Source: an uncultured Actinomycetota bacterium | Lineage (GTDB): Bacteria; Actinomycetota; Actinomycetes; Propionibacteriales; Nocardioidaceae | DNA: 64,000 bases | NCBI GenBank assembly: GCA_963769585.1 | Contig: CAVYMJ010000001.1 | Coordinates: 750,178 to 814,177, forward strand | Direction of reading: 5' to 3' | In this document: positions 1 to 64,000 of the stretch, piece by piece | Layout of the letters: each line of letters starts with the position of its first letter | Numbering within the stretch: the first letter of the stretch is position 1 | Translations under genes and position numbers: made by a program | The notes under the pieces: generated by a model | Told to the model about the DNA's origin: nothing | The model's database searches: none | The model's input: only the letters and a program-made list of their open reading frames with translations

Positions 1-250
1 TGAAGCCTTCCGGTGGCTGGCCCGAGAGCGGGTCGTAGTCGTACCCGTGCCAGGGGCAGCGAAGCCATCCGTTCTCGATGGACCCCTCTCCCACGGGGCC
101 GCCCTGGTGGGGGCAGCGGTTCTCCAAAGCGCCGAGCGTGCCGCCGCAGCGGGTCAGGGCGACCGACCGGCCGTCGACGACGGTGCTGCGCACCCGGCCC
201 TCTTCAGGCACGTCCGACTCGGTGACCTTGTGCCAGCCGTTCTCGTCCAT
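1..250 (-). CDS. Rieske [2Fe-2S] domain protein (small ferredoxin/NirD-like); C-terminus runs off the window edge
   Basis: Missing from the ORF track because there is no stop codon inside the window. The reverse complement from ATG at 250-248 reads MDENGWHKVTESDVPEEGRVRSTVVDGRSVALTRCGGTLGALENRCPHQGGPVGEGSIENGWLRCPWHGYDYDPLSGQPPEGF. CPH-x16-CPWH is the Rieske cluster-ligand signature. Third codon positions are G/C-rich. Confidence 0.8.
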   Translation of the reverse strand, partial: MDENGWHKVTESDVPEEGRVRSTVVDGRSVALTRCGGTLGALENRCPHQGGPVGEGSIENGWLRCPWHGYDYDPLSGQPPEGF

Positions 251-325
251 CTGTAACGCTCCTCGGTCTCGCGACACTGTTCGTCAGTACAGTCGTCGAA
301 GACCTCGAACCGTTACGGAGCTCTC

Positions 326-940
326 ATGTCCGATCTGGTGACCACCCGGCTCTCCTTGCACGTCGTCGCGGAACTGCTCGTCGCGGGGCCACAGTTCGAG
401 CAGAGCGGCAACATCAAGCTTCGCGTGAGCGAGGGTGGCTTCGCGACGGTGGAGGCACCCGACCTCCGCGTCGAGGGGGTCGTCCTGGTCAACGGCGAAC
501 GCCGGGTCGCGCTCGAGGGCCGGACAGTGGCCCAGGCCGCCCAGGAGGCGGGACTCGAGCCACGGACGCTCGACGATGTGTACTCCGGCGGTTGCGGCCT
601 GACCGCCGAGCACCTGCTGGCCGTCGACGCAGGCTGTGCGGCGGAGATCGCCGAGGGCTTCCGGCGGGGGGACGAGGCTCTGGCGGTGTTCGCACCGGAG
701 GCCGAGCGGGTCCTGTGGCCCGAGCACTTCGACATCGGCATCAGCGTCGGCGAGGTGAACTACGGCGTATCGCCGGGCGACTCGTTCCTCGCGGAGCCCT
801 ACGCGTACGTCGGGCCCTGGACCCCGGGCGAGTACGCCGGCCCATTCTGGAACACGCCCTTCGGCTCAGCCCGACCGATGCGTGAGCTCGACGACGTGGT
901 GGCGTACTTCGCGGAGGGTGCTCGGCTCGTCGTCGGCTGA
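326..940 (+). CDS. conserved hypothetical protein
   Basis: 204-aa ORF with strong G/C bias at third codon positions when read codon by codon. Divergent from the Rieske gene. I recognise no motif. Confidence 0.6.
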   Translation: MSDLVTTRLSLHVVAELLVAGPQFEQSGNIKLRVSEGGFATVEAPDLRVEGVVLVNGERRVALEGRTVAQAAQEAGLEPRTLDDVYSGGCGLTAEHLLAVDAGCAAEIAEGFRRGDEALAVFAPEAERVLWPEHFDIGISVGEVNYGVSPGDSFLAEPYAYVGPWTPGEYAGPFWNTPFGSARPMRELDDVVAYFAEGARLVVG

Positions 941-982
941 GATCGCGGCCTACCGGCTGTTGTGATCTGCGCGGTGGTTGTA

Positions 983-997
983 GATACTCGGAGTATC
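983..997. promoter_or_regulatory. perfect 15-bp palindrome GATACTCGGAGTATC upstream of the P450 gene (candidate operator)
   Basis: Read directly from the sequence. It lies in an unusually AT-rich 89-bp gap, 33 bp before GTG 1030. It shares the core ACTCGGAGT with the palindrome at 19623-19639. Confidence 0.4.
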
Positions 998-1029
998 CGA
1001 CTAAACGGTGTTAACAGTTTGGAGTCTCC

Positions 1030-2382
1030 GTGAGTGTCACTGATGACCGCATGGCCAAGATGAGCCTGTCCGGGGGCGACGTACCGAAGGTCTCGGCGCG
1101 CGCTCTGCCGCCGGGGCCGAAGTGGCCGGTCCTGGTCCAGAGCGCGGCGCTGCTGCGCTTCAGGCACACGTTCGTCCCGTGGGCGCACAAGCGCTACGGC
1201 GACACGTTCACTGTCTCGCTGCTTCCGGGCGGTCGAAGGCTGGTGCTGTTCAGCGACCCGGCCGACATCAAGGAGATCTTCGCCGGGGACCCCGAGGTCT
1301 TCCACGCCGGGAAGGGCAACGCGATCCTCGGCCCGATCATGGGCGAGCACTCCCTGCTGCTGGTGGACTCAGCCGAGCACAGGCGCGCCCGCAAACTGCT
1401 CATGCCGGCGTTCAGCCACGGCCCGCTGAAGGGCTACGAGGAGATCGTGACCACGATCGCCCGCGCCGAGTGCGACACCTGGGAGCCGGGAACACCGTTC
1501 CGGTCGCTGGAGCGGATGAACTCGCTGACCCTCGAGGTGATCATGCGCGTCGTCTTCGGGGTGACCGACGAGGCGCGGCTCGCCGAGCTGCGACCGCTGG
1601 TGAACCGGACCGTGAACATCAAACCGTTCATCCTGCTGGGCTGGGGCTACCCGCGGCTGCAGAAGTACGGGCCCTGGAAGCGGACCGTGGAGAACCAGCG
1701 CGGCCTTGACGCAGTTCTGTACGCCGAGATCGCCGAACGTCGGAAGGCGACCGATCTGGCGTCACGGACCGACGTACTCTCCCAGCTGCTGCTCGTCGGC
1801 GACCACGAGGGAGAGGAGCCGCTCAACGACAGCGAGCTGCGCGACCAGCTCGTCACCCTGCTGCTTGCCGGACACGAGACGACAGCGTCCGCTCTCTCCT
1901 GGGCGCTCTACGAGCTGGCCCGCTCGCCACTGCACCGTGCTCGGGCCCAGCAAGCCGCCGACGACGGCGAGGACGCCTACCTCGAGGCCGTTGTGAAGGA
2001 GTCGATGCGCCTGCACCCCGTCATCCCGATGGTCGTGCGGCTGCTCACCAAGCCGGCCACCATCGGTGGCCGAGAGTTCCCCGCCGGGGTGAACGTCGGG
2101 CCCTCGATCATCTTGAGCCACCTGCACAACTTCGACGATGCCGAGGCCTTCAAACCGGAGCGGTTCCTCGACGGCAAGGTGGCCCCCAACACCTGGATCC
2201 CCTTCGGTGGCGGCGTACGGCGCTGCATCGGTGCGGGCTTCTCGCTCATGGAGGGCGTTGCCGTCCTACGCGAGCTGCTTGCGCGCTACGACGTCGAAGC
2301 CGACGGCGACGACGAGCCCCAGGTCCGCAACATCACCAGTGTCCCCAGGCACGGGGCTCGCATCACGGTGCGGCCCCGCTGA
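1030..2382 (+). CDS. cytochrome P450
   Basis: Heme-thiolate loop FGGGVRRCIGAGFS, I-helix AGHETT and K-helix ExxR (ESMR). GGAG sits about 6 nt before GTG 1030. ATG 1051 or 1060 are alternative starts. Confidence 0.9.
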   Translation: MSVTDDRMAKMSLSGGDVPKVSARALPPGPKWPVLVQSAALLRFRHTFVPWAHKRYGDTFTVSLLPGGRRLVLFSDPADIKEIFAGDPEVFHAGKGNAILGPIMGEHSLLLVDSAEHRRARKLLMPAFSHGPLKGYEEIVTTIARAECDTWEPGTPFRSLERMNSLTLEVIMRVVFGVTDEARLAELRPLVNRTVNIKPFILLGWGYPRLQKYGPWKRTVENQRGLDAVLYAEIAERRKATDLASRTDVLSQLLLVGDHEGEEPLNDSELRDQLVTLLLAGHETTASALSWALYELARSPLHRARAQQAADDGEDAYLEAVVKESMRLHPVIPMVVRLLTKPATIGGREFPAGVNVGPSIILSHLHNFDDAEAFKPERFLDGKVAPNTWIPFGGGVRRCIGAGFSLMEGVAVLRELLARYDVEADGDDEPQVRNITSVPRHGARITVRPR

Positions 2383-3146
2383 TGGCGGCCCTTCCGGATC
2401 CGGAGCGGCTCGGGGGGCTCGGGTGGGCCGAGCGCACCAAAGGGGCGCTGACGCGTGCCGAGCGCCGTCACCTGCTTGCCGAGATCGTGAGGGGTCAGGG
2501 CGGCTACGTCGCCACCCGCGTACGACGGGCCACCGGGCGGGTGCCCGAGGCAGCGCGCGGACTGTCCTTCGCCGATTTCCGGCCACCCGACAGCAAGCTG
2601 GCTCGGTCTGCGGAGGAGGCTGCGGAGGAGCAGAGCCTGTCGGTGAAGCGCCACGGCTACCGCACCTGGGCCTACGGCACTGCCCTTTCCTTCCTCGACG
2701 GCCAGGAGCCTGACCCCGAGGTCTTCTACGTCGCCGCTCTGCTGCACGACTACGGCTGCGACTCGGTCACCGCCGGTGAGGACTTCGTGCTCAGGTCGGC
2801 GCTGCGCGCCGCTCAGGTCGCCGACGATGCCGGCCTGGGAGAGCTCGGCACGCTCATCGGCGACTCGATCAGTGTGCACTCGACCCCGGGCCTCACCGTC
2901 GAGAAGGACGGCGCGCCAGGCTTCTACGTCAGCGCCGGAGCCGCGCTCGACCTGGCCGGACTCCGCTGTGGCGAGGTGCCGAAGTCGTACTTCGACCAGG
3001 TGCACACCGCCCATCCGCGCGAAGGCGACACCAAGGCGTTCGTCGCTCACATCGCGGCGGAGGCGAAGGCCAACCCGAGTGGCCGCTTCGCCCAGCTCCG
3101 TCGCTGCGGCTTCAACCTGCTGCTGCGGGTCAACCCTCTCGACTGA
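2382..3146 (+). CDS. HD-domain-like (metal-dependent phosphohydrolase superfamily) protein
   Basis: The ATG overlaps the P450 stop (TGATG). An H...HD pattern is present (KRHGYRTWAYG ... AALLHDYG). The plus frame has G/C-rich third positions, so the antisense ORF 2286-3167 is rejected. Confidence 0.55.
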   Translation: MAALPDPERLGGLGWAERTKGALTRAERRHLLAEIVRGQGGYVATRVRRATGRVPEAARGLSFADFRPPDSKLARSAEEAAEEQSLSVKRHGYRTWAYGTALSFLDGQEPDPEVFYVAALLHDYGCDSVTAGEDFVLRSALRAAQVADDAGLGELGTLIGDSISVHSTPGLTVEKDGAPGFYVSAGAALDLAGLRCGEVPKSYFDQVHTAHPREGDTKAFVAHIAAEAKANPSGRFAQLRRCGFNLLLRVNPLD

Positions 3147-3230
3147 CTCCAGTCCCCTTCGTGGCACGCGGGGCTCGCTGTGTTCGCCGACCGCCCGGAT
3201 TCGGGGCGGATCCCGACGGAGGAAGAGGTC

Positions 3231-4376
3231 TCAGCCGAAGGCGGAGCGGACCTCGGCCTCGGTGAGGTCGTAGTCGGCCAATGAGTACGTATGTCTGGGG
3301 GCGGTCTTGCCGTGCTGGGACTCGGCGTCGAGGGCGTCGATCGCAGCGAGGTGGTCGGGGCTTAGCTCCAGGCCGAACGCGTCGTAGATGGACCGGACGG
3401 TGCCTCGGGGGTTGCCCACGAAGTCCTGGTAGTCCACGTCGACGAACTGCCTCGGGTCGTACGCCGAGCGCGCCGCCTTGAAGGCGTTGGCTGACGACGA
3501 CCAGAGGTCGAGCTGGGTACGGCCGATCACCGCGCCCTGGAAGACGGTCGACCAGTCCCGGGCCGTCTCCTGGGAGAGGCTGCACGACGACGCGATCGAC
3601 GCCACGGGGTCTCGGTGGGTCTGCACCACGAGCGCGTCCGGGTAGACGCTCATGATCGCGTCGAGCGCGGAGAGGTGCGACGGGTTCTTCAGCACCCAGC
3701 GCTTGTCCTGGTCACCCAGGCCGATGAGCTGGAGGTTCTGCTTGTGCACCTGGTAGGCGGGCGTCCAGTCCTGCGTGCGCAGCCACGAGGTGTACGTCGG
3801 CACAAAGGCCAGCGACTCGTAGCTGTTGGACAGCCCGGCCTGACGCAGCAGCCGCCAGCACTCCTCGACGGAGGCGGCGTCGATGTAGTGGATCCCCAGG
3901 TACTCCGGGTTGGTGACGTGCTGCTCGGCGTACGCCGCGGCGATGCCAGTGAAGATCGGGTCTGACTCCCAGGTCGTACGGGGCGGCCTCGGCTGGGGGT
4001 ACTCGGTCAGCCACAGCTCCAGCCCCTGGGATAGCGGATCCGCACAGAGCAGCCGGTGCAGCGCGGTGGTGCCGGAACGGGGAATGCCGGTGACGAAGAT
4101 GGGCCGTTGGATCTCGACGTCCGCGAAGCCCGGGAAGCGGGTGAGCGCGTCCACGGTGAGCAGCCTGCCGACCAGCGCCCCGCGCAGGAACGTCCGCTGC
4201 ATGTAGTTGCCCTCGCCGGTCAGCTCGGAGAAGGTCGCGTAGTCCGAGAGCAGCAGTCGTAGGCCCTGCTCGTAGACGGGGTCACCGAAGTCGGTCAGGC
4301 CGGTCATCCTGGACGCAGACTCGTGCAGGTCCTCGTAGGTCCCCACCGACTCGCGGGTGCGCGTGGTCAGACTCAC
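3231..4376 (-). CDS. sulfotransferase family protein (mycobacterial Stf-like)
   Basis: PAPS 5'-phosphosulfate-binding loop GIPRSGTTALHRLL. GTG 4376 overlaps the stop of the upstream SDR gene (GTGA); ATG 4307 is the alternative start. The 571-aa track ORF is an over-extension into the SDR gene. Confidence 0.8.
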   Translation of the reverse strand: MSLTTRTRESVGTYEDLHESASRMTGLTDFGDPVYEQGLRLLLSDYATFSELTGEGNYMQRTFLRGALVGRLLTVDALTRFPGFADVEIQRPIFVTGIPRSGTTALHRLLCADPLSQGLELWLTEYPQPRPPRTTWESDPIFTGIAAAYAEQHVTNPEYLGIHYIDAASVEECWRLLRQAGLSNSYESLAFVPTYTSWLRTQDWTPAYQVHKQNLQLIGLGDQDKRWVLKNPSHLSALDAIMSVYPDALVVQTHRDPVASIASSCSLSQETARDWSTVFQGAVIGRTQLDLWSSSANAFKAARSAYDPRQFVDVDYQDFVGNPRGTVRSIYDAFGLELSPDHLAAIDALDAESQHGKTAPRHTYSLADYDLTEAEVRSAFG

Positions 4377-5149
4377 CGATGGAACTCCCCACAGCTCACG
4401 TCGAGCAGGATGCCGGTCACCGCGGAGGCCAGGTCCGAGGCGAGGAACAGCGCAGCGTTGGCAACCTCCTCCGCAGACGCCAGGCGCTTCAGGTCGTTCA
4501 GGTCGGCCTTCTCGTCGTAGATGTCCTGATGGGTGACGCCTCGCTCGGCGGCCAGCCAGTCGAAGTACATCTTGTTGACGTCCTCGTAGATGTACGACGG
4601 AGCGATGCTGTTGACCCGGATGCCGCGTGGGCCTAGCTCGGTGGCCAGCGACTGTGACAGGTGCTGAAGCGCGCCTTTGGTGAGCTTGTACGCCGCGTAC
4701 TCCGGTTGCGACTGCCACAGCACGCCGCTGTTGACCATCACGATGTTGCCGCCCGAGGAGGCCAGCGCGTCGGCGAAGACGGTGGCGAGCGTCAGCGGCG
4801 CGAAGACGTTGGTCTCCATCGCGCGGCGCACCTTGTTGTGGCTGACCGAGGTCAGCGGGTCCATGGGGGGCATCTGGAACGCGTTGTTGATCAGCACGTC
4901 GACCCGGCCGAACTCCTCGAGCGTGGCGTCGAGGAGGTGACGGCACGCCTGCTGGTCGTTCACGTCGGTCGGCACCGCGAGGACCCGGGCCCCGGTCTCG
5001 CTGAGCTCCTTGGCGGCCGCGACCAGCTTCTCCTCGGTGCGCGCGGCGAGCACCAGCGAAGCGCCATGGACCGCCGCCTGGGAGGCGAGCGCGGCACCGA
5101 GCCCGGGACCGAGCCCGGCCAGGACGACGACCTTGTCCTTCAGGATCAT
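4373..5149 (-). CDS. SDR family oxidoreductase
   Basis: MILKDKVVVLAGLGPGLGAALA Rossmann turn, NNAF, catalytic YAAYK (YxxxK). ATG 5149 overlaps the upstream stop (ATGA). Confidence 0.85.
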   Translation of the reverse strand: MILKDKVVVLAGLGPGLGAALASQAAVHGASLVLAARTEEKLVAAAKELSETGARVLAVPTDVNDQQACRHLLDATLEEFGRVDVLINNAFQMPPMDPLTSVSHNKVRRAMETNVFAPLTLATVFADALASSGGNIVMVNSGVLWQSQPEYAAYKLTKGALQHLSQSLATELGPRGIRVNSIAPSYIYEDVNKMYFDWLAAERGVTHQDIYDEKADLNDLKRLASAEEVANAALFLASDLASAVTGILLDVSCGEFHR

Positions 5150-6276
5150 CCGATCAGCCTTCCTGCGACGCCGCGCTGCCGGCCAGCGATGCGCGTCGCC
5201 CACTCTTGGTCGGTGACCTGGTTGGACGGGTAGAAGGGCAGTACGTCGGGCAGCGAGGAGACCGGCACAACCTGCAGGGTCGGCCCGTCGGTCACCGGCG
5301 CATCGACCCGCTGCCAGCGGAACTGGAGGTAGCCACGGTCGTGGCCGAGCCGCTCCACCCAGTTCGCGACCCCCGGGTTGGTCTCGCTGACGACGAGGCG
5401 GATCAGCCCGTCGGGGTCGACCTGTGCCTGGTGGCCGTTGAGCGAGGTCTGGTGGTGCGTGTACTCCAAGGAGGTGTACCAGGGCGACCCGAGCTGGAAC
5501 CCCAGGTACGGCGCGTCACCACGCGGCACGGTCAGCACGATCGCCTCGTGGTCGGCGACGTCGTAGTGACCCACTGCGGAGTACTGCGACGAGAGCCCGC
5601 CCGGAGTCAGGCGGGGCGCCGTGATCGTGTTGACCGGCTCGTTGAGGTAGAACCACTCGGGAAAGGCGAACCAGGTCCTGATCCGGCCGAGCAGCATCTT
5701 GCCCGCCACCGTGTACCGCTTGGCGACGGCCTGCTCGGTGAGGACCGAGCCCGGCGAGGTCCCGATCGTGTCGACGCGCTCGATCGCGACGGTGCCGCGG
5801 TTGGCGGACCAGTCGTCGTAGACCTCGCGCACGGCGAGCATCGCGGCGCCTTCGGGAAGGTCGTCGAGGTGGAGCACGAAGGTCCCGTCCGGCTCGATGG
5901 TCAGCGACCGGTCATCGAAGGCGATCGACCCGTCCGGGGTCGAAGACGGCGTGTAGTCGCCGTTGAGGAGCTGGAAGGAGAGGTCGACGGTCGTGCCGCG
6001 TCTGCCGCGCACGACGTACGACGAACCGGGCCGCAGGTACGCGTGGTAGTAGACCGTGTCCGGGTTGTCGAGCCCCATCTTGGTGAACTGGTTGGTGCTG
6101 TTGACGAAGAACGGCCGCTCCACGTCGTAGGCCCACGCGAGCTGGAGACAGGCCCGGATCGAGCCCGCCAGGTAGTCCAGCCCCTCGACTCTGTCCTGGT
6201 CGGTCTTGATGAACGGCGCCCCTACGACGAGCTCCTCTGCCTCTTTGCAGGCAGAGAGGAAGGCGTCGAGAGTCAC
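5146..6276 (-). CDS. conserved hypothetical protein (DUF1214-like; assignment tentative)
   Basis: 376-aa ORF whose start overlaps the stop of the LLM gene. Its size and neighbours (SDR, sulfotransferase) match a conserved actinobacterial gene trio. The domain call is from memory only. Confidence 0.6.
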   Translation of the reverse strand: MTLDAFLSACKEAEELVVGAPFIKTDQDRVEGLDYLAGSIRACLQLAWAYDVERPFFVNSTNQFTKMGLDNPDTVYYHAYLRPGSSYVVRGRRGTTVDLSFQLLNGDYTPSSTPDGSIAFDDRSLTIEPDGTFVLHLDDLPEGAAMLAVREVYDDWSANRGTVAIERVDTIGTSPGSVLTEQAVAKRYTVAGKMLLGRIRTWFAFPEWFYLNEPVNTITAPRLTPGGLSSQYSAVGHYDVADHEAIVLTVPRGDAPYLGFQLGSPWYTSLEYTHHQTSLNGHQAQVDPDGLIRLVVSETNPGVANWVERLGHDRGYLQFRWQRVDAPVTDGPTLQVVPVSSLPDVLPFYPSNQVTDQEWATRIAGRQRGVAGRLIG

Positions 6277-7151
6277 TGGTTCACCTTGCTGATGACCGAC
6301 TGCGCGAAGCGCTCGAGATGCTCGACCTTCTTGGCCAGGGGCTCGGTGTCCGGCCCCTTGATGTACGGCAGCCGGAAACCCACGATCACGTCGGTCACAC
6401 CCTTGTCCTCGAGCCGTTTGCAGCCGTCGACGCTGAACGCGTCAATCGAGATGACGTGCTTCTCGAACGGCCGGTCGGCCACTCCCTCCTGCTCTCTGAC
6501 CTTGTCGAGCTTCTCCAGCAGTGCGTCGAGGTCGTCGTGCGGCCCGCCGCCATGCATCCAGCCGTCCCCACGGAGGGCGGCCCGTCGTAGCGCCGCGTCG
6601 GAGTGCCCACCGACCAGGATCGGGATGGGTTGGGTCGGCGCGGGGGTCTGCGTGATCGGCTGGATGTCGTAGAACTCCCCGTGGAACTCGAACTCCTTGC
6701 CGGTGGTGAGACCGCGGACGATGTCGATGCACTCGTCGAATCGCTTCCCGCGCTTCTCCCAAGGCACGCCCATCACTGAGAAGTCCTCACGCCACGGGCT
6801 GATGCCCACTCCCAGGCCCAACCTGTTGTCGGTGAGATAGGCGACGGAGGCGGCCTGCTTGGCGACGAGCACGGGCGGCCGGACCGGCAGCTTGAGCACG
6901 AAGGGAGTGAACCGCAGCGTCGTGGTGACCGCCCCGAGTGCCGCACAGAGCGTCATCGTCTCGATGAACTCCTTGCCCTCGAGGAACTCGCGGTCGCCGT
7001 CCTCTGTGTACGGGTAGGTCGAGTTGGACTGGCTCGGGTAGATGAGCGAGTCGGCAACGGTCATGGAGTGGTAGCCGGCGGCTTCGGCGGACTGCGCCAG
7101 GGGGAGGTAGAACCTTGCATCGGTCATCGCCTCGGCGTACGTGAATCGCAT
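6273..7151 (-). CDS. LLM-class (luciferase-like) F420-dependent oxidoreductase
   Basis: 292 aa. The N-terminus MRFTYAEAMTDARFYLPLAQSAEAAGYHSMTVADS and the segment LGLGVGISPWREDF...KRGKRFDECIDIVRGL are typical of the TIGR03619-type LLM family. Confidence 0.75.
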   Translation of the reverse strand: MRFTYAEAMTDARFYLPLAQSAEAAGYHSMTVADSLIYPSQSNSTYPYTEDGDREFLEGKEFIETMTLCAALGAVTTTLRFTPFVLKLPVRPPVLVAKQAASVAYLTDNRLGLGVGISPWREDFSVMGVPWEKRGKRFDECIDIVRGLTTGKEFEFHGEFYDIQPITQTPAPTQPIPILVGGHSDAALRRAALRGDGWMHGGGPHDDLDALLEKLDKVREQEGVADRPFEKHVISIDAFSVDGCKRLEDKGVTDVIVGFRLPYIKGPDTEPLAKKVEHLERFAQSVISKVNQ

Positions 7152-7161
7152 GGCGCAATAC

Positions 7162-7175
7162 TAGAACGTGTTTCA
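7162..7175. promoter_or_regulatory. KstR-type TetR operator candidate TAGAACGTGTTTCA (fits TnnAACnnGTTnnA)
   Basis: Read directly. It sits in the 45-bp gap between divergent starts 7151 (-) and 7197 (+). It is flanked or overlapped by the -10-like hexamers TAGTAT (minus strand, 7163-7158) and TAGGCT (7185-7190), each 6 nt from its ATG. Confidence 0.55.
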
Positions 7176-7196
7176 GTTTCAGGCTAGGCTCGCGGC

Positions 7197-7625
7197 ATGC
7201 TTGATCTGCAGACCATCTCGGACCGCCTCGAGATCGACGACCTCGTGACGTCGTACACGCGAGCGGTCGACACCCTGGACTGGGCGCGCTTCGACGAGGT
7301 CTTCACGCCGGACGCGACGATCGACTACACCGCGAGCGGCGGAATCAAGGGCACCCGCGACGAGGTGCGCGCGTGGCTCGAGCAGACGCTGCCGATGTTC
7401 TCGGCGATGCAGCACTACGTCGCACAGAAGGAGGTCCGCCTCGACGGCGATACCGCCGAGGTCCGGGTCTACCTGATGAACCCGATGCAGATCATCCAGC
7501 CTGACGGCGAGACGTGGCACATGGACGTCGGCGGCTACTACCTGCACCGGCTGGTTCGTACTCCGCAGGGCTGGCGCAGCCGTGAGCTGGTCGAAGAGCT
7601 CGCCTGGGACCGCAAGCCGCACTGA
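7197..7625 (+). CDS. SnoaL-like / NTF2-fold protein
   Basis: 142 aa. The pattern LEIDDLVTSYTRAVDTLDWARFDEVFTPDATIDY is typical of the SnoaL_4-type family. Confidence 0.7.
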   Translation: MLDLQTISDRLEIDDLVTSYTRAVDTLDWARFDEVFTPDATIDYTASGGIKGTRDEVRAWLEQTLPMFSAMQHYVAQKEVRLDGDTAEVRVYLMNPMQIIQPDGETWHMDVGGYYLHRLVRTPQGWRSRELVEELAWDRKPH

Positions 7626-7629
7626 GCCC

Positions 7630-8400
7630 TCAGGGCCCGAGCAGGCCTCCCACGACGCCGCCCACGAGGTCTTCCACCTCTGACAGCAGGTCGTCCTGAG
7701 CGGGTGAGGCGGAGGGCTCGGCCGGGGCCGGGGCTCGATGTGGCGTCGGGCGTGGGGATGGTGCAGCGCTCGGTGCTGGTTCGCCGGCTGGCCCTTCCCC
7801 GGGGGTTGGTGTGACTGGTGTAGCGGCCGCGGGGGTGGCGGCGGTGGGTCCCGAAGCACTGCTGGGCTGCGCGGCCCGGGCCGGCTGCACCGGTGCGGGT
7901 TTTGCGGCCAGGGTCTGGTGGGCCGAGATCCGCAGTTGCAACGGTGGTTCCGACTGCGGTCCAGCCGGGGCCCCGGCGCCACCCGCGGTCACCAGGACGA
8001 TGGCCGCGCCGGTGCCGGCAGCGGCTGTGGTGGGAAGCACGACGCGAGCGGCCAGGCTCGGCTGCTCCATCCGACGCTTGGGTACGGGTCGGCGCCGTCG
8101 GGTTCCGGCGTACGACCGGCGGGTGGCGACCACGAGGGCCACCAGAGCGACGGCTACCACCGCGCCGCTGGCCGCTACCGCCACGGTGGCGGTCGCGCCG
8201 AGGCCGAGCGAGGCGAGGCCGGTCGTGCAGGCAGAGGCGACTGCGAGCAGGGCACCCGCCACGAGCCGGATAGCCGGGGCCTTGCGCGAGCGCAGTGCGC
8301 GACGGCCGCGCGGGGTGCGGGCCGACATCATCAACGCCGGAAGCAGCAGCACGCCTGACCCGATGAGCCCGGCGCCAAGAGTGGTCGCGATGACCCTCAT
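7630..8400 (-). CDS. membrane protein with Pro/Ala/Thr-rich low-complexity C-terminal half
   Basis: ATG 8400 is preceded by GGAG. Two hydrophobic helices (VIATTLGAGLIGSGVLLLPALMM; LVAGALLAVASAC...VVAVALVALVVA). Third codon positions are G/C-rich in this frame. All other frames open here are judged shadows. Confidence 0.55.
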   Translation of the reverse strand: MRVIATTLGAGLIGSGVLLLPALMMSARTPRGRRALRSRKAPAIRLVAGALLAVASACTTGLASLGLGATATVAVAASGAVVAVALVALVVATRRSYAGTRRRRPVPKRRMEQPSLAARVVLPTTAAAGTGAAIVLVTAGGAGAPAGPQSEPPLQLRISAHQTLAAKPAPVQPARAAQPSSASGPTAATPAAATPVTPTPGEGPAGEPAPSAAPSPRPTPHRAPAPAEPSASPAQDDLLSEVEDLVGGVVGGLLGP

Positions 8401-8691
8401 GGGACTCCAATCTTCAGATGCCCGAGCCGGGAAGAACCCCTCCTCCGGTACCCAGAGTAGGTGCTGGACTGTGCCCACTAGCCCGCCTGTCCATGCGAGA
8501 ACGGTGTGACTTTCCGCAGAATCCGGCAAACCCGACAGAAGGTCGGGGAGTCGAGCGTTGATGACGTGGTGATCCCTGTCTCGTCACGATTGCGCAACGT
8601 CAGCGTGGGCGTCCTTGACCAGGGTGGTCGGCCGGGCAGAGGTTTGCGGATGCATGGCGCGCCGTCGCGCCGTTGAGGAGGAGAGCCACGC

Positions 8692-9678
8692 GTGTCCGTG
8701 CCCATGGACCTGTCCGCCGGGGAGGCCTCGCCGATCCCCGGAGAGACTGGCGTCATCGAGGGCCGGTCGCTCGGGCAGATCGCGTGGCGAAGGCTCCGAC
8801 GCGACAAGATCGCCTTGGCGGGCCTGGCCTTCCTGGTCTTCCTGGTGCTCGTGGCGATCTTGGCGCCAGTGATCGTGAAGCTGTTCGGCTACCCGCCCAA
8901 CGAGTTCCACCAGGACCCCGCGCTGCTGGTCCCTGAGCTGGGCAACATCCCGCGCGGCACCTTCGGTGGCATCAGCCCTGACCACCTGATGGGCTTGGAG
9001 CCGGTCAATGGCCGGGACATCTTCAGCAGAGTGGTCTACGGCGCACGCATCTCGCTGCTGATCGCCATCCTCGCCACGGCGCTCTCCGTCGCCATAGGCA
9101 CCACGCTGGGTGTGACGGCCGGCTACCTCGGAGGCTGGGTGGACGCGGTGATCAGCCGGATCATGGACATGTTCCTGGCGTTCCCGATCCTCGTCTTCGC
9201 GATCGCACTGGGAGGCGTCGTCCCCGACTCCGCCTTCGGCCTCACCGGCACCACCCTTGACGTGGTCACGCTGATCTTCATCATCGGCTTCTTCAACTGG
9301 CCCTACATCGGCCGGATCATCCGGGGCCAGACGCTGTCGTTGCGGGAGCGCGAGTTCGTCGACGCCGCCCGCAGCCTCGGCGCCCGCAAGGGCTACATCC
9401 TGCGCACCGAGCTGCTGCCCAACCTGGCAGGGCCGATCCTCGTCTACGCGACGCTGCTCATCCCCACCAACATCCTGTTCGAGGCGGCCTTGTCCTTTCT
9501 CGGGGTAGGCGTGGACGCTCCGACCGCCACCTGGGGCGGGATGCTCGCGCAGGCCGTCTCCTACTACACGCTTCCGTACTTCATGCTGTGGCCCGGTCTG
9601 GCGATCTTCCTGACCGTGCTCTCGTTCAACCTCTTCGGTGACGGCCTCCGGGACGCCATCGACCCGAAGTCGCGCTGA
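8692..9678 (+). CDS. peptide/nickel-type ABC transporter permease (DppC/OppC-like)
   Basis: GGAGGAG lies about 9 nt before GTG 8692. Multi-TM protein. EAA-type loop REFVDAARSLGARKGYILRTELLPN. Confidence 0.85.
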   Translation: MSVPMDLSAGEASPIPGETGVIEGRSLGQIAWRRLRRDKIALAGLAFLVFLVLVAILAPVIVKLFGYPPNEFHQDPALLVPELGNIPRGTFGGISPDHLMGLEPVNGRDIFSRVVYGARISLLIAILATALSVAIGTTLGVTAGYLGGWVDAVISRIMDMFLAFPILVFAIALGGVVPDSAFGLTGTTLDVVTLIFIIGFFNWPYIGRIIRGQTLSLREREFVDAARSLGARKGYILRTELLPNLAGPILVYATLLIPTNILFEAALSFLGVGVDAPTATWGGMLAQAVSYYTLPYFMLWPGLAIFLTVLSFNLFGDGLRDAIDPKSR

Positions 9679-9754
9679 CGCGGGACGGACACAAGCCCAC
9701 ACCGCAAGTGATGTCCAGCAGGAACGGACACAACAGGAAAGGGAACGAAGAACC

Positions 9755-11506
9755 ATGAGACACAGGCAAGTGAGGACGCTCGCCGCACTGGCCGTCGTGT
9801 CCGCGATGACCCTCGCGGGTTGCGGGAGCGACGACGACGGGAACGGAAGTACGGTCAACGGCACCAAGGGCGAGTTCAACTCAGCCATCGGCGCCGTCTA
9901 CAACGCCTCCGACAAGACCGGCGGCACGCTGAAGCTGGGCAAGGCCGGCGACTGGGGCGACTCGGTCGACCCCGGCGACACCTACTACGGCTACTCGTGG
10001 AACTTCGCTCGGAACTACGGCCGCTCGCTGACGATGTTCAAGGTCGTTCCCGGGTCGGACTCCGCAGAGCTGGTTCCGGACCTGGCCGAGGATCTGGGCG
10101 TCGCCACCGACGGCGGCAAGACCTGGACCTACAAGATCCGCCAGGGCGTGAAGTTCGAGGACGGCAGCGAGGTCAAGGCTGCCGACGTCGCCTACGGCGT
10201 CGCCCGGTCGTTCGACCGTGAGGTGCTCCCGAACGGCCCCGAGTACTTGGCCGCGGGGCTGGACTGGCCTGAGGGCTTCACGGGGGTCTTCAAGGACCCG
10301 GACGCCGACTTCAGCTCGGCGATCGAGACCCCGGACGACTACACGATCATCTTCCACCTCAAGCAGGCGTACGCCGGCTTCGACTACTTCGCGATGCTGC
10401 CGCAGACGATCCCGGTGCCCAAGGCCGCTGACACCGGCGCGAAGTACAAGGAGCACGTTGTCTCCACTGGCCCGTACAAGTTCGAGACCTACGATGCGGG
10501 CAAGCACTACGTGCTGGTGCGCAACGACCAGTGGGACCAGTCGACCGACCCGAACAGGAACCCGCTGCCGGACACGATCGACGTCCAGCTGAACCTGGCT
10601 CCGGACGACGTGGACAACCAGATCATCGCCGGTGACCTGCACGTCGACATCACGGGCACGGGCGTCCAGCCCGGCGCGCTGAACAGGGTGTTGAGCGATC
10701 CCACGCTCAAGGCTCGCGCTGACAACCCGGAGGCGCCGCGGACGAACTACGTCTCGGTCATCGGGACCGTCAAGCCGCTCGACAACGTCGAATGCCGCAG
10801 GGCCGTCGGTTGGGCGGTGGACAAGACTGGGTACCAGGCCGCCTACGGTGGCGAGTTCGCCGGCGGTGACATTGCGACCTCGATGCTTCCGCCACTCATC
10901 CCGGGGCACGAGGGCATCGACCCCTACGGCACCCCGGACAACAAGGGTGACGTCGCGAAGGCCAAGGAGGCTCTCGCCGCCTGTGGCCAGCCCGACGGGT
11001 TCTCCACGGTGATGGCCTACCGCACCGAGCGTCCCAAGGAGAAGGCGACCGCCGAGTCGTTCCAGCAGGCGCTGGCAAAGGCTGGCATCACCCTTACCCT
11101 CAAGGGCTACACCGAGGGCGACTACTTCTCGCAGTACGTCGGCAACCCGAAGTTCGCCAAGGACAACGGCATCGGCCTGGCTACCAACAGCTGGCAGGCG
11201 GACTGGAACGACGGCTTCGGCTTCCTGTCACAGATCATGGACAGCCGAGTCATCCGTCCCGGCTCGTCCAACCTCTCTGTGCGGGACCCGGAGATCGACG
11301 CGCTGATCGACCAGGGGCAGGTTGAGCCCGACGTCGAGAAGCGCAACGCGATCTGGGCCGAGATCGACCAGAAGGTCATGGACAACGCCTTCGTCGTTCC
11401 GGGTGTCTGGTCGAAGGCGGTCACGCTCCGTGGAACGGGTCTGACCAACGTCTTCGTGAACGAGGCGTTCGGCCAGTACGACTACATCTCGATGGGCGTC
11501 GAGTAG
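9755..11506 (+). CDS. ABC transporter substrate-binding lipoprotein (family 5, peptide-type)
   Basis: ATG 9755 follows AGGAAAGGGA. Signal peptide plus lipobox MRHRQVRTLAALAVVSAMTLAGC. About 580 aa, typical for family-5 SBPs. Confidence 0.85.
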   Translation: MRHRQVRTLAALAVVSAMTLAGCGSDDDGNGSTVNGTKGEFNSAIGAVYNASDKTGGTLKLGKAGDWGDSVDPGDTYYGYSWNFARNYGRSLTMFKVVPGSDSAELVPDLAEDLGVATDGGKTWTYKIRQGVKFEDGSEVKAADVAYGVARSFDREVLPNGPEYLAAGLDWPEGFTGVFKDPDADFSSAIETPDDYTIIFHLKQAYAGFDYFAMLPQTIPVPKAADTGAKYKEHVVSTGPYKFETYDAGKHYVLVRNDQWDQSTDPNRNPLPDTIDVQLNLAPDDVDNQIIAGDLHVDITGTGVQPGALNRVLSDPTLKARADNPEAPRTNYVSVIGTVKPLDNVECRRAVGWAVDKTGYQAAYGGEFAGGDIATSMLPPLIPGHEGIDPYGTPDNKGDVAKAKEALAACGQPDGFSTVMAYRTERPKEKATAESFQQALAKAGITLTLKGYTEGDYFSQYVGNPKFAKDNGIGLATNSWQADWNDGFGFLSQIMDSRVIRPGSSNLSVRDPEIDALIDQGQVEPDVEKRNAIWAEIDQKVMDNAFVVPGVWSKAVTLRGTGLTNVFVNEAFGQYDYISMGVE

Positions 11507-11522
11507 AACCCGAAGGAAGGAA

Positions 11523-12581
11523 GTGGGTGGCCGGCCCGCAGCTCCGGGCCGGCCACCTACCCACACCGTGATCGCTTACATCATCCGCAGGCTTGTTGCG
11601 GCCGTCGGCCTGCTCTTCGTGGTCAGCCTGGTCACGTTCTCGATCTTCTACCTCGTGCCGAGGTTGCTCGGCACCTCCCCGGAGGGACTGGCCTCGCGTT
11701 ACGTGGGCCGCAACGTCACCGAGGAGACCGTCGCGGCGACGACGGAGCGGCTCGGCTTCAACGACCCCTTCTACATCCAGTACGGCACCTGGGTGAAGGG
11801 CATCGTCGCGGGTCAGGACTACGACTACGGTGCTGGCATCGAGCGCTGTCCGGCACCCTGCCTCGGTTACTCGTTCCTCACCAGGGAGCCGGTGCTGCCG
11901 CAGCTTCTCGACCGGATGCCGGTCACGTTCTCGCTGGCCCTGGGGGCCGCGGTCCTGTGGCTGATTGCGGGCATCGGCATCGGCGTGCTCTCGGCGCTGC
12001 GACGGGGGACCTTCTTCGATCGTGCGGCGATGACCGTCGCGCTGGCGGGCGTCTCCCTGCCGATCTTCTGGACCGGCCTGATGAGTCTCAGCTTCTTCTC
12101 CTACAAGTGGGGCATCACCGAGCGTGGCGGGGTGTACACGCCACTGACCTCCAACCCGGCCGAGTGGGCCTACGGGCTGATCCTGCCCTGGATCACCCTG
12201 GCCTTTCTCTTCTCCGCTCAGTACGCCCGGCTGACCCGTTCCGGCATGTTGGAGACGATGAACGACGACTACATCCGCACCGCCCGTGCCAAAGGCCTGC
12301 GAGAACGCAGGGTGGTGGCCAAACACGGGCTGCGTGGTGCGTTGACCCCGCTGGTGACCATCTTCGGGCTGGACTTCGGCCTGCTCATCGGCGGCGCCGT
12401 GCTGACCGAGACGACCTTCTCGTTGCCGGGCCTGGGTCAGTACGCCATCCAGGGCATCAACTCCAACGACCTACCCAAGATCCTCGGCGTCACGCTGTTC
12501 GCTGCCACCTTCGTGATCGTCGCGAACCTGGTCGTGGACATCCTGTACGCCGTCGTCGACCCGCGAGTGAGGCTCGGATGA
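11523..12581 (+). CDS. ABC transporter permease (DppB/OppB-like)
   Basis: The family-typical N-terminus IAYIIRRLVAAVGLL appears at residue 17, preceded by GTG 11568, which is an alternative to GTG 11523. Loop DYIRTARAKGLRERRVVAKHGLRGAL. Confidence 0.8.
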   Translation: MGGRPAAPGRPPTHTVIAYIIRRLVAAVGLLFVVSLVTFSIFYLVPRLLGTSPEGLASRYVGRNVTEETVAATTERLGFNDPFYIQYGTWVKGIVAGQDYDYGAGIERCPAPCLGYSFLTREPVLPQLLDRMPVTFSLALGAAVLWLIAGIGIGVLSALRRGTFFDRAAMTVALAGVSLPIFWTGLMSLSFFSYKWGITERGGVYTPLTSNPAEWAYGLILPWITLAFLFSAQYARLTRSGMLETMNDDYIRTARAKGLRERRVVAKHGLRGALTPLVTIFGLDFGLLIGGAVLTETTFSLPGLGQYAIQGINSNDLPKILGVTLFAATFVIVANLVVDILYAVVDPRVRLG

Positions 12582-13660
12582 CCCCCCGCGAGAAGGGCTC
12601 GCGCCTGCTCAGCGACCAAGGAGCTCCGGCTCAGCCGCCGACCCACTTCCTCCAGGTGCGTGACCTCAAGGCCCACTTCCCGACCGACGACGGCCTGGTG
12701 AAGTCGGTGGACGGGCTCTCCTTCTCCATCGAGCGCGGCAGGACTTTGGGGATCGTCGGAGAGTCAGGCTCCGGGAAGAGCGTGACCAGCCTGTCGATCA
12801 TGGGCCTCCACCAGCGCGGCACCGCGGACATCTCGGGCGAGGTGTGGCTCGACGGGCAGGAGCTGGTCACGGCCGACCCCGAGGACGTACGGCGGCTGCG
12901 GGGCAAGAAGATGGCGATGATCTTCCAGGACCCGCTGTCGGCCATGCACCCCTACTACACGGTCGGCAACCAGATCGTCGAGGCGTACCGCGTCCACAAC
13001 GACGTCAGCAAAGCGGTGGCGAGGAAGCACGCCATCAACATGCTCGACCGGGTCGGCATCCCCGAGCCGCAGAAGCGCGTGGACGCCTACCCGCACCAGT
13101 ACTCAGGGGGGATGCGGCAGCGAGCGATGATCGCGATGGCGCTCTCCTGCGACCCGGACCTGCTCATCGCCGACGAGCCAACCACGGCGCTCGACGTCAC
13201 CGTCCAGGCCCAGATCCTGGACCTGATCCGAGACCTGCAGCGTGACTTCAATGCAGCGGTCATCATCATCACGCACGACTTGGGCGTGGTCGCTGAGCTG
13301 GCCGACGACATCCTGGTCATGTACGCCGGCCGGGCGGTCGAGTACGGCCCGGCCGACTCGATCTTCAACCATCCCGAACACCCGTACACGTGGGGGCTGC
13401 TCGGCTCCATGCCGCGCCTGGACCGGGTCCGCAGCGAGCGGCTCATCCCCATCGACGGCACCCCGCCGTCGCTGATCAACCTGCCCAGGGGCTGCTCGTT
13501 CAACCCGCGGTGCCGGTACGACGGCAGGACCGACGGCAAGTCGACCACCATCGACCCTGAACTGGCGGACAACGGCGCGGGAGGACATCTGGTGGCCTGC
13601 CACCTGCCCCCGGAGACGCGCCGCCAGATCTGGTCCGAGGAGATTCAGCCCAAACTATGA
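12578..13660 (+). CDS. ABC transporter ATP-binding protein (DppD/OppD-like)
   Basis: ATG overlaps the permease stop (ATGA). Walker A GESGSGKS, signature YSGGMRQR, Walker [13 protein letters not shown], and a C-terminal oligopeptide-type extension containing cysteines. Confidence 0.9.
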
Positions 13661-14706
13661 CCGAGACGACTACGGACCCCGTCCGACGCCACCAGGTCGG
13701 TGAGGAGATCCTCACCGTCCGGGGCCTGGTGCGGCACTTCCCGATTCGCGCCGGAGTGCTCAAGCGCCAAGTGGCCGCGGTGCAGGCCGTCGACGGCATC
13801 GACTTCTCGATCCGCAAGGGGGAGACGCTGTCGCTGGTGGGCGAGTCCGGCTGCGGGAAGAGTACGACCGGCCGGCTGATCACCCGCCTGGACGAACCCA
13901 CCAAGGGTCAGATCGTCTTCGAGGGTCGCGACATCACCCACCTCAGCGATAGTGCGATGAGACCGCTTCGCCGGGACATCCAGATGATCTTCCAAGACCC
14001 GTACTCGTCGCTGAACCCTCGGCACACGGTGGGCAAGATCGTCGGCGCACCCTTCCGCCTCCAGAAGGTCGCGCCGACGGGCGGCGTGAAGAAGACCGTC
14101 CAGGACCTTCTCGAGCTGGTCGGCCTGAACCCCGAGCACTACAACCGCTACCCCCACGAGTTCTCCGGGGGCCAGCGACAGCGCATCGGCATCGCCCGCA
14201 CCCTCGCCCTCAAGCCCAAGCTGATCGTGGCCGACGAGCCGGTCTCAGCGCTCGACGTCTCGATCCAGGCGCAGGTGGTCAACCTGCTGGAGGATCTCCA
14301 GGAGGAGCTGGACCTGACCTACGTGATGATCGCGCACGACCTGTCGGTGGTGCGGCACGTGTCGGACCGGGTCGCCGTGATGTATCTGGGCAAGATCGTC
14401 GAGCTCGCGGAGCGCGACGACCTCTACCAGCAGCCTATGCATCCGTACACAGTCGCGCTGATGTCCGCCGTACCGATCCCGGACACGGCCCGCCGCCGCG
14501 GCCGTGAACGCATTCGGCTCGAGGGTGACGTGCCGTCGCCGATCAACCCCCCGCCGGCCTGCCGCTTCCACACCCGGTGCTGGAAGGCCCAGGAGATCTG
14601 CAAGACCGACGAGCCGCCTATGCTTCCTTTGGCGCCGGGTCACACAGTCGCCTGCCACTTCCCCGAGAACCAGCCCGTCACGTCCCAGACGCCGTCGGCC
14701 TCCTAG
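13657..14706 (+). CDS. ABC transporter ATP-binding protein (DppF/OppF-like)
   Basis: ATGA overlap with the previous gene. Walker A GESGCGKS, signature FSGGQRQR, Walker [13 protein letters not shown]. Confidence 0.9.
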
Positions 14707-14766
14707 GCTCTCGCGAGCCGAGCGTCGTGTTGGGGATAGCGCGCGACACCAGGCATCCTTGGCACC

Positions 14767-15330
14767 ATGGATGACGAAGGGGTGGAGCCGCCCTGGCAGC
14801 GGACCGTCGTGACGGGCCTGGGCGCACTTGCGGTGGTCGCGGTGCTACTCGGCGTCATGGTCGGTCTGGCAGCAGTCGGGGCGGCCCGGGTCAGCGGTGT
14901 CGGTGACTCCGCGAACGGCCCGAACGAGCTGGACTCCCTGTACATCCCGCCCTACCAGAAGACGCCCCAGGTGGACGAGGGCGAGCCGACCCTGCCGGCC
15001 CCGCGGGTCCGGGTCACCGCCGTCCCGCTCGACCCCACCACCGGTCCTCCCGGCGCCGTGGGTGAGATCACGCTGTACGCCAATCCGACGGTGGTCTCGC
15101 CGGGGGAGCGCGTCAACCTCAACGGCCTCTACCTCGACGGCGAAGGGGTCAGGCTGCAGGTGCAGCGACTCGAGGGCGACGCCTGGATCGACTTCCCGAC
15201 GACGGTCAGCGTGCGTAACGGGGGGTTCGGCACCTACATCTCCACCGGCCGGCCCGGGGAGAACGTGTTCCGGGTGTTCGACCCGACGACGGGCCGCTCG
15301 TCTCCGCATATCACTGTGACTGTCGGCTGA
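14767..15330 (+). CDS. hypothetical membrane-anchored protein
   Basis: 187 aa with a single N-terminal TM helix (VVTGLGALAVVAVLLGVMVGLAAVGAA) followed by a probable extracytoplasmic beta-rich domain. The codon-bias frame was checked by eye. Confidence 0.55.
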   Translation: MDDEGVEPPWQRTVVTGLGALAVVAVLLGVMVGLAAVGAARVSGVGDSANGPNELDSLYIPPYQKTPQVDEGEPTLPAPRVRVTAVPLDPTTGPPGAVGEITLYANPTVVSPGERVNLNGLYLDGEGVRLQVQRLEGDAWIDFPTTVSVRNGGFGTYISTGRPGENVFRVFDPTTGRSSPHITVTVG

Positions 15331-15404
15331 CCCAGTTCTCTGCCGGACCGCCCGCACAGTCCGGGAATGACTCGGCCGTTCCGGCGGTTGAGGGCAGAGG
15401 CAAA

Positions 15405-15425
15405 GTTGAGTTGATCTGACTCAAG
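15405..15425. promoter_or_regulatory. HspR operator (HAIR) GTTGAGT-N7-ACTCAAG upstream of dnaK
   Basis: Matches the HAIR consensus CTTGAGT-N7-ACTCAAG at 13 of 14 positions. It is 80 bp before the dnaK start. A TTGACA -35-like hexamer follows at 15430-15435. Confidence 0.8.
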
Positions 15426-15504
15426 TCTTTTGACAGACTCGGTGGCGACGGGCTGAGATAGGCCCCGACCCAGACCGAGCAGCACCAGTGGAGGTAGCAC
15501 AGAC

Positions 15505-17375
<1,871 letters not shown>

Positions 17376-17379
<4 letters not shown>

Positions 17380-18020
17380 CCGAGGCGTCCGAGGGGAGCC
17401 ACTTCCCTGACGAGGGAATGGTCGACTTCGACACCGAGCTCGACGACCACTCCGGGGACGGGCCGGCCCCCGGAGTGGCACCCGCCGGGACACTCGGCGA
17501 TGAGGCCGTCGACCCGAAGGTCGCGGAGCTCACCTCCGACCTGCAGAGGTTGCAGGCCGAGTACCTCAACTACAAGCGGCGTGTCGACCGGGACCGCGAG
17601 CTGGTGCTCCAGAACGCCAAGCTCTCGATCCTGTCGTCGCTGCTCCCTGTCCTCGACGCGGTGGACCGGGCCCGCGAGCATGGTGAGCTCGAAGGCGGCT
17701 TCAAGGCCGTCGCTGAGTCGCTGGCGAACGTGGTCGAGAGCCAGGGACTGCACAAGTTCGGCACCCCCGGCGACGAGTTCGACCCCCGGCACCATGAGGC
17801 TCTGATGCACGGCCACAGTCCGGACGTGACCACCTCGACCTGCCAGAACATCGTTCAGGCCGGCTACCAGATCGGGGACCGCGTGGTCCGCCCGGCTCTG
17901 GTCACCGTGGTCGACCCCGAGCCGGGAGACACTTCCGAGGGGGAGCGGAGCGACCCCGTTGACGAGGCTCTCGGTGCGACGAAGCTTGACACGGAACCAG
18001 GACAAGACGGTTCGGAGTAG
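17376..18020 (+). CDS. grpE: nucleotide exchange factor GrpE
   Basis: GTGA overlap with dnaK. Motif [15 protein letters not shown]. Position between dnaK and dnaJ. Confidence 0.9.
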
Positions 18021-18035
18021 CAGAGGGGAGGGTGC

Positions 18036-19172
18036 GTGACCAACACCGACTGGGCGACCAAGGACTTCTACAAGACCCTGGGCGTGAGCAAGGACGCCTC
18101 GTCCGCCGACATCAAGAAGGCGTACCGCAAGCTGGCGCGCGCCAACCACCCCGACTCGCACCCCGGCGACAAGGCCGCTGAGGAGCGCTTCAAGGCGATC
18201 GCCGAGGCGTACGACGTGATCGGCGACGACGCCAAGCGCAAGCAGTACGACGAGACCAGGGCGCTGTTCGCCGGCGGTGGCGGGTTCTCCGGTGGCATGC
18301 CCGGTGGTGCAGACCTCGGCGACTTCTTCGGTGGCAACGTCGGCGACTTCCTGGGCGGGGTGTTCGGCGGTGGCGGCCGACGTACGACGCGCACGTCAGG
18401 GCGAGCCCGCCGCGGGGCAGACATCGAGACCGACGCCACGATCAGCTTCACCGACTCGGTCGAAGGCGCCACCGTCTCGCTTCGCCTCAGCTCCGACGCG
18501 CCCTGTCCGGACTGCAGTGGGACCGGTGCCCGTGCCGGCACCATGCCGCGGGTCTGCCCTGAGTGCGAAGGGGTCGGGATGCGGGCGGCGAGCGTCGGCG
18601 GTGCCTTCACCTTGAACGAGACCTGCCCCGCGTGCGGAGGCCGCGGCCTGGTCGTAGAGGACCCCTGCCCCACCTGTCACGGTTCTGGCCGCGGGTTCTC
18701 CAACCGCACCATCTCGGCGCGCATCCCTGCCGGGGTCAAGGACGGCCAGCGGATCCGGCTGCGCGGCAAGGGTGCGAACGGTGAGCAGGGCGGTCCCCCG
18801 GGCGACCTCTACGTCAATGTGAAGGTGGCACCACACCCTGTCTTCGGCCGTCGGGGCGACAGCCTGACGCTCAAGGTGCCGATCGCCTTCCATGAGGCCG
18901 CCCTCGGCGCGGAGGTGAAGGTTCCCACGCTCGGTGGAGCGCCGGTCACCGTCAAGATCCCACCCGGAACACCGGCAGGCCGGACGTTCCGGGTGCGGGG
19001 CAAGGGGATTCGCAGGAGCGACGGCCATCAGGGCGACCTGCTCGTCACGGTCGAGGTGCAGGTCCCGCCCCACCTGACCGACGAGGCGAAGGCAGCCGTG
19101 GAGACCCTGAGGTCGGCCATCCCCGACGGTGACCTCCGGGCCGGACTGTTCAGCTCTGGCGGCGCGCGATGA
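18036..19172 (+). CDS. dnaJ: molecular chaperone DnaJ
   Basis: J domain with HPD (ANHPDS), a G/F-rich linker, and four CxxCxGxG repeats (CPDCSGTG, CPECEGVG, CPACGGRG, CPTCHGSG). Confidence 0.95.
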   Translation: MTNTDWATKDFYKTLGVSKDASSADIKKAYRKLARANHPDSHPGDKAAEERFKAIAEAYDVIGDDAKRKQYDETRALFAGGGGFSGGMPGGADLGDFFGGNVGDFLGGVFGGGGRRTTRTSGRARRGADIETDATISFTDSVEGATVSLRLSSDAPCPDCSGTGARAGTMPRVCPECEGVGMRAASVGGAFTLNETCPACGGRGLVVEDPCPTCHGSGRGFSNRTISARIPAGVKDGQRIRLRGKGANGEQGGPPGDLYVNVKVAPHPVFGRRGDSLTLKVPIAFHEAALGAEVKVPTLGGAPVTVKIPPGTPAGRTFRVRGKGIRRSDGHQGDLLVTVEVQVPPHLTDEAKAAVETLRSAIPDGDLRAGLFSSGGAR

Positions 19173-19576
19173 CCGGCACACCGAGCCCCGAGGTCCCGGT
19201 CTACGTGATCAGCGTCGCGGCCGAGCTGACCGGACTCCACCCGCAGACCTTGCGCACCTACGACCGCCTGGGGTTGGTCTCACCGGGCCGCGCAGGCGGT
19301 GGCGGGCGGCGCTACTCCTGGCGTGACATCGAGCAGCTCCGTGAGGTCGCCGAGCTGACCGGGTCCGGGATCGGCCTCGAAGGCGTCCGTCGCATCCTGC
19401 AGCTGGAGAACCAGGTCGGGGCGCTGCGGGACCGGGTCCGCGAGCTTGAGGACGAGCTCGCGGCCGCGGAGTACGCCGTGCGCCGGGTACTCTCGGAAGG
19501 AGTGCGCAACCTACCGGCGGTGCCCCAACCGGGTTCCACCGGCTCCTCAGTCGTGGTCTGGCGCCGGCGCAGCTGA
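19169..19576 (+). CDS. hspR: heat-shock repressor HspR (MerR family)
   Basis: ATGA overlap with dnaJ. MerR-type HTH YVISVAAELTGLHPQTLRTYDRLGLVSP. It is the last gene of the dnaK operon. Confidence 0.9.
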   Translation: MTGTPSPEVPVYVISVAAELTGLHPQTLRTYDRLGLVSPGRAGGGGRRYSWRDIEQLREVAELTGSGIGLEGVRRILQLENQVGALRDRVRELEDELAAAEYAVRRVLSEGVRNLPAVPQPGSTGSSVVVWRRRS

Positions 19577-19622
19577 GCTTCGTGTCGGCCATCGCCGGAC
19601 GCTGTCAGCCGAGACGCCTGAC

Positions 19623-19639
19623 GGTAACTCGGAGTTACC
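19623..19639. promoter_or_regulatory. perfect 17-bp palindrome GGTAACTCGGAGTTACC (candidate operator, or a small hairpin after hspR)
   Basis: Read directly. It is 47 bp after the hspR stop and 48 bp before ATG 19687. It shares the core ACTCGGAGT with 983-997. Confidence 0.4.
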
Positions 19640-19686
19640 GATAGCCTCACCCCTGGGTACTGAGTCGGTTGTGAGGGTGGTGGGTC

Positions 19687-21039
19687 ATGTCGGTGCCGGA
19701 GCTGCTTCCGCTGCTGGCATGGGGCGAGATCGATTGGACGCTGCGCGACCTGAACACGGTCGGTGACTGGATCGCCTTCACCTCTATCCCCGTCTTCACC
19801 GCCACCGTCGGATGGTTGATCAACTGGACCGGCCTGATCATGCTTTTCAACCCGGTCTACTTCCGCGGGTTCAAGGTCCCCGGGATGGCGGACCTGGCCA
19901 AGCTGGCCCCCCGCAAGCTCCAGGAGGTTCCTGGCATCCTCCAGGGCGGTGTCGGCTGGCAGGGAATCGTCCCGGCCCGAGCGGCCAAGATGGGCAGCAT
20001 CGCCGTCGACAAGGCGATCGCCAAGCTCGGTACGCCGGGCGAGTTCTACCAGCAGCTCGAGCCGGACAAGATCGCCGAACACATCGTGAAGATCTTCGAG
20101 CCGGAGATCCCCGAGCTCGTCGACGACGTGATGCGACGAGGAAACCCGGGCTTCTGGCGCGACGTTCCCCAGGCGGGGAAGCGCGCGATCTTCGCCCGCG
20201 TCCAGCATCAGCTCCCCTCGGTGGTCAAGACGGTCACCGACGAGATCGGTACCCACATCGACCAGCTGCTTGACCCGAAGATCATGGTTATCGACCACTT
20301 CGAGAAGAACCCGGGTCTGGTCGTACGGATCTTCAAGGAGTTCGGCCAGCGTGAGCTCGGGCTGATGGTGACCTTCGGGTTCATCTTCGGCTTCCTGCTT
20401 GGCATCCCGGTAGCGCTCGCCGACCACTGGTTCCACCAGTGGTGGCTCCTCCCGGTGCTCGGCGTCTTCGTCGGTTGGACCACCAACTTCCTCGGGATGT
20501 GGCTCATCTTCGAGCCACCGAGGCCGACGCGGAAGTTCGGCGTCATGTTCCACGGGCTCTTCCTGCGCAGACAGAACGAGGCCGCGGAGGTCTACGCCCG
20601 GATCATCGCCGAGGACGTGATCACCCTGGAGCGGATCGGCGACTTTCTGCTCGACGGGCCGCGCGGGGACCGCACCCGACAGATGCTGGCGGCTGCGCTC
20701 GGTCCCGCGATCGACAAGGCAGCCGGGCCGGTCCGCGGCGCCGCCCGCGTGGCGATCGGCCGTCGCGCCTACGACAACATCAAGGACACCTTCGCCTCCG
20801 AGGCCGTGGACCGCACGATCACGCCGTTCAAGGACGAGGTGTTCTCCCGGCAGCAGGCCGAGAAGATTCGGGTGCTGGTCGCGGCGCGGACCAAGGAGCT
20901 TCCGCCGGAGGACTTCGTGGAGATGATGCGCTCGGCGATCAAGGAAGACGAGTGGATGCTGTACGCCCATGGCGCGATCATGGGACTGGCCGGTGGCTTC
21001 CTCCACCTGACGATCTTCGGAGTAGGCGGCGGCGGATGA
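19687..21039 (+). CDS. DUF445-family membrane protein
   Basis: 450 aa with N- and C-terminal TM segments around a long soluble region. The patterns WQGIVPARAAKMG and FGFIFGFLLG...HGAIMGLAGGFLH are as in DUF445/YheB-like proteins, recalled from memory. Confidence 0.65.
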   Translation: MSVPELLPLLAWGEIDWTLRDLNTVGDWIAFTSIPVFTATVGWLINWTGLIMLFNPVYFRGFKVPGMADLAKLAPRKLQEVPGILQGGVGWQGIVPARAAKMGSIAVDKAIAKLGTPGEFYQQLEPDKIAEHIVKIFEPEIPELVDDVMRRGNPGFWRDVPQAGKRAIFARVQHQLPSVVKTVTDEIGTHIDQLLDPKIMVIDHFEKNPGLVVRIFKEFGQRELGLMVTFGFIFGFLLGIPVALADHWFHQWWLLPVLGVFVGWTTNFLGMWLIFEPPRPTRKFGVMFHGLFLRRQNEAAEVYARIIAEDVITLERIGDFLLDGPRGDRTRQMLAAALGPAIDKAAGPVRGAARVAIGRRAYDNIKDTFASEAVDRTITPFKDEVFSRQQAEKIRVLVAARTKELPPEDFVEMMRSAIKEDEWMLYAHGAIMGLAGGFLHLTIFGVGGGG

Positions 21040-21058
21040 CCAGGGCATCGGAGGCATC

Positions 21059-21955
21059 ATGAACGACGAGCGGCTGCCCACTCGGGCTGGCGAGACTCCG
21101 GCGATGGACGCGCTACCCGGGCTGATGCGCATTGCCGCCACCTCGTGGCTGCGCACCACCGAATGGGGCGTCGTCGCCTCGGTCAAGGGGGCGCGCGCGC
21201 TGCTCAAGGCAGCGTCGAGCCCGTCGAACGCCATGGAGTTCGCCCAGGGCGTGGTCAACGCCTCCAGCGTGGTCGCCGACCTTGCCAAGGCGCTCAGCTC
21301 TGGCGTCCCGATCCCGCAGGCCGTCGTGGAGGTCAGTGCGGCCATTTCCGGGCCGCAGCAGGCGGCGGCGCAGAACGGTGCGCGCAACCGGCAGGAGCGG
21401 GTCGCGGCCTCGCTGCGCGAGCAGGGCGAAGAGCTCCTGATGAGGTCTCGCGACGTGTGGAACGACGACCAGGGCCACCCGGCGTACGCGCGCATCCTGT
21501 CCGAGCTGGCGCCTGACGAGGGTCGCATCCTGCTCCTCCTCATGCGGGACGGGCCGCAGCCCTCGATCGACGTGCGCACCGGAGGGCCGGTCGGCATGGT
21601 CAGCTCCAGGCTGGTCAAGTCCGGCCTCACCATGATCGGAGCACGTGCCGGGACCCGGTACGTCGACCAGGTGCCGTCGTACCTGCACAACCTGTTTCGC
21701 CTCGGCATGATCTGGTTCTCCCGGGAGCAGCTCAACGACCCGCTCAAGTACCAGGTGGTCGAGGCCCAGCCCGACGTCCTGGAAGCCATGCACTCGGTCC
21801 GGTCGGCGAAGGTGGTCCGCCGCAGCATCCACCTGACGCCCTTCGGCGAGGACTTCTGTCGCGCTGTCCTGGCGCCGGCCGACAAGCTCGTCGACCTCCC
21901 GGAGCACGCTGCCCCCAGGACCGGGGAGGCGGGCGAGCCGCCGTCGGCGCTCTAG
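21059..21955 (+). CDS. conserved hypothetical protein (possibly DUF4393/Abi-alpha-like; unverified)
   Basis: 298 aa. The frame is confirmed by G/C third-position bias. Conserved-looking core AYARILSELAPDEGRILLLLMRDGPQPSIDVRTGGP...YLHNLFRLGMIWFSRE. The family call is only a recollection. Confidence 0.55.
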   Translation: MNDERLPTRAGETPAMDALPGLMRIAATSWLRTTEWGVVASVKGARALLKAASSPSNAMEFAQGVVNASSVVADLAKALSSGVPIPQAVVEVSAAISGPQQAAAQNGARNRQERVAASLREQGEELLMRSRDVWNDDQGHPAYARILSELAPDEGRILLLLMRDGPQPSIDVRTGGPVGMVSSRLVKSGLTMIGARAGTRYVDQVPSYLHNLFRLGMIWFSREQLNDPLKYQVVEAQPDVLEAMHSVRSAKVVRRSIHLTPFGEDFCRAVLAPADKLVDLPEHAAPRTGEAGEPPSAL

Positions 21956-21970
21956 CCGAGGATTCCCAGA

Positions 21971-21991
21971 GTTGAGTGGAACAGACTCAAC
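21971..21991. promoter_or_regulatory. HspR operator (HAIR) GTTGAGT-N7-ACTCAAC upstream of clpB
   Basis: TTGAGT-GGAACAG-ACTCAA read directly, 54 bp before the clpB GTG 22045. Confidence 0.75.
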
Positions 21992-22044
21992 TTTGTAGGC
22001 GTTGATAGTGGGTGTCAGGACCGACGAGGGAGGGAGGCACCCGC

Positions 22045-24624
22045 GTGGATGCATCGAAGTTCACCAAGCGCAGCCAAGAGGCGATCAACGCCGCCATCCA
22101 GAGCGCCGTCGCCGCTGGGCACGCCCAGGTCGAGGCGGTGCACCTGCTTGCCGCGTTGCTGAGCCAGACCGACGGCATCATCCATCCGCTCCTGGAGGCC
22201 ACCGGTGCCTCCCCGGTGACGATCCAGGTCGCCGTCGATGCCGAGCTGCACAAGCTCGCAGCCGCGAGCGGGTCGACGGTCAGCGCTCCGTCGTACTCAC
22301 GCGCCGCCCTGCAGGTGCTCCAGCTCGCCCAGGACATCGGAGCCGAGCTGAAGGACGACTTCACCTCGACCGAGACCATCCTGATCGCGGTGGCCACGGT
22401 CGACTCGCCTGCTGCGACGGTGCTGAGGTCGAACGGTGCGACGGCGGAGGCGCTCCGGTCGGCGATGACGACCGTGCGCGGCTCGGTAAGGGTGACCAGC
22501 CAGGACCCGGAGTCGAGCTTCCAGGCGCTGGAGAAGTACGCAGTGGACCTGACCGCCCGAGCCCGCGAGGGTCGGATGGACCCGGTGATCGGTCGGGACG
22601 CCGAGATCCGCCGCGTGATCCAGGTGCTGTCGCGCCGTACCAAGAACAACCCGGTGCTGATCGGCGAGCCCGGCGTCGGCAAGACCGCGGTCGTCGAGGG
22701 GCTCGCCCAGCGCGTGGTCAGTGGCGACGTTCCCGACTCCCTCAAGGGGAAGCGGGTGATGTCGCTCGACCTGGCGGCGATGGTCGCGGGTGCGAAGTAC
22801 CGCGGCGAGTTCGAGGAGCGACTCAAGGCGGTGCTCACCGAGATCAAGGACGCCGAGGGCCGGATCGTCACCTTCATCGACGAGCTGCACACCGTCGTCG
22901 GGGCCGGTGCTGGCGGCGACTCCGCGATGGACGCAGGCAACATGCTCAAGCCGATGCTGGCTCGCGGCGAGCTGCACATGATCGGCGCCACGACGCTGGA
23001 CGAGTACCGCGAGCGGATCGAGAAGGACCCCGCCCTCGAGCGCCGCTTCCAGCAGGTCTACGTCGACGAGCCCTCGGTCGAGGACACCATCCAGATCCTG
23101 CGTGGCATCCAGGAGAAGTACGAGGCCCACCACGGCGTACGGATCACCGACGCAGCCCTGGTCGCCGCCGCGACCCTCTCGGACCGCTACATCAGCGGTC
23201 GCCAGCTCCCCGACAAGGCGATCGACCTCATCGACGAGGCTTCCTCGCGACTGCGGATGGAGCACGAGTCCTCTCCCGAGGAGATCGACCAGCTCCGTCG
23301 TGCCGTCAACCGGCTCAAGATGGAGGAGTTCGCGCTCGCCAAGGAGACCGACGAGGGCTCCAAGGAGCGGCTGGCCAGCCTGCGTAAGGACCTCGCCGAC
23401 AAGGAGGAAGAGCTGCGTGCGCTGGATGCTCGCTGGGAGCGCGAGAAGTCCACCCTCGAAGGCGAGGGCGAGCTCCGCCGCGAACTCGACGCCCTTCGGA
23501 TCGAGGCAGACCGGCTGCTGCGTGATGGCAAGCTCGAGGAAGCCAGCGAGATCAACTACGGCAAGGTCCCCGAGCTCGCGAGGAGGCTTGCCGAACTGGA
23601 GAAGGTCGACCACCTGGGCATCGAGCCGCTGGTCGGCGACGAGGTGGGACCCGAGGAGATCGCCGACGTGGTCGAAGCCTGGACCGGGATCCCTACCGGC
23701 CGGCTGCTCGAAGGGGAGACCGCCAAGCTGCTGCGCATGGAGGAGGTGATCGGCCAGCGGCTGATCGGCCAGAAGGCAGCAGTCAACGCGGTCGCCGACG
23801 CCGTACGACGGTCGCGGGCCGGTATCTCCGACCCGAACCGACCGACCGGGAGCTTCCTCTTCCTGGGGCCGACCGGCGTCGGCAAGACCGAGCTCGCCAA
23901 GGCGCTGGCCGACTTCCTGTTCGACGACGAGCATGCGATGGTGCGCATCGACATGAGCGAGTACTCCGAGAAGCACTCGGTGTCGCGGCTGGTCGGGGCG
24001 CCTCCCGGCTATGTGGGGTACGACGAGGGTGGGCAGCTCACCGAAGCCGTCCGGCGCCGCCCCTACTCCGTCGTGCTGCTCGACGAGGTGGAGAAGGCAC
24101 ACCCGGAGGTCTTCGACATCCTGCTGCAGGTGCTCGACGACGGCCGGCTGACCGACGGTCAGGGCCGAACGGTCGACTTCCGCAACGTCGTCCTGATCCT
24201 GACCAGCAACCTAGGCTCGGCCTACCTGGTGGACCCCACGCTGGACGCGGACAAGAAGCGCGAGTCGGTGATGGCGCTGCTGCGGCAGGCCTTCAAGCCG
24301 GAGTTCCTCAACCGGCTCGACGAGACCGTGCTCTTCGACGCGCTCACCAAGGACGACCTGACCCACATCGTCGATCTGCAGCTGGAGCTCCTCGCTGCCC
24401 GCCTGGCCCCGCGGCGGATCACGCTGGAGGTCACCGAGTCTGCCCAGGAGTGGCTGGCCGAGACCGGCTTCGACCCGGCGTACGGCGCCCGCCCGCTCAA
24501 GCGGCTGATCCAGTCCGCGATCGGCGACCCTCTGGCGAAGATGCTGATCGGAGGCGAGGTCAACGACGGCCAGCACGTCGTGGTGGACACCGGCGTCGAG
24601 GGGCTCTCGCTGAAGCGCTCGTAA
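22045..24624 (+). CDS. clpB: ATP-dependent chaperone/disaggregase ClpB
   Basis: GAGGGAGGGAGG lies 8 nt before GTG 22045. Two AAA+ modules (Walker A GEPGVGKT and GPTGVGKT) with a long coiled-coil middle domain between them. Confidence 0.97.
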
Positions 24625-24639
24625 TGCCATGATGCGCGG

Positions 24640-26385
24640 GTGAGGTTCTTCGCGGACGCCCGCAAGCGGTGGTTCCTCCTCGCTCTGGCCTGGGTCGTGC
24701 TGGTTCTCCTCGGCTTCGGCGGCTTCGTGGAGCAGTCGCGGGTCGAGGACTCGGGCCGGTCCGTGCTCGACAACCTGTACCTCACCATGCAGCTTGCGGT
24801 GCTCTCCTACGGCGACACCTCGTCCAGCCTGAACTGGCGACTGGAGGTCGCCCGCTTCGCGGCGCCCCTGATGGCCACCGGAACCCTGATCCAGGCCGCC
24901 TCGGTGGTGTTCCGCGACCAGTTCGAACGGCTCCGGCTGCGCCGCTTCCGCGGACACACCGTGGTGTGCGGCCTCGGAGTGTCGGGGACTCGGCTCGCCC
25001 TGGCGCTGGCTGCGGAAGGGCGCCAGGTCGTCGGCGTGGATCCCAACCCGGCCGGCCCTGGCCTGGCGACTCTGAGGGCACACGACATCCCCTGCCTGGC
25101 AGGTGACCCTACGGACGGGGAGGTTCTGCACGCGGTGCGTCTCGACCGTGCGTCTGGGCTGGTCGCCCTGTGCGCCACGGACGCGCTCAACGTGGCCGTC
25201 GCGATGGCTGCGCGTCGGGTTCCTCGGCCTCGGCGCGCGGTCGACCTGCGCTGCACGGTCCACCTCGATGACGCCGAGCTCACCGAGTTCCTGCGCGGCT
25301 CAGGTCTGGGTGGCGACGAGGCGGTACGCGTCGAGTTCTTCAACCTCCACGACCGCGGTGCGCGCGCTCTGCTCGCCGAGCACCTGGTGCTCGAGCCCGG
25401 GACCACGCCGCACCTGGTCGTGGTGGGGCTTGGCCAGCTGGGCAGGTCACTGGTGGTCGCGGCGGCCCAGCAGTGGGCCGAGGTGGGAGCTGGCCGGTTG
25501 GTCGTCACCGTGGTCGACCGGGAGGCATCGTCGCGGTGGCTGAGCCTGGGTATGCAGCATCCGGGTCTGGTCGATGTGGTGGACGTGGAGCTCCTCAGCT
25601 TCGACGTGGAGGCGCCGACGCCCGCCGGTCTGGCCGAGCTCACCGAGCGCGTCACCCTGGTGCGGCCAGCCCTGGTCGCAGTCGTGCTCGACGACGAGTC
25701 GCTCGCGCTGGCGACCGGTCTCTTCCTGCAACGGCTGCTCGACGACGGCGACATCCCGGTGGTGGTCCGTACCCGGGGGGACCAGGGGCTCGGCGAGGTG
25801 GTGGCCTCGGAGGTGGCTGGGGAGCCCAGGTTCCCAGGGCTGGAGCTGTTCCCGCTGCTGGACCGGGCCTGCTCTCCCGCGCTGATCGAGGGCGGGGTCC
25901 GCGAGCAGCTCGCCCGAGCCGTCTACGAGGACCACCTGGCTCGCGCCGGGGTCCGCGGGGTGTACGAGCCACCGTGGCAGGACCTCAGCGACGAGCAGCG
26001 CGAGCTCAGCCGCGAGGCGGCCGACGGGCTGGTCGACCAAGTGGCCGCGATCGGGTTCGAGCTGATGCCGCTGCGGCACTGGGGTGGTACCAGGGATCCG
26101 TTCAGTGCCGCGGAGGTCGAGGCGCTGGCCGAGTCGGACCACGACCGGTGGCGAGAACGCCGGGAGGCCGCCGGCTGGCGGTACGGCGAGGTGCGCGACG
26201 AGGCGCAGTTGGTCACGCCTCAGCTGGTGCCCTGGAAGGACCTCGCGCCGAAGTGGCGGGAGTACAACCTGAGCAGGATCCGGGCCATGCCGGTGCTGCT
26301 CGCGCGCGCCGGCTTCGAGCTGGCGCGCGAGGAGGTACGCGTGGCGTCCGCCGCCTCTCAGCCGGGAACCGGTCCGCCCTCGTAG
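24640..26385 (+). CDS. membrane protein: 2-TM channel-like N-terminus + two Rossmann/RCK (TrkA-N-like) domains + C-terminal RyR domain
   Basis: TM1 WFLLALAWVVLVLLGFGGFV; pore-helix-like NLYLTMQLAVLSYGD; TM2 EVARFAAPLMATGTLIQAASVVF. GxGxxG turns VVCGLGVSGTRLA and VVVGLGQLGRSLV. The C-terminus DHDRWRERREAAGWRYGEVRDEAQLVTPQLVPWKDL resembles the RyR repeat. The GTG start lacks a clear RBS. Confidence 0.65.
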   Translation: MRFFADARKRWFLLALAWVVLVLLGFGGFVEQSRVEDSGRSVLDNLYLTMQLAVLSYGDTSSSLNWRLEVARFAAPLMATGTLIQAASVVFRDQFERLRLRRFRGHTVVCGLGVSGTRLALALAAEGRQVVGVDPNPAGPGLATLRAHDIPCLAGDPTDGEVLHAVRLDRASGLVALCATDALNVAVAMAARRVPRPRRAVDLRCTVHLDDAELTEFLRGSGLGGDEAVRVEFFNLHDRGARALLAEHLVLEPGTTPHLVVVGLGQLGRSLVVAAAQQWAEVGAGRLVVTVVDREASSRWLSLGMQHPGLVDVVDVELLSFDVEAPTPAGLAELTERVTLVRPALVAVVLDDESLALATGLFLQRLLDDGDIPVVVRTRGDQGLGEVVASEVAGEPRFPGLELFPLLDRACSPALIEGGVREQLARAVYEDHLARAGVRGVYEPPWQDLSDEQRELSREAADGLVDQVAAIGFELMPLRHWGGTRDPFSAAEVEALAESDHDRWRERREAAGWRYGEVRDEAQLVTPQLVPWKDLAPKWREYNLSRIRAMPVLLARAGFELAREEVRVASAASQPGTGPPS

Positions 26386-27281
26386 CACCACTGGAAGGCG
26401 CCAGCGTCCGGCAGGAGCTCGCGGCCCACTTCGGCGATCGCCTTCGACATCGCCGGGGTGATGCCGTCCTCCTGGCTCACGCCGGCGCGCCCGCGCCGGA
26501 TCATCGCGCCTGGTCTCAGCCAGGGGACCTGCGAGACGCTGCGCAGGTCGAACTTCTCCGAGTGCGCCTTCATCCAGCTGAACGAGGTGTACTCCAGTAC
26601 CCGTTCCCAGTCGTCGCGGGACGGAGCGAAGCCCAGGAAGTCCGCGACCTTGCGGATCGAGCCGCCGTGATCGGCGACCATGTCGGAGTAGTGCAGCATC
26701 AAGACTCGGGCATCGTGTCGATGGGGCCACCACCGCGCCACGAAGTCGAAGACTCTGGGCCCGAAGGTAGGCAGTCCGAGGTCGTCGAAGAAGTCCGCGA
26801 AGGTCGGGTAGGTGAGCATGTCGCCCGGGAGCCCCCACTGCTCGATGAACTCCGGCGTGTGACTTGCCAGGAACGGGCGGACGGAGGCCACGACCTCGTC
26901 CGGGTTGCGGACCACGACCACGTACCTCACGTCAGAGCCCTCGCCCCGGGGCCAGAACGGCAGGACGCCCGGGGCGGCATGGGTCTTGAATGCTCGCCGT
27001 CGGTCCGCCGGCAGCTGGTCGATGGCAGCGGTCAGGACCTCAAGCGAGTGGGCGGGGGAGGGACAGGCCTCCAGCCACGGCACCTCGGCGTACACGTCGA
27101 GGAAGTCGGGGTCACCGCTGCTGCGCAGCTGGTGCACGATGTTCATCGTCCAGGTCGTCCCGCTCTTGGGCGGGACCGAGATGACGATGTCGCCGTTCCG
27201 CCAGGCGATGTGCTGCTGAACCCGCCGGTCGATCCACGGAGGTCCGCTCTCCGGCTCTTCTAGGGTGTCGGGATCGGCCAT
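26358..27281 (-). CDS. sulfotransferase (Sulfotransfer_1, cytosolic-SULT-like)
   Basis: 5'-PSB loop VPPKSGTTW, the same loop as in animal SULTs, and a 3'-PB-like IRRGRAG. ATG 27281 (MADPDTL) is preferred over 27329. The 3' end overlaps the convergent gene by 28 bp. Confidence 0.8.
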   Translation of the reverse strand: MADPDTLEEPESGPPWIDRRVQQHIAWRNGDIVISVPPKSGTTWTMNIVHQLRSSGDPDFLDVYAEVPWLEACPSPAHSLEVLTAAIDQLPADRRRAFKTHAAPGVLPFWPRGEGSDVRYVVVVRNPDEVVASVRPFLASHTPEFIEQWGLPGDMLTYPTFADFFDDLGLPTFGPRVFDFVARWWPHRHDARVLMLHYSDMVADHGGSIRKVADFLGFAPSRDDWERVLEYTSFSWMKAHSEKFDLRSVSQVPWLRPGAMIRRGRAGVSQEDGITPAMSKAIAEVGRELLPDAGAFQWCYEGGPVPG

Positions 27282-27371
27282 CGCGCCAGCGTACGCACTC
27301 TCAGCAGCATCCGCAGGCCTCGCGGTCACCGGCTGGCCCGGCGGGCGCCTGGACCCTTCGCTGCCGCGAGG

Positions 27372-29411
27372 TCAGCTCACTTCAGAGCCGTCACCATGCG
27401 GTGGCCAGGTCTTGGCGACCAGGGTCAGCACGTCGTAGGTCGCGACAGGCTGGTCCTCCTGGTTGGTCACCACGCAGTCCCAACGCACCTCGCCGTAGTC
27501 CGCGGTCGCGCGAGGGGTGATCTGCTTGACGGTGAGATGCACCTGGATGGTGTCGCCGGCCTTGACCGGGGTGAGGAACCGCAGGCTGTCGACGCCGAAG
27601 TTGGCCAGCACCGGCCCCGGGTTGGGCTCGACGAAGAGGCCGGCGGCCAATGAGACCACCAGGTAGCCGTGCGCGACGATGCCGCCGAAGAGGGGGTTGG
27701 CAGTGGCAGCCTCCGGGTCGGTGTGGGCGTAGAACGTGTCACCGGTGAACTCGGCGAAGTGGTCGATGTCCGCCAGGGTGACCGTGCGGGTCGGCGTCTC
27801 TACCGAGTCGCCGATCTTCATCTCGGCCAGGCTCTTGCGGAACGGGTGGGTGCTGTCGAGCGACCGCAGCGACCCCAGCGCCCAGCGGCCGGTGATGGCC
27901 GTCATCATGTCGGGCGAGGCCTGGATGGCGGTGCGCTGCATGTGGTGAAGCACGCCGCGTATGCCGCCGAGCTCCTCACCGCCACCGGCGCGGCCAGGCC
28001 CACCGTGCACCAGCATCGGCAGCGGCGAGCCGTGGCCGGTCGACTCGGGGGCGTCGTCGCGGTCCAGCACCAGGATCCGTCCGTGCCACGGTGCCAGCCC
28101 GAGGGTGACCTGACGGGCTACCCCCGGGTCATGGGTGACCAGCGAGCCCACCAGGGAGCCGCGGCCCCGCGCGGCAAGGGCGATCGCCTCATCCACGGTG
28201 TCGTAGCCGATCACGGTGCTGACCGGCCCGAACGGCTCAACGTCGTGTGCCTCGGTTGCGCCCGCACGCGCGCGGAGCAGCACCGGCGCCATGAAGGCAC
28301 CGCGTTCGTCGGCGACGACAGCCTCCGGGTCGCCGTACGCGATCTCGGCGGAGCTGCGCAGCGCCTCGACCGCTTTGCGGACCTCGTCGCGCTGGGCGAG
28401 GGAGGCAAGGGGGCCCATCCGTACTTCCTCATCGGCCGGGTTGCCCACTGTCACGCGCGCGAGCCGCTCGGCGAGCGCGGAGACCACGGTGTCCTGCATG
28501 CCGGCAGGGACGATGGTCCTCCTGATAGCGGTGCACTTCTGACCGGCCTTGACGGTCATCTCGGTAACCACGCCCTTGACGAACAGGTCGAACTCCGGCG
28601 CGTCGGCGGTGACATCGGGACCGAGGATCGAGCAGTTCAACGAGTCCGCCTCGACCCCGAGCGTGACCCCGCCGTGCAGCACGGCTGAGTGAGTTCGCAG
28701 GATGCCGGCAGTGTGGGCCGACCCGGTGAACGCGACCGAGTCCTGAACGCTCAGCTCGTCGAGCAGCGAGCCTGCGCTGCCGCAGAGCAGCTGCAGCGAT
28801 CCCTGCGGCAGGATGCCCGACTCGATGATCCGCCGCACCACGGCCTCGGTCAGGTAGGCCGTCTGCGAGGCCGGCTTCACGATCGTCGGAAGCCCAGCCA
28901 GGAACGCGGGGGCGAGCTTCTCGAGCATGCCCCAGACCGGGAAGTTGAAGGCGTTGATCTGGACAGCGACGCCGGGCCGCGACGTGTACAGGTGCTGACC
29001 CAGGAACCGGCCGCCGCGACCCAGCTGCTCCAGCGAGCCGTCCATCACGATCGTGTCGTTGGGCAGCTCCCGGGTGCCCTTGCTGGCATAGCTGAAGACC
29101 GTGCCGAAGCCGCCGTCGATGTCCACCATCGAGTCGGCGCGGGTGGCACCGGTCCTCAGCGAGAGCGCGTAGAGGGAGTCCTTCTCGGCGCCCAACTGCT
29201 TCCCGAGCGCCTTGAGCAGGCCGGCCCGCTCGTGGAAGGTCAGCTCTCGGATGGCAGGGCCCCCGACGTTTCGGGCGTGGTCGACCATGGCGGTCAGGTC
29301 CACACCGCGGCTCGAGATGCGGGTGACCTCCTCGCCGGTCGCGGCATCGAGCAGCGGCGCTCCCTCATCGTCAGCTCGGAACCACCTGCCTGCGGCGTAG
29401 CTCTCCAGCAC
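27372..29411 (-). CDS. paaZ: bifunctional PaaZ (aldehyde dehydrogenase + MaoC-type hydratase; oxepin-CoA hydrolase / 3-oxo-5,6-dehydrosuberyl-CoA semialdehyde dehydrogenase)
   Basis: 679 aa with an N-terminal ALDH fold and a C-terminal hot-dog MaoC domain ([14 protein letters not shown]...GGIVAHG). It is divergent from paaA. Confidence 0.85.
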
Positions 29412-29470
29412 GGTCGCTTCCCTTCGTTGTCCGGTTCGTTGCCCGGTCCACGTTCCCGTGTCAGACTATT

Positions 29471-29488
29471 ACTGACCGAACGGTCTGT
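29471..29488. promoter_or_regulatory. imperfect palindrome ACTGACCG-AA-CGGTCTGT in the paaZ/paaA divergent gap (candidate PaaR operator)
   Basis: Read directly. The 8-bp arms have one mismatched pair. It is 17 bp before the paaA ATG. A TetR gene ends the cluster. Confidence 0.45.
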
Positions 29489-29504
29489 AAATCCTGGAGG
29501 TGGC

Positions 29505-30455
29505 ATGGAGCAGGAGCTGCTGCTCGCCGAGCTAGAGGCGCAGTTCGAGGCGACCATCGCCCGCAACGACCGCATCGAGCCGCGCGACTGGATGCCGGAG
29601 GGCTACCGCAAGACACTGGTGAGGCAGATCGCTCAGCACGCCCACTCCGAGATCATCGGGATGCAGCCCGAAGGGAACTGGCTGGGCCGGGCCCCGTCGC
29701 TGCGCCGCAAGGCGATCCTGCTGGCCAAGGTCCAGGACGAGGCCGGCCACGGCCTCTACCTCTACTCGGCCTGCGAGACGCTGGGGGTGTCACGTCAGGA
29801 GCTGACCCTTCGGTTGATCGAAGGGACGCAGAAGTACTCCTCGATCTTCAACTACCCAACGCTCTCGTACGCCGACGTGGGCACCATCGGCTGGCTGGTC
29901 GACGGTGCGGCCATCTGCAACCAGGTGCCACTGTGCCGTACGTCGTTCGGGCCCTACGGCCGCTCGATGATCCGGATCTGCAAAGAGGAGTCGTTCCACC
30001 AGCGTCAGGGCTTCGAGCTGCTCGCCACGATGATGCGCGGGACCGACGAGCAGCGGGCCATGGTCCAGGAGTCGGTGGACCGGTTCTGGTGGCCGGCGCT
30101 GATGATGTTCGGCCCGCCCGACGAGGCCTCCACCAACAGCGAGCAGTCGATGGCGTGGGGGATCAAGCGCAACACCAACGACGAGCTGCGTCAGCGCATG
30201 GTCGACATGACGGTTCCCCAAGCAGAGGCGCTCGGGGTGACTCTCCCCGACCCGGAGATCGCGTGGAACCAGGAACGCCAGTCCTACGACTTCGGCACTC
30301 CGGACTGGGAGGAGTTCTGGCAGGTGGTCAAGGGCAACGGGCCGTGCAGCAAGCAGCGCATCGCGCACCGGAAGCAGGCACACGACGAGGGAGCCTGGGT
30401 CCGCGAGGCTGCGCTCTCCTTCGCCGCGAGAGGAGTCGACGATGATCGAGCCTGA
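29505..30455 (+). CDS. paaA: 1,2-phenylacetyl-CoA epoxidase subunit A
   Basis: Di-iron ligand regions QHAHSEIIG and [12 protein letters not shown] 29505 follows GGAGG. The 272 upstream codons of the track ORF are antisense to paaZ. Confidence 0.9.
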
Positions 30456-30729
30456 GTGGCCGCTGTACGAGGTTTTCGTCCGCGGCAAGCGCGGTCTCAA
30501 CCATGTGCACGTCGGCTCGCTGCATGCGGCCGACGACGAGATGGCGCTGCTGCACGCACGTGACGTCTACACGCGCCGCAACGAGGGCGTCAGCATCTGG
30601 GTGGTGCGGTCCAGCCAGATCACCGCGTCGAGCCCGGACGAGAAGGACCCGCTGTTCGCGCCGTCGGGGGACAAGGTCTACCGGCACCCGACGTTCTACG
30701 AGATCCCCGACAACGTCCCCCACATGTGA
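30442..30729 (+). CDS. paaB: 1,2-phenylacetyl-CoA epoxidase subunit B
   Basis: 95 aa. [24 protein letters not shown] is typical of PaaB. GAGAGGAG RBS. Confidence 0.9.
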
Positions 30730-31634
30730 GAGCAGTGATGACCGACCACGACTCTGTGTACGACGGCCTGCTGGTCAACGACGCCCACTGGGCGTTCGGC
30801 ACCGACTTCGAGGACCCGCTCGCCGGCGTGGACACGACGATTCCGGAGGGTGTCGACGGGCACGACCTCGCGACGTACTGCCTGATGCTCGGCGACGATG
30901 CGCTCGTGCTGTGCCAGCGACTGACCGAATGGTGCAGCCGCGCACCTGACCTGGAGGAGGACATCGCGCTCTCCAACATCGCGCTCGACCTGCTCGGCCA
31001 GGCCAGACTGTTGCTCGCACGCGCGGCGGCAGCAGACCCTTCGGTGGTCCCGATGCTGCCCGAGGGCTCGCCGGTGCCACCAGAGGACGCACTGGCCTTC
31101 TTCCGAGGAAGCCAGGAGTTTCGCAACGTGCGGCTGGTGGAGGTGCCGAACGGTGACTTCGCGGAGACCATCTGCCGGCTGCTGGTCTTCTCGACCTTCC
31201 GGCTGGCGATCTTCCAGCGGCTGGTAGCCGGGCCGGACGCCGTGCTGGCCGCGGTCGCGGCCAAGGGCGTGAAGGAGCTGACCTACCACCGCGACTTCGC
31301 CGCGCGCTGGTTCCTGACTCTGGCCCGGGGCACCGACGAGTCCCGCAGTCGGGTGCAGTACGGACTCGAGCAGGTCTGGCCGCTGAAGGCCGAGCTGTTC
31401 CAGGCCCACGCCGTCGAGGCGTCCGTGGGCGTTGACCCGGCCACGGTGGCTGCCGAGGTCGACGTCGTCCTCGAACAGGTCTTCGCGATGAGCGACGTCG
31501 AACGACCCGACGTCCTCCCGCTGGCCGGCGTACGGCATCGCAAGGGACGCGACGGGATGCACACCGAAGCGCTCAGCCTGCTGCTCGCCGAGATGCAGGT
31601 TGTAGCCCGCGAACATCCGATGGGGGTGTGGTGA
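30726..31634 (+). CDS. paaC: 1,2-phenylacetyl-CoA epoxidase subunit C
   Basis: Position and size fit PaaC, and it looks like a ferritin-like helical protein. The start is ambiguous (GTG 30726, GTG 30735 or ATG 30738). Confidence 0.8.
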   Translation: MRAVMTDHDSVYDGLLVNDAHWAFGTDFEDPLAGVDTTIPEGVDGHDLATYCLMLGDDALVLCQRLTEWCSRAPDLEEDIALSNIALDLLGQARLLLARAAAADPSVVPMLPEGSPVPPEDALAFFRGSQEFRNVRLVEVPNGDFAETICRLLVFSTFRLAIFQRLVAGPDAVLAAVAAKGVKELTYHRDFAARWFLTLARGTDESRSRVQYGLEQVWPLKAELFQAHAVEASVGVDPATVAAEVDVVLEQVFAMSDVERPDVLPLAGVRHRKGRDGMHTEALSLLLAEMQVVAREHPMGVW

Positions 31635-32137
31635 TGGCGCTGGAGACTTCGCTGGACCAGGCCCGCGCAGTGGCGGCCTCGGTCACCGACCCGGAGCTGC
31701 CGATGCTGACCCTGGAGGATCTGGGCGTCCTCCGCGACGTGTCCTACGACGAGAACGGCTGCCTGGTCGTCGCACTGGCCCCGACCTACTCAGGCTGCCC
31801 GGCGATGGCCACGATGCGTGACGACGTGGTGCGGTCGCTGAACCTCGAGGGCTTCCAGGACGTGGCCGTGCGGGTCAGTCTCAGCCCGCCGTGGACCAGC
31901 GACTGGATCACCGACCGCGGCCGCAAGCTACTGGCCAGCCACGGCATCTCCCCGCCGGGCCCGGCCTCGAGCAAGACGACCATGCTCTCGCTGGCACCGA
32001 CCCGACGATCCCTCACCTGTCCACGCTGCTGCTCCCACGAAGTCCGGCTGACCAGCGAGTTCGGCAGTACGGCGTGCAAGGCGATGTACCGCTGCGCGTC
32101 CTGCCTCGAGCCCTTCGACCACATCAAGGAGATCTAG
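31628..32137 (+). CDS. paaD: phenylacetate-CoA oxygenase subunit PaaD (PaaJ in some nomenclatures)
   Basis: DPELPMLTLEDLGVLRDV plus a C-terminal Cys cluster CPRC...CASC. Start is GTG 31628 or ATG 31634. Confidence 0.85.
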   Translation: MVMALETSLDQARAVAASVTDPELPMLTLEDLGVLRDVSYDENGCLVVALAPTYSGCPAMATMRDDVVRSLNLEGFQDVAVRVSLSPPWTSDWITDRGRKLLASHGISPPGPASSKTTMLSLAPTRRSLTCPRCCSHEVRLTSEFGSTACKAMYRCASCLEPFDHIKEI

Positions 32138-32139
32138 GC

Positions 32140-33189
32140 GTGCGGTTCCACAGCCTCACCGTCGCTGATGTCGAGTCGCTCACCGAGGACTCCGCAGCCG
32201 TCACCTTCGATGTCCCCGACGATCTCCGGGACGAGTTCGCCTTCGAGGCGGGACAGTCGCTGACCCTGCGGCGGTTCGTCGACGGGGTCGAGCACCGTCG
32301 GAGCTACTCCATCTGCGCGCCCGCTGGCGAGCGGCCGCGCATCGGCGTACGTGAGATCCCCGACGGTCTCTTCTCGCGGTGGCTGGTGCACGAGGTGCAA
32401 CCTGGCGCGGTCATCGACGTACAGACGCCGAGCGGGAGCTTCCGGGCCGACCCCGCTGCTGGAGGCCGGCACCTGTGCATCGCAGCCGGCTCGGGGATCA
32501 CCCCGATGCTCTCCGTCGCCTCCTCCGTGCTGCGCAACCCAGCGGTCGAGGTCACCCTGCTCTACGGCAACCGGACGACCAGCACGGTGATGTTCGCCGA
32601 GGAGCTGGCCGACCTGAAGAACCGCTACGGTGCCCGGTTCGACCTGATGCACGTTCTCTCGAGGGAGCCGCGCGACGTCGAGCTCTTCTCCGGCCGGCTA
32701 GAGGGCGAGAAGCTTCGGACCATCCTCACCACGCTGGTGCCCTTGGCGGCGGTCGACCACGTGTGGCTTTGCGGGCCTTTCGCGATGATCGCCGACGCCC
32801 GGGAGGTTCTGGCCGAGCTCGGGGTTCCAGCGACCAAGGTGCACTTCGAGCTCTTCTACGTCGACGAGCCACCCCCGCAGCTGCGACATGCCGAGAGGGT
32901 GGTCGAAGGAGTGACCAGCGAGGTGACGGTCATCCTGGACGGGCGCAGCACCACGACGCCCATGCCGCGCGGACAGACGATTCTCGACTCGGCGCAGCAG
33001 ACCCGCACCGACGTGCCCTTTGCCTGCAAGGGCGGGGTCTGCGGGACCTGCCGCGCAAAGCTGTGCGAGGGCGAGGTCGACATGGTGCGCAACTACGCCC
33101 TCGAGGACGACGAGCTGACGCGTGGCTTCGTGCTGACCTGCCAGTCGTACCCGGTCAGCGAGGCCGTCACGGTGGACTTCGACGCATGA
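32140..33189 (+). CDS. paaE: phenylacetate-CoA oxygenase reductase subunit (FNR-like + plant-type 2Fe-2S)
   Basis: RSYS flavin motif, AAGSGITP NAD(P) motif, and the C-terminal CKGGVCGTCRAKL...C ferredoxin motif. GTG 32140. Confidence 0.9.
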   Translation: MRFHSLTVADVESLTEDSAAVTFDVPDDLRDEFAFEAGQSLTLRRFVDGVEHRRSYSICAPAGERPRIGVREIPDGLFSRWLVHEVQPGAVIDVQTPSGSFRADPAAGGRHLCIAAGSGITPMLSVASSVLRNPAVEVTLLYGNRTTSTVMFAEELADLKNRYGARFDLMHVLSREPRDVELFSGRLEGEKLRTILTTLVPLAAVDHVWLCGPFAMIADAREVLAELGVPATKVHFELFYVDEPPPQLRHAERVVEGVTSEVTVILDGRSTTTPMPRGQTILDSAQQTRTDVPFACKGGVCGTCRAKLCEGEVDMVRNYALEDDELTRGFVLTCQSYPVSEAVTVDFDA

Positions 33190-33566
33190 GCGCCGTCGAG
33201 CAGATGTGGTCGACCGACCGGGCCAGCAAGGCGCTCGGCATGACCCTCGAGTACGTCGCGGAGGGAGAGGCGAGGGTGTCGATGCTGGTCCGCGACGACA
33301 TGGTCAACGGGCACGACCTCTGCCATGGCGGCCTGATCGCCTCGCTGGCCGACAGCACCTTCGCGGTGGCGTGCAACTCGCGTGGCGTGAAAACGGTGGC
33401 AGCGGGCTTCGAGATCACCCTGGTCCGGCCCGCCCGGGCCGGTGACCGCCTTGTCGCGACGGGAACCGAGCGCAGCCTGACCGGCCGCTCCGGGATCTAC
33501 GACGTGACGGTGCGCCGCGGGGACGAGGTGGTCGCGGAGTTCCGCGGCCGGAGCCGAGCCGTCTAG
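33186..33566 (+). CDS. paaI: hydroxyphenylacetyl-CoA thioesterase PaaI (hot-dog fold)
   Basis: ATGA overlap with paaE. 126 aa. NGHDLCHGGLIASLADSTFAVA is typical of the PaaI/4HBT family. Confidence 0.8.
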   Translation: MSAVEQMWSTDRASKALGMTLEYVAEGEARVSMLVRDDMVNGHDLCHGGLIASLADSTFAVACNSRGVKTVAAGFEITLVRPARAGDRLVATGTERSLTGRSGIYDVTVRRGDEVVAEFRGRSRAV

Positions 33567-34150
33567 CGTCGGAGACCGTCGAGCGCGAGCGTGGTGATCG
33601 CGTCGGCGAGCGTCTCCGCGTCGTACCGACCCTCGGGGCGCACCCACTCGATCAACGAGTTCACCATCCCGAAGAGCAGCTTGCTGATCAGGTCGGCCGG
33701 CACGTCGTCGCGCAGGGCCCCCTCGGTCACGGCGGCCGTCACCAACGTGGCCAGCTTGTCGTCGATCTCCCTGCGGCGCCGCAGCGCGTCGAGCTCGACC
33801 TCGCTGTTGCCGTGCACCCGCAGGAGCAGGGTCACCGCCGGCAGGTGGTCGACCAGCACCTGGACGCTCGCCCGCACGGCGGCCCGCAGCCGGTCGTAGG
33901 CAGACTCGCCGTGTGCCTCGTCGAGCCCCTGGCTCAGACCGTCCAGCGCTTCGTCCAGCGCCTGCTTGAGCAGGTGCTCCTTGCTGGGGACGTGGTGGTA
34001 GATCGCGGACTTGGAGAACCCGAGCTCGCGGGCGAGGTCGCCCATGCTGGTGCCGTCGTACCCCTGTCTGTTGAAGAGGTCGACCGCGCGCCGCAGCACC
34101 GTCTCCTGGTCGTAGCCGGGTCGACCACGCCGGGCGGGCGTCTGGCTCAT
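33563..34150 (-). CDS. TetR family transcriptional regulator (probable PaaR)
   Basis: N-terminal HTH GTSMGDLARELGFSKSAIYHHVPSKEHLL. It is convergent with paaI, overlapping by 4 bp. Confidence 0.8.
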   Translation of the reverse strand: MSQTPARRGRPGYDQETVLRRAVDLFNRQGYDGTSMGDLARELGFSKSAIYHHVPSKEHLLKQALDEALDGLSQGLDEAHGESAYDRLRAAVRASVQVLVDHLPAVTLLLRVHGNSEVELDALRRRREIDDKLATLVTAAVTEGALRDDVPADLISKLLFGMVNSLIEWVRPEGRYDAETLADAITTLALDGLRR

Positions 34151-34200
34151 GAGCCGTACTCTCGCACAGGACGCTGGGGTGTGCGTGATGCAATGGGGGC

Positions 34201-35355
34201 ATGAGTCAGCAGGGTTTGTCCCGTCCGAGCCAGGTCACCGTCGCCGGTGGACTGGGGGTTGCGGGCGCCCTGATCTTCGTCCTCGCGCTCTTCGACGCGA
34301 TGTCCGCCACGCGCACCGTCGGCGCGCAGAACGCGGTTGCAGAGATGCTCGCCTCGCCGCCGTACGACGGCCTGGGGGTGACCGTCGACGAGATGCTCGG
34401 CTTCATCCGCGTCGCCCTGATGGTGATGGGCGCGGTAGCCGCAGTGGCGTTCGTCTTCGCCTTCTACCTCTTCCGGCGGCACAACGGCGCCCGGATCGGC
34501 TTCACGGTCTCCGCAGTCGTCCTCTTCCCCGGCCTGCTCGGCACGATGGGTCTCGGCTTCGCAACGATCATGATCTCGATCGCCGCCATCGGGCTGTGGT
34601 CGGAGCCGGCCCGGGACTGGTTCGCCGGCCGGCCCCCTCGCTCCAAGCCGGCGCATCGCGAGCCGCGTCACCAGGCTCGAGCAAGCGTCCCGGTCTCTTC
34701 TCAGGATCAGCCGCCACCATCGCCCTACCCGTTCGGGGCACCGATGCCTCCCGGTGCACCGCAGGGACCGGCGGCAGGCCCGGCGGCCCCGCCGTACGCA
34801 CCTGTGCCGAGCGACTGGCCGGCTCACCAGGGGGCATACCCCCCGCCGGGAGTGCCCGACGCGGACAAGCGCCCCGGATCGGTGGTCTGGGCGGTGGTGC
34901 TGACCTGGGTCTTCGCCTCGCTGACGACGGGCTTGATGGCAGTGGTCCTGGTGCTGCTGGCTGGTTCCCAGGCGAAGTTCGAAGAGCGGGTCCAGCGCGA
35001 GATCGACGGCGACGCGACCCTACGCGACCTCGGAGTGACCGCCGACCAGCTGATGACCTACGTGTGGGCGACCTGCATCGTGCTCCTGCTCTGGTCGGTC
35101 GCTGCGGTGGTGATCGCCGTCTTCGCCTACCGCCGCGCAAACTGGGCACGCATTCTGCTGGCCGTGTCGGCTCTGGGGGCAGCGGTGGTCAGCCTGCTGG
35201 GGATCCTGACCGTGGTCGCGATCGGCACGCTCATCCCCGCCGTCGTGGTGGTGTTCCTGCTGTTCGGCCGCAGTGCCAGCGCGTGGTACGGGCGAAGGCC
35301 CCAGCACCCCACAGCCCCGTACTCGCCCCCACCCGGCCGTAACCAGCCCTGGTAG
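34201..35355 (+). CDS. integral membrane protein made of two homologous halves joined by a Pro-rich linker
   Basis: 384 aa. The halves align by eye (GVTVDEMLGFIRVALMVMGAVAAVAFVFAFYLFRRHNGARI vs GVTADQLMTYVWATCIVLLLWSVAAVVIAVFAYRRANWARI). The linker is PPPSPYPFGAPMPPGAPQGPAAGPAAPPYAP. Confidence 0.6.
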   Translation: MSQQGLSRPSQVTVAGGLGVAGALIFVLALFDAMSATRTVGAQNAVAEMLASPPYDGLGVTVDEMLGFIRVALMVMGAVAAVAFVFAFYLFRRHNGARIGFTVSAVVLFPGLLGTMGLGFATIMISIAAIGLWSEPARDWFAGRPPRSKPAHREPRHQARASVPVSSQDQPPPSPYPFGAPMPPGAPQGPAAGPAAPPYAPVPSDWPAHQGAYPPPGVPDADKRPGSVVWAVVLTWVFASLTTGLMAVVLVLLAGSQAKFEERVQREIDGDATLRDLGVTADQLMTYVWATCIVLLLWSVAAVVIAVFAYRRANWARILLAVSALGAAVVSLLGILTVVAIGTLIPAVVVVFLLFGRSASAWYGRRPQHPTAPYSPPPGRNQPW

Positions 35356-35485
35356 GCACGCGGCGGGACGACGTAGAGGCCGAGCCCTCGGGCCGCAGGA
35401 CCGCCGTCGTGGGCGACCCCGTGGACCAAGCGCGTCCGGAACGCTGCTGGGACTCCCGACCGTGGTCGCAGACCTCGAGCAGGAT

Positions 35486-35869
35486 CTATCGGCCCGTGCG
35501 TTCCAGCAGGGCAGCCACCCGCTCGCGCAGCTCTGTCGGCCCGAACGGCTTGGTCAGGTAGCCGTCGGCACCCGCCTCCAGGGCGGCGTCCATCACAGCC
35601 CCGCTGCCGAGCCCGCTGACCAGGAGGATCGGGACGTCGGCGAGGGTCGGGTCCGCGCGCAGCGCCCGGGTCACCCCGACCCCATCCAGTCCCGGAAGCC
35701 GAAGATCGAGGAGGATGACGTCGGGGCGCTGGGAAGCAGCGGTGGGCAGCACCTCGTTGCCGTTGCTGACGGAGACGACCCGTACGCCGTTCTGCTCCAG
35801 CATGATCGCGACCAGGTGCCGCAGGTCGGCGTCGTCCTCGGCCAGGAGCACCAGCGACTGTGCCCTCAA
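35486..35869 (-). CDS. stand-alone response-regulator receiver (CheY-like)
   Basis: 127 aa with EDD, phospho-acceptor D in VILLDLRLPGLDG, LLVSG and YLTKPF. The TTG start overlaps the upstream stop (TTGA). Confidence 0.8.
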   Translation of the reverse strand: MRAQSLVLLAEDDADLRHLVAIMLEQNGVRVVSVSNGNEVLPTAASQRPDVILLDLRLPGLDGVGVTRALRADPTLADVPILLVSGLGSGAVMDAALEAGADGYLTKPFGPTELRERVAALLERTGR

Positions 35870-36780
35870 CGCTCGAGCACCGGCTTGGTCAGGGAGAGAG
35901 CCAACTCCTGGGCCCGCTGGGCTGCGGCTGCTCCCCGACGTAGCTGATCGAGGAGTTCGGTGGAGTCGGTGAGCTTGTCAGCCGTCGCGATCGCGCCGTC
36001 GAGCGAGAAGATCAGCACAGTCAACGCGTTGTTCAGGTCATGCAGGGTGGACAGGCCGTCCGGGCTCCGCTCGGCCGCAGGCACGGAGTCGACGACATCC
36101 GTCAGCTCTGCAATCCAGCGGTAGCCTGCTCCACTCTCAGTCCTCAGGTACGCCGGTTCGGTCGCGTCGTCGCCCAGCTTGGCCCGCAGCGCCCTGACGT
36201 GCCCGCGTAGCGTCTGGCGCATCTCGTCGCCGTAGCCGTCGCCCCAGACCTGAGAGGCTACTCGGCGGTGCGTGAGCAGCTTGCCGGGCTGGGTGACCAA
36301 TGCCTCGAGGAGCAGCCACTCGGTAGGAGTGAGCCGCACCTCCGTGCCGCCGACCTGGACCGCGCCGGCGGACAGGTCGATGGAGACCTCGCCGAATGTC
36401 ACGACCGGTGCCGAGGGCTCGGCTGAACGCCGCTGCAGGGCGCGCACCCGAGCCCGAAGCTCACCCAGGCCGAAGGGCTTCTGCAGGTAGTCGTCGGCGC
36501 CGCTGTCCAGGGCCGCCACCTTGCGGGCCTCGTCGTCGAACCCGGACAGGATGAGGATCGGAACCTGGAGCCAGCGACGCATGATGCGAGTCAGCTCGAT
36601 ACCGTCGATGTCGGGGAGCCGAAGGTCCAGGATGACCAGGTCGGGGGAGGCCGTGGCGGCGAGGTCTACCGCCTTGGCGCCCGTCTCGGCACTCAGCACG
36701 GTGTGCCCGTCTGACTCCAGCACGCGCTGCAGGACAGTCAGGATGGCGGGCTCGTCATCGACGATCAGGACCTTGCTCAC
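35866..36780 (-). CDS. response regulator: receiver + OmpR/KdpE-type winged helix + C-terminal DHp/HisKA-like (H-box) extension without an ATPase domain
   Basis: GTG 36780. Receiver residues VDDE, D52 in LVILDLRLPDIDG, ILILSG, YLQKPF. The wHTH ends at GYRWIA (about aa 224). The tail LSTLHDLNNALTVL ... AAAAQRAQELALSL matches the two DHp helices of NtrB/hybrid-type kinases; the His247 codon is at 36040-36042. Confidence 0.75.
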   Translation of the reverse strand: MSKVLIVDDEPAILTVLQRVLESDGHTVLSAETGAKAVDLAATASPDLVILDLRLPDIDGIELTRIMRRWLQVPILILSGFDDEARKVAALDSGADDYLQKPFGLGELRARVRALQRRSAEPSAPVVTFGEVSIDLSAGAVQVGGTEVRLTPTEWLLLEALVTQPGKLLTHRRVASQVWGDGYGDEMRQTLRGHVRALRAKLGDDATEPAYLRTESGAGYRWIAELTDVVDSVPAAERSPDGLSTLHDLNNALTVLIFSLDGAIATADKLTDSTELLDQLRRGAAAAQRAQELALSLTKPVLER

Positions 36781-37004
36781 AACTCATGTTAGGTCGGGGC
36801 AAGGCATCACCAACGAAGGATCAGGAATGGGGGTTACGGGAACTCACAGTTTCCTCACACGGGAAGCGCTGGGGCTCACGCCTCCGTCACCATGTCTGTT
36901 GCATGCTCTTTGTACCAGTTCAGATCGGTGTGGGGCCGATCGGGGGGGACGGGTAGAAGTTGACGGGTCGACCTCCCACGACCTCGACAGCACTCGGGAC
37001 CTAA

Positions 37005-37041
37005 GGCCCGCGGGACTCACTCGCAGAGAGTCCCGCGGGCC
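37005..37041 (-). terminator. perfect 14-bp stem hairpin (GGCCCGCGGGACTC / GAGTCCCGCGGGCC, 9-nt loop) 10 nt downstream of the aminotransferase stop
   Basis: Read directly. Only a short U stretch (UUAGG) follows on the minus strand, so it is an I-shaped (U-tract-poor) terminator type. Confidence 0.6.
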
Positions 37042-37051
37042 AGATCCATTC

Positions 37052-38224
37052 TCAGCGTGACAGGTCTGCGGCTCCCAGGCGCCTGATTGCCTCCTCCAGC
37101 ACGGAGCTCTCCTTGCAGAACGCCCAGCGGACCAGATGCCGGCCCGCCTCCTGGTCGTCATAGAAGACCTGGGCGGGAATCGCGACCACGCCCGCTCGGC
37201 CAGGCAGAGCGAGGCAGAACGCCAGCCCGTCCTCGAACCCGAAGCTGCGTACGTCGCTGAGCGCGAAGTAGGTCCCCTCGGGGACGTAGACATCCAGGCC
37301 GAGCCCGAGCAGACCCTCGCAGAGCAGGTCGCGCTTGGCTTCCAGCGCCTTGGACAGGTCATGGAAGAAGCTCTCCTCGTTCCGCAGAGCGTGCGCTACA
37401 GCCGGCTGCAGCGGGGCGGCGTTGGTGAAGGTGAGCCACTGCTTCGCGGCCAGCACGGTGGCCACCAGATCGGCCGAGCCGGTCACCCAGCCGACCTTCC
37501 AGCCGGTGAACGAGAAGGTCTTGCCCTGGCTGGAGATCGTCACGGTCCTCTCGCTCATGCCGGGATAGGTCGCCAGCGGCACGTGCGCACGCCCGTCGAA
37601 CAGCAGGTGTTCGTAGACCTCGTCGGTGATCACGACCAGGTCGTGAGCGACCGCCAGCTCTGCGATCACGCTGAGCTCGTCAGGCGTGAGTACTGCCCCG
37701 GTCGGGTTGTGCGGCGTGTTGACCAGCATGGCTACGGTGCGCTCCGTCACCGCCCCGCGCAGCTCGTCGACGTCGAGCCGGAAGCCCGGCGCGTGCAGCG
37801 TTACCGGTCTTCGGACGCCGCCGGCCATCTCGATCGTGGCGACGTAGGAGTCGTAGAACGGCTCCAGCACGACCACCTCGTCACCGGGGTTGACCAGAGC
37901 GAGGATCGCGGCTGCGATCGCCTCGGTCGCTCCCGCGGTCACGATCACCTGAGTCGCCGGGTCCAGGACGATCCCGTAGTGCCGCTCCTGATGCTCCGCG
38001 ATCGCCTCGCGAAGCTCGGGGATGCCCGGTCCCGGCGGGTACTGGTTACGGCCCCCGTGGAGGGCTCGGCTCGCCACCTCCAGCACCGCCGCCGGGCCTT
38101 CTTGGTCGGGGAAGCCCTGGCCCAGGTTGATGGCGCCGGTGCTCGTCGCCAGGGCGGACATGGTGGTGAAGATCGTCGGCGGGACGTTGCGGAGCCGGTG
38201 TGCGAGGCGCGGCAGTTCGGCCAT
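37052..38224 (-). CDS. pyridoxal-phosphate-dependent aminotransferase (class I/II)
   Basis: INLGQGFPD near the N-terminus and PLP-lysine context SSQGKTFSFTGWKVGW. ATG 38224 (MAELPRLA) is preferred over the 440-aa extension. Confidence 0.85.
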   Translation of the reverse strand: MAELPRLAHRLRNVPPTIFTTMSALATSTGAINLGQGFPDQEGPAAVLEVASRALHGGRNQYPPGPGIPELREAIAEHQERHYGIVLDPATQVIVTAGATEAIAAAILALVNPGDEVVVLEPFYDSYVATIEMAGGVRRPVTLHAPGFRLDVDELRGAVTERTVAMLVNTPHNPTGAVLTPDELSVIAELAVAHDLVVITDEVYEHLLFDGRAHVPLATYPGMSERTVTISSQGKTFSFTGWKVGWVTGSADLVATVLAAKQWLTFTNAAPLQPAVAHALRNEESFFHDLSKALEAKRDLLCEGLLGLGLDVYVPEGTYFALSDVRSFGFEDGLAFCLALPGRAGVVAIPAQVFYDDQEAGRHLVRWAFCKESSVLEEAIRRLGAADLSR

Positions 38225-38294
38225 GGTCGTCAACCTAGACCACAACCCGGTACGGCCCTGCGAGCGCAGACGCACAGGAAAGTACTCTCGGGGG

Positions 38295-38834
38295 ATGAGC
38301 GCCCGCGACGATCTCCTCGACCACATCAAGAAGAAGGCGATCGTGCACGGGAAGGTGACGTTGTCGTCAGGCAAGGAAGCCGACTACTACATCGACCTTC
38401 GACGGATCACGCTCGACGCGACGGCGGCTCCGCTGGTCGGCCAGGTGATGCTCGAGCTCACCAAGGACCTCACCTATGACGCAGTCGGTGGGCTCACGCT
38501 GGGCGCGGACCCGGTCGCCCTGGCCATGCTCCATGCCACGTCGTCTGGCGGCGGTGCGCTGGACGCGTTCGTGGTCCGCAAGGCCGAGAAGGCCCATGGG
38601 CTGCAGCGACGGATCGAGGGGACCGAGGTTGCCGGTCGCAGGGTGCTCGCGGTCGAGGACACCTCGACCACCGGGGGATCGGTGCTCACCGCAGTCGAGG
38701 CGCTACGCGAGGCCGGAGCCGACGTTGTCGGCGTCGCGGTGATCGTCGATCGCGATACCGGGGCGAAGGAGAAGGTTGAGGCCCAGGGGCTGACCTACCT
38801 CTACGCGTTCGGCAAGGACGAGCTGGGCCTCTGA
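38295..38834 (+). CDS. pyrE: orotate phosphoribosyltransferase
   Basis: PRPP-binding loop VLAVEDTSTTGGS. 179 aa. ATG 38295. Confidence 0.9.
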   Translation: MSARDDLLDHIKKKAIVHGKVTLSSGKEADYYIDLRRITLDATAAPLVGQVMLELTKDLTYDAVGGLTLGADPVALAMLHATSSGGGALDAFVVRKAEKAHGLQRRIEGTEVAGRRVLAVEDTSTTGGSVLTAVEALREAGADVVGVAVIVDRDTGAKEKVEAQGLTYLYAFGKDELGL

Positions 38835-39472
38835 CTCCTGCGGTGCTTGAACCACTCGTAGGCCATCGGGAGCACAGAGACAGCCACGATCAGCAGGACT
38901 GCTGCCTCGAGGTTGTGCTCCAGCCAGGGGACGGCGTCACCGAGGAAGTAGCCCACCAGAGTCAGTCCGGTCGCCCACAGAACTGCGCCGACGAAGGACC
39001 AACCGAAGAACCGTGCGCGGTCCATCGCGCCGGCCCCGGCGATCACCGTGATGAAGGTACGGACGATCGGTACGAACCGGCCGAGCACCAGAGCTTTGTT
39101 GCCATAGCGCTCGAAGAAGTCGTGAGTCTTGGTGTAGTTCCTCGTGTTGAGGAACCTTCCTTCGCGGTGGAAGAGCGGTGGGCCGATCTTGCGGCCGATC
39201 TCATAGCCGGCGACGTTGCCGGCGAACGCCGCAGCGCTGAGAACCACACACGCACCGGCGATGTTGAAGTCGAGCTGGTCGGTGGCGATGAAGAGGCCCA
39301 CCGCAAACAGCAACGAGTCGCCGGGCAGAATCGGGAAGAGCAGACCGCACTCGATGAAGACGATGGCAACGCTGGCCCAGAACATCTGGTTGCCGAACTG
39401 CCCGAGCCACCACTCCGGGTCCATCCATTCCAGGCCGAGCAGCAGGGGGTGGAGAGCGTCGATCACGCGCAA
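38801..39472 (-). CDS. DedA family (VTT/SNARE-associated) membrane protein
   Basis: IECGLLFPILPGDSLLF and GRFVPIVRTFITVIAG motifs. The start is uncertain (TTG 39472, GTG 39466 or ATG 39424). The 3' end overlaps pyrE by 34 bp. Confidence 0.8.
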   Translation of the reverse strand: MRVIDALHPLLLGLEWMDPEWWLGQFGNQMFWASVAIVFIECGLLFPILPGDSLLFAVGLFIATDQLDFNIAGACVVLSAAAFAGNVAGYEIGRKIGPPLFHREGRFLNTRNYTKTHDFFERYGNKALVLGRFVPIVRTFITVIAGAGAMDRARFFGWSFVGAVLWATGLTLVGYFLGDAVPWLEHNLEAAVLLIVAVSVLPMAYEWFKHRRSQRPSSSLPNA

Positions 39473-39488
39473 ACCCTAGCCTGGCCAT

Positions 39489-40160
39489 GTGAACTCCGAC
39501 CGGCGCGCGCCGTACGACCCGATGCCTCATGGGCCTGCCGAGGTCGGCGTCGGGCCCTGGCAGGGCGAGTGGCCCACGGGCGAGGAGTACGACGCGCAGC
39601 TGCTCGAGCACGGGGACCGGCGCAACGTCGTCGACCGCTACCGGTACTGGTCCCTGGCCGCGATCGTCGCGGACCTCGACAGGCGGCGGCACGACTTCCA
39701 CATCGCTATCGAGAACTGGCAGCACGACTTCAACATCGGCACGATCGTGCGCACGGCCAACGCCTTCCTGGCCAGGGAGGTGCACATCGTCGGCAACCGC
39801 CGCTGGAACAAGCGCGGCGCCATGGTCACCGACCGCTACCAGCACATCCGCCATCACCCGACGGTGGCCGGGTTGGCGTCGTACCTGCACGACCAGGGGA
39901 TCGCTCTGCTCGGAGTCGACAATCTCCCCGGGTCGCTGCACCTGGAGACCCAGGAGCTTCCCCGGTCCGTGTGTCTGCTGTTCGGCCAGGAGGGGCCCGG
40001 GCTCTCGGAGGCAGCGCGGGAAGCGTGCGACGGGACCTTCTCGATCGCACAGTTCGGCTCGACGCGCTCTATCAATGCCTCCGCGGCCGCGGCCATCGCC
40101 ATGCACGCGTGGATCAGACAGCACGCGGACCTGGAGAACGAGGAGAACTGGCGCGGGTAG
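39489..40160 (+). CDS. TrmH/SpoU family RNA 2'-O-methyltransferase
   Basis: NIGTIVRTANAF, LLFGQEGPGLS and IAQFGSTRSINASAAAAIAMH are SpoU motifs 1-3. Confidence 0.85.
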   Translation: MNSDRRAPYDPMPHGPAEVGVGPWQGEWPTGEEYDAQLLEHGDRRNVVDRYRYWSLAAIVADLDRRRHDFHIAIENWQHDFNIGTIVRTANAFLAREVHIVGNRRWNKRGAMVTDRYQHIRHHPTVAGLASYLHDQGIALLGVDNLPGSLHLETQELPRSVCLLFGQEGPGLSEAAREACDGTFSIAQFGSTRSINASAAAAIAMHAWIRQHADLENEENWRG

Positions 40161-40206
40161 GGTGGAGGCGCCTCGACGTTCCCCCAGATCGCAGGAGACT
40201 GAGCAG

Positions 40207-41235
40207 ATGCCCATCGCAACTCCCGAGACCTATGCCGCGATGCTCGACAAGGCCAAGAGCGAGCAGTTCGCCTTCCCGGCCATCAATGTCTCGTCATCGC
40301 AGACTCTCAACGCGGCGCTGCAGGGTTTCGCGGACGCGGAGTCCGACGGGATCATTCAGGTTTCGACCGGTGGGGCCGAGTACCTGTCGGGTCCTCACAT
40401 CAAGAACATGGTCACCGGCTCCCTGGCCTTCGCCGCGTACGCGGCCGAGGTGGCCAAGGGTTACCCCGTCAATGTCGCGCTGCACACCGACCACTGCCCC
40501 AAGGACAAGCTCGACGGGTTCGTCCGGCCATTGCTCGCTGCCTCGATCGAGCGGGTGAAGAACGGCGAGAACCCGCTCTTCCAGTCCCACATGTGGGATG
40601 GGTCCGCGGTGCCGCTGGACGAGAACCTCGAGATCGCGGCCGAGCTCCTCGCCCTGGCAGCGGAGGCGAAGATCATCCTCGAGATCGAGGTCGGCGTGGT
40701 CGGTGGGGAGGAGGACGGTGTCGTCGGCGCGATCGACGAGAAGCTCTACACCACCCCCGAAGACGCCCTGGCCACCGTGGCCGCGCTCGGCGTCGGGGAA
40801 CGTGGCCGGTACCTGACCGCGCTGACCTTCGGCAACGTGCACGGCGTGTACAAGCCTGGAAACGTCAAGCTGCGTCCGGAGATCCTGCGGGAGGCACAGG
40901 ACGCCGTCGTGTCCAGGCTCGGCCTGGACTCGGGCGCGAAGCCGTTCGACCTGGTGTTCCACGGCGGTTCAGGCTCGCTGCCGGAGGAGATCGCTGCCGC
41001 GGTGAGCTATGGCGTGGTGAAGATGAACGTCGACACCGACACCCAGTACGCCTTTACCAGGCCTGTCGCGGCCCACATGTTGAGCAAGTACGACGGAGTG
41101 CTGAAGGTCGACGGCGAGGTGGGCGACAAGAAGGTGTACGACCCCCGCGCGTGGGGCAAGGCCGCCGAGGCAGGCATGGCTGCCCGGGTTGTCGAAGCCT
41201 GCGCGAACCTGAGCAGCACCGGCAAGAAGCTATAG
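40207..41235 (+). CDS. fbaA: class II fructose-bisphosphate aldolase
   Basis: FAFPAINV, ALHTDHC and FHGGSGS motifs. 342 aa. Confidence 0.95.
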   Translation: MPIATPETYAAMLDKAKSEQFAFPAINVSSSQTLNAALQGFADAESDGIIQVSTGGAEYLSGPHIKNMVTGSLAFAAYAAEVAKGYPVNVALHTDHCPKDKLDGFVRPLLAASIERVKNGENPLFQSHMWDGSAVPLDENLEIAAELLALAAEAKIILEIEVGVVGGEEDGVVGAIDEKLYTTPEDALATVAALGVGERGRYLTALTFGNVHGVYKPGNVKLRPEILREAQDAVVSRLGLDSGAKPFDLVFHGGSGSLPEEIAAAVSYGVVKMNVDTDTQYAFTRPVAAHMLSKYDGVLKVDGEVGDKKVYDPRAWGKAAEAGMAARVVEACANLSSTGKKL

Positions 41236-42735
41236 CGGCTGCCCGGTCTTGGGCTGCCCGGTCTTGGGCTGCTCCGGACTGACACGGCCCGACTGCGGGT
41301 TGGCGAAGAAGAGCACCGCGGCCAGGCCGAGCAGCAGGACCGCCGGAGTCAGCAGGAGCGACTGTGCCATCGCGTCGCTGAAGCCGCCGCGTGCCTGCGG
41401 AGGCAGGGTCCCGCCACCCGCCCTGGTCGGGTCGAAGATCAGGCCGTTCGAGGCGAGCCTGGCATCCATCAGCAACGCGATCGCCGCCGAGCCCAGCACC
41501 GCACCTACCTGACGCATCGCGTTGTAGACACCGGCACCGGCACCGGCAAGCTGCATCGGCAGGTTCCGGGTCGCAGTCGCGGTCAGCGGCGCCCAGATCG
41601 CGGCGCTGCCGGCGCCCATCAGCCCCATCGGGAGCAGGATCTGCCAGGTAGCCGAGGTCGGCGTCATCACGGCCGCCAGCCAGACCAGCGACCCGGCCAG
41701 GGCCGTGAAGCCGACCGTGGTGATCCGGCGGGGGTGAATCCGGTCGGTGAGCTTCCCGATGCCCGGTGCCAGCGCGATCGACATGACCGCCATCGGAACC
41801 AGTAGCAGTGCAGCCTGGGTCGGGCTGAGCTCGCGAACCAGCTGCGCGTAGAGCATCACCGGGAACGCCATGGCGGTGAAGGCGAAGCTCACCGTGGCGA
41901 TGCCGACGTTGGCCAGGGAGAAGTTGCGGTCCTGAAAGAGCCGGAGTGGTACCAGTGGTTCCCTGGGGTTTCGTGACTGCCAGAGCACGAATAGTCCCAT
42001 CGTCAGCACCCCGCCGCCGATCATCGACCAGATCAGGGAGTCCCACTCGCGCTGATGCCCCTCCTGTATCCCGAAGACCAGGAAGAACATGCCGACCCCG
42101 GACAGGGCAACGCCCAGCCAGTCGAACCTATGTGGATGCGTCGCCAGGGTCGGCACCAGCCTCCAGCAGAGCACGAACGCGAGCACACCGATGGGGAGGT
42201 TGATGAAGAAGATCCACTCCCAACCCAGCGAGTCGACCAGGATTCCGCCCAGCAGGGGTCCGACCAGGACCGCGACGCCTGCCGTGGCTCCCCACAGCGA
42301 GGTCGCCTGGCCACGGCGCTCGGCCGGAAAGATCCGGGTGATGATTGCCATCGTCTGAGGCGTCATCATGCCCGCCCCTAGACCCTGGGCAACCCGGGCG
42401 ATGATCAGGCCCTCGACCGACCCGGTGAGGCCACAGGCGAGCGACGACACAGTGAAGACGACGAGCCCGGCCAGATAGACCTGCTTCTGCCCGTACCGGT
42501 CACCCAGGCGTCCGGTGATCAGCACCGGCACGGCGTAGGCCAGCAGGTAGGCGCTGGTGACCCAGACCACCGAGTTCACTTCGGCGTGGAGATCCTCGAT
42601 GATTGCGGGGGTCGCGACGGACACGATCGTCGAGTCGACCATGATCATGAAGAAGCCGAGAACCAGGGCCCACAGCGCCGGCCAGGGGTCCTTCTCCTGC
42701 CGGGTGGGTTCTGGAGCGATCACGGGTTGCGCCAT
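41230..42735 (-). CDS. MFS transporter (DHA2/EmrB-like, 14-TM type)
   Basis: ATG 42735 (MAQPVIAPEP...). Motifs MIMVDSTIVSVATPAI and GRLGDRYGQK. The 200 upstream codons of the track ORF are rejected. The C-terminus carries a PKTGQ-PKTGQ repeat. Confidence 0.85.
   Translation of the reverse strand: MAQPVIAPEPTRQEKDPWPALWALVLGFFMIMVDSTIVSVATPAIIEDLHAEVNSVVWVTSAYLLAYAVPVLITGRLGDRYGQKQVYLAGLVVFTVSSLACGLTGSVEGLIIARVAQGLGAGMMTPQTMAIITRIFPAERRGQATSLWGATAGVAVLVGPLLGGILVDSLGWEWIFFINLPIGVLAFVLCWRLVPTLATHPHRFDWLGVALSGVGMFFLVFGIQEGHQREWDSLIWSMIGGGVLTMGLFVLWQSRNPREPLVPLRLFQDRNFSLANVGIATVSFAFTAMAFPVMLYAQLVRELSPTQAALLLVPMAVMSIALAPGIGKLTDRIHPRRITTVGFTALAGSLVWLAAVMTPTSATWQILLPMGLMGAGSAAIWAPLTATATRNLPMQLAGAGAGVYNAMRQVGAVLGSAAIALLMDARLASNGLIFDPTRAGGGTLPPQARGGFSDAMAQSLLLTPAVLLLGLAAVLFFANPQSGRVSPEQPKTGQPKTGQPL
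41237..41272. repeat. 15-bp tandem repeat GGCTGCCCGGTCTTG x2.4 inside the 3' end of the MFS gene
   Basis: Read directly. It is in frame and encodes the repeat PKTGQ-PKTGQ-P. Confidence 0.85.
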
Positions 42736-42771
42736 GCCGCTACTCAACACCAGACGAGAGACAATTACTCC

Positions 42772-43185
42772 ATGACCTTTCAGGACCTGATGGCCGGACC
42801 GCCTCCCACCGAGCTCCCCGAGGATCCCGCAGCTGCTGCGCTGGCCTCGGGTACGCCGACCGCCGACGTCGTACGAGAGCACCCTGAGTCGCCGCTGGCC
42901 TGGGCGACGCTGGCCGAAGAGGCGCTGGCCGACGGGGCCGACGATCTGACCGTCTACGCCTACGCGCGCGTCGGGTACCACCGCAGCCTGGACCTGCTGC
43001 GTCGCAACGGCTGGAAGGGGAGCGGCCCGGTTCCGTGGGAGCACGAGGCCAACCGCGGGTTCCTCAGGGCGCTGGCCGCCCTGGCGAAGGCCGCCGGCTC
43101 GATCGGGGAGACGGCAGAGGCGCAGCGGTGCGCGACGTTCCTGCGCGATAGCAGCGCCACGGCGCACGACGTGCTGTTGGGCTGA
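42772..43185 (+). CDS. DUF3151-family protein
   Basis: 137 aa. AYAYARVGYHRSLDLLRRNGWKGSGPVPWEHEANRGFLRAL matches my recollection of DUF3151, which commonly sits near fba in actinobacteria. Confidence 0.7.
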   Translation: MTFQDLMAGPPPTELPEDPAAAALASGTPTADVVREHPESPLAWATLAEEALADGADDLTVYAYARVGYHRSLDLLRRNGWKGSGPVPWEHEANRGFLRALAALAKAAGSIGETAEAQRCATFLRDSSATAHDVLLG

Positions 43186-43217
43186 GCGTGGGCGGGTCTC
43201 GGCCCGCAACCGCGAAA

Positions 43218-43256
43218 GGCGCCGGAGTCTCCTACGGGTACTCCGGCGCCGCTTTT
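43218..43256 (+). terminator. intrinsic terminator: 11-bp perfect stem GGCGCCGGAGT / ACTCCGGCGCC followed by GCTTTTC
   Basis: Read directly, 33 nt after the DUF3151 stop. An A-tract (GAAA) upstream could allow bidirectional function. Confidence 0.75.
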
Positions 43257-43361
43257 CACGATGAAGCGCCGCTGACCCTTCCCCCGAGGGGGCAGCGGCT
43301 GGGAGAAGCATGCCGCGTCCGGATTGTCGATGCACGTCCGTTTGAGGCCAATGGCACTAAC

Positions 43362-45709
<2,348 letters not shown>

Positions 45710-45762
45710 GACCGGCGGCGAGAAGGGTGACCACGCACCGGGTGCACCACTAGGGTCCGAGC

Positions 45763-46656
45763 ATGGACCCCGACGTGGCGATCGACCGGATTAACGGTGT
45801 CTTCGGGCGCCATGACGCATGCCGTGCGCTGCACGCCAAGGGCCGCTTCTACCGCGGGACGTTCCGGGCCCGCGAAGGGGCAGCCGCGCTCTGCCGGGCG
45901 GGCCACCTGCAGGGCGAGGAGGTGCCGGTCGTCGTGCGCTTCTCCAACGGCAGCGGCCACCCGGGCAGCCGTGACACCTCGCCCGACGTACGCGGGATGG
46001 CGGTCTCCTTCCGGCTTCCGGACGGTACGGCGACCGACCTGCTTGGCCAGACCGCACCGAGGTTCCCCGTCCGCACGGTGGAGGACTTCCTCCGGCTCGT
46101 CGAGGTCGCGGCCAGCCCACCCAAGCTCGCACTGTTCCTCGCCCGGCACCCAGGCGCCGCGCGTACCTTCCTGGCGAACGCCAGGGCCAAGTCCGTGCTG
46201 CCACCCAACAGCTACGCCGAGGCCGCGTACTTCCCGATTCACGCCTACCGGTGGATAGGGCCGAGCGGGCAGCAGAGCTGGGTCCGCTACCACCTCGAGC
46301 CGGTCACCACGAAGGCAGACCGGCCGGCTGAGACCTTCGGTGGCCGGGACCGGCTCCAAGACGAGCTCGCAGCGCGGCTCGCCCGTGGCCCGGTGCGCTA
46401 CCTGCTGACAGTCCGGGTCGCCGGGGACGACGACGACCCGCACGACCCGATGTCGGTCTGGGGCCGCGAGTCGCGACTGCTCGAGGTGGGGGACCTCGAG
46501 ATCACCGGCCTCGACCAGGAGACCGAGCAGGACGGCGGAGTCTTCGTCTTCGACCCGACCCGGGTCGTCGAGGGCATCGAGCTCTCCGACGACCCGATCC
46601 TACGGTTCCGGGCCGCGGCGTACTCCTCCTCGGTGACCCGCCGGCTCCCCCAGTGA
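45763..46656 (+). CDS. catalase-related small heme protein (mini-catalase / catalase-related peroxidase)
   Basis: 297 aa. Distal His context RALHAKG, VRFSNGSG, VRGMAVSF, and proximal Tyr context RFRAAAYSSSVTRR. It is much shorter than a true catalase. Confidence 0.7.
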   Translation: MDPDVAIDRINGVFGRHDACRALHAKGRFYRGTFRAREGAAALCRAGHLQGEEVPVVVRFSNGSGHPGSRDTSPDVRGMAVSFRLPDGTATDLLGQTAPRFPVRTVEDFLRLVEVAASPPKLALFLARHPGAARTFLANARAKSVLPPNSYAEAAYFPIHAYRWIGPSGQQSWVRYHLEPVTTKADRPAETFGGRDRLQDELAARLARGPVRYLLTVRVAGDDDDPHDPMSVWGRESRLLEVGDLEITGLDQETEQDGGVFVFDPTRVVEGIELSDDPILRFRAAAYSSSVTRRLPQ

Positions 46657-46666
46657 GGCCTCAAGT

Positions 46667-46702
46667 CTTGTCGGGCCGCTTGTCGGGCCGCTTGTCTGGC
46701 TG
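46667..46702. repeat. 12-bp tandem repeat CTTGTCGGGCCG x2 plus a degenerate third copy (CTTGTCTGGCTG)
   Basis: Read directly in the mini-catalase/purD intergenic gap. Confidence 0.85.
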
Positions 46703-46774
46703 GGCGTCGCGCGGTGTCTCGGGGGATCCGGCCGCGGGCGGCCGGGCCGAGGCGAGACCGTAGACTCACGACAC

Positions 46775-48022
46775 GTGAAAACCCTTGTGATCGGCACTGG
46801 CGGCCGCGAACACGCGCTCGCGCTCGCGCTGTCCCGCGATCCGCAGGTCACCGCGGTGCACGTGGCACCCGGCAACCCCGGGATGGCCGGGGTCGCCGCC
46901 CTTCACCAGGTGGACCCGCTCTCACCGCCTGAAGTGGCGAAGCTGGCCATCGACCTCGGCGTGGACCTGGTCGTCGTCGGGCCCGAGGCGCCCCTGGTCG
47001 CCGGGGTCGCAGATGCGGTGCGCGAGGCTGGCATCGACGTCTTCGGACCGTCCGCTGCTGCGGCCGAACTCGAGGGGTCGAAGGCCTTCGCGAAGGACGT
47101 CATGGCCAGCGCCGACGTACCGACGGCCCTGGCCCGACTCTGCACCAACGGAGCCGAGGCCGCCGATGCGCTGGACGCCTTCGGGGCGCCGTACGTAGTC
47201 AAGGACGACGGGCTGGCCGCAGGCAAGGGCGTCGTCGTGACCCACTCGCGCGAGGTTGCGCTGGCACACGCGATCACCTGTGGCCGGGTCGTGATCGAGG
47301 AGTACCTCGACGGCCCCGAGGTCTCCCTGTTCGCGATCACCGACGGGACCACCGTCTACCCGCTGCAGCCCGCCCAGGACTTCAAGCGCGCGTACGACGG
47401 CGACGAGGGTCCCAACACCGGCGGCATGGGCGCCTACACCCCGCTGCCCTGGGCACCGGAGAACCTCGTGGAGGAGGTCTACGAGCGGGTGCTGCTGCCG
47501 ACGGTCCGCGAGATGTCCCGGCGTGGGGTGCCCTTCAGCGGGCTGCTGTACGCCGGCCTGGCCCTGACCGAGCGCGGCATTCGCGTCATCGAGTTCAACG
47601 CCCGGTTCGGAGACCCCGAGACCCAGGCGCTGCTGTCCCGTCTCGACTCACCACTGGGCACGCTGCTCCAGGCCGCGGCCCAGGGCCGCCTCGACGAGGT
47701 CGAACCGCCGCGCTGGAAGCCCGGGGCAGCTGTGGCCGTCGTGGTCGCCGCTGAGGGTTACCCGGGCTCGCCGCGGACTGGGGACCCGATCGCCGGCGTG
47801 GAGGAGGCCGATGAGCTCGAGGGCGTGGACGTGATCCACGCCGGCACGGCCCTGGTCGACGCGGCGCTGGTCACCAACGGCGGCCGGGTCCTGGCGGTGA
47901 CAGCCCACGGAGCCTCGCTGGAGGAGGCTCGCCTGCGCGCGTACGACGGGGTGAGCCGGATCAAGATCGAGGGTGCCCACCACCGCACCGACATCGCTGC
48001 AAAGGCGGCCGCCAAGCCATGA
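46775..48022 (+). CDS. purD: phosphoribosylamine-glycine ligase
   Basis: MKTLVIGTGGREHALA N-terminus and ATP-grasp core. 415 aa. Confidence 0.95.
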   Translation: MKTLVIGTGGREHALALALSRDPQVTAVHVAPGNPGMAGVAALHQVDPLSPPEVAKLAIDLGVDLVVVGPEAPLVAGVADAVREAGIDVFGPSAAAAELEGSKAFAKDVMASADVPTALARLCTNGAEAADALDAFGAPYVVKDDGLAAGKGVVVTHSREVALAHAITCGRVVIEEYLDGPEVSLFAITDGTTVYPLQPAQDFKRAYDGDEGPNTGGMGAYTPLPWAPENLVEEVYERVLLPTVREMSRRGVPFSGLLYAGLALTERGIRVIEFNARFGDPETQALLSRLDSPLGTLLQAAAQGRLDEVEPPRWKPGAAVAVVVAAEGYPGSPRTGDPIAGVEEADELEGVDVIHAGTALVDAALVTNGGRVLAVTAHGASLEEARLRAYDGVSRIKIEGAHHRTDIAAKAAAKP

Positions 48023-49437
48023 GCATCCCCAACGTCCTGGCCAACCGGTACGCCGGGGCCGATCTCACCCGGATCTGGTCTCCCGAGCACAAGATCGTGC
48101 TCGAGCGCCAGCTCTGGATCGCTGTGCTGCGGGCACAGAGAGACCTCGGCATCGAGGTCCCGGACGGAGTCATCGAGGCTTACGAGCAGGTCGTCGACCA
48201 GGTCGACCTCGCCTCCATCGCCGCGCGGGAGCGGGTCACCCGCCACGACGTGAAGGCCCGCATCGAGGAGTTCGCCGCCCTGGCCGGGCACGAGCACATC
48301 CACAAGGGCATGACCTCGCGCGACCTCACCGAGAACGTCGAGCAGCTGCAGATCCGAGCGTCCCTCCTGCTGGTCCGCGACCGGGTCGTAGCGTCGCTGG
48401 CACGGCTCGGCCGGCTCGCCTCGGAGCACGAGGCTCTGGTGATGACGGGCAGAAGCCACAACGTAGCCGCCCAGGCCACCACCCTGGGGAAGCGCTTCGC
48501 GACGATCGCGGACGAGCAGCTCGTCGCGTTGGAGCGGCTCGAGGAGCTGATCGCGCGCTACCCGCTGCGCGGGATCAAGGGCCCGGTCGGCACCGCCCAG
48601 GACATGCTCGACCTCCTCGACTCGGACGCAGGCAAGCTGGCCGAGCTCGAACAGCGGGTGGCGGCTCATCTCGGGTTCGAGCGGGTGCTGACCAGTGTCG
48701 GCCAGGTCTACCCACGTTCCCTCGACTTCGACGTCGTCTCCGCGCTGGTGCAGGTCGTCGCGGCCCCTGCGAACCTTGCCACCACGATCCGGCTGATGGC
48801 TGGCATCGAGCTGGTCACCGAGGGCTTCAAGGACGGGCAGGTCGGCTCGTCCGCGATGCCGCACAAGATGAACACCCGCTCCTGCGAGCGGGTCAACGGC
48901 CTCGCCGTGATCCTGAGGGGCTACCTGTCGATGGTCTCTGAGCTCACGGGCGACCAGTGGAACGAGGGCGACGTCTCCTGCTCCGTGGTACGCCGGGTCG
49001 CGCTGCCGGACGCCTTCTTCGCCACGGACGGACTGTTCCAGACCTTCCTCACCGTGCTGGACGAGTTCGGCGCGTTCCCGGCCGTGATCCAGCGCGAGCT
49101 CGACAGGTACCTGCCGTTCCTGGCCACCACCAAGGTGCTGATGGCCGCCGTCCGCAACGGCGTGGGTCGCGAGACCGCGCACGAGGCGATCAAGAAGGCC
49201 GCCGTCGGGGTTGCCCTGGACATGCGTCAGGGTCAGACGGATAACGACGTGTTCGCGCGGCTGGGCGCAGACCCGGAGCTGGGGCTGACCGCCGACCAGT
49301 TGCAGTCGCTGGTCGCCGAGCCGATCACGTTCACCGGAGCGGCGGTTGCTCAGGTCCAGTCCGTGGTCCGCAGGATCGACGAGGTGGCCAAGCGCTACCC
49401 GGAGGCCGCGGCGTACAGTCCGGGCGCGATCCTCTAG
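48019..49437 (+). CDS. purB: adenylosuccinate lyase
   Basis: ATGA overlap with purD. The fumarate-lyase signature region GSSAMPHKMN is present. Confidence 0.95.
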   Translation: MSIPNVLANRYAGADLTRIWSPEHKIVLERQLWIAVLRAQRDLGIEVPDGVIEAYEQVVDQVDLASIAARERVTRHDVKARIEEFAALAGHEHIHKGMTSRDLTENVEQLQIRASLLLVRDRVVASLARLGRLASEHEALVMTGRSHNVAAQATTLGKRFATIADEQLVALERLEELIARYPLRGIKGPVGTAQDMLDLLDSDAGKLAELEQRVAAHLGFERVLTSVGQVYPRSLDFDVVSALVQVVAAPANLATTIRLMAGIELVTEGFKDGQVGSSAMPHKMNTRSCERVNGLAVILRGYLSMVSELTGDQWNEGDVSCSVVRRVALPDAFFATDGLFQTFLTVLDEFGAFPAVIQRELDRYLPFLATTKVLMAAVRNGVGRETAHEAIKKAAVGVALDMRQGQTDNDVFARLGADPELGLTADQLQSLVAEPITFTGAAVAQVQSVVRRIDEVAKRYPEAAAYSPGAIL

Positions 49438-51035
49438 GACACCACGACCGGGGGGATCCCCTCGTCGTCCAGGAAATGGGACTCCTCTCGCCGACGCGGC
49501 AGCATCAGCGCTGGGACCAGACAGAGCACGCACAGCAGCCAGGCCACCCAGTAGGTCTGCGCGAATGAGGACGCGGCATCGACCAGGCCCCGCGCCACCG
49601 CCGCAGGGTCGAGCCCGAGCGGAGCGAACCGGTCGGGCTGGGTGTTGGACAAGATCGCGGCGCCCGTCTCGCGGATGCCGCCTCCGGTGCCGGCGATGTC
49701 CTCGGTGCCGGGGATGATCGGCGAGTTGTTGAGGTGGTTGGTCAGCAGCACCGACATCAAAGCCACCCCGCACGACGACGCCACCTGTTGGGTGATGTTG
49801 AGCAGCGTCGAACCTCGAGCGACCTCGTGGGCCGCCAAGGTCTTCAGGGCGGAGGTGAACAGTGGCATCATCGTGCCGCCCATGCCGAACCCCATCACGA
49901 CGAGCATCACGATGATGGCCCCGTACGACGTGGTCTCGTCGATCTGGGTCAGGCCGAACATGCCGACGGCGATGCCCAGCAGTCCGAACGGCACGATGCG
50001 CCCCACCGGCATCCGGTCCACGAGCGCCCCGGCGATCGGCATGGTCAGCATCGCCCCGATGCCTTGAGGGGCGACGAGCAGACCGGCGTGCAGCGTCGAC
50101 TCCCCGCGGATCTGTTGGAAGTACGTCGGTACCAGCAGCAGCCCACCGAAGAAGGCCCCGGCGAACAGGAACATGGTAATGATCGAGAGGGTCAGGTTGC
50201 GGTGCCCGAAGAGCCGCAGGTCCAGGAGCGGATGCTCTGGTCGGAACGAGTGCCACACGAACGACGCAATCAGCAGCACCCCGGCCAGCATCGAGAGCCA
50301 GACCTTGGGCGCGCTGAAGTCGCCGCCCTCGCTCGGCAGCGACGACACGCCGAAGAGGAAGAGTGCGAGGCCGGGGGAGAGGAGCAGCATGCCGAAGAAG
50401 TCGAACGACTCGGAAGGCTCGGGGGCGTCCTTCGCCAGGACGAACCAGGCGTAGACCATCGCGGCGACTCCGAGCGGGACGTTGATCAGGAAGATCCAGT
50501 GCCAGCTCGCCTTCTCAATGACCCAGCCGCCGAGGATCGGGCCGAGGATGGGGCCCAGGAGCATCGGTACGCCGAGGATCGCCATCAGCCGGCCCATCCG
50601 AGCGGGGCCGGCGGCCCGGGTCATGATCGTCATCCCCAACGGCATCAGCATGCCGCCGCCGAGCCCCTGCAGCACCCGGAAGCCGATCAGGACATTGATG
50701 TCCCACGCCGTCGCGCACAGGGCCGACCCTGCGGTGAAGAGGAAGACCGCGGTCAGGTACAGCCGCTTGGTGCCGAAGCGGTCGGCAGCCCAGCCGGTCA
50801 GGGGGATCACGGTCGCCAGTGCCAGCGTGTAGCCGGTGACCGTCCAGGCCACGTGGGAGTAGGAGAGCTCTCGCGTCGCGCTGCCGAACTCGGACTGGAA
50901 TACGGGTAGCGCGACGTTCACGACGGTGATGTCCAGGATGGACATGATCGCGCCGAGCACGACGACCCCTGCGATCGTCAGGACCTTGGCGTCGATGTGG
51001 TCGGGATACTCGGTCTGAGGTGATGAATTGGTCAC
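49434..51035 (-). CDS. MFS transporter (DHA2/EmrB-like, 14-TM type)
   Basis: GTG 51035. ILDITVVNVALP and GWAADRFGTKR motifs. It is convergent with purB, overlapping by 4 bp. Confidence 0.85.
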   Translation of the reverse strand: MTNSSPQTEYPDHIDAKVLTIAGVVVLGAIMSILDITVVNVALPVFQSEFGSATRELSYSHVAWTVTGYTLALATVIPLTGWAADRFGTKRLYLTAVFLFTAGSALCATAWDINVLIGFRVLQGLGGGMLMPLGMTIMTRAAGPARMGRLMAILGVPMLLGPILGPILGGWVIEKASWHWIFLINVPLGVAAMVYAWFVLAKDAPEPSESFDFFGMLLLSPGLALFLFGVSSLPSEGGDFSAPKVWLSMLAGVLLIASFVWHSFRPEHPLLDLRLFGHRNLTLSIITMFLFAGAFFGGLLLVPTYFQQIRGESTLHAGLLVAPQGIGAMLTMPIAGALVDRMPVGRIVPFGLLGIAVGMFGLTQIDETTSYGAIIVMLVVMGFGMGGTMMPLFTSALKTLAAHEVARGSTLLNITQQVASSCGVALMSVLLTNHLNNSPIIPGTEDIAGTGGGIRETGAAILSNTQPDRFAPLGLDPAAVARGLVDAASSFAQTYWVAWLLCVLCLVPALMLPRRREESHFLDDEGIPPVVVS

Positions 51036-51116
51036 GGGCCCTCCCCGCGGACGGAACGATGTCGTTTCAAACCCTAGACCCGAATGCTTTGACGATCCAA
51101 GGGAGTTTCGGCAGCG

Positions 51117-51632
51117 ATGCGGTCTACGCTCCAGCCATGCTGGCGATCTTCCTCACCCGAGCCGTGTGACGTGGCCGTCGACGTCCAGGTCGAGACGACC
51201 ATCCTCCGCCCCCGCGCCGTGGTGGCGCAGTACGCCGGGGACCCCACGAACGCACCCCAGTGGTACGTCAACATCAGGTCGGTCGAGTGGCGGACGGAGC
51301 CTCCCGTCCAGGTCGGGTCGCGGCTCGACTTCGTTGCCCACTTCCTCGGTCGTCGCCTCTCCTACACCTACGAGATCGTCGACCTCGTGCCCGACGTACG
51401 GCTCGTGATGCGTACGGCGGACGGACCCTTCCCGATGGAGACGACCTACTCGTGGTCCGACGAGGGTTCCGGGACTCGGATGACGCTGGCCAACCGCGGC
51501 AACCCCTCGGGCTTCTCCAAGATCGGAGCCCCGGCCATGGCCGCGGCCATGCGCCGCGCGACCAGCAAGGACCTCGCCCGTCTCAAGGCGATCCTGGAAG
51601 CTCAGCCAGGGCCGTCTTTGACCGCCCCCTAG
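51117..51632 (+). CDS. SRPBCC (polyketide cyclase/dehydrase-like) family protein
   Basis: The size and the pattern VDVQVETTILRPRAVVAQYAGDPTNAPQWY are typical of this fold. GTG 51171 is a likely alternative start. Confidence 0.6.
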   Translation: MRSTLQPCWRSSSPEPCDVAVDVQVETTILRPRAVVAQYAGDPTNAPQWYVNIRSVEWRTEPPVQVGSRLDFVAHFLGRRLSYTYEIVDLVPDVRLVMRTADGPFPMETTYSWSDEGSGTRMTLANRGNPSGFSKIGAPAMAAAMRRATSKDLARLKAILEAQPGPSLTAP

Positions 51633-51642
51633 TCTCGCTTGC

Positions 51643-53127
51643 ATGAACGCAATGGTCTGCAGCGCGGACCGGCTGGCCTCCGAGGCCGGGGTCCTGGTCC
51701 TGGGCCGGGGCGGCAACGCAGTCGACGCGGCGATCGCCACGAACGCCGTTCTCGCGGTCACCGCGCCGCACCTGTGTGGCATGGGCGGCGACCTGATCGC
51801 CCTGGTGCACGACGGGACGGTGAAGGCGCTCAACGCCTCGGGGAGAGCCGGGTCCGGAGCCTCCGCGGCGAGGCTGCGCGAGCAGGGTCACACCCGGATG
51901 CCGGTGCTGCACGACATCCGGTCGGTGCCGGTTCCAGGCTGCGTCGACGGCTGGCTCGCACTGCACACCGCCTATGCGCGGCTGCCGCTCGACGAGCTCT
52001 TCGCTCCGGCGGTCCGCCTTGCAGAGCAGGGCTTTCCGGCTTCGCCCCTGCTCCTGCCCAGGCTCCACGACGTACCGCTGGAGTCCTCAGCAGGCGTGGT
52101 GCGCCGACCCGGCATCGCCCGAGTGCTCCGGTCGATCGGGGCCGCTGGACGCGACGGCTTCTACCGGGGCGAGTTCGGGGCCGGGCTGGTCGAGCTCGGC
52201 GCCGGCGAGTACGACGAGGACGACCTGACCCGCGTCAACGCCGACTGGGTCGAACCGTTGCGGATCGACGCGTTCGGTCACGAGATCTGGACGGCACCGC
52301 CCAACTCGCAGGGGTACCTTCTCCTGCTGGCACTGGGGATCGCCGACGGGCTCGACCTGCCGGACGACCCGAGCGACCCGTTGTGGGCCCACCTCCTGGT
52401 CGAGTCCTCGCGGGCTGCCGGCTATGACCGACTGGAAGTCCTGCACGAGCACGCCACGGCGCCCTTGCACGACATCGAGCGCCGACGCGCGCTGGTCGAC
52501 CCGGCCCGGCGGATGCAGCTGCCCAGCCTCGGCGCGGAGGGCGGAACCGCCTACCTGTGCGTCGTCGACGGCGAGGGGCTGGGAGTCTCGCTCATCCAGT
52601 CCAACGCCCTGGGTTTCGGCAGCCTGCTGTGGGAGCCCCGCACCGGCATCAACCTGCAGAACCGTGGCATCGGGTTCTCCCTCGAGGAGGGTCACCCCGC
52701 CGAGTACGGACCCGGGCGGCGACCTCCGCACACCCTCGTTCCCGGAATCGTCACCCGGTCGGACGGCTCGCTGCGCACGGTCCTGGGCACGATGGGGGGC
52801 GATGCGCAGCCCCAGATCCTCCTCCAGCTGCTGACCAGGCTGCTGCGGCACGACCAGGGTCCGGAGTCCGCGGTCGCGGCCCCGCGCTGGCGGCTGACGA
52901 CCCGGGGCAGTGGCTTCGACACCTGGGAAGGTCCCGACGCGGTGCCGGTCGGTCTCGAGGAGGGAACCCCGTGGGCCGACGGGCTGACGGAGCGCGGTCA
53001 TCGCGTCGCGGCGGCGCCGTACGGCGGGGCCTTCGGCCACGCGCACCTGATCGACGTACACCCCGACGGTGGGCTCGCGGGCGCAGCAGACCCCAGGGCT
53101 GTCGTGGGCGCGGCCCTGCGGGGCTGA
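51643..53127 (+). CDS. gamma-glutamyltransferase family protein
   Basis: GGNAVDAAIA...GMGGD N-terminal region, probable autoprocessing Thr in EGGTAYLCVVD, and GTMGGDAQPQ near the C-terminus. Confidence 0.85.
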   Translation: MNAMVCSADRLASEAGVLVLGRGGNAVDAAIATNAVLAVTAPHLCGMGGDLIALVHDGTVKALNASGRAGSGASAARLREQGHTRMPVLHDIRSVPVPGCVDGWLALHTAYARLPLDELFAPAVRLAEQGFPASPLLLPRLHDVPLESSAGVVRRPGIARVLRSIGAAGRDGFYRGEFGAGLVELGAGEYDEDDLTRVNADWVEPLRIDAFGHEIWTAPPNSQGYLLLLALGIADGLDLPDDPSDPLWAHLLVESSRAAGYDRLEVLHEHATAPLHDIERRRALVDPARRMQLPSLGAEGGTAYLCVVDGEGLGVSLIQSNALGFGSLLWEPRTGINLQNRGIGFSLEEGHPAEYGPGRRPPHTLVPGIVTRSDGSLRTVLGTMGGDAQPQILLQLLTRLLRHDQGPESAVAAPRWRLTTRGSGFDTWEGPDAVPVGLEEGTPWADGLTERGHRVAAAPYGGAFGHAHLIDVHPDGGLAGAADPRAVVGAALRG

Positions 53128-53203
53128 ACGTCGTCCCGCCGTCAGGACGGTCACCCCGTGGACTGATGAGACGCACCAGTGGTGGACGCCCTAACGTCGA
53201 GCC

Positions 53204-54868
53204 ATGGGTGCCTTTGACTACGACGTGATCGTGATCGGCTCGGGCTTCGGCGGCAGCGTCAGCGCGCTGCGACTGGCGGAGAAGGGCTACAAGGTCGCGG
53301 TGCTGGAGTCCGGGCGCCGGTGGAACGCCGAGGACTTCCCGTCGTCGAACTGGAACCTGCGCAAGTCGATCTGGGCGCCACGCCTGGGGCTGACCGGGCC
53401 ACAGCGGATCAGCGTGCTGGGCAAGTGCTTGGTCTTCAGCGGCTCCGGAGTCGGCGGAGGCTCGCTCATCTACGGCAACACGCTGTACGAGCCGCTGCCC
53501 GAGTTCTACACCGACCCGGCCTGGGGTCACATCACCGACTGGCAGGCCGAGCTTGCGCCGTACTACGACCAGGCGAAGCGGATGCTCGGCGTGGGGACGA
53601 ACCCGCGCACTACCGCCGCCGACGAGGTGCTGCTCGACATCGCCAAGGACCTCGGGGTCGCCGAGACGTTCCATCGCACCAACGTCGGCGTCTTCTTCAA
53701 CGAAGGCAGCGAAGGGGTCGAGGTCGACGACCCGTACTTCGGTGGCGCCGGCCCCCGACGTGCCGGGTGCCTGCACTGTTCGGAGTGCTTCACCGGCTGC
53801 ACGCACAATGCGAAGAACACGACGACGACGAACTACCTCTACCTCGCCGAGCAGCTGGGCGCCGAGGTGCATCCACTCACCACGGTGACGTCGGTACGTC
53901 CGCACAAGCAGGGGTACGCAGTCGAGACCGCCCGCTCCGACCGGTGGGTCCGCAAGGGCCGGAAGACGCTCACCGCCGAGCACGTGGTCTTCGCGGCCGC
54001 GGCGCTGGGGACGCAGAAGCTCCTGCACAAGCTGAAGGCCGAGGGCACGCTGCCGGGCCTCTCGCCGCGGCTCGGTGAGCTCACCCGCAGCAACTCCGAG
54101 GCGATCCTCGCCGTGACCAGCAAGAGCCGCGAGGACTTCGCGGACGGCGTAGCGATCACCTCGTCGTTCCACCCGGAGCCGACCACGCACATCGAGGTCT
54201 GCACCTACGGAAAGGGCCACAACGCCCTGTTCCTGCAGACCACCCCGCTGGTCGACGGTGGGGCATTCCGCTTCCTGCGACTGCTGCTCACGATCCTGCT
54301 CCACCCCGTCAGGTTCCTGCGCACCCAGAACGCCCGTGGCGCCGCCGAGCGGTCGGTGATCCTGCTGGCCATGCAGTCGCTGGACAACTCGCTCACGTCG
54401 TACCTCAAGGGCAAGCGGCTGGTCACCAGGCAGGGCACCGGTGAGCCCAACCCGACGTGGATCCCGCTCGCACACGACGTTGCCCGGCGCTTCGCCAAGA
54501 AGGTGGACGGCGTTCCGCAGAGCGTGGCTAGCGACATCTTCAACGTGCCTGCTACAGCGCACTACATCGGAGGCGCGGTGATCGGGGACTCTGCTTCCAC
54601 CGGCGTCATCGACCCCTACCAACGGGTGTACGGACACCCCGGCCTGCACATCGCCGACGGCGCCGCGGTGACCGCCAACCTCGGGGTCAACCCGTCGCTG
54701 ACGATCACCGCCCAGGCCGAGCGCGCGATGGCCTTCTGGCCGAACAAGGGTGGGGCCGACCCCCGGCCGGCCCTGGGCACGCCGTACCAGCGGATCAGCC
54801 CGGTTCCGCCCGCTGCGCCTGCGGTGCCGGCCACGGCCCCCGGCGCCCTGAGGCTGGAGAGCGCATAG
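53204..54868 (+). CDS. GMC family FAD oxidoreductase (cholesterol-oxidase/ChoD-like)
   Basis: FAD fingerprint YDVIVIGSGFGGSVSALRLAEKG and the C-terminal GMC region HIADGAAVTANLGVNPSLTI. Confidence 0.8.
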   Translation: MGAFDYDVIVIGSGFGGSVSALRLAEKGYKVAVLESGRRWNAEDFPSSNWNLRKSIWAPRLGLTGPQRISVLGKCLVFSGSGVGGGSLIYGNTLYEPLPEFYTDPAWGHITDWQAELAPYYDQAKRMLGVGTNPRTTAADEVLLDIAKDLGVAETFHRTNVGVFFNEGSEGVEVDDPYFGGAGPRRAGCLHCSECFTGCTHNAKNTTTTNYLYLAEQLGAEVHPLTTVTSVRPHKQGYAVETARSDRWVRKGRKTLTAEHVVFAAAALGTQKLLHKLKAEGTLPGLSPRLGELTRSNSEAILAVTSKSREDFADGVAITSSFHPEPTTHIEVCTYGKGHNALFLQTTPLVDGGAFRFLRLLLTILLHPVRFLRTQNARGAAERSVILLAMQSLDNSLTSYLKGKRLVTRQGTGEPNPTWIPLAHDVARRFAKKVDGVPQSVASDIFNVPATAHYIGGAVIGDSASTGVIDPYQRVYGHPGLHIADGAAVTANLGVNPSLTITAQAERAMAFWPNKGGADPRPALGTPYQRISPVPPAAPAVPATAPGALRLESA

Positions 54869-54879
54869 GGTCTCCTCCC

Positions 54880-55770
54880 ATGAGCGACCCCGGCGCCAAC
54901 ATCCCGCCCGCACCCGAGATCGAGGGCGCCGAGCCCGTGCACTCGGGCAAGGTCCGTGACCTCTACCGCCTCGGTGACGGCAACCTGTTGATGGTCGCCA
55001 GTGACCGGATCTCTGCCTACGACTGGGTGCTGGAGAGCACAATTCCGGACAAGGGCCAGATCCTGACCCGGATGTCGCTGTGGTGGTTCGACCAGCTGGG
55101 CGGACTGGTCCCCAACCACGTGGTCAGCACCGACGTGCCGGACGTGGTCGCGGGGCGCGCAGTGGTCTGTGAGGCGTTGGAGATGTTCCCGGTCGAATGC
55201 GTGGCTCGCGGCTACCTGACCGGCAGCGGTCTGGCCGACTACCGCGAAACAGGCGCCGTCTGCGGGGTCGAGCTGCCGCCCGGCCTCGAGGAGGCCAGCC
55301 GGCTGGAGGAGCCGATCTTCACTCCGGCGACCAAGGCCGCCGTCGGAGACCACGACGAGAACGTCTCGTTCGAGCACGTCGCCACCCAGATCGGGGGTGA
55401 CCTCGCCGCCGAGCTCAAGGCGCTCACCCTGGCGGTCTATGCCACGGCCGAGCGCGTCGCCCGCGAGCAGGGCATCATCCTGGCCGACACCAAGCTCGAG
55501 TTCGGCACCCGCGCGGACGGGACCATCGTGCTGGCCGACGAGGTGCTCACCCCGGACTCCTCGCGATTCTGGCCCGCAGACCAGTGGCAGCCGGGCCACG
55601 TGCAGGCGTCGTACGACAAGCAGATCGTGCGCAACTGGCTCGTCTCCGACGAGAGCGGCTGGGACCGCTCGTCGGGTGCCGCGCCGCCTCCGCTACCGCA
55701 GGAGGTCGTCGATCTGACGCGGGCGAAGTACGTCGAGGCCTACCAGCGTCTGACCGGCGAGCGCTTCTGA
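54880..55770 (+). CDS. purC: phosphoribosylaminoimidazole-succinocarboxamide (SAICAR) synthase
   Basis: SGKVRDLY, ASDRISAYD and LADTKLEFG motifs. Confidence 0.95.
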   Translation: MSDPGANIPPAPEIEGAEPVHSGKVRDLYRLGDGNLLMVASDRISAYDWVLESTIPDKGQILTRMSLWWFDQLGGLVPNHVVSTDVPDVVAGRAVVCEALEMFPVECVARGYLTGSGLADYRETGAVCGVELPPGLEEASRLEEPIFTPATKAAVGDHDENVSFEHVATQIGGDLAAELKALTLAVYATAERVAREQGIILADTKLEFGTRADGTIVLADEVLTPDSSRFWPADQWQPGHVQASYDKQIVRNWLVSDESGWDRSSGAAPPPLPQEVVDLTRAKYVEAYQRLTGERF

Positions 55771-55773
55771 GCC

Positions 55774-56193
55774 TCAGCCGGTCGCGGGACCCCGGACCAG
55801 ACGCAGCGACTCGACGCAGGAGCGGTCACCGTCGCGGCCGACCGTCACCTCCCACTCGGCGGTCTCGGAGCCGGTCACCGTGAGGCGGAAGCTCCCGGTC
55901 TCCTCGCCGCTGAGGGCGGCTGCGGCGGCACTGGCCCCTTGCTGGCCGGCGTACGACGTCAGCTCTGGGGTCGGTGACCCACAGGCGAGCTCGGCGGCGA
56001 ACTCGCGGTCCGCGTTGTCGACGGCCTCGACGGCGAGGGAGGCCACGTCCTGGACGGTGCTGGCCCTCGACGGGTCGCCGTGCCGGTTCGCGAGGTAGGC
56101 AAGCACTGCCACCAGGAGCGCGAAGACGACCACTGCCCCAGCCAGGGCCAGGGGGAACCAGCTTCGCTGCTCATCCGGTTGCTGTGAACTCAT
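55774..56193 (-). CDS. hypothetical membrane-anchored protein
   Basis: ATG 56193 is preceded by GGGAG. There is a single TM helix (WFPLALAGAVVVFALLVAVLAYL). Confidence 0.5.
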   Translation of the reverse strand: MSSQQPDEQRSWFPLALAGAVVVFALLVAVLAYLANRHGDPSRASTVQDVASLAVEAVDNADREFAAELACGSPTPELTSYAGQQGASAAAAALSGEETGSFRLTVTGSETAEWEVTVGRDGDRSCVESLRLVRGPATG

Positions 56194-56261
56194 CGTGCTC
56201 CCGTACCCATCGGTGGTGTCGTCGCAGTAAGTTTGCCCCACCCGATCCGCAGGAGGACCTC

Positions 56262-57818
56262 GTGCTCAACCTCGCTTCGCTACTCGAAGACAGTGCCCGC
56301 AAGCATCCGGAACGCGACGCGGTGGTGCTGGGCGACACGCGCCTGGACTACAGGTCGGTGGACGCTGTGGCCAGCCAGGTGGCAAACCTGCTGGTGAGCC
56401 GAGGTATCAAGCCGGGTGACCGGGTCGCGTTGAGCTGTCCGAACCTGCCCTACTTCCCGATCGCTTACTACGGGATCCTCAAGGCGGGTGCCGTCGTGGT
56501 GCCGCTCAACGTCCTGCTCAAGGGACGCGAGGTGGGTTACCACCTGTCCGACTCCGAAGCGAAGGCGTACTTCTGCTTCGAAGGCACTGCCGATCTCCCG
56601 ATGGGGAAGGAGGGCTGGGCCGGCTTCAACGGGGCCGCTGGCTGCGAGCACTTCTTCCTGATCACCGCGACGCTCGGCGCAGAGTCGCCGATCGAAGGGG
56701 CAGAGACGTTCGCCGCTGCGCTCGGCGGCCAGGCTCCAGCGTTCGAGACCGTCGTCACCGAGGCGACCGACACGGCAGTGATCCTCTACACCTCCGGGAC
56801 GACGGGTCAGCCCAAGGGCGCCGAGCTCTCCCACGCGAACCTGGTGCTGAACGCACTGACCTGCAACCGTCTCTTCGGCGCCCAGGCGACCGAGCACGAG
56901 CGTCACCTCCTCACGCTGCCGCTGTTCCACTCGTTCGGCTCGACGGTTCAGATGAACGCCGGGTTCTCGGTCGGCGCGACCCTGGTACTGCTGCCGCGCT
57001 TCGACGCCGAGCAGGCTGTCGCCCTGCTGCAGAAGGAGAACATCACGTTCTTCGCGGGCGTGCCCACGATGTACTGGGGTCTGCTCGGCGCGTTGACCGA
57101 CAGCGTCGACGTCGGACTGATCGCACGGAACATGCGCATCGCCGTCTCCGGTGGGGCCAGCCTGCCGGTGGAGATCATCAAGCAGGTCCAGGACCGCTTC
57201 GGCGTACAGATCCTGGAGGGCTACGGGCTGTCGGAGACCTCCCCGGTCGCGACCTTCTCCGATCCAGAGCGTGAGCCCCGGCCTGGCTCGATCGGGGTGC
57301 CCATCTGGGGGATCGAGTGCAAGCTCATCGACGACGACTGGAACACCATCGAGGGTCACGGTGACGAGAACGTCGGCGAGATCGCGATCCGTGGCCACAA
57401 CATCATGAAGGGCTACTACAACCGACCCGAGGCGACGGCTGAGGTGATGAAGGACGGCTGGTTCCGGACCGGAGACCTCGCCCGTCGTGACGAGGACGAC
57501 TTCTACTACATCGTCGACCGGGCCAAGGACATGATCATTCGCGGTGGCTTCAACGTCTACCCGCGCGAGATCGAGGAGGTCCTGATGAGCCACGGCGACG
57601 TCTCGCTCGCCGCGGTGATCGGAGTGCCCCACGACAGTCACGGCGAGGAGATCAAGGCGTTCATCATCCTGAACGAGGGCGCGAACCTCACCGAGGACGA
57701 CCTGGTCGCCTGGAGCAAGGAGCAGATGGCGGCGTACAAGTACCCGCGGATCGTGGAGTTCGTGGGCACGCTCCCGATGACGGCGACCGGCAAGATCCTC
57801 AAGCGCGAGCTGAGCTAG
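56262..57818 (+). CDS. long-chain acyl-CoA synthetase (AMP-binding, FadD-like)
   Basis: AGGAGGA lies 4 nt before GTG 56262. AMP-binding motif YTSGTTGQPKG. Also GYGLSETSP, the TGDL...DRAKDMI hinge and the terminal GKILKREL. Confidence 0.9.
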   Translation: MLNLASLLEDSARKHPERDAVVLGDTRLDYRSVDAVASQVANLLVSRGIKPGDRVALSCPNLPYFPIAYYGILKAGAVVVPLNVLLKGREVGYHLSDSEAKAYFCFEGTADLPMGKEGWAGFNGAAGCEHFFLITATLGAESPIEGAETFAAALGGQAPAFETVVTEATDTAVILYTSGTTGQPKGAELSHANLVLNALTCNRLFGAQATEHERHLLTLPLFHSFGSTVQMNAGFSVGATLVLLPRFDAEQAVALLQKENITFFAGVPTMYWGLLGALTDSVDVGLIARNMRIAVSGGASLPVEIIKQVQDRFGVQILEGYGLSETSPVATFSDPEREPRPGSIGVPIWGIECKLIDDDWNTIEGHGDENVGEIAIRGHNIMKGYYNRPEATAEVMKDGWFRTGDLARRDEDDFYYIVDRAKDMIIRGGFNVYPREIEEVLMSHGDVSLAAVIGVPHDSHGEEIKAFIILNEGANLTEDDLVAWSKEQMAAYKYPRIVEFVGTLPMTATGKILKRELS

Positions 57819-58036
57819 CGCCGGGCGTCCCTGCCGAGGAACGCCGCGAAGCAGGACATCAGCGCGAGCCCTCCTCCGACCACGAGCACGGGGTCGCTGA
57901 CCCCGCTCCTGGCGAGGACGCCCACCAGGGTGAGTATGGCGACGACGTACCCGGCGATCCTCCAGTCGTCACCGATGACCAAGTCCCACCAGAAGTAGCC
58001 GAACGCCTTGAGGAACGTCGTGCCGGGAAGCTTCAT
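57815..58036 (-). CDS. small (73-aa) membrane protein
   Basis: ATG 58036 overlaps the stop of the upstream membrane gene (ATGA). Two hydrophobic segments. The 243-aa track ORF is an over-extension. Confidence 0.5.
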   Translation of the reverse strand: MKLPGTTFLKAFGYFWWDLVIGDDWRIAGYVVAILTLVGVLARSGVSDPVLVVGGGLALMSCFAAFLGRDARR

Positions 58037-58797
58037 GCCGGCACCTGCTCCTTGCGCAGCGCCCTGGCCAGGACTTGGGTCAGGACGACCCAGGCGACCA
58101 GGATGACGACCAGAGCAGCCTTTCCGCCGGGCCACTCGAGGCTCTCGTGGCCGCTCCGGACGTAGCCGATGCCCTCCAGCGACCAGAAGGTGCCGAAGCT
58201 GGTGAGCATCAGCCCTACGGCGTACTTGAGCGTGTTCTCCGGGACGGACGCCAACGGCTTGCGGAACCCGACGCCCAGTGCCACGACGGCGACGCCGGCC
58301 ACAACCGCGCCTGCCACGGCCAGGCCGAGCGCGTCGGCGGAGAGCCCGAACGTCAGCACGATGAAGACCACCTCGACGCCCTCGAGGAAGACACCCTTGG
58401 CCGAGACCATGAACGCGAACAGGTCGATCCCGGCGTACGTCGTGCGTGCGGCCTTGGCGGCTGCGGCCTGCTGTTCGGCGTACTCCGCCTCCTCGTCGTG
58501 CAGGGGCTTGTTGCCTGACTGGCGAAGCACCGCCTTGCGGAGCCACTGCAACCCGAAGACGAGCAACAGGACGCCGATGACCAGCTGGAGGAGGGCTTCG
58601 GGCAGCCAGGTCTGGATGGCGTAGCCGAGCAGGGCCGTGAAGGCAACCAGGGCTACGATCGCGCTTGCTGCCCCGGCGAGCGCAGAGCGCCAGCCTCGGG
58701 TCACGCCCATGGCAAGGACGATCGTGAAGGCCTCGACGAACTCGACCAGGGACGCGACGAAGACCGATCCCACCAAAGCGGCCGTCGTGCCAGTCAT
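58033..58797 (-). CDS. integral membrane protein with an internal two-fold repeat (COG4280 / GDT1-TMEM165-like; tentative)
   Basis: 254 aa. Repeated acidic-helix motifs [15 protein letters not shown] and [15 protein letters not shown] are separated by a charged loop. Confidence 0.6.
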
Positions 58798-58848
58798 CGC
58801 ATCAGCCTAGATACACTGACCTCACCGTCAGACCCAGAGGGAGTTTTC

Positions 58849-59091
58849 GTGGCCCGCGTCATCGTCGCAGTCATGCCCAAGCCGGAGATCCTCGACCCCC
58901 AGGGCAAGGCCGTGCATGGCGCCCTGCCCCGGCTCGGGTTCGACGGGATCACCGACGTCCGTCAGGGCAAGCGCTTCGAGATCGAGGTGGACGGCGAGCT
59001 GACCGACGAGAAGCTCAAGGAGATCCACGAGGTCGCCGAGAGGCTCCTGTCGAACCCGGTGATCGAGGACTACACGGTGGAGGTGCCGTGA
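58849..59091 (+). CDS. purS: phosphoribosylformylglycinamidine synthase subunit PurS
   Basis: 80 aa. [14 protein letters not shown] is typical of PurS. GTG start after GGGAG. Confidence 0.9.
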
Positions 59092-59759
59092 AGATCGGCG
59101 TCGTCACGTTTCCCGGTTCCCTTGACGACGTCGACGCCCAGCGCGCCGTACGCCTCGCCGGGGGGGAAGCGGTTGCCCTGTGGCACGGTGACCACGACCT
59201 GCTGGGGGTCGACGCCGTCGTACTGCCGGGGGGGTTCTCCTACGGCGACTACCTGCGCTGCGGAGCCATCTCGCGTTTCGCGCCGGTGATGACGGAGGTC
59301 ATCGACGCAGCTGGTCGGGGGATGCCCGTGCTGGGCATCTGCAACGGCTTCCAGATCCTCTGCGAGTCCCACCTTCTGCCCGGCGCGTTGATCCGCAACG
59401 ACCACCGGAAGTTCGTGTGCAAGGACCAGCGGCTGCGCATCGAGAACAACCGCACCCCTTGGACCAGTCAGTACGACGAGGGCGCCGAGGTCACGATCGT
59501 CCTCAAGAACGGAGAGGGCGGCTACATCGCTGACGAGGCCACGCTCGACCGGCTCGAGGGCGAGGGCCGGGTCCTGGCCCGGTATGTCGGCGACAACCCG
59601 AACGGTTCCCTGCGCGACATCGCCGGCGTGACCAATGACAAGGGCAACGTCGTCGGCCTGATGCCCCACCCCGAGCACGCCGTAGAGGACCTCTGTGGCC
59701 CCGGCAGCGACGGTCTCGGCTTCTTCAGCTCAGTCCTCAAGGCACTCGCCTCCCGTTGA
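59088..59759 (+). CDS. purQ: phosphoribosylformylglycinamidine synthase subunit PurQ (glutaminase)
   Basis: GTGA overlap with purS. Catalytic Cys in GICNGFQ and MPHPEH near the C-terminus. Confidence 0.95.
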
Positions 59760-59870
59760 GCCGGGCATGTTGGTTGGTTGAGCCGGGCATGTTGGTTGGT
59801 TCAGCCGGGCATGTTGGACGCCTGCGCGCCAACACGCCCGGCTCAACGCGCCAACACGCCCGGCTCAACC
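59756..59870. repeat. composite repeat: 22-bp unit TTGAGCCGGGCATGTTGGTTGG x3 (third copy truncated), then two inverted copies CCAACACGCCCGGCTCAA
   Basis: Read directly. Direct copies are at 59756, 59778 and 59800; inverted copies are at 59829-59846 and 59851-59868. It fills the whole gap between convergent purQ and the dehydrogenase gene. Direct and inverted units can form 16-bp stems with one A.C mismatch. Confidence 0.9.
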
Positions 59871-59875
59871 TCAGC

Positions 59876-60952
59876 TCACAGGCGGATGCGGATGACCCGG
59901 TCGTCGGTTGCACGAGGGGTGTTCCGGCCGTCCCGGTTGCTCGTGGTGATCCATAGTGACCCGTCCGGGGCCGTTTGGACGGTGCGGATCCGGCCGAAAC
60001 GGCCCTGGAAGTAGCGGACCTTGCGGCGGGCGCGCGGGCCGTTCAGGCGTACGCCGTAGAGCGACTGTCCACGCAGCGCCCCGACCCATGCGCGGCCCCC
60101 GGCGATGGCGATGCCGCTGGGGGAGCATTCGCTGGTCGGCCAGGTGACGAACGGGTCGTGGAACGGTCCGGGTCCGTCACCACCCTCCACCACCGGCCAG
60201 CCGTAGTTGTGGCCCTTGCGGATGCGGTTCATCTCGTCGCGCACGTTCTGACCGAGCTCGGCAGCCCAGAGCCTCCCGCGCCGGTCGAACGCGATGCCCT
60301 GAGGGTTTCGGTGGCCGTAGCTCCAGACGTAGTTGCCGAACGGGTTCCCAGCCGGGATGCCGCCCCGCGGGGTCAGCCGGAGGATCTTCCCGGCCAGAGA
60401 GCCTCGGTCCTGGGCCTGCGACCCGTCGGCCGCATCGCCGGTGGTGGCGAAGAGCAGACCGCTCGGCCCGAAGGCCAGGCGTCCGCCGTTGTGGATGCTG
60501 TTGACCGGGATCCCGCCCAGCAGCAGATGCTTTCGGCCTAGCCGTCCGTTGCTGTAGCGCATCCGCACGATGCGGTTGTCCGAGGCGGTTGAGTAGTAGG
60601 CGTAGACCCACCGGTCCCGGGCGAACGTCGGCCCGACGGCCAGTCCGAGCAAGCCACCCTCACCGGCGTCGGGCGCCAGGCCCGTGACGGTCCCGACGTG
60701 TCTACGCCCACCGGTACGCCGTACCCGGTGGACGCGGCCGTTCATCCGCTCGCCGACCAACGCGTCCCCGTTCGGCAGGAACACCAGTCCCCACGGCACC
60801 TCGAGCCCTCGGGCGAGCACCTTCGCGACCCGTGGTTCGGCCTGCGCCTCGGGGACGGTCAGCAGGGTGGCGCCGATGGCGCCGGTGGCGAGCACGGTAC
60901 GGCGGTCGAGGTCCATCTGTTCATACTGCCCGTCCTCCCACTGATGATGCAT
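59876..60952 (-). CDS. PQQ-dependent sugar dehydrogenase (soluble glucose/sorbosone dehydrogenase-like beta-propeller), probable Tat substrate
   Basis: Twin-arginine signal DRRTVLATGAIGATLL. Motifs PWGLVFLPNG, HNGGRLAFGP and YGHRNPQG. ATG 60916 is an alternative start. Confidence 0.8.
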   Translation of the reverse strand: MHHQWEDGQYEQMDLDRRTVLATGAIGATLLTVPEAQAEPRVAKVLARGLEVPWGLVFLPNGDALVGERMNGRVHRVRRTGGRRHVGTVTGLAPDAGEGGLLGLAVGPTFARDRWVYAYYSTASDNRIVRMRYSNGRLGRKHLLLGGIPVNSIHNGGRLAFGPSGLLFATTGDAADGSQAQDRGSLAGKILRLTPRGGIPAGNPFGNYVWSYGHRNPQGIAFDRRGRLWAAELGQNVRDEMNRIRKGHNYGWPVVEGGDGPGPFHDPFVTWPTSECSPSGIAIAGGRAWVGALRGQSLYGVRLNGPRARRKVRYFQGRFGRIRTVQTAPDGSLWITTSNRDGRNTPRATDDRVIRIRL

Positions 60953-60983
60953 CCGCCCCGGCGCACGCCGAAAGTCCGGCGAC

Positions 60984-60997
60984 TGAAACGTGTTCTA
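60984..60997. promoter_or_regulatory. second KstR-type operator candidate TGAAACGTGTTCTA (same half-sites as 7162-7175)
   Basis: Read directly. It fits TnnAACnnGTTnnA. It is 32 bp before the WS/DGAT ATG 61029. A -10-like TAGCCT at 61016-61021 lies 7 nt from the ATG. Confidence 0.55.
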
Positions 60998-61028
60998 CTT
61001 TTCGCCCAGAGCCACTAGCCTGTTCACC

Positions 61029-62465
61029 ATGAGACGGCTCTCGAGTGTGGATGCGGCGTTCTGGTACGCCGAGACCGCGGGCTGGCATATGCACGTCGGC
61101 GCCGTCGCGATCTGCGACCCCGAGGGCGCTCCCGACTTCAGCTTCGACCGGGTCCGCGAGCTGGTGCTCGAGCGGCTGCCGCAGATGCCCCAGCTGCGCT
61201 GGAGGGTGACCGGCGCGCCGCTCGGGCTCGACCGGCCCTGGTTCGTCGAGGACCGCGAGCTCGACATCGACTTCCACATGCGGCGGATCGCAGTGCCCTC
61301 ACCGGGTGGCCGCAAGGAGCTCGACGAGCTCGTGGGCCGTCTGATGTCCTACAAGCTCGACCGCTCACGTCCGTTGTGGGAGCTGTGGTTCATCGAAGGC
61401 GTCGAGGGCGGCAAGGTCGCGACCCTGACCAAGATGCACCACGCCATCATCGACGGGGTCTCAGGCGCGGGCTTGGGCGAGATCCTGCTCGACGTCACCC
61501 CCGAGCCCCGTCCCGCTCCGGAGGAGACGGTCGGGTCCCTGGTCGGCTTCCAGATCCCCGGCCTGGAGCGACGAGCGTTCGGGGGCATCCTCAACGTCGG
61601 CGTCAAGACGCCGTACCGCATCGTCAGGATCCTCGAGCAGACCGCGCGACAGCAGTTCGCGGTCCGCGGCTTCAAGAACCGGCCACCGCGCTACTTCGAG
61701 GCACCACCCACGCGGTTCAACACCCGCATCTCTCCGCACCGCCGGATCACCGGCTCGCGAGTCGAGCTGTCGCGGGTCAAGGCCGTCAAGACGGCGTACG
61801 ACGTCAAGCTGAACGACGTGGTACTGGCACTGGTGTCGGGCGCCCTCCGGCAGTACCTGATCGAGCGCGGCGAGCTTCCCGACAAGCCGCTGGTGACCCA
61901 GGTGCCGGTCTCGACCAGGAGCGACGAAGCCGAGGGCCAGGTCGGGAACCAGGTCAGCTCGATGACCGTTTCGCTGGCGACCGATGTCGCCGACCCGGCG
62001 GAGCGGATCAAGGCGATCTACGAGAGCTCCGCCGGGGCCAAGGAGATGGCCAAGGCGCTGACCGCCCACCAGATCATGGGCCTGACCCAGACCACGCCGC
62101 CCGGCCTTCTCCAGTTGGCCGCGCGTACCTACACCGCGTCGGGGCTCTCCAAGAACCTCGCCCCGATCAACCTGGTCATCTCCAATGTGCCCGGGCCGAG
62201 CTTCCCGCTCTACATGGCCGGCGCCAAGGTGGAGTCGCTGGTGCCGATCGGCCCGCCGGTGCTGGACGTGGCCCTGAACATCACCTGCTTCAGCTACCTG
62301 GACTCCCTCGACTTCGGGTTCGTCACGACCCCTGAGGTCGCCCCGGACATCGACGAGATGGCCGACGCGATCGAGACGGCGCTGCTGGAGCTGGAGAAGG
62401 CGGCCGGGATCAAGCCGCCCCCGGCGGCCAAGCGCAGGGCCGCCAAGGAGGGCATGGCGCTCTGA
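61029..62465 (+). CDS. wax ester synthase/diacylglycerol acyltransferase (WS/DGAT)
   Basis: Active-site motif [10 protein letters not shown] and N-terminus [12 protein letters not shown]. 478 aa. Confidence 0.9.
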
Positions 62466-62523
62466 CGCGGCCCAGGCAGGTAGATTTGCCCACGTCCCGC
62501 GACTGCCACCGGAAAGTCCTGCC

Positions 62524-64000
62524 GTGAGCAACCTCGACACCGTCACCACCGCCGAGTCGACCCCTGACCGCGAGCAGCCCTGGCAGGACCTGGGTCTCAA
62601 AGCGGACGAGTACCACCGAATCCGCGAGATCCTGGGCCGTCGGCCCACCAGCAGCGAGCTCGCGATGTACTCGGTGATGTGGAGCGAGCACTGCTCCTAC
62701 AAGTCTTCGAAGGTGCACCTGCGGCAGTTCGGCGACAAGGTCACGCCCGAGATGAAGCGGCACCTGATGGTCGGCATCGGGGAGAACGCCGGGGTGGTCG
62801 ACATCGGTGACGGGTACGCAGTCACCTTCAAGGTCGAGTCGCACAACCACCCGTCCTACGTCGAGCCGTACCAGGGTGCCGCCACCGGTATCGGCGGTAT
62901 CGTCCGCGACATCCTCGCCATGGGCGCTCGGCCGATCGCTGTCATGGACCCGCTCCGCTTCGGCCCGCTCGACGCTCCGGACACCCGTCGGGTGCTGCCC
63001 GGGATCGTCGCGGGCATCGGCGGCTACGGCAACTGCCTGGGCCTACCCAACATCGGCGGAGAGGCCGTCTTCGACGCGTCGTACGTCGGGAACCCGCTGG
63101 TCAACGCCCTGTGCATCGGGGTGATGCGGCATGAGGAGCTTCACCTCGCCAAGGCGACCGGAGTCGGCAACCAGATCATCCTGTACGGCGCCCGCACGGG
63201 CGGCGACGGAATCGGCGGCGTCAGCGTGCTCGCCTCGGAGACCTTCGATGCCGGTGCCGACGGTACCGGCGGCCCGGCCAAGCGACCGAGTGTCCAGGTC
63301 GGCGACCCGTTCATGGAGAAGCTCCTGATCGAGTGCACGCTCGAGATCTTTGCTGAGCGTCTCGTGGACGGCATCCAGGACCTGGGCGGAGCCGGCCTCT
63401 CGTGTGCCACCAGTGAGCTCGCCTCAGCCGGCGATGGAGGCATGAAGGTCTGGCTCGACCGCGTGCCGCTGCGGGACTCGACGCTGGCGCCTGAGGAGAT
63501 CCTCATGAGCGAGTCTCAGGAGCGAATGATGGCCGTCGTCGAGCCGGCGAACGTCGAGCGTTTCCTCAAGATCTGCGAGAAGTGGGAGGTCGACGCCCAC
63601 GTCGTCGGCGAGGTGACCGACACCGGCCGCCTGGAGATCCTCTGGCACGACGAGGTCGTGGTCGACGTACCGCCGCGTACCGTCGCGCACGAGGGCCCGG
63701 TCTACGAGCGCCCCTTCGCCCGCCCCGAGTGGCAGGACGCGCTCCAGGCCGACACCGCGTCCGTGCTGCCCCGCCCGTCCGACCTGCGCGCCACCGTGCT
63801 CCAGCTCGCGGCCAGCCCGAACCTGTGTGACCGGTCCTGGATCACCGACCAGTTCGACCGCTACGTCCGCGGCAACACAGTCCTCTCACAGCCGCAGGAC
63901 TCGGGCATGGTCCGCGTCGACGAACAGACCAATCTCGGAGTCGCGGTCTCGACCGACTGCAACGGCCGGTTCGCCAAGCTCGACCCGTACGCCGGAGCCC
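62524..64000 (+). CDS. purL: phosphoribosylformylglycinamidine synthase subunit PurL (5' part; continues beyond the window)
   Basis: Missing from the ORF track because there is no stop in the window. From GTG 62524: [11 protein letters not shown]...[19 protein letters not shown]...[23 protein letters not shown]...[11 protein letters not shown], the typical PurL motifs. Confidence 0.95.

Follow-up and report, generated by a model that had tools for sequence, protein, structure and literature searches.

The DNA analysed here is a 64-kb stretch (the window) from an uncultured member of the Nocardioidaceae. Its minus strand carries a gene for a 304-aa response regulator with an additional C-terminal tail, adjoined by a gene for a small single-domain receiver. 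The features of the two genes and of the gap behind them are as follows.

36442..36771, minus strand: receiver domain (REC) of the regulator, aa 4-113, from Pfam and invariant columns; codon of the phospho-acceptor Asp52 at 36625-36627
36118..36348, minus strand: OmpR/PhoB-type winged-helix DNA-binding domain of the regulator, aa 145-221, from Pfam Trans_reg_C and Foldseek matches to KdpE
36058..36108, minus strand: flexible linker, aa 225-241, from homologue alignment, pLDDT and dN/dS
35869..36057, minus strand: ATPase-less DHp (HisKA-like) helical hairpin, aa 242-304, 63 aa; codon of His247 at 36040-36042
35866..36780, minus strand: the whole 304-aa regulator gene (REC, winged helix, linker, DHp-like tail), with its GTG start at 36778-36780 and its TGA stop at 35866-35868
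35486..35869, minus strand: single-domain receiver gene, 127 aa from a TTG that overlaps the regulator TGA, or 121 aa from a GTG at 35849-35851; codon of Asp55 at 35705-35707
35356..35485, no strand: 130-bp gap between the receiver gene and a convergent membrane-protein gene, from comparison with syntenic relatives

Pfam searches of the 304-aa ORF returned Response_reg over residues 4-113 (6.6e-31) and Trans_reg_C over residues 145-221 (2.3e-18). Residues D8, D9, D52, S79 and K101 of the receiver are invariant in the family, and so are the OmpR-type alpha4-beta5-alpha5 ionic residues D96, D97, E107, R111, R117 and R118. That these dimerisation salt-bridge residues are kept in the regulator's own receiver is as expected of a terminal receiver (PMC9981736). 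The protein thus has both the catalytic receiver residues and the C-terminal Trans_reg_C domain of an OmpR/PhoB-family regulator, and the intact receiver and OmpR/KdpE-type winged helix described in an earlier note on this DNA were confirmed. Foldseek with the full-length model retrieved OmpR-family regulators only, with KdpE, PhoP and MtrA on top and KdpE structures as the best matches. The first ~224 residues are 47-48% identical to structures of KdpE (E. coli), with 55% identity in the receiver, and the two proteins share the REC and winged-helix layout as well as the catalytic and alpha4-beta5-alpha5 dimerisation residues. The window protein differs from KdpE in its extra linker and DHp hairpin, and its score against the NCBIfam KdpE equivalog lies below the cut-off (210.4 bits vs 325). 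No kinase CA or DHp domain, and so no KdpD, was found in the window; there was no KdpD in the 12 related loci and no kdp transporter gene in the Pfam-annotated loci of relatives. Judged by sequence, the protein is a KdpE-like OmpR-type transcription factor and belongs to a family conserved in the Nocardioidaceae, with members also in cultured Nocardioides such as N. marinisabuli, N. acrostichi, N. hankookensis and N. psychrotolerans.

Between homologues the linker is unconserved and variable in both length and sequence, and AlphaFold predicts its residues 229-239 to be disordered (pLDDT <50). The tail behind it, with the H-box LHDLNNALTVL and the helix 2 motif LRRGAAAAQRAQELALSL, has a dN/dS of 0.06-0.57, compared with ~1 or more for the linker. 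Across 32 homologues at 42-76% identity, His247 is invariant, the H+1 residue is D or E in every sequence, N251 (the H+4 Asn) is present in 31, and conservation reaches 90% or more at each of T254, R282, R289 and L293. It is highest at the positions that define a HisKA H-box (H, H+1, H+3, H+4 and H+7), with L, I, V or M at the hydrophobic positions in between. Helical periodicity would place H, H+4 and H+7 on one face of the helix, and this face is probably exposed.

Scanned alone against Pfam HisKA, the window tail gave a weak match (E 0.016-0.023, 15-16 bits vs a cut-off of 26.9). HisKA was matched by 21 of 24 family tails, with a best E of 8.4e-8, and two family members (P0075 and P0079) carry a precomputed PF00512 match. 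When the tail profile was compared by hhalign with the DHp domains of genomically adjacent kinases, they aligned His on His with 91% probability (E 1e-6). The best natural PDB matches of the tail are the DHp domains of CckA, FixL, EnvZ and QseC, and an exhaustive profile search with the tail ranked family members first and HisKA regions of true kinases next. The HPt domain (PF01627) had no Pfam match in the window protein or the 24 tails, and neither SPOB_a/SPOB_ab nor HPTransfase matched the window protein at E<=10 or the 24 tails at E<=1. From these profile comparisons, the tail is a real, conserved DHp/HisKA-type domain with a functional-looking H-box.

AlphaFold predicted two helices in the full-length protein, at residues 242-268 and 274-303 (pLDDT 70-82), behind the disordered tether; modelled alone, the tail formed a confident helical hairpin (pLDDT 89.7). 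These models and the HisKA matches agree with the DHp-type hairpin proposed earlier from the letters of the sequence, as does the end of the ORF, which terminates at the end of predicted helix 2 with no further domain, where an ATP-binding domain would begin. Helix 1 starts merely 5-7 residues ahead of His247, which therefore sits near the end of the putative bundle. With the tail-only model, Foldseek returned generic and designed helical hairpins, none at E<=0.001, and the GacS and CpxA DHp domains only at E~3; fold search cannot classify the tail, as Foldseek cannot separate the modelled hairpin from other antiparallel two-helix hairpins. The tail shares with a CckA-type DHp (HisKA, PF00512) the two-helix hairpin and the RA..L..L motif of helix 2, and its HDxNNxLTxL lines up with the His of CckA that accepts the phosphate (5idj). 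Unlike that domain, it has no HATPase_c after it and no sensor or signalling helix before it, and is instead tethered via the disordered linker to a DNA-binding domain.

A hairpin so confidently predicted, with hydrophobic heptads, might act as a non-catalytic dimerisation or docking module that keeps the regulator a constitutive dimer or binds the (phosphorylated) small receiver, with the His serving for binding and not for chemistry. The OmpR family acts as dimers, and the DivL pseudokinase, which binds DivK-P, offers a model for docking. Dimerisation and protein-protein interaction were also suggested by Galperin et al. for REC-PAS-HisKA regulators (PMC5847659). We nevertheless regard this role as unlikely, as conservation of the tail peaks at the residues that define the H-box while the hydrophobic positions between them vary. 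It also counts against this role that pseudokinases of the DivL type have their His replaced.

The coding-strand bases 35866-35869 read TTGA, the regulator stop overlapping a TTG start of the small receiver. The overlap noted earlier is thus present in the sequence; the exact form of the translational coupling is uncertain, because the gene call of an independent assembly starts the small receiver at a GTG 18 nt downstream (121 aa, 14-nt gap). In relatives, the receiver begins within -1 to +2 nt of the regulator stop. The 127-aa ORF matched Response_reg (9.4e-27), and its D12, D13, D55 and K107 are invariant in the family, consistent with the stand-alone, catalytically complete receiver that had been described. 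A single-domain receiver with all catalytic residues adjoins the regulator in 11 of 12 distinct loci. The domain order, His247 and, in all but one locus, the neighbouring receiver, whose conservation the earlier note had proposed to check, proved to be kept in relatives. At the one locus without an adjacent receiver (P0011), the H-box reads HELDE in place of HDLNN and its Asn residues are gone. Inspected by eye, the beta4 segment of the small receiver does not clearly contain the FATGUY motif of relay-type receivers. Six-frame HMM scans found no third receiver in the 64-kb window.

The near-invariant Asn at H+4 bears on what the tail might do to these receivers. HisKA proteins need this residue to act as phosphatases, though not as kinases (PMC3510030), and its conservation fits phosphatase and phosphotransfer equally well. 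The tail could be a dedicated phosphatase, in which H-D/E-x-x-N dephosphorylates the regulator's own receiver, the small receiver or both, and so sets signal decay with no net phosphotransfer. The isolated DHp of EnvZ has phosphatase activity on OmpR-P. The same role was proposed by Galperin et al. for archaeal 'HisKA, no HATPase' proteins (PMC5847659). This alternative does not account for the tight linkage of a second, complete receiver, and the invariance of the His itself and the always acidic H+1 also speak against it, since some HisKA kinases retain phosphatase activity after substitution of their His; we rate it as improbable, though it is the alternative that we take most seriously. 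Phosphatase and phosphotransfer activities are not mutually exclusive.

Six-frame HMM scans of the 64 kb detected neither a HATPase-like domain (best E 4.4), as the earlier note had stated, nor a kinase-type DHp. Pfam found no HATPase_c on the regulator ORF, so the protein does not qualify as a histidine kinase. At the position of the 130-bp gap, the four closest syntenic relatives have a ~2.7 kb block with three extra genes that is absent here, encoding a TM protein, an ETR1_N-like TM protein and a REC-HisKA-HATPase_c kinase. A colinear kinase in close relatives had been named earlier as a sign of recent deletion; a kinase is indeed present there, but as a separate downstream gene and not as a continuation of the ORF. 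An assembly artefact was rejected as the reason for the missing kinase genes, since an independent assembly has the same gene order. In a neighbour-joining tree on REC and winged helix the window groups with two related loci (L003 and L008) at only 52% bootstrap, too low to polarise the gain or loss of the block; deletion would be the simpler reading. Scans for promoters and terminators found nothing, and neither did RNA folding of the 130-bp gap behind the receiver gene.

Separate kinase genes are adjacent in 8 of 12 related loci, and the regulator-receiver pair occurs without an adjacent kinase in at least three loci. In the neighbouring kinases the DHp is complete and has H-boxes such as SHELRTPIT and AHEIRNPVT, of a different type from the LHDLNNALT of the tail, and an origin of the tail by recent duplication of a neighbouring kinase's DHp was rejected on this difference. 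Both the H-box difference and the persistence of the pair in loci without a kinase argue against the proposal that the tail is the substrate of a split kinase, in which a separate kinase would use its ATP-binding domain to phosphorylate His247 in trans, for onward transfer of the phosphate to the receivers. The frequent presence of kinases next door would suit such a scheme, and so would the acidic H+1, a residue needed for autophosphorylation chemistry in HisKA kinases (PMC3510030). Against this last point, Spo0B and ChpT keep the acidic residue, and an H-box like H-D-x-x-N, without being autophosphorylated. On balance we consider it a distinctly improbable role.

Non-synonymous evolution of the tail is about twice as fast in this lineage as in its kinase-bearing relatives, which may mean that constraint on it relaxed once the kinase genes were lost. 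This faster evolution, the missing kinase block and the relative with a degraded H-box and no receiver (P0011) could be taken as signs of decay: the ORF would be what is left of a hybrid kinase or gene fusion after loss of the catalytic domain, and would no longer have a function. A decayed hybrid kinase was one of two possibilities raised earlier. The comparison with relatives has largely refuted it. The truncated length is common to ~75 of the best 120 homologues, in several Nocardioides species, and relatives keep this architecture beside separate, intact kinases. The invariant His247, a tail dN/dS below 1 and the fully intact H-box and receiver catalytic residues of the window speak against decay, and no ATPase remnant was found in any frame. 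We hold a remnant to be very improbable indeed.

A second form of the hairpin occurs in the Intrasporangiaceae. The closest short regulators, from Pedococcus, Phycicoccus and two metagenome loci, have behind them an overlapping ORF of 75-81 aa, whose product is a hairpin of its own with a His in it (DHRVRNxLAAL, HisKA E 0.0017, dN/dS 0.15-0.2). These loci have flanking single receivers and, where the contig reaches far enough (L016 and L019), a MASE1 kinase. The fused tail and the split mini-ORF resemble each other only weakly (hhalign 19%).

By analogy, the tail is best read as a phosphotransfer or phosphatase module that resembles Spo0B, lacks an ATPase and is tethered to the regulator. Spo0B and ChpT are DHp-like bundles that do not autophosphorylate and that shuttle phosphate between an intermediate or single-domain receiver and a terminal DNA-binding regulator (PMC3433190, PMC11210211). 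The gene set at this locus (single REC, DHp, REC-wHTH) mirrors the Spo0F/Spo0B/Spo0A trio, with the difference that Spo0B and ChpT are separate proteins with a degenerate ATPase-like domain, whereas the DHp at this locus is bare and forms part of the terminal regulator itself. We suggest that the tail hairpin would dimerise into a four-helix bundle, which through His247 may exchange phosphoryl groups, as Spo0B or ChpT do, with two receivers, at Asp52 within the regulator itself and at Asp55 of the single-domain receiver co-transcribed with it. Together the two genes would make up a compact shuttle of the Asp-His-Asp kind, running as a relay into the regulator or in reverse as a drain to the small receiver. 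We give this shuttle slightly less than an even chance. Phosphate would come from a separately encoded histidine kinase, which most relatives have next door; as the kinase is absent from this locus, its gene would lie elsewhere or small-molecule donors would stand in for it. The other possibility raised in the earlier note, an orphan kinase that feeds a relay or phosphatase module, is supported by the conserved tail and receiver and by the lack of a nearby kinase, which means that input must come from elsewhere.

Several observations count against the shuttle. The window tail lies below the Pfam HisKA threshold, SPOB_a and HPTransfase gave no match, and the His is placed near the end of the bundle. 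The known phosphotransferases of DHp type, Spo0B and ChpT, also keep their degenerate ATPase-like domain. The faster evolution of the tail in this lineage and its weak likeness to the split mini-ORF weigh against the shuttle as well. A bare DHp can be active, as isolated EnvZ DHp ('domain A') is a dimer that takes part in phosphotransfer with OmpR and dephosphorylates it; that domain is an engineered fragment, unlike the natural architecture here. In archaea, proteins of the 'HisKA, no HATPase' kind and REC-PAS/GAF-HisKA regulators (such as AF_1472) have been proposed to act in phosphotransfer or as phosphatases and were noted as unstudied (PMC5847659). Like the window protein, the archaeal proteins have a conserved His, no ATPase and in some cases a receiver; they differ in having PAS/GAF sensors and no DNA-binding domain, while the window protein is bacterial and has its hairpin after a winged helix. 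The literature on DHp-only or HisKA-only proteins and on REC-wHTH-DHp yielded no description beyond this archaeal census (PMC5847659), in line with the first impression that the architecture had not been characterised.

A broader proposal, to which we give somewhat less credence than to the shuttle itself, is that the regulator carries its own histidine phosphotransferase. It would be a Spo0F/Spo0B/Spo0A relay in two genes that is interchangeable with the ~80-residue split form, integrates or drains the signals of several kinases and can outlast the loss of a neighbouring kinase. To our knowledge, the phosphorelays described so far use monomeric HPt domains or proteins of the Spo0B/ChpT type that still have a dead ATPase domain. 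If the proposal is true, a natural bare DHp would mean that the hairpin alone is a sufficient and portable phosphotransfer or phosphatase unit, found both fused to a terminal regulator and, in the sister family, as a mini-protein of ~80 aa. Two-component wiring would gain an option, in which the regulator has its relay or sink built in, and there would be an explanation for a class of proteins whose annotation now reads simply 'KdpE' or 'response regulator transcription factor'. The members in cultured Nocardioides make the prediction directly testable.

How the family was recovered depended on the query. In the word-indexed search the tail alone had no matches, and the family was found only with the full-length protein. 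A scan of a genome collection by H-box pattern confirmed only 6 loci, because the confirmation step used the divergent tail of the window.

Two features were noted upstream of the regulator gene.

36843..36880, minus strand: candidate autoregulatory operator, with TGTGAG-N5-TGTGAG at 36843-36859 and a third repeat, CGTGAG, at 36875-36880, 21 nt upstream
36786..36791, minus strand: putative -10-like hexamer TAACAT (TAGCAT in relatives), 5 nt upstream of the GTG start

A consensus promoter scan found no promoter; given the position of the hexamer, the regulator mRNA may be leaderless. The TGTGAG repeat element is conserved in five syntenic loci, and the copy here is the only exact one in the window. 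Its repeats are direct and spaced in phase, as is typical of sites for the OmpR family, which suggests that it could serve as an operator.

The regulator and the small receiver encoded directly after it were both present as the earlier note had described, with overlapping ends and with an intact receiver and winged helix in the regulator, as judged from ORF coordinates and Pfam.

35866-36780, minus strand: regulator gene, 304 aa, GTG start
35486-35869, minus strand: small receiver gene, 127 aa, TTG start

The regulator's TGA consists of the last two bases of the receiver's TTG and the following base. Pfam assigned Response_reg (aa 4-113, 6.6e-31) and Trans_reg_C (aa 145-221, 2.3e-18) to the regulator and Response_reg (9.4e-27) to the small receiver. 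KdpE was the top-ranked NCBIfam family for the regulator, at 210 bits, below the 325-bit cut-off, and the structures closest to its AlphaFold model were those of E. coli KdpE (47-48% identity, ~223 residues). The regulator's receiver keeps the OmpR-type alpha4-beta5-alpha5 salt-bridge residues D96, D97, E107, R111 and R118, which mark terminal receivers (PMC9981736). In the full-length model, residues 229-239, past ...GYRWIA, were disordered (pLDDT <50), and helices 242-268 and 274-303 closed the protein, reaching its final residues. Modelled by itself, the tail formed a confident helical hairpin (pLDDT 89.7, pTM 0.72).

The window's tail alone matched HisKA weakly (E 0.016-0.023, 15-16 bits vs the 26.9 cut-off of Pfam); a word-indexed search with a tail-only query gave no matches, and a fold search with the hairpin model was non-specific. 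When the full-length protein was the query, about 75 of the best 120 matches were 288-357 aa long with alignments spanning the tail, including members from Nocardioides hankookensis, N. psychrotolerans, N. acrostichi, N. marinisabuli, Pimelobacter and Nocardioidaceae MAGs. HisKA was matched by 21 of 24 individually scanned tails (best E 8.4e-8). The best natural matches of the tail profile among PDB sequences were the DHp domains of CckA, FixL, EnvZ and QseC, with modest E-values, and HDFNNLLTAI of CckA aligned on the tail's His. Profile-profile comparison with the DHp domains of kinases chosen solely because they are genomically adjacent gave 91% probability (E 1e-6), again His on His. When 1.84 billion representatives were searched exhaustively with the profile, only 86 matches reached E<=1e-3; family members and fragments ranked highest, and HisKA regions of complete kinases came below them.

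Conservation was assessed in 32 homologues with 42-76% identity to the window's regulator. His247 was invariant, the next residue (H+1) was Asp or Glu throughout, and N250, N251, T254, R282, R289 and L293 were at least 90% conserved; the linker ahead of the H-box varied freely in length and sequence. From this evidence we identify the tail as a DHp hairpin of HisKA type, with a CckA-like HDxNNxLT box, with both helices complete and without an ATP-binding domain, as first proposed from the sequence. A non-catalytic role in dimerisation or docking is less likely, because the most constrained residues are those that define the HisKA H-box, not the hydrophobic positions between. The main rival to phosphotransfer is a pure phosphatase role, which has also been put forward for the archaeal 'HisKA, no HATPase' proteins (PMC5847659): HisKA proteins depend on the H+4 Asn, present in 31 of the 32 homologues here, for phosphatase but not for kinase activity (PMC3510030).

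All six frames of the 64 kb were scanned with HMMs built from the catalytic and DHp domains of related-locus kinases and from the small receivers. The scan found no HATPase-like sequence (best E 4.4), which upheld the earlier note on this point, no kinase DHp, and no receivers beyond the regulator and the small receiver. That the regulator itself is a decayed kinase is unlikely; at related loci kinases are separate genes and vary in kind.

L003, L006/L007, L008 and L009: regulator with tail, single receiver, 223-229-aa TM protein (gene lacking in L009), 208-211-aa TM protein, 451-466-aa REC-HisKA-HATPase_c kinase
L001, L011 and L013: regulator and receiver, then a convergent MASE1-PAS-HisKA-HATPase kinase
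L002 (N. marinisabuli): receiver divergent from the regulator, adjoining a MASE1 kinase and another receiver
L004 and L005: regulator-receiver pair without an intact kinase; kinase remnants in L005

The first group has 70-76% identity to the window and the same flanks (SpoU, DedA, pyrE, aminotransferase / membrane protein, TetR, paa). By blastn the window is colinear with it on both flanks, minus a ~2.7 kb block, and only 130 bp separate the small receiver gene from the convergent membrane-protein gene. The gene order is identical in an independent assembly, and the missing block is therefore not an assembly error. Deletion of the three genes in the window, rather than their gain in the relatives, is the simpler reading; a neighbour-joining tree groups the window with L003 and L008 with a bootstrap of only 52%. 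Among 12 distinct loci the small receiver adjoins the regulator in 11 and a kinase does so in 8. The coupled receiver is conserved in nearly all of these loci, a point that the earlier note had asked to be checked along with His247.

At the site of N. marinisabuli's MASE1 kinase, N. acrostichi (L005, ~5878-7395, minus strand) retains no more than weak remnants resembling a CA domain and an H-box (E 3.9e-5 and 5e-5), which suggests that its neighbouring kinase decayed independently, leaving the regulator-receiver pair intact. The ~210-aa TM protein encoded in the operon of the close relatives (L003 11996-12628; L006 10019-10645; L008 5141-5776; L009 4950-5582), whose gene is absent from the window, has three N-terminal TM helices and, in three of four orthologues, a weak match to the ethylene-receptor domain ETR1_N (E 2.5e-5 to 5.4e-4) with a C-x-x-H-H stretch. 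Its C-terminal helix, LEINDNVLQGL, resembles a HisKA_3 H-box with Asn replacing His. It may be the sensor of the neighbouring soluble REC-HisKA-HATPase kinase. The window's convergent gene (34201-35355, plus strand) encodes a 384-aa proline-rich multi-TM protein of no Pfam family, kept in position in all syntenic relatives beside the TetR regulator and paa (phenylacetate-CoA oxygenase) genes.

The sole locus of the 12 without an adjacent receiver, P0011 (JGI 3300043313 contig), occupies the same syntenic position and has lost the kinase block too. Its H-box reads HELDE vs HDLNN, with Asn-Asn changed to Asp-Glu, the only such case among the 32 homologues. The joint change, a natural experiment, links the H-box with the partner receiver. 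The P0011 regulator gene also extends ~80 nt into the convergent membrane-protein gene.

Ratios of dN/dS were 0.07-0.23 for the receiver and winged helix and ~1 or more for the linker. For the tail they were 0.06-0.34 among kinase-bearing relatives and 0.24-0.57 between the window and those relatives. Non-synonymous divergence of the window's tail was about twice that of the relatives' tails, its changes clustering, in alignments judged by eye, around the hairpin loop. The pattern is compatible with constraint having relaxed somewhat once the kinase genes were lost. Every conserved residue of the H-box and helix 2, and every catalytic residue of the receivers, is intact in the window.

Pedococcus and Phycicoccus (Intrasporangiaceae), together with two metagenome contigs, encode the nearest short homologues, which have no tail (236-241 aa, 53-58% identity). 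A mini-ORF of 75-81 aa follows the regulator gene in all four loci; where gene calls exist (L016, L017), it overlaps the regulator's end by 8 nt.

L016, 6719-6961: mini-ORF
L017, 1388-1633: mini-ORF
L018, 625-861: mini-ORF
L019, 4001-4225: mini-ORF

Its product, DHRVRNxLAALRGxLELA...L..L.RLE..LGV, is a stand-alone His-containing helical hairpin with weak matches to HisKA (E 0.0017) and HisKA_2 (E 0.044). A dN/dS of 0.15-0.2 in closer pairs indicates that the hairpin is under purifying selection; the C-terminal tail is unconstrained. Single-domain receivers flank the mini-ORF wherever the contig covers those positions, and a MASE1 kinase does likewise in L016 and L019, the two loci with long enough contigs. 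It resembles the fused tail weakly (hhalign 19%, His on His nonetheless), and we therefore regard it as an analogue in position and function, not a proven orthologue. Stand-alone proteins of 66-108 aa with complete H-box hairpins (P0135, P0137, P0140, P0152, P0154; HisKA 5.5e-9 for P0137) also came up in the representative search, as did P0131, a 249-aa REC-plus-hairpin protein without a winged helix or other DNA-binding domain. Because of these proteins the bare DHp hairpin seems to be a recurrent, autonomous unit, and such units may be more widespread than annotated.

The hairpin would dimerise like any DHp, and His247 would exchange phosphate with receivers. Flow could run either way, into the regulator as a relay or out to the small receiver as a drain, which sequence cannot tell apart. 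Phosphorylation of the tail in trans by another kinase's ATPase domain is unlikely. The set of single receiver, DHp and terminal REC-wHTH follows the same logic as Spo0F, Spo0B and Spo0A. Archaeal HisKA domains without an ATPase, some of them in receiver-containing proteins, have been listed before and were explicitly called unstudied (PMC5847659). Each single part is of a known kind. In the literature we found no account of a protein that combines REC, winged helix and DHp, in line with the earlier note, nor of such a regulator being paired with a stand-alone receiver and having a split mini-DHp counterpart. The system is of real interest for two-component specialists and directly testable in cultured Nocardioides.

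Two elements lie upstream of the regulator gene.

36843-36880, minus strand: perfect direct repeat TGTGAG-N5-TGTGAG, with a third copy, CGTGAG, 21 nt upstream
36786-36791, minus strand: hexamer TAACAT (TAGCAT in relatives), 5 nt ahead of the regulator's GTG

The hexamer suggests a leaderless regulator mRNA. The TGTGAG repeats and CGTGAG are conserved in five syntenic loci and form a candidate autoregulatory OmpR-type operator.
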